The notes: a model not told the origin generated them from the sequence alone. 28,915 bases of DNA from an uncultured Methanosarcinales archaeon (GCA_964419615.1 CAYQPU010000022.1:1-28915); one strand, 5' to 3'. Counted from the stretch's first letter, positions 1 through 28,915 are shown. A program made the numbers and translations.

Positions 1-33
1 ATGATAATGAAGTTGTGTTGTTTTTCCCTGTTT

Positions 34-585
34 CTAGTAAAAGGGTAAAAAGGGGGTAGTCCTAACTGGAATTTTAACTGAAAATTGAGTAAGTTCGTCT
101 GGTACACTATTGTAGGTTACAGAACCACCACATCTACGAAGAGTATCATCAACTCCACATAAACCAATCCCTGATGTTTTAAAAGTTGAAAATCCTTCCT
201 CCCAAATTTTTTTGGATATTTCTGTTGGAATTCCAGGACCATTGTCAGATACAGTGATTAAGTAATGTTCTTCTTCAATGCTTAAACAAACCTTAACAAA
301 TGGAATTTTTCTCTCAAATGCAGAAGGATCATAGTTCCCATGAGGAATATCTATTAATTCTGTTATACCTAGCTGAGCTTTAAGCGCATTTGTTACTAGT
401 TCTACAAAAACACCTCCACTTAATCTCCTTTTATGCTGTTCATAAAAAATAAGAGCATAATCTGCTTCTTCTACTCTCAAACTGTAGTCTAATTCATGCC
501 CATATCTGTTTAATCTGTTTACGAACATTTCACATGTTTGAAAAGCATATTCAACAATGTCTTTTATAGAATACATATCTGACAT
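34..585 (-). CDS. Stand-alone GHKL/HATPase_c (histidine-kinase-like ATPase) domain protein
   Basis: N-box ELVTNA, G1 DNGPGI, F-box IWEEGFSTF, G2 GIGL; no recognisable HisKA H-box or sensor domain. Confidence 0.85.
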   Translation of the reverse strand: MSDMYSIKDIVEYAFQTCEMFVNRLNRYGHELDYSLRVEEADYALIFYEQHKRRLSGGVFVELVTNALKAQLGITELIDIPHGNYDPSAFERKIPFVKVCLSIEEEHYLITVSDNGPGIPTEISKKIWEEGFSTFKTSGIGLCGVDDTLRRCGGSVTYNSVPDELTQFSVKIPVRTTPFLPFY

Positions 586-804
586 GCTTAAAGGGAATTT
601 AAGTTATTATTTATTGATATTGATTTGTTCATGGTTGTTTTATGTTATTATTTGATAGATATACTTTTCTGTATACTTGTTTAGAATATCCCTTGCTAAT
701 TGTGGATATTTAAAAGATTATTACATAGTTAAATTGTTCTAATCTACTATATTTGACCTCATTTTAAGGAAATTAAGATGAATATTCTTGTTAGCCTATT
801 TTAA

Positions 805-819
805 CAAAACATTTATATA
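805..819 (+). promoter_or_regulatory. Archaeal BRE+TATA promoter candidate for the 948 gene and possibly the downstream block
   Basis: AAAACATTTATATAG: purine-rich run followed by TTTATATA, about 130 nt upstream of ATG 948. Confidence 0.5.
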
Positions 820-947
820 GTTAATATCCCCTAATAATTATTATATCAGGTTAGAAAAGAGGAAAATAATCTAATTCAATCTGATTTTATAATAAAAAAA
901 CCCTGTTCTGATGAATCAAAACAAACAGAGTAGGTTAAAAGACTAAA

Positions 948-1565
948 ATGGGAATAATCAATTTAAATGGGGGCTACAAACCAAGCCCAGAAGTTCAGAA
1001 ATTAATAGATGTTTCTTTGCAAACTGCTGTTTTTCATATGGTTGATGTTGATGATTGGGAAACACAAGGTCCAGATAGTAATGGTTATGCTTCACTCATG
1101 TTAGTTGGACAAAGAGATCAATTGGAAGACTTAACCTGTCATGAATACAACAATATGGACACTCCTCTTCCAAATATTAACAGTGAGGATTTACACAATT
1201 GGTTAAGCCAATATAGTGGAAGAGGGATTGTTGCTTGGGATCAAAAGGGAAATCCAATTGATTACGGTTTAGTTTTTATGGATTATGTAAAAGAGGTTAG
1301 TGAGTTACACGAATCAAGAGAACTTGAACAAGTAGCCATTGAGGCCTCAAAGCATGGAACAGCAATTATGACTTATTTAGTTGGAGACCATGCTACTGCT
1401 AATGTATATGAAGGTGGTGAACTGGTTAAGAGAGTAAGCACAGCTGATTATGATAATAATAAGCAGAATAATGGAGCAATACCTGGATTCCTTGAGAGAA
1501 TAGGATTGATAGGGGGAAATCAAGGGGATAAAGGTCTTGATCCCTATTTCAAGGCATGGAAATAA
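948..1565 (+). CDS. Hypothetical protein with a probable degenerate diadenylate cyclase (DisA_N/DAC)-like fold
   Basis: SLMLVG...LSQYSGRGIVAWDQKG...VAIEASKHGTAIMTYLVGDHATANVYEGGELV follows the spacing of the archaeal DAC pattern (TLFVVG...ELAQLDGAFIISEDG...RHRAAAAITK..AIAIVVSE..G.VRVFKNG); the catalytic DGA and RHR motifs are absent. Confidence 0.5.
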   Translation: MGIINLNGGYKPSPEVQKLIDVSLQTAVFHMVDVDDWETQGPDSNGYASLMLVGQRDQLEDLTCHEYNNMDTPLPNINSEDLHNWLSQYSGRGIVAWDQKGNPIDYGLVFMDYVKEVSELHESRELEQVAIEASKHGTAIMTYLVGDHATANVYEGGELVKRVSTADYDNNKQNNGAIPGFLERIGLIGGNQGDKGLDPYFKAWK

Positions 1566-1586
1566 TATTCATTGACCAAGAAATAA

Positions 1587-1763
1587 CGAAAAAGTTGTAC
1601 AGAGACCCTTCTTCACAAAAGGAAGTGAAGTTTTTCAGTCTCTGATATTCAACAACTTTTTCGAAATTGAAAATCTTGCCCAATGCAAGCTTTTCAATAA
1701 TTTGTTCCCTTAGGCTTGGCGCATTATGCGCCGGGTCTATTTCAATGGGGGTTGAAATGAGGG
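1587..1763 (+). other. Highly base-paired intergenic element (candidate cis-regulatory RNA or ncRNA)
   Basis: Nested perfect stems 1587-1598/1652-1663 (12 bp), 1600-1606/1638-1644 (7 bp), 1611-1616/1625-1630 (6 bp); hairpin 1666-1698; 13-bp hairpin 1711-1739 with three G-U pairs on the + strand; hairpin 1739-1758; CCCU/AGGG closure 1707-1710/1760-1763. Confidence 0.6.
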
Positions 1764-1858
1764 TTGAATTGAAAGATACTGAAAGTTGGGATGAGTCCAA
1801 GATGGAAGAAGAATAAAATTTGGAGTATTTTGTAAATTGAGTAATGAGGAGTTAAGAG

Positions 1859-3274
1859 ATGAACGAAGAATCTACAATTCTAATATATGGTTTAGGAAAT
1901 GAAGGATTAGCCTGGCTAGGTCTGGCTTCAATTGCTTCAAGGGTGATTGGTTATCCTGGTGAAGTTAGAGGATACAATAGAAGTAGTATGAAAGTAGAAC
2001 CACTTAAAGCTGCAGCAGCTAGACATGCCAAAATTGGAGGCAATACTTATGATGAATCATCTGGTTTATGTTATATTGAGTTTCAACAAGAAAGGGGAGA
2101 TGAGATTTTTAGACAAGAAGTTTTTGGTAATGGCAGGTATAAAGGTGTTGAAGAATTAATACAAGCAACTGATGGAGGAGTAAAGGTTGGTTGTACTTCA
2201 CATATTGTCACCGATGATTTTGAAACTGCAATGCTTGGAAAGGATAAAACTCACAGATTACCAGATTATGTTGTTGTATGTACTGTTGCAAATGCCCATG
2301 CACCATTTGCAAAAATGCAGGCAGATTTATTTAACAGTAATCCTAATCTTCTTAAAAATCATGAAGGAAAGATTAATTATGTTTTAAGTCCAGGAAGGTT
2401 TCTTGGTGCATGGGAGGCTCACCTAGCTTTTTATGCATCACTTGATGATTCTTTACAAGATATTGCCAAAGAGAAGATTGTTTGGGCGGAGAGTGGTACA
2501 TCCCCCTATGCCAGTAGAATATCCACTTCAGATCCAACAAAGGTTACAGTAGTAGGTGGAAAAGCATGGAATCCTATAGCAGCAATTCCTGAGTCTGAGA
2601 CACATAATGTCGCAACAGGAATTAGAAAGATAAATCCAATCTATGTGGAAGTTAAGAGGGATAAAGGCAGAGAGATGGATGTTAGGTATACATCCCAAAC
2701 AAGTACAATTGCCATTCCATTTCATGTATTAATGACAACAATGGGTGCTCCACTTATGTATCATAAACAATTAGATTACTATGCAGATCTTCCAGCAATT
2801 CCATTGATTGCCGCAGCGTTAGAAGTAGTTGATAAAGAAAGAGTGGAAGCACTTAAATCTTTGTTTGGAACTAATGCTTGGTCTGGTCTGGAAATTATGA
2901 AAAGAATGTATCCTCTTGCAGAGGGAGATGACATTGCATTAGCAATGATAAACAATCCTGCATATCAAGGTATTTCTGCTCCTCGTTCACTCACAGACTT
3001 AGGTGGAAAGCTTATAAGATACTTGTCAGAAGATGGTCCTTTTACAACTGACCCACTGGTGGATGCAGTTGACAAAGACATTGTTCCATTTATCACAAGT
3101 ATCCTTGGCACAGCGCATAATACATCAATCATGTTAACAGGGAAACCCTTAATAGGAACTGGGAGGACTGCTGAATCTCTCGGACTTGAAGGCCGAACTC
3201 AAGATGAGATTAAAAGTATGCTTAAAACTGGAATAATTCCAGAGGAACTTTTAGCTTTATGGAGAAGTAAATAA
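1859..3274 (+). CDS. NAD/NADP octopine/nopaline (opine) dehydrogenase family protein
   Basis: N-terminal Rossmann GLGNEG...YNRS; AESGTSPYASR; FH motif; C-terminal NPAYQGISAP...RYLSEDGPF matching the family RYxxEDxP motif; GAGGAG Shine-Dalgarno-like sequence upstream. Confidence 0.85.
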   Translation: MNEESTILIYGLGNEGLAWLGLASIASRVIGYPGEVRGYNRSSMKVEPLKAAAARHAKIGGNTYDESSGLCYIEFQQERGDEIFRQEVFGNGRYKGVEELIQATDGGVKVGCTSHIVTDDFETAMLGKDKTHRLPDYVVVCTVANAHAPFAKMQADLFNSNPNLLKNHEGKINYVLSPGRFLGAWEAHLAFYASLDDSLQDIAKEKIVWAESGTSPYASRISTSDPTKVTVVGGKAWNPIAAIPESETHNVATGIRKINPIYVEVKRDKGREMDVRYTSQTSTIAIPFHVLMTTMGAPLMYHKQLDYYADLPAIPLIAAALEVVDKERVEALKSLFGTNAWSGLEIMKRMYPLAEGDDIALAMINNPAYQGISAPRSLTDLGGKLIRYLSEDGPFTTDPLVDAVDKDIVPFITSILGTAHNTSIMLTGKPLIGTGRTAESLGLEGRTQDEIKSMLKTGIIPEELLALWRSK

Positions 3275-3286
3275 TTTTAGGCCAAC

Positions 3287-5155
3287 ATGAATAAAAAAAC
3301 AATAGTTGCACATCCTATGTGGAATGATGCACACACAGAAGGACCAATTGAGTTTCTAAGAATTGCTGCAGATCATAATAATAAAATTGATTTTATTCCT
3401 CCTTCTGATGACCTTGAGAATTTCATTAAAACAATTGAAGATTCCCGTCCAGACATAATTGGATTAAGTTATCGAGGGAAATCCGAGGTTGCTGTAAAAG
3501 CTATGCATGAATATATGAATGTACTTAATGAGAGAGGATTGCTTGAGAAAACCCAAATAAATTTTGGAGGATTAAGAGAATCTTGTGAGCTTATTAAAAA
3601 GATTTTTCCGCAAATTAGAACTTTTTACCAAAGCGCTGACGCGGAACAAGGACAACAATTAGAAATGCTTGATGTTCTGGATAGTCTAGGAGTTAGAGGA
3701 CAATTTGCACAAGAATATGTTCAGAAAAGAATTGCCGATGTTACTGACGATCCAACACTTGCTAATGTTGCTAAAGAAATTGTAGGTGGCGGACAATTTT
3801 GGAGTCACACTGGATTAGGAAACTCAACTCCATTAGCAAGAAAAAATCTTATTCTAAGAATGAAGGAAGATTGGGAAAAAGGCCTTGTGTCTATTAGAAC
3901 TCATTATGGTGAACACTCTGAACCTCCATTATATGGACCTGAAAAAACTGTTCAAGGATTAAAAAAACTTGCAGACTTAATGATTGTTAGTCTTGTGTCT
4001 TTGGGATCATCAAAATATACTCAAACTGGAGAATTCTGGAATCAACCAATGGAATGGCCAAATGGTAAAGATGACGGAGGGGTACCAATAAGATTTTCAC
4101 AAGATCTTGTGGCCCTTAAGAATGCCACGCTAAGAGGAAATTTTCCAGCCCAAAAAGCATATCTTGGTACTGGAAGTAATAAAATGGAATTTAACAGAGC
4201 AATGGTCCAGTATCTTGATCTTGCTCAATGCTTCCAAGCTGTTCCTTTGTTATGGTTTAATAAAGTAGATAGTAGAGGATATATGGAACCTTTGGAATCT
4301 ATGTTGATTAATGAGCAAGTTGTAAAAATGCTCATCAGTGAAAATGTGCCAATTGAATTTAATGAAGCACACCATTGGACATTAAGAGGCGCACATGATG
4401 CAGTCTATGTTGCTGCTCATGGATACGCTGCAGCAATGGCTAATAATTGGGGAGTTAAGGAATACATTGCTCAATTTATGTTTAATACGCCAATTATGTC
4501 GTCTTGGGCAGACTATGCAAAAATGAAAGCTGCACTTGTTGTATCCAGGTTTGTAAGAGGAAATAATAATCTATGGGTTGAGACAAGAGCAGGATTACCA
4601 TATTTTAGGCCACATGAACAAAAAGCCATGGAACAACTGGTTACCACATCACTACTTCAAATGTATCTTAATCCTTCTTTAATGCATGTTGTTTCTGATT
4701 GTGAACCAAGACATGCTGCGTTACCAGATGACATTATTAGGAGTGTTAAGTTAGCTTTAACAGCTATTGAACATTACAAAACTAACCGACATGGTCTCCC
4801 TGATTTTGATAATGACCGTAGAGTGCAGAATCGAGTTGTTGAGCTTGTTAATGAAGCTGGCCTTATCTTAACAGCAATTGCTAGATTAGGTGGATATGAA
4901 GGAGATAGGATTATAGGTCATGATGGATTTAGAATCTGGGAAGATGAAGCTCATTCACTTGATCAATATATAACACCACAAACATTGGTTAAGGCTTGTG
5001 AAAATGATATTCTAGCTGCGCCAGGAGTAATATACAAACCATTCGGTTCAGATATTATTACAGCCCCATTTGAAAACGGGAGATATGTGCTAGATAAAGT
5101 AACAATGGAACAAGTTTCAGAAAAAGAAAGACTTAGTGATTTAGGTGCTTTATAA
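3287..5155 (+). CDS. Cobalamin (B12)-binding domain protein with a large C-terminal catalytic domain of unknown reaction
   Basis: N-terminal base-off motif DAHTEG (DxHxxG), then IGLSY and FGG at canonical spacing; C-terminal blocks GGVPIR, RGNFP, DSRG, EFNEAHHWTLR, QFMFNTP, RAGL, HVVS..E..HAA; starts 12 nt after the opine dehydrogenase stop. Confidence 0.8.
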   Translation: MNKKTIVAHPMWNDAHTEGPIEFLRIAADHNNKIDFIPPSDDLENFIKTIEDSRPDIIGLSYRGKSEVAVKAMHEYMNVLNERGLLEKTQINFGGLRESCELIKKIFPQIRTFYQSADAEQGQQLEMLDVLDSLGVRGQFAQEYVQKRIADVTDDPTLANVAKEIVGGGQFWSHTGLGNSTPLARKNLILRMKEDWEKGLVSIRTHYGEHSEPPLYGPEKTVQGLKKLADLMIVSLVSLGSSKYTQTGEFWNQPMEWPNGKDDGGVPIRFSQDLVALKNATLRGNFPAQKAYLGTGSNKMEFNRAMVQYLDLAQCFQAVPLLWFNKVDSRGYMEPLESMLINEQVVKMLISENVPIEFNEAHHWTLRGAHDAVYVAAHGYAAAMANNWGVKEYIAQFMFNTPIMSSWADYAKMKAALVVSRFVRGNNNLWVETRAGLPYFRPHEQKAMEQLVTTSLLQMYLNPSLMHVVSDCEPRHAALPDDIIRSVKLALTAIEHYKTNRHGLPDFDNDRRVQNRVVELVNEAGLILTAIARLGGYEGDRIIGHDGFRIWEDEAHSLDQYITPQTLVKACENDILAAPGVIYKPFGSDIITAPFENGRYVLDKVTMEQVSEKERLSDLGAL

Positions 5156-5157
5156 TT

Positions 5158-5180
5158 AATTACCCATAATTTTATATATA
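5158..5180 (+). promoter_or_regulatory. Promoter of the debranching enzyme gene: AATTACCCATAAT motif plus TATA
   Basis: AATTACCCATAAT followed by TTTATATATA, ending ~21 nt before ATG 5202. Confidence 0.6.
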
Positions 5181-5201
5181 TCTTATTTCTTAATTCTCTT
5201 A

Positions 5202-6935
5202 ATGGTCGGGGTGGAGTACAGGTATGGTAAACATACCATTAAAAAAGAGGTAGAAGATATTAGAGCTTTCTTAGGTGATAAAAGAGGAGGCTATTTTATG
5301 CTTTCTTCTGGGGAGCATTCAAGATATGATGGTTTGTTTTCTTATTTGGATGATATGTATAAGACCGTTGATAGTTTTGGTTTTAGCTTTGGTAAATTAA
5401 CTAATTATCTTAATCATGCTGATATGAATCATACTAAAGCATGGTTTGTTCCTAACAGTAATGCTTTTGTTTTGAATACTACAAGACCACTTACATTGGA
5501 TTTAGATGTTAGAAAGAGTTTTGATTTAAGACAGTGGGGTAGAAACTATGAGATTTCTGTTCATAAGAAAACTATTGTAATAAGGTTTGTAAAAAAGACA
5601 GATCCAAGGGAAGATAAGTCTAGTGGTGAGGTTGAGTATCAATTGTTTGTTGCTATAAAACATTCAGGTAAGCATGATTTTATTGAAGAGTGGATTGAAA
5701 AGTTTTATGATTATGATAAACAGCGAGGATCCCAACCTTTTTCCAGGCATGTTTACAGAGCATTAGATATTGATGCCAAAAAAATTGTTATTGCTACTGC
5801 AGCAAGTGGCAAGCAAGCAATTGATGCTGTAGAGGAAGCTTACGCTAAGCCGAATAAAGCAAGAGTTGGTTTTAAACAAAGCAAAAAACCCAAAACAAGT
5901 TTTGCATACAATTTTGCTAGACAAGGTTTTGATGAACTCATTGTTAATGATAGGATTTTCGCTGGGTTTCCCTGGTTTTTTCAATTCTGGACAAGAGATG
6001 AAGCGGTTAGTGTTGGAGCTTTGATTAGTCAGAAAAAATATGGCTTAGCAAAAAATATACTATTTAACCAGCTTAATTGTATTCAACCAGATGGGAGGAT
6101 TACCAATAGAATTCCTGAATCAAAGTTAACTTGTGCAGATGGTAATGGGTGGAATACATACAGATTAAAACAATTACTAGAGTTAAATCAACTTGATAAA
6201 ACTGAACAGATCTTTTTGAAAGCTAAACTGCAGTACATCTTTGATAGATTTGAAGACAAGTATGTACATGGTGATTTTGTGCATAATGAAAAAAATGAGA
6301 CCTGGATGGACACTGATTTTGAAGGTGATGATAGGGATGGCGCTAGAATTGAGATCCAGGCAATGCATATGTCGTTTTATAATCTAATTTACAAATTAAC
6401 AAAGCAACAAAAGTTTAAGGATTTGGAACTTCACCTGAAACATAAAGTCAAGCAAGAGTTTTGGAGTGGAGAGTTTTTAGCTGATGGTCTGAATGATTTT
6501 ACAGTTAGGCCAAATGTATTTATTGCTTATTATCTTTATCCTAAGTTATTGTCTAAGAAAGAATGGATAAAATGTTTTGAGAATTCCATTCCCAAATTGT
6601 GGCTTGATTGGGGAGGTCTATCAAGTATTGATAAGGATCATATCTTGTTTAGATCTAACTATAGTGGAGAAGATAATGCATCATATCACAGAGGAGATTC
6701 TTGGTACTGGATTAATAATTTAGCTGCTATTTGTTTGTATAGATTAGATAAAGCAAGATTTAAAAGATACATTGATGATATTTTTAATGCTTCAACTCAA
6801 GAAATATTATGGAAGGGCGCTGCTGGAAGGCATGCTGAGATTTCTTCTGCTGCACAGCAAAAAGGTCAAGGTTGTTTGTCACAAGCTTGGAGTTTGGGAA
6901 CTTATATTGAAATGGTTAATGAGTTTGGGTTTTGA
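5202..6935 (+). CDS. Amylo-alpha-1,6-glucosidase (glycogen debranching enzyme, archaeal/GH133-like)
   Basis: AGFPWFFQFWTRDEAVS, TWMDT...RDGARIEIQA, RPNVFIA, YHRGDSWYW and QAWS motifs. Confidence 0.9.
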   Translation: MVGVEYRYGKHTIKKEVEDIRAFLGDKRGGYFMLSSGEHSRYDGLFSYLDDMYKTVDSFGFSFGKLTNYLNHADMNHTKAWFVPNSNAFVLNTTRPLTLDLDVRKSFDLRQWGRNYEISVHKKTIVIRFVKKTDPREDKSSGEVEYQLFVAIKHSGKHDFIEEWIEKFYDYDKQRGSQPFSRHVYRALDIDAKKIVIATAASGKQAIDAVEEAYAKPNKARVGFKQSKKPKTSFAYNFARQGFDELIVNDRIFAGFPWFFQFWTRDEAVSVGALISQKKYGLAKNILFNQLNCIQPDGRITNRIPESKLTCADGNGWNTYRLKQLLELNQLDKTEQIFLKAKLQYIFDRFEDKYVHGDFVHNEKNETWMDTDFEGDDRDGARIEIQAMHMSFYNLIYKLTKQQKFKDLELHLKHKVKQEFWSGEFLADGLNDFTVRPNVFIAYYLYPKLLSKKEWIKCFENSIPKLWLDWGGLSSIDKDHILFRSNYSGEDNASYHRGDSWYWINNLAAICLYRLDKARFKRYIDDIFNASTQEILWKGAAGRHAEISSAAQQKGQGCLSQAWSLGTYIEMVNEFGF

Positions 6936-6969
6936 ACAATTATATATAAGATGAATATATGATTTAATC

Positions 6970-6990
6970 AATTACCCATAATATTTATAT
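6970..6990 (+). promoter_or_regulatory. Second copy of the AATTACCCATAAT+TATA promoter, upstream of the 7043 gene
   Basis: AATTACCCATAAT identical to 5158-5170, followed by ATTTATAT; downstream ATG 7043 has a GAGGT Shine-Dalgarno-like sequence. Confidence 0.55.
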
Positions 6991-7042
6991 ATTCAATTTC
7001 TTTCCTAAGTATTAATTTTAACTATTTTAGAGAGGTAATAAA

Positions 7043-7771
7043 ATGAGCGATCAAAGAAGGAATATAAGAATGCCCGCACCAAATGATAGGTATTACATTA
7101 CAGAGGAAGGTTTGCTAGGTGTTGTTGATGAAATTATGAGAAATGGTGATAATGTTACTTACCAAACAGTTGGTGAAGCTGATGACTTTGGAGATAGACC
7201 AGACGCAATGATGGTTTGGAAACATGAACAAAGTGCCTACGTTGGTGATGAAAAAATAAGCATGTACCTAAAAGCAGATGTTGCAGTTAGTGCAAAACAT
7301 TATTTTGAATCAACAAGATTTCCCAATGCAGATTTACATGGACTAGGTGGATATACTATTACAATTGAATATGACAAACAAGTAATTTTTAGACTAATGG
7401 GAGACTGGCTAAACCCAAGAATTATTGAAGAACTTGGATTAGACGAGCGTCTTGATGGATTTTATCATGGATTATTGGAAGTTAATTATCCTTTGGATGC
7501 ACAAAATGAACCAATTGCTTTAAAATATGATGGTGATGTTTCATTGCCATTAATGGGTTGGACAGTGCCTATTCTAAATCCTTCTTTTTCAGCAGATGAT
7601 CAAGAGATGATTAAACCAGAAGAACCAATGGAAGTAGATAATTATTTCATTGGAAGATCTAGGGATCAAGATGAAGTCACAAGATTACATGCACAACTAG
7701 TCCCTATTCTGGTTGAAGCTGTAGTTAATTACGCAAAAAGAGAATGGGAAGCAGTGGACGGGGGTCACTAA
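7043..7771 (+). CDS. Hypothetical protein, intact member of a local tandem paralog family
   Basis: 242-aa ORF with GAGGT upstream; aligns by eye with the 7929-8672 product (MVWKH/MVWEH, HGLGGY/HGPGNY, EVNYP/EVHYP, YDGDVSL/YKGDDSL). Confidence 0.85.
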   Translation: MSDQRRNIRMPAPNDRYYITEEGLLGVVDEIMRNGDNVTYQTVGEADDFGDRPDAMMVWKHEQSAYVGDEKISMYLKADVAVSAKHYFESTRFPNADLHGLGGYTITIEYDKQVIFRLMGDWLNPRIIEELGLDERLDGFYHGLLEVNYPLDAQNEPIALKYDGDVSLPLMGWTVPILNPSFSADDQEMIKPEEPMEVDNYFIGRSRDQDEVTRLHAQLVPILVEAVVNYAKREWEAVDGGH

Positions 7772-7778
7772 AATATGA

Positions 7779-7898
7779 GTCCATACAGAATATTCCAAAC
7801 CAAAGGAAATTATTCAAACCAATGCAGAAATGATTTGTGATCTGGCTGTGGTTGCTCTTCAATTTGGAAAAGATTATGTTAAATTAAAAAATAGATAA
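7779..7898 (+). pseudogene. 3' remnant (39 codons, no start codon) of a third paralog
   Basis: Translates to VHTEYSKPKEIIQTNAEMICDLAVVALQFGKDYVKLKNR*, matching the C-terminus EITDMHAKMTIDLGKVVAQYVMD of the 8181-8672 ORF. Confidence 0.6.
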
Positions 7899-7928
7899 TA
7901 ATTAAACAGATTAACGGAGGAATAAGAA

Positions 7929-8672
7929 ATGCAAAGAAAACTATCAATTGTTCCATCACCTGGGACAGAGATTTATTTTCCTAAGATAGGAATATTAGGG
8001 GCTGTTAATGCATTACTTTATTTAGACGAGAGTGTTGTAAATGTTGATCATGCAAACAGTGATGCCGTGCTTCTTAAAGCTACCGAAGATAATGGATTTG
8101 CTGAAGATCTTATGGTGTGGGAACATCTGATTTAAGGTTATATTGCTGGATCTGGTGCAGCTGTTCAGTTTAGAGGACAAGTGAAACTTCCAGCAAGGAT
8201 CTATATGACTGGAGAAAATGAAAGGCAACACCCGGTTCTCATGCATGGACCAGGTAATTATTCTGTCACTCTCCGAAATGGAATGGAAGAATTGTTCAGA
8301 TTTAGAGGATGGTGGGATAAACCTAACCAGGATGATTGTTTTGATCACACAGAGCCTAAATTCAACGCATTCAGTGAAGTTCATTATCCTTCTGAAATTA
8401 GAGATGGCATAATTGGGTACAGGTATAAAGGAGATGACAGCCTACTAATTGCAATGTGCGATATAACAAAAGGTCTAAATGTAGATGGTGATCTAATTGA
8501 TTTAGCAGAAGATACACAGCATCTCAGATATAATGGTAAATATTTAATGGATCCAACATGGGCTAGACATGAGATCACTGACATGCATGCGAAAATGACC
8601 ATAGATTTGGGAAAAGTTGTAGCCCAATATGTAATGGATCATCATGAACATAGCATGAGAGTAGTGATTTAA
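7929..8672 (+). pseudogene. Paralog of the 7043 gene interrupted by one in-frame TAA (8133-8135)
   Basis: ORFs 7929-8135 and 8181-8672 share a frame; read-through gives 247 codons, collinear with the 242-aa paralog; GGAGG upstream of 7929. Confidence 0.75.
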
Positions 8673-8676
8673 TTTT

Positions 8677-9087
8677 TTATTTTCTTTTTACTTTTGGCAC
8701 AGCTTCAAGCAATTCCAAGTATTCTTCAATAGATGCAGAATGATATTCTAGTTCTGGTGCAAGAGTACTGGCATTTTCATGAAAACTAATGCTTGCTCCT
8801 GCTGCATGTCCTGTGTGCATAGTATACCCCGGAACATTATGTAGGTGCACCTGTATGACTCCAGAATCTGTCTGATCATAGGAACCACAGTCAAAGCTAA
8901 TTTTTTTTCCAAAAAAGTAATATCCACCACTTGTTAATAATTTTTCTTCTTTAACAGGTCCAACAACATATCCTTTCATGCAATGATATCCGGGTAATTT
9001 TGCCCATTGTAGTCCAGTTAAACCATCAGTCTTTATCTTAACACTAGAATGTGCAATGATTTCCAAAGGGTTGTCTGTGAATGCCAT
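8677..9087 (-). CDS. Hypothetical protein
   Basis: 136-aa ORF with plausible composition filling the gap between convergent genes; no family recognised. Confidence 0.7.
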   Translation of the reverse strand: MAFTDNPLEIIAHSSVKIKTDGLTGLQWAKLPGYHCMKGYVVGPVKEEKLLTSGGYYFFGKKISFDCGSYDQTDSGVIQVHLHNVPGYTMHTGHAAGASISFHENASTLAPELEYHSASIEEYLELLEAVPKVKRK

Positions 9088-9180
9088 ACAAAAAGGGAAT
9101 TCTACGAGTAATTTAAGAATTCCTAGGCTTTTTTACTTGTATTCAGGAGAAAATAGTAAAATATTATTCAGAATAAGCAA

Positions 9181-10608
9181 TCACTCTTCTTCAAATATCT
9201 GTGCTTGAAATGTTTGTATTTTAACATCTTCTCTTTGCCAGCAATTTGGTGGAGAATCTTGTTTTTCACATAGATTTTCTAAGAATCTTTCCTTGTCAGG
9301 CAGTTGCTCCCAAACAGAAGGTAAGAATAATGATGATCTTCCCCTATATTGCATAAAAACTCCATCTATGTTTGGTCGAAGCTTTTCTAGTAACTCTTCT
9401 GGAGAATCAAACTCAAAATCTTTTGGTACTGTTAATACACTTACTTCAATTGTGATATCATCAAGCTCGGGTTCTCTTACAGGCTGGAATCTATCATCAT
9501 CAACAGCCGCATTTATTGCATTTGTTTGCACACACTCATACAAAGGTCTTAATGGTATGCTATCTCCTATGCATCCCCTTAGTGGTTGCTGTTCTTTTTC
9601 TTTTGTTAGGGTTACATAACAACCTTGATTTTCTGATAAGTCCTTGAAGTCTTCTGGATTCAAAGAACTTACAAGACCTGTTTTTATGTATTCCTCGACT
9701 GTGTTTCTAGCTAAAGTTAATAACATTTCTTGTTGATCTTCTTGCACATAGTTTTCTACAAATGCAAATGATGCATATCCAACAACATTACTTTTATCAT
9801 TTGTTACATCACCACTATTGCCTGAGTCTAACAGTTTAGATTTCCATTGCTTTTCTTGTGCAATTTTTAAGATTGTAGCTATTGGAACAATACCACAAGC
9901 TTCACAATAAGCTAAGTTGTCAAGAGATTGTTCTTGTATTGCATTTATACAGATCTGGTCCATTTGCTGTGCTTTATTATCAGAATAATAATGAGATAAA
10001 TCTGAACTTGCTACAATTAAAGTATCTTCATCAACATATGGCAATAATATTTGTGCTAATTCTTCATAACCCATTTCACTTATCAATATAGGGATAATTT
10101 CAAATTCTCCTAATTGATGCTGAAGAAATGGTAGTTCAACTTCTATTGAGTGTTCTTTGATATGAGCTGAGGGATGGGATATTATTGATTCATGCTTTCT
10201 GATTTGTTCTGCTTTAGAACTCACCTTTTTTTGTCCCAATGGAGTTTTATACTGATCTACACCTGCTATTGAAGCACCCTTATAATGTTCATTGTGACTA
10301 GCAGCCAGGATGATTACAGTTCCTATTTTTTGATCAATTAGACTGAATCCTTGTGCTGCGATTTGACCAGAATATCTATAACCTGCATGAGGAACTATCA
10401 AAGCTCTGACTTGACTTGGTGGATCAGTTTGATCAGAGTTGTCCAAGAGACTAGCAATATCCTGAGCCAACTCAGCTTGTGAGCTAGGGTAAAATAATCC
10501 TGCTACTGCTGGTTCTCTTATTACATCTTTAGGAGGTGATGAAATTATAAATAATGCCAAAATAAGTATTAATATTCCAAAAAAAAGTGTTTGTATGAAT
10601 TTTCCCAT
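9181..10608 (-). CDS. amrB: AmmeMemoRadiSam system protein B (MEMO1-like) fused to protein A (AMMECR1-like), with an N-terminal hydrophobic segment
   Basis: MEMO motifs REPAVAGLFYP, PHAGYRYSG, EHSIEVELPFLQ, SSDLSHY; AMMECR1 motifs GCYVTL, LRGCIG, EVSVLT, FLPSVWEQL; probable start ATG 10608 (MGKFIQTLFFGILILILALFII) rather than 10689. Confidence 0.9.
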   Translation of the reverse strand: MGKFIQTLFFGILILILALFIISSPPKDVIREPAVAGLFYPSSQAELAQDIASLLDNSDQTDPPSQVRALIVPHAGYRYSGQIAAQGFSLIDQKIGTVIILAASHNEHYKGASIAGVDQYKTPLGQKKVSSKAEQIRKHESIISHPSAHIKEHSIEVELPFLQHQLGEFEIIPILISEMGYEELAQILLPYVDEDTLIVASSDLSHYYSDNKAQQMDQICINAIQEQSLDNLAYCEACGIVPIATILKIAQEKQWKSKLLDSGNSGDVTNDKSNVVGYASFAFVENYVQEDQQEMLLTLARNTVEEYIKTGLVSSLNPEDFKDLSENQGCYVTLTKEKEQQPLRGCIGDSIPLRPLYECVQTNAINAAVDDDRFQPVREPELDDITIEVSVLTVPKDFEFDSPEELLEKLRPNIDGVFMQYRGRSSLFLPSVWEQLPDKERFLENLCEKQDSPPNCWQREDVKIQTFQAQIFEEE

Positions 10609-10698
10609 TTTTTTTGTAATATATGAGTTGTATTTAACTTTTTTGATTCTTTTTAAACAAAAAATTATAAACAAAACTATCTTTACCATTATTTGGAT

Positions 10699-11304
10699 AT
10701 GTCAAAGGTATTAGATATTGATAGGATATGGAATGATTGGCTGCAAAATGAATTGGCTAATCATAATTCTAAGAAGGTTAGTGTTTTTTCTAAGTCAAGT
10801 AAATCTAATTTTGAGCAAGATAAACTAGGTATGATTGTTGATAGTCTTGCAGATGTTGCAGGAGCGAAGGTAGAGCATAGTTCTTTTAGAAAACCTACTG
10901 ATTTGGAAAATCTTGTTTTGGATCCTGAAATGGCTGAGATTACTGAGGCTATTGAAAGGTATGCTAAAGACCAAGTTCAGTATTATGAAGAAGAGGAAAA
11001 AAAGAAAACAGTTGTTTATTATTATGTTGATCACAAGCCTGATGAGAAGAAAGCTGATTATTACATATTCACACCTGATTGGGTGACTATTATTCGAGCA
11101 CCAAAGGAAGAATTAGGAGATGGTGTTTTGGGGGTAGCTTATCTTGGTATGAATGTTATTAAGATTTTGGATACTTTGTATGGTGATGATTTAGTTGAAG
11201 TAAAAAAGCATGAGTTACTTCATTTACAACATCCATATCAATCTGAATCCTGGATAAGACAAAGAACTAAGATGGAATTGGGTTTTCAGACTAAGTATCA
11301 GTAG
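10699..11304 (+). CDS. Hypothetical protein with a C-terminal HExxH zinc-metallopeptidase-like motif
   Basis: GVLGVAYLG...EVKKHELLH; probable start ATG 10699. Confidence 0.65.
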   Translation: MSKVLDIDRIWNDWLQNELANHNSKKVSVFSKSSKSNFEQDKLGMIVDSLADVAGAKVEHSSFRKPTDLENLVLDPEMAEITEAIERYAKDQVQYYEEEEKKKTVVYYYVDHKPDEKKADYYIFTPDWVTIIRAPKEELGDGVLGVAYLGMNVIKILDTLYGDDLVEVKKHELLHLQHPYQSESWIRQRTKMELGFQTKYQ

Positions 11305-12340
11305 GAATGTATAAAATTGCATCATAATATATATCCTTTCCTTCTTCATCCATATAACCATTTTGAGATATTGTTATTCCTCCTCCAGTTTTAGGTGGAT
11401 TAAATGTTGTGTGCCAAGATTTTAATCCATCATTAAATAAAATATCAAAACGGTAGATTGTACCATTTTCTTGAAAAATTTGACCACCACCATCAATACA
11501 ATACAAAGTTATGTTTTCTCTTCTACCATTACCATCTTCTACAAATATTTCTACAAAAGCCTTTTTCCTATGAAGGTTGTTGGGGCATGCCGCCCCACCT
11601 TCATTTGTTTTATTTGAAAACCAATAATCCCCCACTTCTGTTTCATAATCGTCAGCTAGAATTCTAATTCCAATTCCAGTAAATCTGCAATCCTTGTTAC
11701 AATTTTTTTCCTTCCTTATAGGGTTATAATAAAAAGGTCTTGCCTTTATAGGGATTGCTTCATATCCCAGACGGTCAATTCTGGTGATTTCCGGAACTGA
11801 TGAAGATTCTTCTTCGATAACTTCTGTTGACACATGAGTAGGCTGAGTGGTTGGTTGTGCTTGCTGTAAATCGCTATCACTTCCTCCTCCTATTGCACCC
11901 CCTACATTATCTCCTAATATACTATCAATTGATTTTCCTATCTGATGAGCATAATATTCAACTGTGACACAAAATGTATCTCCTACTACGACCTCTGTAA
12001 CTTCATTTGGGCTCCAACCATTGTAACTAGCAACTTCGTACATAACATTTCCAGAAAAACCAAATCCTTCTGTAACAAGATTCCAAAAGGTCTGCCCATC
12101 AGATATTGTTCTGCATTCCAATGAATCTTCTGTTCCAGTGGCTTCTGTTGCTTCTTGTACTGTTTCTGCATCACCATTTGGGGGACTCAAAGCTGCTTGA
12201 GTTTGTGTTGCTTGCATTGCTAATCGATCAGGTGTGGTGGTTTCTGCTGCACACGCTAATCCAACACTAAGAACTAAAGTTGTAATACCTAATATTGGAA
12301 AAAATATTGAAGAATAAATTTGCTGGTTTTGGTTCTGCAT
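11291..12340 (-). CDS. Exported/lipoprotein-like protein: LysM-like domain plus 3D (MltA-like, double-psi beta-barrel) domain
   Basis: Hydrophobic N-terminus ending GLAC; T/Q/E-rich linkers; LysM-like CRTISDGQTFWNL...EVASYNG...VVVGDTFCV; 3D-like YYNP...NCNKDCRFTGIG...AACP...CIDGGGQI...RFDILF. Confidence 0.65.
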   Translation of the reverse strand: MQNQNQQIYSSIFFPILGITTLVLSVGLACAAETTTPDRLAMQATQTQAALSPPNGDAETVQEATEATGTEDSLECRTISDGQTFWNLVTEGFGFSGNVMYEVASYNGWSPNEVTEVVVGDTFCVTVEYYAHQIGKSIDSILGDNVGGAIGGGSDSDLQQAQPTTQPTHVSTEVIEEESSSVPEITRIDRLGYEAIPIKARPFYYNPIRKEKNCNKDCRFTGIGIRILADDYETEVGDYWFSNKTNEGGAACPNNLHRKKAFVEIFVEDGNGRRENITLYCIDGGGQIFQENGTIYRFDILFNDGLKSWHTTFNPPKTGGGITISQNGYMDEEGKDIYYDAILYIPTDT

Positions 12341-12402
12341 ATATATAGGAAAATTATTGAATATATAAAATTTGTTGAATTTTACTACTTAAAAATGGAA
12401 AA

Positions 12403-13002
12403 TTACTGGTCTCGCCAAACTTCCCAGAATCTTTCTGCAACACACAACTCTTGACCTTCATACACAGTATTGTTAGGTAAACCATTTTGCTTTCTTACTT
12501 CACTATAAACAGCTGGAACGGGCTCCATTCTAAGTCCTCTATAAATGGAGTCAAACATATTACCACATCCTTTGGGTCCAACTTTTGTGCACATCATATC
12601 AGTTCCATTTCTATTTATTTCATATGGTTTTCTGAACTGGTGAACTGGAGAACATGAGGGAATTGTTTCAAGATTCACAATAACTCCGTCAATCACACCT
12701 TGCCCTGAACTAACAGAATAAGCATTGGTCCCATCACCTCCTTGAAAAAACCAAGAATCCTTTGCTGTATCTCCTGACAATAATGGAGCTTCACCCACAA
12801 TTTCCTCAGCAGGAATTGGTGTTGGAGCCATGTATTCCAACAGTTCTTGAGGTGTTTGAGGAAAGTCAGGATTTTCCTCTAATATACTTGCTGGAGTATC
12901 TGTTTTAAATGGAAGATTACATGAAGCAAGTGAAACAGCAGTGGCAAAAAGTGTAACATAAACAACAGCTTTTCCAAAAGAATTCGTTTGATACATGATC
13001 AT
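12403..13002 (-). CDS. Lipoprotein-like protein with a C-terminal LysM-like domain
   Basis: Signal peptide with lipobox-like LASC|NLP, P/T-rich linker, C-terminal YSEVRKQNGLPNNTVYEGQELCV. Confidence 0.65.
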   Translation of the reverse strand: MIMYQTNSFGKAVVYVTLFATAVSLASCNLPFKTDTPASILEENPDFPQTPQELLEYMAPTPIPAEEIVGEAPLLSGDTAKDSWFFQGGDGTNAYSVSSGQGVIDGVIVNLETIPSCSPVHQFRKPYEINRNGTDMMCTKVGPKGCGNMFDSIYRGLRMEPVPAVYSEVRKQNGLPNNTVYEGQELCVAERFWEVWRDQ

Positions 13003-13069
13003 GGGAAAGATTATTAATATATAAATATTTCTTAATTTACTTACTTAAAGGTAGTCCAAATTACATAAA

Positions 13070-13624
13070 TTACCTATCTACAAAGAAACTGTGTTTTTCT
13101 TGTCCTGTTAATTCTAACAAGATTCTTTTGGTAACTATTTTTTTTGGTTCAGGCATTAGTTTAACTCTTTTCTTAATATCAGCAAAGCTAGTGAAAGGTT
13201 CTTTTCGTTCTTCAATTATTTCCCACATTCTTTTTTTACCTAGGCCAGGTAGAACTTCTAATGAATGCATTCTTGTTGATAATGGACGGGCTTTGTTAAA
13301 AAATTCTACAAACCTTTCCTCATTATGTTTTACAAATTCCTCGACCACGAACTTTAATTCTGCCTTTGCAGTTCGAGTAAGTTTATCAAATGGTAGTCTT
13401 CCTACTATGTGAAGGATTTTGTCTCGTTTTCCTTCTCCAAAATAAACCTCTTCATGAGGTTGTAGTTGGATTCCTTTTTTTGGTACCAATTCCAAGAGAG
13501 TAAATCTGTTTTTACCAATTACCTGTACAATTGGTGTTTTGATATGGCTTGGTCTATTATCAAAAGGATACCCGTTTGGTAGAAAATCTAAAACTACCCC
13601 TAACTCTTCTTTCCCCCTATCCAT
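13070..13624 (-). CDS. DUF655 family putative nucleic-acid-binding protein
   Basis: VVLDFLPNG...FTLLELVPK...STRMHSLEVLPGLGKK...FTSFADIKKRV; lies directly downstream of rpo4 and rpl21e as in many archaea. Confidence 0.92.
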   Translation of the reverse strand: MDRGKEELGVVLDFLPNGYPFDNRPSHIKTPIVQVIGKNRFTLLELVPKKGIQLQPHEEVYFGEGKRDKILHIVGRLPFDKLTRTAKAELKFVVEEFVKHNEERFVEFFNKARPLSTRMHSLEVLPGLGKKRMWEIIEERKEPFTSFADIKKRVKLMPEPKKIVTKRILLELTGQEKHSFFVDR

Positions 13625-13700
13625 ATATACATATTATATTCTTGATTTTATAAATGTTTCTAAATACAGTTACTTTGTAATAAATTAAATGAAAAATAGC

Positions 13701-14048
13701 TTATTTTGCATACTCTTTTACTACATCAACAATTCTTTTCATGTTTTTTTGATTAACTGTTAATGCATACCCTTGTAATATGACTTTTAACTGGTCAACT
13801 GTTGCTGGAAGCATGTCAATAATTTTCTTGATGTGCATATCTTTGAGTCGAGGAATTTCCAGTTTTCCAAGTTTCTTTTCAAGCTCATCATATTCCTTTT
13901 TTTTAAGCTTAACAAATTCATTTAGATAGTCTTCCATTTTTGCTGCTCTAAATCCCAGCTCTTTATCTCTTTTTTTAATTTTTGTAATTTCGCTCTTAAG
14001 CTCAAATAAAGAAATTGGTTCTTCAGATATTATTTTTGGATCTCCCAT
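13701..14048 (-). CDS. rpo4: DNA-directed RNA polymerase subunit F (Rpo4)
   Basis: IISEEPISLFE...KKIIDMLPAT.DQLKVIL...IVDVVKEY; position between rpl21e and DUF655. Confidence 0.9.
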   Translation of the reverse strand: MGDPKIISEEPISLFELKSEITKIKKRDKELGFRAAKMEDYLNEFVKLKKKEYDELEKKLGKLEIPRLKDMHIKKIIDMLPATVDQLKVILQGYALTVNQKNMKRIVDVVKEYAK

Positions 14049-14055
14049 TTTGTTG

Positions 14056-14340
14056 TTATCCTCTTAGATGAACTGGATGAATTGTTAAGGATTTTCTTTT
14101 GCCAGAATCATTGATTTCAACTTCGTAGCATTCTCCTTTTTTTGATTTTACAACGCCTGCCTGTCCTTGAAACCTCGGATTAAAAACACCTTTGCTAACT
14201 GCTGGTTCTAAAACTAAAGTTACTCTATCTCCAACTTTAAATTTTCTTAATAGTCGGGTTATGGTAACTTTACCTTTTTCCCTCAAAGGTTTAGTTAGTT
14301 TATGCCTGGTTTTTCTCCGAAATCCACCCATTCGTGCCAT
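14056..14340 (-). CDS. rpl21e: 50S ribosomal protein L21e
   Basis: GFRRKTRHKLTK...FKVGDRV...NPRFQGQAGVV...IHPVHLR. Confidence 0.97.
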   Translation of the reverse strand: MARMGGFRRKTRHKLTKPLREKGKVTITRLLRKFKVGDRVTLVLEPAVSKGVFNPRFQGQAGVVKSKKGECYEVEINDSGKRKSLTIHPVHLRG

Positions 14341-14362
14341 GACAGGAAGTAAACTGAGGGCA

Positions 14363-14370
14363 TTTAAATA
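14363..14370. promoter_or_regulatory. TATA box, possibly bidirectional (rpl21e and the structured RNA)
   Basis: TTTAAATA lies ~23 nt from the rpl21e ATG on one side and ~23 nt from the start of the structured element on the other. Confidence 0.55.
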
Positions 14371-14392
14371 ACTTATGGTATTGAATTTACTG

Positions 14393-14572
14393 TGTGCAGG
14401 GTAAAGATAATCTCCTGCTTGGCCTCATTGTAGTGAGTGTGACTTAAATCATCCGTAGATTTAGTAAGGAACAGTCTGTAATTTACGATGAGAGTTAGTG
14501 AAAAAATCAATCAGTCAATTAACAAACTGGTGAGCGAACTGGCCCCGCGGAGATAATCTTTCTAGATGCACA
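14393..14572 (+). ncRNA. Unassigned ~180-nt structured RNA candidate (strand tentative)
   Basis: Long interrupted terminal helix (14393-98/14567-72, 14403-15/14549-61, 14421-24/14541-44) enclosing three hairpins, two with G-U pairs on the + strand; GC-richer than its flanks; no ORF. Confidence 0.55.
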
Positions 14573-14605
14573 AGATTTAAATACCTGTTTTTCTTGAATA
14601 ATGTT

Positions 14606-14857
14606 ATGAAATGTTTTGTGGCTTTGAGGATGTGGCCTTTTATTGTGTTGACTGTAATTCTTACATTAGCATCAATCTACCTTGTTTATTTGTCTTACCA
14701 TAAACATAAAACAACTGTTTTACTAAGTGGATTATTGATTGTGTTAAATGTGTGTGGAGCAATCTTTTTCCCATGTTGGATTTTATTCCTTGCCATTATT
14801 GAGATATTTCTTGTTTTGTATTTATACAAAGAGAAAATGAAGATTTTTGTTGTTTAG
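14606..14857 (+). CDS. Small multi-pass membrane protein
   Basis: 83 aa, about three hydrophobic segments; TTTAAATA ~23 nt upstream of ATG 14606. Confidence 0.7.
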   Translation: MKCFVALRMWPFIVLTVILTLASIYLVYLSYHKHKTTVLLSGLLIVLNVCGAIFFPCWILFLAIIEIFLVLYLYKEKMKIFVV

Positions 14858-15355
14858 TTAGACTTCTAATTCTTTTAGCTTTTTTTTAAGGTGATCAATA
14901 GTTTTAGAATTATTTTGCTGTCTTAAGAGGCTACCACATTCTGGACATCTGAATTCAAAGTCAGTTGCTTGATCAAAGTTTAATCTTGCACAAAAACTAG
15001 GACAGATGAAAAATGAGTTATGATTTCTTACTTCTTTTAACAGCCTTTCCTTGATTTTATTGACTTTTTCCTTATGCATATGGCTTATCACATCTCTGAC
15101 TCTGTTTCTGTTAAAAGTCCAGTAGCTAATGTACCAGCCTTTTTGTCTGTCTTTTTTTCTTAGGTATGTGACTAAATGATATCCATGAAGCCTGTAGAGC
15201 ATATTTCTTGTCTGGTTTACTTCCAGGTCAACTTTCTCTGCAATTTTGAATTCAGAAATATTTTTTCTATCCTTGAGGTATTTAACTAAAGGAACAACAT
15301 CAGGGCCCACTAACTCACCCACTGTGTCGAGTATTACTTTGTTAGTGAGTTTCAT
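14858..15355 (-). CDS. tfe: Transcription factor E (TFE alpha)
   Basis: Winged helix SEFKIAE...RNMLYRL...KKDRQKGWYISYW plus Zn ribbon FICP...C...FRCPECGSLL. Confidence 0.95.
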   Translation of the reverse strand: MKLTNKVILDTVGELVGPDVVPLVKYLKDRKNISEFKIAEKVDLEVNQTRNMLYRLHGYHLVTYLRKKDRQKGWYISYWTFNRNRVRDVISHMHKEKVNKIKERLLKEVRNHNSFFICPSFCARLNFDQATDFEFRCPECGSLLRQQNNSKTIDHLKKKLKELEV

Positions 15356-15450
15356 ATACTAATAATTAATCTTGACCTATATAAATGTTTCGGTTTTTTA
15401 ACTACCTTACAGTAACAAACATGATGGCAGAGAGACATAATGTGAGAAAA

Positions 15451-16416
15451 TCATTGAGACAAGCTTTTCAAATAGTCATATAGTTTTTGCTTTACCCCTT
15501 TTTTTATGTGAGATTTCCAGTTGACTTCTTCAATTTGCTCGTCTATATTAATTTTTTGGTATGCTGTCAGAGAGCCTTTAAATTCTCTTCCTGCTTGTTT
15601 AGCCTTTTGCTCGATTATTTGAGCTTGTTTACTATTAAACTTTTTAATTGCAGGGAATTTGGTTATACAATTAGCCCCAGCCTTTAATAGGAGATCAACT
15701 TCACCAACTCTGTCTGTCCATATTCCAGAATTAATCTTTAATGTTGGAAAATGTATCCTAATATATGAAATCCATGCGCAATAATATTCTGTTTTTGGTC
15801 CTTTTTTGTCAGTGTAAGCGTGAGGATTTAAAGCGTAAATGTTTATTCTGCTTAGTTTATGTTTTTTAATAAAATCTCGTAATTTGGACATGTCTTTTTC
15901 TGTTTCGCCAAGGCCGATTATTATTGTGATGGACCTATCTAGCCCCAATTCTTCACAGTTCTTTAGCATTTTTTCCATTTGAACCATACTCTTGGAAGGA
16001 CACACTTTTTTTTGTATTTCGGGATTAATGCACTCAATAGACGCATTAACACCTCGAACATGAGGTTTGAGTTGTTTTAATTTGTCCATTGACAAGGTAC
16101 CAATGTTAATCCAGATATCATCTTTATAGATTTCAGATGATAGTTTTAAAATTTCAATTAATTTCTCGATTGTAATTGCATCTTGCCCTGATGTAAAAAA
16201 ATCTATTTTCCAACCCTGAGATTTGCATATGATTATTTCAGCTAAGATTGATTCAACTGATCTTAGTGCTTTTTTTGTGATATTCTTCTTTGACATGTAG
16301 CAGAATTCACAATCTGCATATGAGCAGTACCAACCTAAGAAGATTGCACGTTCAAACCAGGTAACAGCTTTAAAGTTCTCAGAATAAACCTTGCCTGCCT
16401 GCTCTATTTGATTCAT
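15451..16416 (-). CDS. Radical SAM protein, biotin-synthase-like archaeal family of unknown function
   Basis: RAIFLGWYCSYADCEFCYMS (CX4CX2C), SIECINPE, ITIIIGLGET, YALNP. Confidence 0.85.
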   Translation of the reverse strand: MNQIEQAGKVYSENFKAVTWFERAIFLGWYCSYADCEFCYMSKKNITKKALRSVESILAEIIICKSQGWKIDFFTSGQDAITIEKLIEILKLSSEIYKDDIWINIGTLSMDKLKQLKPHVRGVNASIECINPEIQKKVCPSKSMVQMEKMLKNCEELGLDRSITIIIGLGETEKDMSKLRDFIKKHKLSRINIYALNPHAYTDKKGPKTEYYCAWISYIRIHFPTLKINSGIWTDRVGEVDLLLKAGANCITKFPAIKKFNSKQAQIIEQKAKQAGREFKGSLTAYQKINIDEQIEEVNWKSHIKKGVKQKLYDYLKSLSQ

Positions 16417-16441
16417 AGATCAAAGCTAATTTTTCACTGTA

Positions 16442-16858
16442 TTAAATTTTATCTATTATACTCAAGAAAAATTCTTTGTCTTTTGTATGTGTTAAGTAAT
16501 TTGCAACTTCTTTTTTGTCCACCCATTTTGCTTCAGGATTTGTTTCATCAATTGGTTTTAATTCTAACTGCGTTGTTGTAAAGTGAAAAAAAGTTAGATT
16601 TTTCAGCTCTGGATTATCTTCATTTTTTAGACTTATTCTAAATCGTTCATATGAACCAAGCTTTCCAATCAATTCTAACTCAGTTAATCCTGTTTCTTCC
16701 AGGATTTCTCTTTTTGCTGCATCCAGATGAGATTCTCCAGGATCAACATGTCCCTTAGGTAATGACCAAGAATTATAGTTTTGATTAACAACAACAACTT
16801 GTCCTTTATTGTTTGTTATAACTCCTCCTGCACTTTCTGTTTTATTCATAACCAACAT
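16442..16858 (-). CDS. NUDIX hydrolase (Ap4A-hydrolase-like)
   Basis: SAGGVI...WSLPKGHVDPGESHLDAAKREILEETGL Nudix box; start may be 16849. Confidence 0.92.
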   Translation of the reverse strand: MLVMNKTESAGGVITNNKGQVVVVNQNYNSWSLPKGHVDPGESHLDAAKREILEETGLTELELIGKLGSYERFRISLKNEDNPELKNLTFFHFTTTQLELKPIDETNPEAKWVDKKEVANYLTHTKDKEFFLSIIDKI

Positions 16859-16903
16859 GATTTATTAGTAAGATTTAAATATTGTGATATTTTGCACAAC
16901 TCT

Positions 16904-17110
16904 ATGGCTAAGAAAAAAGTTGACTGGACTTTAACCTTGATTATGTCAATTTTCTTTGGAACCTTGGGTGTTGATAGATTCATTATGGGCCAAGTAGGTT
17001 TAGGAATTTTAAAATTACTTACGTGGGGCGGTTGTGGCATCTGGTGGCTCATTGATTTGATCTTAATTGCAACCAAGTATGAGTTTGAAGGAATTGAATG
17101 GACTAAGTAA
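16904..17110 (+). CDS. TM2 domain membrane protein
   Basis: SIFFGTLGVDRFIMGQVGLGILKLLTWGGCGIWWLIDLILI; start set at ATG 16904, ~25 nt after TTTAAATA. Confidence 0.92.
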   Translation: MAKKKVDWTLTLIMSIFFGTLGVDRFIMGQVGLGILKLLTWGGCGIWWLIDLILIATKYEFEGIEWTK

Positions 17111-17453
17111 GCTTATTTATGAAATAATAAGCTTTGGAAGTGCAAGAGGAATAGTGATTGCTATTAGTTTAAGTTTTTTATTTTTCTTGGTTACACCTAC
17201 TAATTTTTTTATATTTATGCCTGGGTTATGCATTTTTAAAAAGTTTATTTTACCATTTGTTTTTAGAGGAAATTGTCCCACAGTAGGAGTATTTGCTTTT
17301 TGTGAATGTCCTGCATGTGGCATGACAAGAGCAATGTCAAGTTTTATGCATGGTAATTTTGAATTAGCATGGGATTATAATCCATTAGTTTATATTCTAA
17401 TTCCTATTCTATTGGTTGTACTTATTATCAATATTAAAGGGATGAAAAAGTGA
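17079..17453 (+). CDS. DUF2752 family membrane protein (start uncertain)
   Basis: CPACGMTRAMSSFMHGNFELAWDYNPL; adjacent to a TM2 gene. Confidence 0.85.
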   Translation: MSLKELNGLSKLIYEIISFGSARGIVIAISLSFLFFLVTPTNFFIFMPGLCIFKKFILPFVFRGNCPTVGVFAFCECPACGMTRAMSSFMHGNFELAWDYNPLVYILIPILLVVLIINIKGMKK

Positions 17454-17911
17454 AGATTGGAACTTTGTGCTATGTTAGGAAGGGTAATAAAACTCTGATG
17501 ATCCATAGAGTTAAAAGAGATAATGACATGCACAAAGGTAAGTGGAATGGTTTAGGAGGTAAATTTAATCAGGGTGAGACTCCTGAAGAGTGCGTTATAA
17601 GAGAGGTAAAGGAAGAGAGTGGATTAAGTATTAAGAATCCCCAATTAAAAGGTTTGATTACATTTCCTGCTGCAGATTACCCACCAGAGGATTGGTATGT
17701 TTTTGTTTTTGTTGCTGATAATTTTTCTGGGAAATTGATGGATTCTGATGAGGGTGTGCTTGAGTGGATAGATAATGATAAATTATTTGACTTGAATACC
17801 TGGGAAGGAGACAAGATTTTTATGAAGTGGCTTGATAGAGATGGATTTTTTTCTTCTAAGTTTATTTATAAAAAACAAAAATTAGTAAGTTATGAAGTTG
17901 AGTTTCATTGA
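17450..17911 (+). CDS. NUDIX hydrolase, 8-oxo-dGTP diphosphatase (MutT/MTH1-like)
   Basis: TLCYV...GKWNGLGGKFNQGETPEECVIREVKEESGL...WEGDKIF. Confidence 0.92.
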   Translation: MKIGTLCYVRKGNKTLMIHRVKRDNDMHKGKWNGLGGKFNQGETPEECVIREVKEESGLSIKNPQLKGLITFPAADYPPEDWYVFVFVADNFSGKLMDSDEGVLEWIDNDKLFDLNTWEGDKIFMKWLDRDGFFSSKFIYKKQKLVSYEVEFH

Positions 17912-17914
17912 CAG

Positions 17915-18358
17915 TTAGAAAGTTAATTTTATTTTCTCATCTGTATAGAATAGGACTACTTTATCCCTAAGAGATTGTGGTAACCCAAAATACCCCTCAT
18001 TACCAACAAGGTCATCAAATCCTTCAAGTCCAATTTCCTTTGCCAACAATTCTCCCAGTTGAAAACCATAACTAGTTACACTCTGAAACAACTTATCTCT
18101 ACCATTCATAACGATTGAATTAAAGAATACCTGAGCTATTTGTTCTTCTGGAAAATCAAATCTTACGCTAATATATAAAATATCATTCCAGTAATTACCT
18201 CCCTCTTCTGCGAGAGCATTACATAAATTCTTAGCAATTGAAATCAAACCATCCTCAACAGCTTCACTTTGCTTTGTTAGTTTTAATTTACCATTCCCAT
18301 TTCTATACTTAGGAATATCATACATTTTAATAATTTCAACCATCCTATCAATTTCCAT
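17915..18358 (-). CDS. Hypothetical protein
   Basis: 147-aa ORF whose start codon shares base 18358 with the stop of the upstream gene; no family recognised. Confidence 0.7.
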   Translation of the reverse strand: MEIDRMVEIIKMYDIPKYRNGNGKLKLTKQSEAVEDGLISIAKNLCNALAEEGGNYWNDILYISVRFDFPEEQIAQVFFNSIVMNGRDKLFQSVTSYGFQLGELLAKEIGLEGFDDLVGNEGYFGLPQSLRDKVVLFYTDEKIKLTF

Positions 18359-18783
18359 TAATACACCCTAGGATTAATTGGATCTGTGTAAGGATTGGAA
18401 TCAGAGATTATTACTAATTCTTCATGATATAATGAAAGAGTAGGAAATTCGTATGTAGCATTCACCACAGCCAAGGCAAATCTTGTTACTCCAACTTCAA
18501 ACTCAAGGTATTCATCTGGAACTGTTTCTTTGTGATTGTTTTCTATATGAGTTCTAAGTTTTTGTGAGATTTCTTGAAAGAATTCAACATAACCTCTCAT
18601 AACACTAAACAGTAGATTTGGCTCTAATTCACTCATTTGTTCATAATGAACTGCCATTTTAAAGAAAAAATTCATTTTCTCAAGAGCTTTGACTTCAATT
18701 GCAGAAAAAACAGTACTTTCTTGATCTACAACACCTCTGTAATTGGAGATTATGTGATATAGATCTTGTAATTCTTGGCTCAT
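18358..18783 (-). CDS. Hypothetical helical protein
   Basis: 141-aa ORF; C-terminal SNPYTDPIN resembles the neighbour's CNPYLYPMN. Confidence 0.7.
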   Translation of the reverse strand: MSQELQDLYHIISNYRGVVDQESTVFSAIEVKALEKMNFFFKMAVHYEQMSELEPNLLFSVMRGYVEFFQEISQKLRTHIENNHKETVPDEYLEFEVGVTRFALAVVNATYEFPTLSLYHEELVIISDSNPYTDPINPRVY

Positions 18784-18839
18784 AATATTAGGTTAATTAA
18801 TTAGTTTAAAAACTTTTCGCTACTCACCAATAACAAATT

Positions 18840-19298
18840 TCAAATAATGGAAATATCACCAACAGGTTCTCTAACTCCTTCTACATTCATAGGATATAGA
18901 TAAGGATTACAGTTTGCTATGTTGACTGCTGTTTGTTTGTGCATCACTAATGCATCAAATGTTTTACTATTCTCTATTACTTTTTGAGCAAGTGTTTCAG
19001 CAGCATTTGAGTAAGCATAAGCTACATTAATGCTTGGATCTTCTGCTGAATAAGATCTCATAACTCTATTAACACTCAGAGAATATCTTTCAAATAAAGT
19101 CCCCCAAGACTCCATTACCCTCAGCTGATTAATTTGTGATGCAGAAGCAACATTTTCAAGAATACTTGTCATATTTTGAATGTTTTTAATTAGTTTACTC
19201 CCAAGTTCTTGTCTATCAATCCCTGATTTTTCCAATTCTTCCTCAATCTCATTATTTTCCATCATCAGCCAGTATATGTCTGCATATAGATCTGTCAT
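18840..19298 (-). CDS. Hypothetical helical protein
   Basis: 152-aa ORF with an upstream TTTATAAAA TATA-like element. Confidence 0.7.
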   Translation of the reverse strand: MTDLYADIYWLMMENNEIEEELEKSGIDRQELGSKLIKNIQNMTSILENVASASQINQLRVMESWGTLFERYSLSVNRVMRSYSAEDPSINVAYAYSNAAETLAQKVIENSKTFDALVMHKQTAVNIANCNPYLYPMNVEGVREPVGDISII

Positions 19299-19387
19299 AA
19301 TGCTGGGTAATCTTACTTTTTATAAAAATTTTATCACTCTAACATACTGGTTAAGATTTAAATATGGCTGTAGGTTTTGAAACTATA

Positions 19388-20050
19388 ATGAAAGATGAAT
19401 TATCATACTTAAAAAAGTTAATTAAGAAAGCAAAACAAAAAGAAATTGAGCTTGGAAAGGAGTATAAAGCAGATAACAATCTTTTGAATTATAAGTTAAG
19501 GGAAAAACAGTATTTGGTGAATTCTATTAAAAGTGAAGTCAGCAGGATTTCTAGAGTTACCAGAGATAATCGACTTGAAAAAGTAAAAACAATTGAAGAA
19601 TTAGAAATTGAAATTAAGGGTTTTACAGATATTAAGGTTGTTAATAGAAGTATTGATTTTTCTGCTGATTTAAATAGAGTTCCTGATGCAATTAAGGAAG
19701 AGATCCAAGTTGATTTAAAGGAGATGAAGGCCTGTTACAGTCATAAATTATATAGATCCGCTGTTATTTTGTGTGGTAGGGTTTTAGAGGTTGCTTTACA
19801 TAGAAAGTATTTTGAGTGCACTGGTAAAGATTTGTTAAAGTCTAGCCCAGGTATAGGTTTAGGGAAATTAATTGCTAAGTTAAAAGAGAATGATGTTAGC
19901 TTTCCCCCGGGAATTTCCCAGCAAGTTCATTTGATAAATCATATTAGAATTAATACCGTCCATAAGAAGCATAAGGTGTTTTATCCATCAAAACATCAAT
20001 CACATGCGACAATTTTATATACTTTGGATATAATTGAACAATTGTTTTAG
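19388..20050 (+). CDS. Coiled-coil plus DUF4145/HEPN-like domain protein
   Basis: CYSHKLYRSAVILCGRVLEVAL...LGKLIAKL...RINTVH (R-X4-H); ATG 19388 fits TATA spacing better than ATG 19364. Confidence 0.75.
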   Translation: MKDELSYLKKLIKKAKQKEIELGKEYKADNNLLNYKLREKQYLVNSIKSEVSRISRVTRDNRLEKVKTIEELEIEIKGFTDIKVVNRSIDFSADLNRVPDAIKEEIQVDLKEMKACYSHKLYRSAVILCGRVLEVALHRKYFECTGKDLLKSSPGIGLGKLIAKLKENDVSFPPGISQQVHLINHIRINTVHKKHKVFYPSKHQSHATILYTLDIIEQLF

Positions 20051-20074
20051 GTGTATATTCTAGTTGGATAACAA

Positions 20075-20221
20075 CTAATTTCTCATTTTTCTTTTATCAA
20101 GAGCTATGATCGCTGCTTTCCATTTCTTAATTTGTCCTGTTCTTCGAAGGGCAACTGGTTTCTTCTGCTCTTCTTCAATGGCTCTCCACAGCTTTCCTCT
20201 TTTTTCTGTATAGTCACTCAT
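20075..20221 (-). CDS. Small basic protein (48 aa), not in the ORF track
   Basis: MSDYTEKRGKLWRAIEEEQKKPVALRRTGQIKKWKAAIIALDKRKMRN*, with AGGTGA Shine-Dalgarno 5 nt upstream and a TATA-like element. Confidence 0.55.
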   Translation of the reverse strand: MSDYTEKRGKLWRAIEEEQKKPVALRRTGQIKKWKAAIIALDKRKMRN

Positions 20222-20305
20222 AAAAATCACCTTTTTGTATATAATGCATTTGAAAAGTCACTTAAATATTTCTCCGTTTTGTTTATGCTTTAAAGAAAAT
20301 ATAGG

Positions 20306-20469
20306 AGCCCCAGAAGGGATTTGAACCCTCAACCTTTTGTTTTCCCGCATGTATCGTGGTCATTACTTGTTCTTCACACCACGTAAATGGGCTTTATGCC
20401 CATTGTGTTTTTATTAAATTTTTCTTAAAAATTTACGAGGCAAATGCTCTACGTTTGAGCTACCGGGGC
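20306..20469 (-). tRNA. tRNA-Thr(CGU) with a 92-nt intron at position 37/38 (intron 20342-20433)
   Basis: Acceptor GCCCCGG/CTGGGGC, D-arm GCTC/GAGC, anticodon loop CT-CGT-A, T-arm GAGGG-TTCAAAT-CCCTT, discriminator U, no encoded CCA; BHB central helix CUCG/CGGG followed by an AA|A bulge. Confidence 0.93.
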
Positions 20470-20492
20470 AAATTTAATGAAATTATTTGTGC

Positions 20493-20651
20493 TCAATTAA
20501 GCTTAGCAATTAATTCTTCTTTTGTTTTGAATTGTTTCTGACAGTTTGAACATACAATATGTTTTTTGCCTTTTTTGTCTTTTATATATGTTCCAAGTGG
20601 TTTTTTAAGAAAGTGTTCATCTACTTTTTGTTTGCATATTTTGCATTTCAT
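20493..20651 (-). CDS. Small zinc-finger-like protein (52 aa), not in the ORF track
   Basis: MKCKICKQKVDEHFLKKPLGTYIKDKKGKKHIVCSNCQKQFKTKEELIAKLN*; two CxxC pairs; ATATATAAA ~25 nt upstream. Confidence 0.75.
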   Translation of the reverse strand: MKCKICKQKVDEHFLKKPLGTYIKDKKGKKHIVCSNCQKQFKTKEELIAKLN

Positions 20652-20881
20652 AATATATTGTACTGTTCATTGCTTTATATATTTTTCTTGAGCAAAACTT
20701 CCACCAAGTAGAATCCCCCTGAGGATTGTAACTTGTTGCGGATCTTGTCTTTTGTGCTGAGCTCTGATTCATGTGGTAGAAAAGCAAGGTAGTTAAACAG
20801 ACACGTCGGGCATATTGTCATGGTATCTGCTTAAAAAAAATAAAGAAAGTAATAAATAATTGATTCCATTTTCTATTTATT

Positions 20882-21306
20882 ATGTCAAAAACAAAACTGG
20901 AATACAATGGAGGAGTTTATGAGCATGTAACAATTAATGAAATTGCTTCGAACACAACAATTCAGTTTGTAAGGATAATTAATGTTGGTGGAATGGCTCC
21001 GGAAGAATTGTTTCCAACAATGGTTTATATGTATAGAGGAGATGATTTTGAGAATTGCAGAGACTGGTATGTCTTTGACCACAATGATCAATGCATTGCA
21101 CATTCTTGTACGGTTGTTAGAGATGGAGAAACTGTTAGTGATCCAGATGCACCAGTTGATACAGATATTTCTCATTTGTTACAAGAAAAATATTTATTAG
21201 AGGCAGCTATACAAGAATCCTATTATCAACTTGAAGGATACATGGGAGATAGCCTAAGAAATGGTTGTATTAAAAGGATTATTGATAATGCTACAGTTGA
21301 AGTGAC

Positions 21307-21313
<7 letters not shown>
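20882..21313 (+). CDS. Hypothetical acidic protein
   Basis: 143-aa ORF convergent on and overlapping the pgk stop; no family recognised. Confidence 0.65.
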
Positions 21314-23483
<2,170 letters not shown>

Positions 23484-23596
23484 TTACACCTCTCTTTTTG
23501 TATTTAAATCTAGTATTATTCTTACTTGATGTTAAAACCAAGACACTGATCATATAAATAGTTTATTGTTTTTATTATATGAGCACTTTAGAATAG

Positions 23597-24525
23597 TTAC
23601 TCTCGATAAAACTCTGCTGCTTGCTCAGGTGTTATTTGCTGAACAATCACATTGGTTGCTAATTCAAGTCCACCAAACTTAGCTATTCTTGGGAGTATTT
23701 CCATGTGAAAGTGCAGGTCATGTTGCTTTGGAGCATTGTGAATCACAAAGTTATATGATGCATTTAGTTTTGCAATTTTTGGTAATATTTTATGGAGAAC
23801 TTCAGCTAAATCTTTTAGTTGATCATCATTAAGTTCAGTTATGCTCTTGATGTGATGTTTTGGAAATATCCAAGCTTCAAAGTTAAATCTTGGAGCATAT
23901 GGACAAAAACTGATAAAAGTGTTGTTGTCAAATATTCTACGATCACTATTTTTTTCAGCTTGTATTATTTCACAGTACAAACATTTTCCACCCTTAAAGC
24001 TTGCTTTTAATTCTTGCATAACAAATGGAGGATCAATGTTCATTGCTGCAACTTGTGTGTGAGAGTGTACTAAAGATGTACCAGCATTTATGCCATGATT
24101 TTTGAAAACAGAGACATATTTATTTTTTTGCGATAATTCTTTTGTTCTTGCAACATAAACTTTGAGAACACTTTTGATTTCTTCGACAGTAAAATCATGT
24201 AATTGTTTGTTATGGTCATTTGTTTCTACAATCACTTCATGCTCTCCAAATGCTTTGCCATGTGTGTAGTATTTGTTGTGAGTATCAATATCTTTTGTTC
24301 CTTTTTTAAAAATCCGAATTTATTTTGAAACCACCTTATCTTCCACTGCCCATTTTCTTCAATTCTACCAATTTCAGGTGGGGTTTGATCTTCTTTTCCT
24401 TGACAAAAAGGACATTCTTTATCATTTATTTCTGGCTTTGCTTGCTTAAAGTTCATAGGTCTTTTTTCTCTATGTGGAGCAATTATTGACCATCTATCTA
24501 GAATGTAATCTTTTCTTATTTCCAT
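23597..24525 (-). CDS. galT: Galactose-1-phosphate uridylyltransferase (GalT) family protein, split by a -1 frameshift near 24301-24312
   Basis: N-part EIRKD...RP...CPFC...RWFQNKF; the -1 frame continues KGTKDIDTHNKYYTHGKAFGEHEVIVET and carries the active site AGTSLVHSHTQ. Confidence 0.88.
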
Positions 24526-26306
24526 ACTTTTTCAACTGCAAGGTTGTGAGCTCTTAGGTAATTATCAACCATTTTGTTCCAGTCTGCCAGTGCTGCAAGT
24601 TTCTTGGCTTGAATTTTATTTTCGATTCTTTCTTGCTGAGTTAACTGGGAGTAATTATGCATTATGCCTGTCAATTCATTTACAACATCCTCGTCAGCTC
24701 TACCATGCCGTTTAAGCACATATACTCCGGGATACTGAGTGACAGCTGTCTCAGTTTGAACATATCTTCCAAACCCAGCACAGTCTGTTGTCACTGATGC
24801 AACGCCCAAAGCTCCTGCTTCTAATGGTGTGTATCCCCAAGGTTCATAATATGATGGGAAAACTCCAAGATGTGATCCAGCCATGCATTCATAGTAACTT
24901 AAATCAAGTAGTCTATCTGCTCCAGTTAAATAGATTGGATAAAATATTACCTTAACTTTGTCTCGACTGCTATTTTTCAGACCATGTGCATTTAGATTAT
25001 ATATGATTGCATCGTGTTCTTCATCATGCAGATTATGTGTACTTAATGGTGGGTTTTCCTTTTTCTTTAATGAGAATTTCATAACTTTTCTCTTCAAATC
25101 TCTCATTAATTCTTCTCCAAAAAGGAATTTGTCAGTTGGTCTGATTTCAGATACTAATGAATAAATTAGTCTTTGGTTTATTTCTTTAATTGAATCACTA
25201 ATGCTTCCCTTAATATCTGTAAACAAAGTTTTGTTTTCTAGTAAAACAGATTTTATTCCTCTGACATTTCCAGGGACCCAGATAAATGCAACAACTGTTT
25301 TCTTACTTTTATCTTTTATTAGCTGTTCATTTAGCTTTGATAATGCTTTAATAAAAATGTCAATTCCTTTATCATGATACTCATATCTACCTGCTAGAAA
25401 GTAAATCACTGTGTTGTCCAAATCGAACTTGTAATGCGGGAAGAAATAATACATTAAAAATTCCTTGATTTTTTCTTTGTAAAGCCTATGTTTGATTGTA
25501 CTTTCTTCTAGAGTTGGGAATTTTTCAATATCTAATCCATTTAATAAAAGGACATCAGGCTTTCGTCCAAGTAAAGCTTCTGCTTCAAGTCCAGTAACTT
25601 CACTAACAGTTGTGAATACATCCACATGTTTTGCACATTGTGTTTCCATTTGATGTTTGTCAATGATTCCCATTTCTCGTGCTTTTTGCTCTGGATCAAT
25701 TTTGTCCATTAATTCGTATAGGTCTTGGTTTGATCCAGTGATTGTTCGTCCAAGCATTGTTGCATGAGTTGTGAACACAGTTCCAACTTTTATTTTTCTT
25801 GATTTTAAATAAAGTAAAGCTGTGCCACTTAACCATTCGTGACATTGGACAACAAGGTTTTTTCGTCCAAATTTGGCAATTTCTTCAATTAATCTACCAA
25901 CTGCATATGACCAAGTAACTGGCTCATCAAAGCTATTTGGTGAGTGCAGTGAATCAATTTGATAATTATCCCAAAGTTCCTTTTTAATTCTATCCTTGTT
26001 TCCCAAGTACCCAAGAAAGTCAACAAGAATTGTTTTTGGTTCACCTGGAACCATCCATTCACCATAATGACATATTATTCCTTCATCTTTAAGTTTACTA
26101 AAAATTGCCCTCAGGTGTTCTGGTGCCACCATCTCTTGGAATTCCCCTGCTGCCTTATCATTAAAGTAAGGTCCAATAACATAATAATTATCATTATAGT
26201 GACTCATAATAGGGTTTATTTTTGATTTTACTACAGTATAAATGCCCCCTACTTTATTACATACTTCCCAAGATACCTCAAATAAGAAATCTGCTTCTGC
26301 CTTCAT
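24516..26306 (-). CDS. Glycogen synthase, GT3 family
   Basis: FEVSWEVCNKVGGIYTV, FTTHATMLGR, AGRYEYHDKGID, PSYYEPWGYTPLEA. Confidence 0.95.
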   Translation of the reverse strand: MKAEADFLFEVSWEVCNKVGGIYTVVKSKINPIMSHYNDNYYVIGPYFNDKAAGEFQEMVAPEHLRAIFSKLKDEGIICHYGEWMVPGEPKTILVDFLGYLGNKDRIKKELWDNYQIDSLHSPNSFDEPVTWSYAVGRLIEEIAKFGRKNLVVQCHEWLSGTALLYLKSRKIKVGTVFTTHATMLGRTITGSNQDLYELMDKIDPEQKAREMGIIDKHQMETQCAKHVDVFTTVSEVTGLEAEALLGRKPDVLLLNGLDIEKFPTLEESTIKHRLYKEKIKEFLMYYFFPHYKFDLDNTVIYFLAGRYEYHDKGIDIFIKALSKLNEQLIKDKSKKTVVAFIWVPGNVRGIKSVLLENKTLFTDIKGSISDSIKEINQRLIYSLVSEIRPTDKFLFGEELMRDLKRKVMKFSLKKKENPPLSTHNLHDEEHDAIIYNLNAHGLKNSSRDKVKVIFYPIYLTGADRLLDLSYYECMAGSHLGVFPSYYEPWGYTPLEAGALGVASVTTDCAGFGRYVQTETAVTQYPGVYVLKRHGRADEDVVNELTGIMHNYSQLTQQERIENKIQAKKLAALADWNKMVDNYLRAHNLAVEKVWK

Positions 26307-26424
26307 TAAGTAAAATTTTGTTTGTCAGTATATAAACTTTTTATACTACTCTTGAGGGTAAGCATTAAAATTAAGGCTTTTTTCCAAAACTTTTTTAAAC
26401 ATTATTCACAATGAATGGCTAATA

Positions 26425-26748
26425 ATGGCAGAAGAAGAAGGGAATGATACTGTTTTACTTGGAGATGTGATTGAACTTTCTGGTTTTAGGAAAGTTGATA
26501 GAGACACACAAATTGTTTTAAAAAAGATTATTGGGAATTATGCTAGGCAGTTTTCAGATGCATCAAAAACCTTTGAAAAATTGACTTTACATATGAAAGA
26601 GATTCACAAAACTGAGAAATCGGAAAAATATGAACTTCATGGAAAGGTCTTTGACAATGGAAAGCAATATAATTCAGAGTTAACAGATAGAAATTTGTTT
26701 GTTGGTATTGATGCTTTGTTTAAGAAGATTAAAGCTATGATGAAATAG
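26425..26748 (+). CDS. Small protein with a probable HPF/RaiA (ribosome hibernation factor)-like fold
   Basis: IELSGF...KIIGNYARQF...LTLHMK...KYELHGKVFDNGKQYNSELTDRNLFVGIDALFKKIK matches the beta-alpha-beta-beta-beta-alpha pattern ending in DLY.AID. Confidence 0.5.
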   Translation: MAEEEGNDTVLLGDVIELSGFRKVDRDTQIVLKKIIGNYARQFSDASKTFEKLTLHMKEIHKTEKSEKYELHGKVFDNGKQYNSELTDRNLFVGIDALFKKIKAMMK

Positions 26749-26806
26749 ATCGGTTTCTTGCTTCTTAAAGTAAAACTTATATACTGAATATAATTACAGT
26801 TTCAAA

Positions 26807-27847
26807 ATGAGCTTGTCTGATGAACAGATTAAGAAATTTAGAGATGAATTAAAAAGTAGTTATAATCCTCTGTATTTTTTTGATGATGATCCTGATGGAT
26901 TAGCAAGTTTTCTACTGTTTTACAGGTTTGTTAGAGAAGGTCGGGGAGTTGTTGTCAAGGCGAAACCCATTCTTGATGAAAAGTATTTAAGAAAAGTTAA
27001 GGAACATACTCCAGATAAAATTTTTGTTTTGGATAAACCTGATATCAGCCAGGAATTTATTGACGGAGCAAAAACCAAGATTATTTGGCTTGATCATCAT
27101 GCACTTAAGGAAAAACAAGGAGTAAGTTATTTTAATCCAATGGTTGATAAGGGAGATAATACCCCAACTAGTTATTGGGCTTATAAGATTGTTGAAAAGG
27201 ATTTTTGGATTGCTATGGTGGGAATTGTTGGAGATTGGTTTCTACCAGATTTTTCTGAAGAGTTTTCTAATAAATATCCAGATTTGTTACCAAAGGGAGT
27301 TAGTTCACCAGAACAAGCCCTTTTTGAAACAAAACTTGGAAAATTAATTAGAATTTTTTCATTTGTGTTAAAAGGTAAAACAAGTGAGGTTAAAAAATGT
27401 ATTAAGGTTTTAACAAGAATTGAATCGCCATATGAAATTCTTAATCAGACTACCTCAAAGGGTAAGTTTATTTACAAGAAGTTTGAAAAACTAAATGTTC
27501 AATATGAGGAAATGATTAATGATGCTGTTAAGAACTCAAAGATAATGGGTGATTTGTTTGTTTACATCTATGATAACCAAAAAGTTTGTTTTACTGGTGA
27601 CCTATCCAATGAATTACTCTACAAATATAATGATAAAATTGTTATCATAGGAAGATCAAAATCAGGAGAGATGAAATGCAGTTTGAGATCTGGTACTAAA
27701 AAAGTGCTTCCAATTTTAAAAAAGGCTTTGGAAGGTGTTGACGGCTATGGTGGTGGTCATGAATTTGCCTGTGGTGTTTGTGTAAAGGTTGAGGACTGGG
27801 ATAAATTCTTAGAACAGTTCAAAAATCAAGCAGCTCTAGCGAAGTAA
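26807..27847 (+). CDS. DHH/DHHA1 family phosphoesterase (RecJ/NrnA-like)
   Basis: DDDPDG, VLD, WLDHH and C-terminal GGGHEFACG motifs. Confidence 0.92.
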   Translation: MSLSDEQIKKFRDELKSSYNPLYFFDDDPDGLASFLLFYRFVREGRGVVVKAKPILDEKYLRKVKEHTPDKIFVLDKPDISQEFIDGAKTKIIWLDHHALKEKQGVSYFNPMVDKGDNTPTSYWAYKIVEKDFWIAMVGIVGDWFLPDFSEEFSNKYPDLLPKGVSSPEQALFETKLGKLIRIFSFVLKGKTSEVKKCIKVLTRIESPYEILNQTTSKGKFIYKKFEKLNVQYEEMINDAVKNSKIMGDLFVYIYDNQKVCFTGDLSNELLYKYNDKIVIIGRSKSGEMKCSLRSGTKKVLPILKKALEGVDGYGGGHEFACGVCVKVEDWDKFLEQFKNQAALAK

Positions 27848-28915
27848 TTACATTTTCTTCATTAGATCATAAATATGTTTTGTTCCTTGATCAATTGACA
27901 TTGACTCTTTAATATATATTGGTTTGCCGATTCTGACTGTTACTATCCCCTTTTTTTTTGGTAATAGATCACGTACGGAAGCCTGAGTTACTTTTCCGCT
28001 CGGTGGAGGGTACAGTTCATAATAATTTTCAGAAATTTTAATTGGAATTATTGAAACATTCATTGTCTTTGCATAGTATACTACACCTTTTCTAAAGTTC
28101 TGCAATTCACCTTCTCTTTGCAGCCTTCCTTCGGGACTTGTCATAAAAAACCATCCCTTGTCAAAAATATAGCCTATATCATCTAAATTTGCGCCGTACA
28201 ATGGAAATGCGGATGCAACATGATGTAATAGTTTTCCAAATTTTCCATTCCCGTCTTTTCCCCAAAAATAATCAGCAGTGCCTGTGGCAACCTTGCTTCT
28301 TAGATTGATTGGAAGAATTCTTAAGCAACATGCCCCATCCAACAACCCAACATGATTGAATATTATAATTGATGGGGCTTTGATCTTTTTTATGTTATGT
28401 TTGTCAAGAATTTTAATTTTAATATATAGTCTGTGAAATGGAAAGAAAAATGTTAATTGCAGTAAGTTTTTTATAATTTGATTAGATTTGTTAAATATAC
28501 TAAGATCAAATTTTGAGCTTGCTTTCTTACTTCCAATTTTTATTTTATTTCTAAGTTCTTTAACAGTTGTTTTAATTTTAATGTCAAAATCTCCGATTTC
28601 CACCCCAAATTCTTCCTCAATTCTTGCAAGAATCTCAGCCCGATCTAAAGAATCTATGTTTAAATCAAGACTAAGGCTCATATTTTCTGTTATTTTGTTT
28701 TTTGATGAAACTTCCTTTAGAATCATTATTAATGGGTCAGAGGTTTTTATGGAGGAGGGTTTTGCAATTTTAATTTTTTGTAGTTTGTTATGAATCACTT
28801 TTCGATCTATCTTGAGGGTTCTTGTTCTGGGAAAATCTTCTTCATTCCATAATGCATAAGATCTTATCTGTTGTTTACTTTCAAGTTTTTTATTGACTTC
28901 TCTAACAATTTTGTC
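27848..28915 (-). CDS. Partial multidomain acyl-activating enzyme: AMP-binding C-terminus, acyl carrier domain and PlsC-type acyltransferase (5' end outside the window)
   Basis: Frame is open from base 28915 (DKIVREV...FPRTRTLKIDRK, adenylation A10-like); carrier motif IDSLDRAEILARIEEEF; acyltransferase motifs NHVGLLD and PEGR. Confidence 0.88.
   Translation of the reverse strand, partial: DKIVREVNKKLESKQQIRSYALWNEEDFPRTRTLKIDRKVIHNKLQKIKIAKPSSIKTSDPLIMILKEVSSKNKITENMSLSLDLNIDSLDRAEILARIEEEFGVEIGDFDIKIKTTVKELRNKIKIGSKKASSKFDLSIFNKSNQIIKNLLQLTFFFPFHRLYIKIKILDKHNIKKIKAPSIIIFNHVGLLDGACCLRILPINLRSKVATGTADYFWGKDGNGKFGKLLHHVASAFPLYGANLDDIGYIFDKGWFFMTSPEGRLQREGELQNFRKGVVYYAKTMNVSIIPIKISENYYELYPPPSGKVTQASVRDLLPKKKGIVTVRIGKPIYIKESMSIDQGTKHIYDLMKKM

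Follow-up and report, generated by a model that had tools for sequence, protein, structure and literature searches.

What chemistry results when an opine-dehydrogenase-type enzyme is encoded directly beside a cobalamin protein in an archaeon with a small genome? The question is raised by a 28,915-nt stretch of DNA (CAYQPU010000022.1, hereafter the window), for which a preliminary description had reported two genes 12 nt apart with motifs of both enzyme types. Analysis of the open reading frames confirmed both genes on the + strand, P0001 at 1859-3274 and P0002 at 3287-5155, with the 12-nt spacing and every quoted motif in place; the domain, structure and conservation results below show these motifs to be no coincidence. 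The assembly measures 1.48 Mb at 99.4% completeness and the closest homologue with a common gene order lies in a Woesearchaeota MAG, in agreement with the reduced genome initially proposed. The carrier of the pair is a small DPANN archaeon.

P0001 (1859..3274, 471 aa) is predicted to belong to the opine dehydrogenase family, as an NAD(P)-dependent C-N oxidoreductase, on the basis of Pfam, an alignment with N-(1-D-carboxyethyl)-L-norvaline dehydrogenase (CENDH) and a structural model. It matches the Octopine_DH domain (PF02317; E 1e-10, 42.2 bits for a gathering cut-off of 30), and its sequence aligns with CENDH (1bg6) at E 1.2e-5, placing H289, R387 and D392 at the positions of CENDH H202, R292 and D297. 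The catalytic His289 belongs to a PFHV motif (2717-2728, residues 287-290), Arg387 and Asp392 delimit RYLSED (3017-3034, residues 387-392), and the GxGxxG motif reads GLGNEG (1889-1906, residues 11-16). All 76 partner dehydrogenases keep H289 and R387, 98% of them keep D392, and both G11 and G13 of the Rossmann motif are invariant. In its AF2 model (pLDDT 90.9), P0001 has the two-domain opine dehydrogenase fold: the best Foldseek match is CENDH 1bg6 (E 5e-20, TM 0.85 normalised to the target), followed by octopine, pseudopaline, yersinopine and staphylopine dehydrogenases. The assignment of the first gene to the opine dehydrogenase type is thus borne out. Compared with CENDH and the octopine, pseudopaline and staphylopine dehydrogenases, P0001 shares the fold, the Octopine_DH domain and the catalytic His/Arg/Asp residues, but its relatives have 370 aa, and P0001 exceeds them by about 100 residues owing to ten short insertions. 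NAD enzymes commonly carry an acidic residue at the end of strand 2. This strand ends with Asn40-Arg41 in P0001, without any acidic residue, which suggests NADP(H) as the cofactor.

The neighborhood survey showed that the gene pair is real, as had been supposed, and strongly conserved. In 79 of 85 loci, the mutase and dehydrogenase genes are immediate same-strand neighbors, with either of the two coming first, and four of the six remaining loci are interrupted by a contig end. In 26 loci the stop codon of one gene overlaps the start codon of the next by 4 nt, and in three others by 1 nt. This two-gene unit was found across anaerobic bacteria and Asgard archaea, and in each of the three other genomes from the same taxonomic order that encode the mutase, the dehydrogenase lies directly upstream.

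Neither the family nor its pairing is new. A computational study by Zhang, Rodionov, Gelfand and Gladyshev (2009, BMC Genomics 10:78, PMC2667541) predicted a novel B12-dependent family with a distant N-terminal B12 domain and a predicted TIM barrel, always encoded beside a pfam02317 octopine/nopaline dehydrogenase, with a D-Ala-D-Ala ligase or an asparagine synthase among its neighbors. The family was found in 11 bacteria and no archaea, and neither the catalytic-domain fold, nor a choice between AdoCbl and MeCbl, nor MutL fusions were reported (PMC2667541). Our survey finds the same domain, barrel and pairing, and the ligase context in 43 of 82 related loci, membership being judged by description rather than by sequence, while the window protein comes from a long-branched archaeal clade. 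No later characterization of this family and no characterized reaction for the pair were found in the literature, so this part of the preliminary description stands.

P0002 (3287-5155) is a single chain of 622 aa. Its N-terminus (3287..3694, residues 1-136) is a predicted cobalamin-binding Rossmann domain, with the motifs DAHTEG (3326-3343, residues 14-19, including His16), GLSYR (3461-3475, residues 59-63, including S61) and NFGG (3560-3571, residues 92-95, with GG at 94-95). A Pfam search at E 0.01 gave no match for P0002 itself, neither to PF02310 nor to PF06368, but 25 of 44 full-length relatives do match PF02310 (best E 1e-10). The profile of the P0002 family aligns at E 6e-6 with two solved corrinoid domains, 4jgi and 2yxb, and the DxHxxG histidine is in register. 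The model of the domain superposes on 4jgi_B with a VIA Z of 14.7 and an rmsd of 2.4 over 122 residues, a match covering 4jgi residues 87-208 and hence the Rossmann part only; 1y80 and 7xcn_N score similarly. The helical cap (B12-binding_2) is absent, as strand 1 begins at residue 5 in the model and the corrinoid proteins align to P0002 from their residue 86-92 onward only. Of 81 relatives, 98% keep H16 and G19 and 97% keep G95. The motif aspartate is replaced by cysteine in 95% of them, so that the DxHxxG signature first described holds for P0002 but not for most of its relatives, which carry CxHxxG. Sequence and model together identify a predicted cap-less, His-on-type cobalamin domain.

A helical interdomain linker (3695..3826, residues 137-180, from the secondary structure of the model) leads to the C-terminal part (3827..5155, residues 181-622), previously described as a domain of about 450 aa. 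Foldseek and VIA assign it to a known fold: in the AF2 model (pLDDT 92.1, pTM 0.93), the C-terminus is a GlmE/KamD/OraE-type TIM barrel of the AdoCbl isomerase superfamily, followed by a C-terminal lid. Foldseek matched the P0002 model with GlmE (1cb7_B) at E 3e-11, and VIA superposed model residues 181-615 on residues 41-440 of a GlmE chain (Z 28.0, rmsd 3.1 Å, 378 residues). The comparison with aminomutases and methyltransferases, already suggested in the preliminary description, gave Z values of 27.3 for 8t0v_A (KamD), 25.2 for 1xrs_A and 24.8 for 3kow_A (OraE), and of 13.6-14.5 for the MetH methyltransferase barrels, a lower score that alone does not exclude this family; the value for MCM was about 20. 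At the sequence level, hhalign of the P0002 family against three GlmE sequences returned a probability of 90% (E 1.8e-6, 375 columns), and PF06368 (Met_asp_mut_E) is weakly matched by nine of 44 relatives, P0017 reaching 27.5 bits for a cut-off of 26.6. Like the fused isobutyryl-CoA mutase IcmF (PDB 4XC6), P0002 carries its B12 domain N-terminal to the substrate barrel within one chain. However, in IcmF a G-protein chaperone domain separates these two and acyl-CoA is bound, and the alignment of P0002 residues 1-596 with it is a poor fit (Z 17, rmsd about 7 Å).

The barrel motifs are IRTHYG (3893-3910), KYTQ (4013-4024), YLGTG (4160-4174), WFNKVDSRG (4253-4279), EFNEAHHWTLR (4355-4387, residues 357-367), QFMFNTP (4472-4492), ETRAG (4580-4594) and DCEPRH (4697-4714, including Glu473), all on the + strand. 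The conserved barrel residues sit at the C-terminal strand ends, and E357, N359, H362, D371, H467 and D328 form an invariant polar pocket. The E357/N359/H362/R367 block is invariant in 81 relatives. The initial view of the second gene holds: its cobalamin-type domain is genuine, and the catalytic domain fused to it is conserved. The clade of the window forms a long branch with 28-30% identity to the main family, and about 180 residues precede its barrel, compared with about 132-150 in most relatives. It departs from the main family at conserved sites (D235S, D242S, Q243K, R290K and W316F), and these sequence differences suggest that it may act on another substrate.

Regarding the cofactor, the adenosyl ribose is contacted by Glu330 in GM, Glu370 in MCM and Glu338 in OAM (PMC4413051). 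P0002 E473 aligns with GlmE Glu330 and is invariant in 81 relatives. In a sister subfamily, the B12 enzyme is fused to MutL (Pfam E 2e-82), which the glutamate mutase operon encodes as an accessory protein; this subfamily occupies 79 metagenome loci, in 63 of which the dehydrogenase adjoins. No MutL was found in the genome of the window. This genome encodes a CobA-type adenosyltransferase (E 9e-53), whose gene adjoins three class-II-type ribonucleotide reductase genes and is therefore accounted for without P0002. CobS, CbiB and BtuC-type (FecCD) genes were looked for genome-wide and not found; judged at genome level, cobalamin must be salvaged, in line with the scavenged cofactor initially proposed, its source aside. 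Because of the MutL fusions, the invariant E473 and the genomic CobA, we infer that P0002 would use adenosylcobalamin and would catalyze a radical isomerization.

The operons surrounding the pair fall into two types. Those that look suited to import and breakdown combine an RpiR regulator with a peptide-type importer, either ABC or TRAP, and with hydrolases for gamma-glutamyl or other amide bonds; importers lie near the pair in 47 of 79 loci, and C26, GGT, amidohydrolase, AAT or D-glutamate-cyclase-like genes in 26 of 79. The others, which look like synthesis operons, contain Ddl- or AsnB-type ligases together with MarC. An AsnB-like or a Ddl-like ligase is present in 43 of 82 related loci, never both in one locus; the window has neither a Ddl nor an AsnB gene, and its genome lacks a Ddl-like one. 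Other fusions of the family involve a GSH-synthetase-type ATP-grasp domain and an M15 peptidase. These contexts point to glutamate-like or amide-linked substrates and hint at a glutamate-like amino diacid, possibly D-configured or N-substituted. The design of the Bacillota and window-clade operons resembles that of the pyrrolysine pathway, in which PylB, PylC and PylD follow the logic of a radical mutase whose product is a D-amino acid with a methyl branch, an ATP-grasp ligase resembling Ddl, and a dehydrogenase that uses NAD and acts on an amine. The analogy is one of design only, as PylB is a radical SAM rather than a B12 enzyme and PylD lies outside the opine dehydrogenase family.

In the window itself, a gene for a GDE_C-type (alpha/alpha)6 glycosidase-like protein (5202..6935, + strand, 577 aa; PF06202, E 4e-28) starts 46 nt 3' of P0002 on the same strand. 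Each of the four loci that make up the clade of the window has such a gene near the pair (the other three being L002, L013 and L001). The protein itself has no sequence match among solved structures. From these four loci only, the GDE_C protein appears to be functionally tied to the pair.

Other readings of P0002 were weighed against a radical isomerase. The missing PF02310 match and the replacement of the motif aspartate by cysteine in most relatives could indicate a Rossmann domain that has degenerated and lost cobalamin binding, leaving a cofactor-independent TIM-barrel enzyme; with His16, Gly19 and the GG pair kept in 97-98% across very distant phyla, a fold and register that agree with corrinoid domains, and MutL fusions that are sensible only for a B12 enzyme, this is very unlikely. 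No more credit is due to a methylcobalamin methyltransferase, combining a corrinoid domain and a methyltransferase TIM barrel as in MetH or MtaB/MtaC. The 2009 study did reach the N-terminus through COG5012, a methyltransferase-type B12 domain (PMC2667541), and among the best PDB sequence matches of the domain are corrinoid proteins from methyltransferase systems, but the Rossmann domain lacks the helical cap, the barrel scores Z 20-28 against AdoCbl isomerases and about 14 against MetH, an entire sister subfamily is fused to MutL, and the ribose-contacting glutamate is invariant. The least probable reading, to which we give almost no weight, is an ordinary glutamate mutase in fused form, converting L-glutamate to L-threo-3-methylaspartate for glutamate fermentation or the methylaspartate cycle. 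It would account for GlmE as the top structural match, for the relatives touching PF06368 and for the MutL fusions, and P0002 shares with GlmS/GlmE (PDB 1CB7, 1CCW, 1I9C, 6H9E) the barrel, the ribose glutamate, the cap-less His-on B12 domain and, through its relatives, the MutL link. However, P0002 is a single chain with the B12 domain first, and its constant partner is an opine dehydrogenase, whereas the glutamate mutase operon of E. coli O157 has a methylaspartate ammonia-lyase. Moreover, at GlmE Arg66, Arg100, Arg149 and Glu171, which we take to be the substrate-binding residues in the GlmES structures, P0002 has H206, Q246, Y292 and the variable position 317 (numbering carried over via the E. 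coli GlmE / 6h9e alignment). These replacements argue that P0002 is not a glutamate mutase and make the glutamate analogy weak at the level of the pocket.

Two further readings keep AdoCbl and change the chemistry. In the first, raised in the preliminary description, the dehydrogenase would oxidize a secondary amine to an imine, or would hold an imine formed between the amino acid and a 2-oxo acid; this sp2 nitrogen would permit amino migration in the way the PLP aldimine does in lysine 5,6-aminomutase (KamDE) and ornithine 4,5-aminomutase (OraSE). The similarity of the barrel to KamDE/OraSE (PDB 1XRS, 8T0V, 3KOW), which use AdoCbl and a Rossmann B12 domain, nearly equals that to GlmE (Z 27.3 and 24.8 for KamD and OraE, 28.0 for GlmE), and the dehydrogenase is an obligate neighbor that is often translationally coupled. 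KamDE/OraSE anchor PLP on a lysine of the Rossmann domain (Lys144 and Lys629; PMC3958899), whereas in the P0002 family no lysine is conserved at 90% or more within residues 1-136 across 81 relatives; nitrogen migration, if any, would therefore need an activator other than Lys-bound PLP. Nothing, however, indicates nitrogen rather than carbon migration, Pfam places the reachable family members in Met_asp_mut_E and not among the aminomutases, and the imine, prone to hydrolysis, would need channeling between two proteins. We know of no precedent for such a PLP-free, imine-dependent aminomutase and regard it as decidedly improbable. The second reading is a migration-elimination of the kind by which diol dehydratase and ethanolamine ammonia-lyase work: OH or NH2 would migrate to a geminal position and leave, and the opine dehydrogenase would condense the resulting carbonyl or 2-oxo acid by reductive amination. 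Opine dehydrogenases require a 2-oxo acid as substrate, the very polar invariant pocket could hold a hydroxylated or aminated substrate, and the glycosidase-like GDE_C protein accompanies the pair in the clade of the window. The best structure matches are nevertheless mutases and aminomutases, and diol dehydratase and ethanolamine ammonia-lyase are absent from the best 50, which is no exclusion; we hold this reading to be improbable.

We consider it likely that P0002 is a single-chain AdoCbl radical isomerase acting in tandem with P0001. Its base-off/His-on cobalamin domain would dock on the GlmE-type TIM barrel, and the co-translated P0001 would form or cleave, with NAD(P)H, a C-N bond beside a carboxylate. 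In the presumed order of steps, the dehydrogenase would catalyze, in either direction, the conversion of a 2-oxo acid and an amine (or ammonia) into an (N-alkyl)amino diacid of D configuration. The B12 enzyme would generate a 5'-deoxyadenosyl radical, abstract a hydrogen and drive a 1,2-shift on the skeleton of this amino diacid, as glutamate mutase rearranges glutamate, within a substrate pocket unlike that of glutamate mutase. The module may be reversible, serving breakdown in the import-type operons and synthesis in the ligase/MarC operons. In this archaeon, the pair sits with the gene of the GDE_C-type hydrolase, and cobalamin would be imported whole, then adenosylated by the CobA of the genome.

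A pathway for an N-carboxyalkyl amino acid remains a reasonable hypothesis for the pair. Beyond the isomerase assignment, there is a smaller but real chance that the pair performs an AdoCbl chemistry not described so far, either a radical 1,2-rearrangement whose substrate is an amino diacid, D-configured or N-substituted (opine-type), or a PLP-free, imine-dependent amino migration. If so, either chemistry would depend on the opine dehydrogenase as its obligate partner, and the compound would pass from the anaerobes that make it, with their ligase/MarC operons, to those that import and degrade it, with their ABC/RpiR/amidase operons.

The two genes of the pair lie on the forward strand with a 12-nt gap, P0001 (1859-3274 (+), 471 aa) preceding P0002 (3287-5155 (+), 622 aa), and a third open reading frame (5202-6935) starts 46 nt past the latter. 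This arrangement and the sequence motifs cited in the preliminary description were confirmed, all of the motifs being located in the translated open reading frames. Analysis of P0001 with Pfam returned Octopine_DH as its sole domain (E 1e-10, above the cut-off), and comparison with PDB sequences matched N-(1-D-carboxyethyl)-L-norvaline dehydrogenase (CENDH, PDB ID: 1bg6, E 1.2e-5). Read off this alignment, the CENDH residues H202, R292, and D297 correspond to H289, R387, and D392 of P0001. Fourteen residues (G11, G13, H147, R180, R220, K235, H289, E327, Y351, Y369, R387, Y388, E391, and R436) are kept in 76/76 partner proteins of other loci, and D392 is conserved in 98% of them. An AlphaFold model built with 35 partners (pLDDT 90.9) gave CENDH as the top Foldseek match (E 5e-20), followed by the octopine, pseudopaline, yersinopine, and staphylopine dehydrogenases, then by ketopantoate reductases and mannitol-1-phosphate dehydrogenases. 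Given these catalytic residues and fold matches, P0001 is an enzyme of the opine dehydrogenase family with an intact catalytic set, as had been proposed for the first gene. Its usual counterparts have 370 aa; P0001 exceeds them by about 100 residues, owing to ten short insertions in the protein of the window.

The 290-nt spacer located 5′ of the P0001 gene (1570-1860 (+)) is predicted to fold at -84 kcal/mol (z -4.8), with 0/200 shuffles as good; it has no Rfam match, and an 83-aa open reading frame lies on its opposite strand (1549-1800). An Rfam scan of the whole window at gathering thresholds detected neither a cobalamin nor any other riboswitch upstream of the pair. The sole match was a tRNA at 20306-20469 (-), spanning 164 nt with 45.9 bits, which implies a long intron; ARAGORN detected no tRNA in the window.

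P0002 matched no Pfam or NCBIfam entry. A word-indexed search recovered only four relatives, while an exhaustive search yielded 233 representative clusters at 50% identity, 46 of them at E < 1e-30. Among 44 full-length relatives, 25 matched the B12-binding domain PF02310 and nine the methylaspartate mutase E family PF06368. On the first four contigs, the two genes were adjacent in loci L001, L003 (in reversed order), and L004, L002 being cut at the contig end. The survey was then based on a GTDB scan with one genome per species, queried with a 6-sequence alignment, which gave 150 loci; 80 of these were retained. The coupling of the two genes noted in the window holds across these genomes: the dehydrogenase gene is the immediate same-strand neighbor of the mutase gene, in either order, in 79 of 85 rows (window included), with start and stop codons overlapping by 4 nt in 26 loci and by 1 nt in three. 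Of the six other rows, four (on three contigs) are cut by contig ends, one has the gene 3.5 kb off, and one, L069, lacks a dehydrogenase.

This survey reproduces the pairing described by Zhang, Rodionov, Gelfand, and Gladyshev in 2009, who predicted a new family of B12-dependent proteins from 11 bacteria, its genes always lying beside a pfam02317 gene, with a D-Ala-D-Ala ligase and an asparagine synthase near the pair (PMC2667541). That paper was the sole relevant item in the literature searched outside subscription journals, and no characterized member of the family was found there; the protein atlas gave only generic names. The gene context falls into several types. In Bacteroidota and Ignavibacteriota, the operon runs from an optional two-component system through the dehydrogenase and the mutase to an AsnB-like gene and MarC. 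In Bacillota, a Ddl-like ATP-grasp gene precedes or follows the pair; in Asgard archaea and Chloroflexota, the pair stands mostly by itself. AsnB-like or Ddl-like genes occur in 43/82 loci and never both in one locus, which suggests that two unrelated ligases fill one role.

A profile of the full-length relatives searched against the PDB matched the corrinoid domains of 4jgi and 2yxb (E 6e-6), with the family histidine in register with the DxHxxG histidine. In the AlphaFold model of P0002 (pLDDT 92.1, pTM 0.93), the Rossmann domain comprises residues 1-136, and corrinoid proteins align with it only from their residues 86-92 on (Z 14.7). Since this segment matches the Rossmann part alone, P0002 lacks, according to the model, the helical cap that methyltransferase corrinoid proteins have. 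The TIM barrel, together with its lid, spans residues 181-615. Structural comparison of this C-terminal domain, suggested in the preliminary description, placed glutamate mutase E (GlmE) first (Foldseek E 3e-11; VIA Z 28.0, 3.1 Å over 378 residues), then lysine 5,6-aminomutase (KamD, Z 27.3) and ornithine 4,5-aminomutase (OraE, Z 24.8), with methylmalonyl-CoA mutase (MCM) at about Z 20 and the MetH barrels lower, at about Z 14. The domain order is shared with fused IcmF, but the whole chains align only loosely (Z 17).

By sequence, neither P0002 alone nor the barrel-only family profile reached GlmE among PDB entries. As references we used GlmE from the glutamate mutase operon of E. coli O157 Sakai and two further GlmE genes, the only two canonical ones found by a PF06368 scan of five host genomes and 201 genomes of one class. 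Comparison of the barrel-only family alignment with these three GlmE sequences by hhalign gave a probability of 90% (E 1.8e-6, 375 columns), with ranges that agree with the structural alignment; against a single GlmE the probability was just 36%, and an HMM built from the three sequences scored too weakly against the family for use. The relation to GlmE is seen solely through structure and through hhalign against three sequences. On these grounds, P0002 belongs to the adenosylcobalamin isomerase superfamily, with glutamate mutase E as its nearest member. The interpretation in the preliminary description is partly supported: the pair is a real two-enzyme module, but its B12 enzyme can be placed in a known superfamily, and the family had been predicted as early as 2009.

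The motif of the corrinoid domain itself varies. CxHxxG replaces the canonical DxHxxG in 95% of 81 family members, and the clade of the window retains the aspartate (3326-3343). The residue at this position normally hydrogen-bonds the cobalt-ligating histidine, and we know of no description of a cysteine there.

For the active site, Clostridium cochlearium GlmE numbering was carried over via the 6h9e alignment. The GlmE residues R66, R100, R149, and E171, which hold the glutamate in the GlmES structures, align by hhalign with H206, Q246, Y292, and a variable position; unlike in glutamate mutase, they are therefore not kept in the P0002 family. GlmE Y177 corresponds to the invariant W323. Invariant residues stand at the end of every barrel strand: R204/H206, S238/Q246, Y292/G294/T295, W323/D328/R330, E357/N359/H362/R367, Q396/N400, R434, and H467/E473. 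The last of these aligns with GlmE Glu330 and is invariant in 81 relatives; the adenosyl ribose is contacted by Glu330 in GlmE, Glu370 in MCM, and Glu338 in OAM (PMC4413051). PLP-dependent aminomutases draw their PLP lysine from the Rossmann domain (PMC3958899), whereas no conserved lysine was found in this domain among the 81 relatives.

In three distant members of the family (P0034, P0039, and P0032), the chain ends in a MutL domain (E 2e-82). MutL (glmL) is the accessory protein encoded between both glutamate mutase genes in the E. coli O157 Sakai operon. The MutL fusions, the conserved E473, and the predicted cap-less domain together favor adenosylcobalamin and radical chemistry over methyl transfer for the family. 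No MutL gene was found beside the pair in 80 GTDB loci or in the genome of the archaeon itself. Three metagenomic loci (L127, L128, and L129) contain two mutase/dehydrogenase pairs in tandem. In one of these pairs, a mutase of the main-family type (about 550 aa) precedes an apparently separate MutL gene, so MutL would also occur outside the fused subfamily.

When metagenomes were scanned with P0039, 80 loci were recovered, with the mutase-MutL fusion in 79 and an opine-dehydrogenase-type neighbor in 63 of these 79; a P0039 search at E 1e-120 in one phylum (301 genomes) had no match and is uninformative. The usual order in this subfamily is RpiR, dehydrogenase, mutase::MutL, SBP5, two permeases, and two ATPases, with TRAP- or TTT-type importers as alternatives. 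The position directly upstream is often taken by the gene for a peptidase of the C26 gamma-glutamyl-hydrolase type, for an amidohydrolase or AAT/Ntn hydrolase, for a gamma-glutamyltranspeptidase, or for a D-glutamate-cyclase-like protein. Such hydrolase- or cyclase-type enzymes occur in 26/79 loci, importers in 47/79, and regulators in 33/79. Fusions of the mutase with an M15 peptidase or with an ATP-grasp domain of the glutathione-synthetase type also occur. Several operon partners handle gamma-glutamyl bonds or D-amino acids, and opine dehydrogenases, such as CENDH and the nopaline enzyme, set a D-configured center on the carbon derived from the oxo acid. From these two features, our best guess for the substrate class, a tentative one with less than even chances, is a glutamate-like amino diacid, D-configured or N-substituted.

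Phylogenetic analysis grouped the window with L002 (Woesearchaeota), L013, and L001 (SH-aLRT 99); this group has a long branch and lies outside the 76-row main family, L004 being more divergent still. A recent transfer from bacteria was considered for the copy of the window and rejected, as the tree assigns this copy to an archaeal clade of its own, which is long-branched and lacks a bacterial sister. The mutase was found in only 3/150 other genomes of the same GTDB order, a patchy distribution with none in the same genus or family. All three copies belong to the main-family type and directly follow the dehydrogenase gene, which makes the pair an accessory, mobile unit in these archaea. Five substitutions (D235S, D242S, Q243K, R290K, and W316F) separate the clade of the window from the main family, so its substrate may differ.

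A GDE_C (amylo-alpha-1,6-glucosidase-type) protein is encoded near the pair in 4/4 loci of this clade (window 5202-6935 (+), L002:1777-3510, L013:12442-14169, and L001:10397-10690), with identities of just ~40-47%, and a Ddl-like gene in 2/4. The GDE_C protein matched no solved structure by sequence. It could be part of the pathway of the pair, or of the glycogen metabolism also encoded in the window. With a PF05693-type glycogen synthase (E 1.5e-157, 24516-26306 (-)) and the PGK and GAPDH genes (21307-23480 (-)), it makes up a carbohydrate-storage and glycolysis neighborhood. Elsewhere, the window encodes a 502-aa Memo-AMMECR1 fusion protein (9181-10689 (-)) and, a few kb away, a radical SAM protein (15451-16416 (-)), together the three parts of the AmmeMemoRadiSam system, as well as a single protein in which a phosphopantetheine-attachment (carrier) domain and an acyltransferase domain are joined (27848-28798 (-)).

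The genome of the archaeon (1.48 Mb, 99.4% complete) contains one copy each of the P0001 and P0002 genes. MutL, PduO-type adenosyltransferase, CobS, CbiB, and FecCD-type permease were searched for in it and not found, while a CobA-type adenosyltransferase was detected (E 9e-53). The organism thus depends on imported corrinoid, in line with the scavenged cofactor proposed from the window, CobS and CbiB not being found in the genome as a whole. The CobA gene lies directly beside three tandem genes for the large subunit of ribonucleotide reductase (contig C4:14744-20568 (-)). Open reading frames for six other B12-binding proteins of ~470-620 aa are present, and CobA alone is no argument for P0002.

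To our knowledge, the adenosylcobalamin isomerase reactions described so far number only about a dozen, and new ones are rare. The present family, a well-defined orphan of broad phylogenetic range, was recovered from at least 150 GTDB species; its carriers include digester and sediment bacteria, Asgard archaea (among them Promethearchaeum syntrophicum, which is in culture), and DPANN archaea. The active site is fully conserved but without the residues by which glutamate mutase binds its substrate, and the dehydrogenase partner is invariable. The fold assignment, the argument for adenosylcobalamin, and the finding that the glutamate-binding residues are lost are new here, as are the sister subfamily with its MutL fusion, dehydrogenase pairing, and catabolic operons, the presence of the family in Asgard and DPANN archaea, and the GDE_C link in the clade of the window. 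The 2009 prediction thereby becomes a testable proposal, with an adenosylcobalamin cofactor, a GlmE-type radical mechanism, substrate classes drawn from operon context, and candidate functional residues (H16, E473, R204/H206, Y292, D328/R330, and E357/N359/H362). For the archaeon, the pair adds one more B12-dependent function to a 1.48-Mb genome and underlines its dependence on the corrinoids of others.
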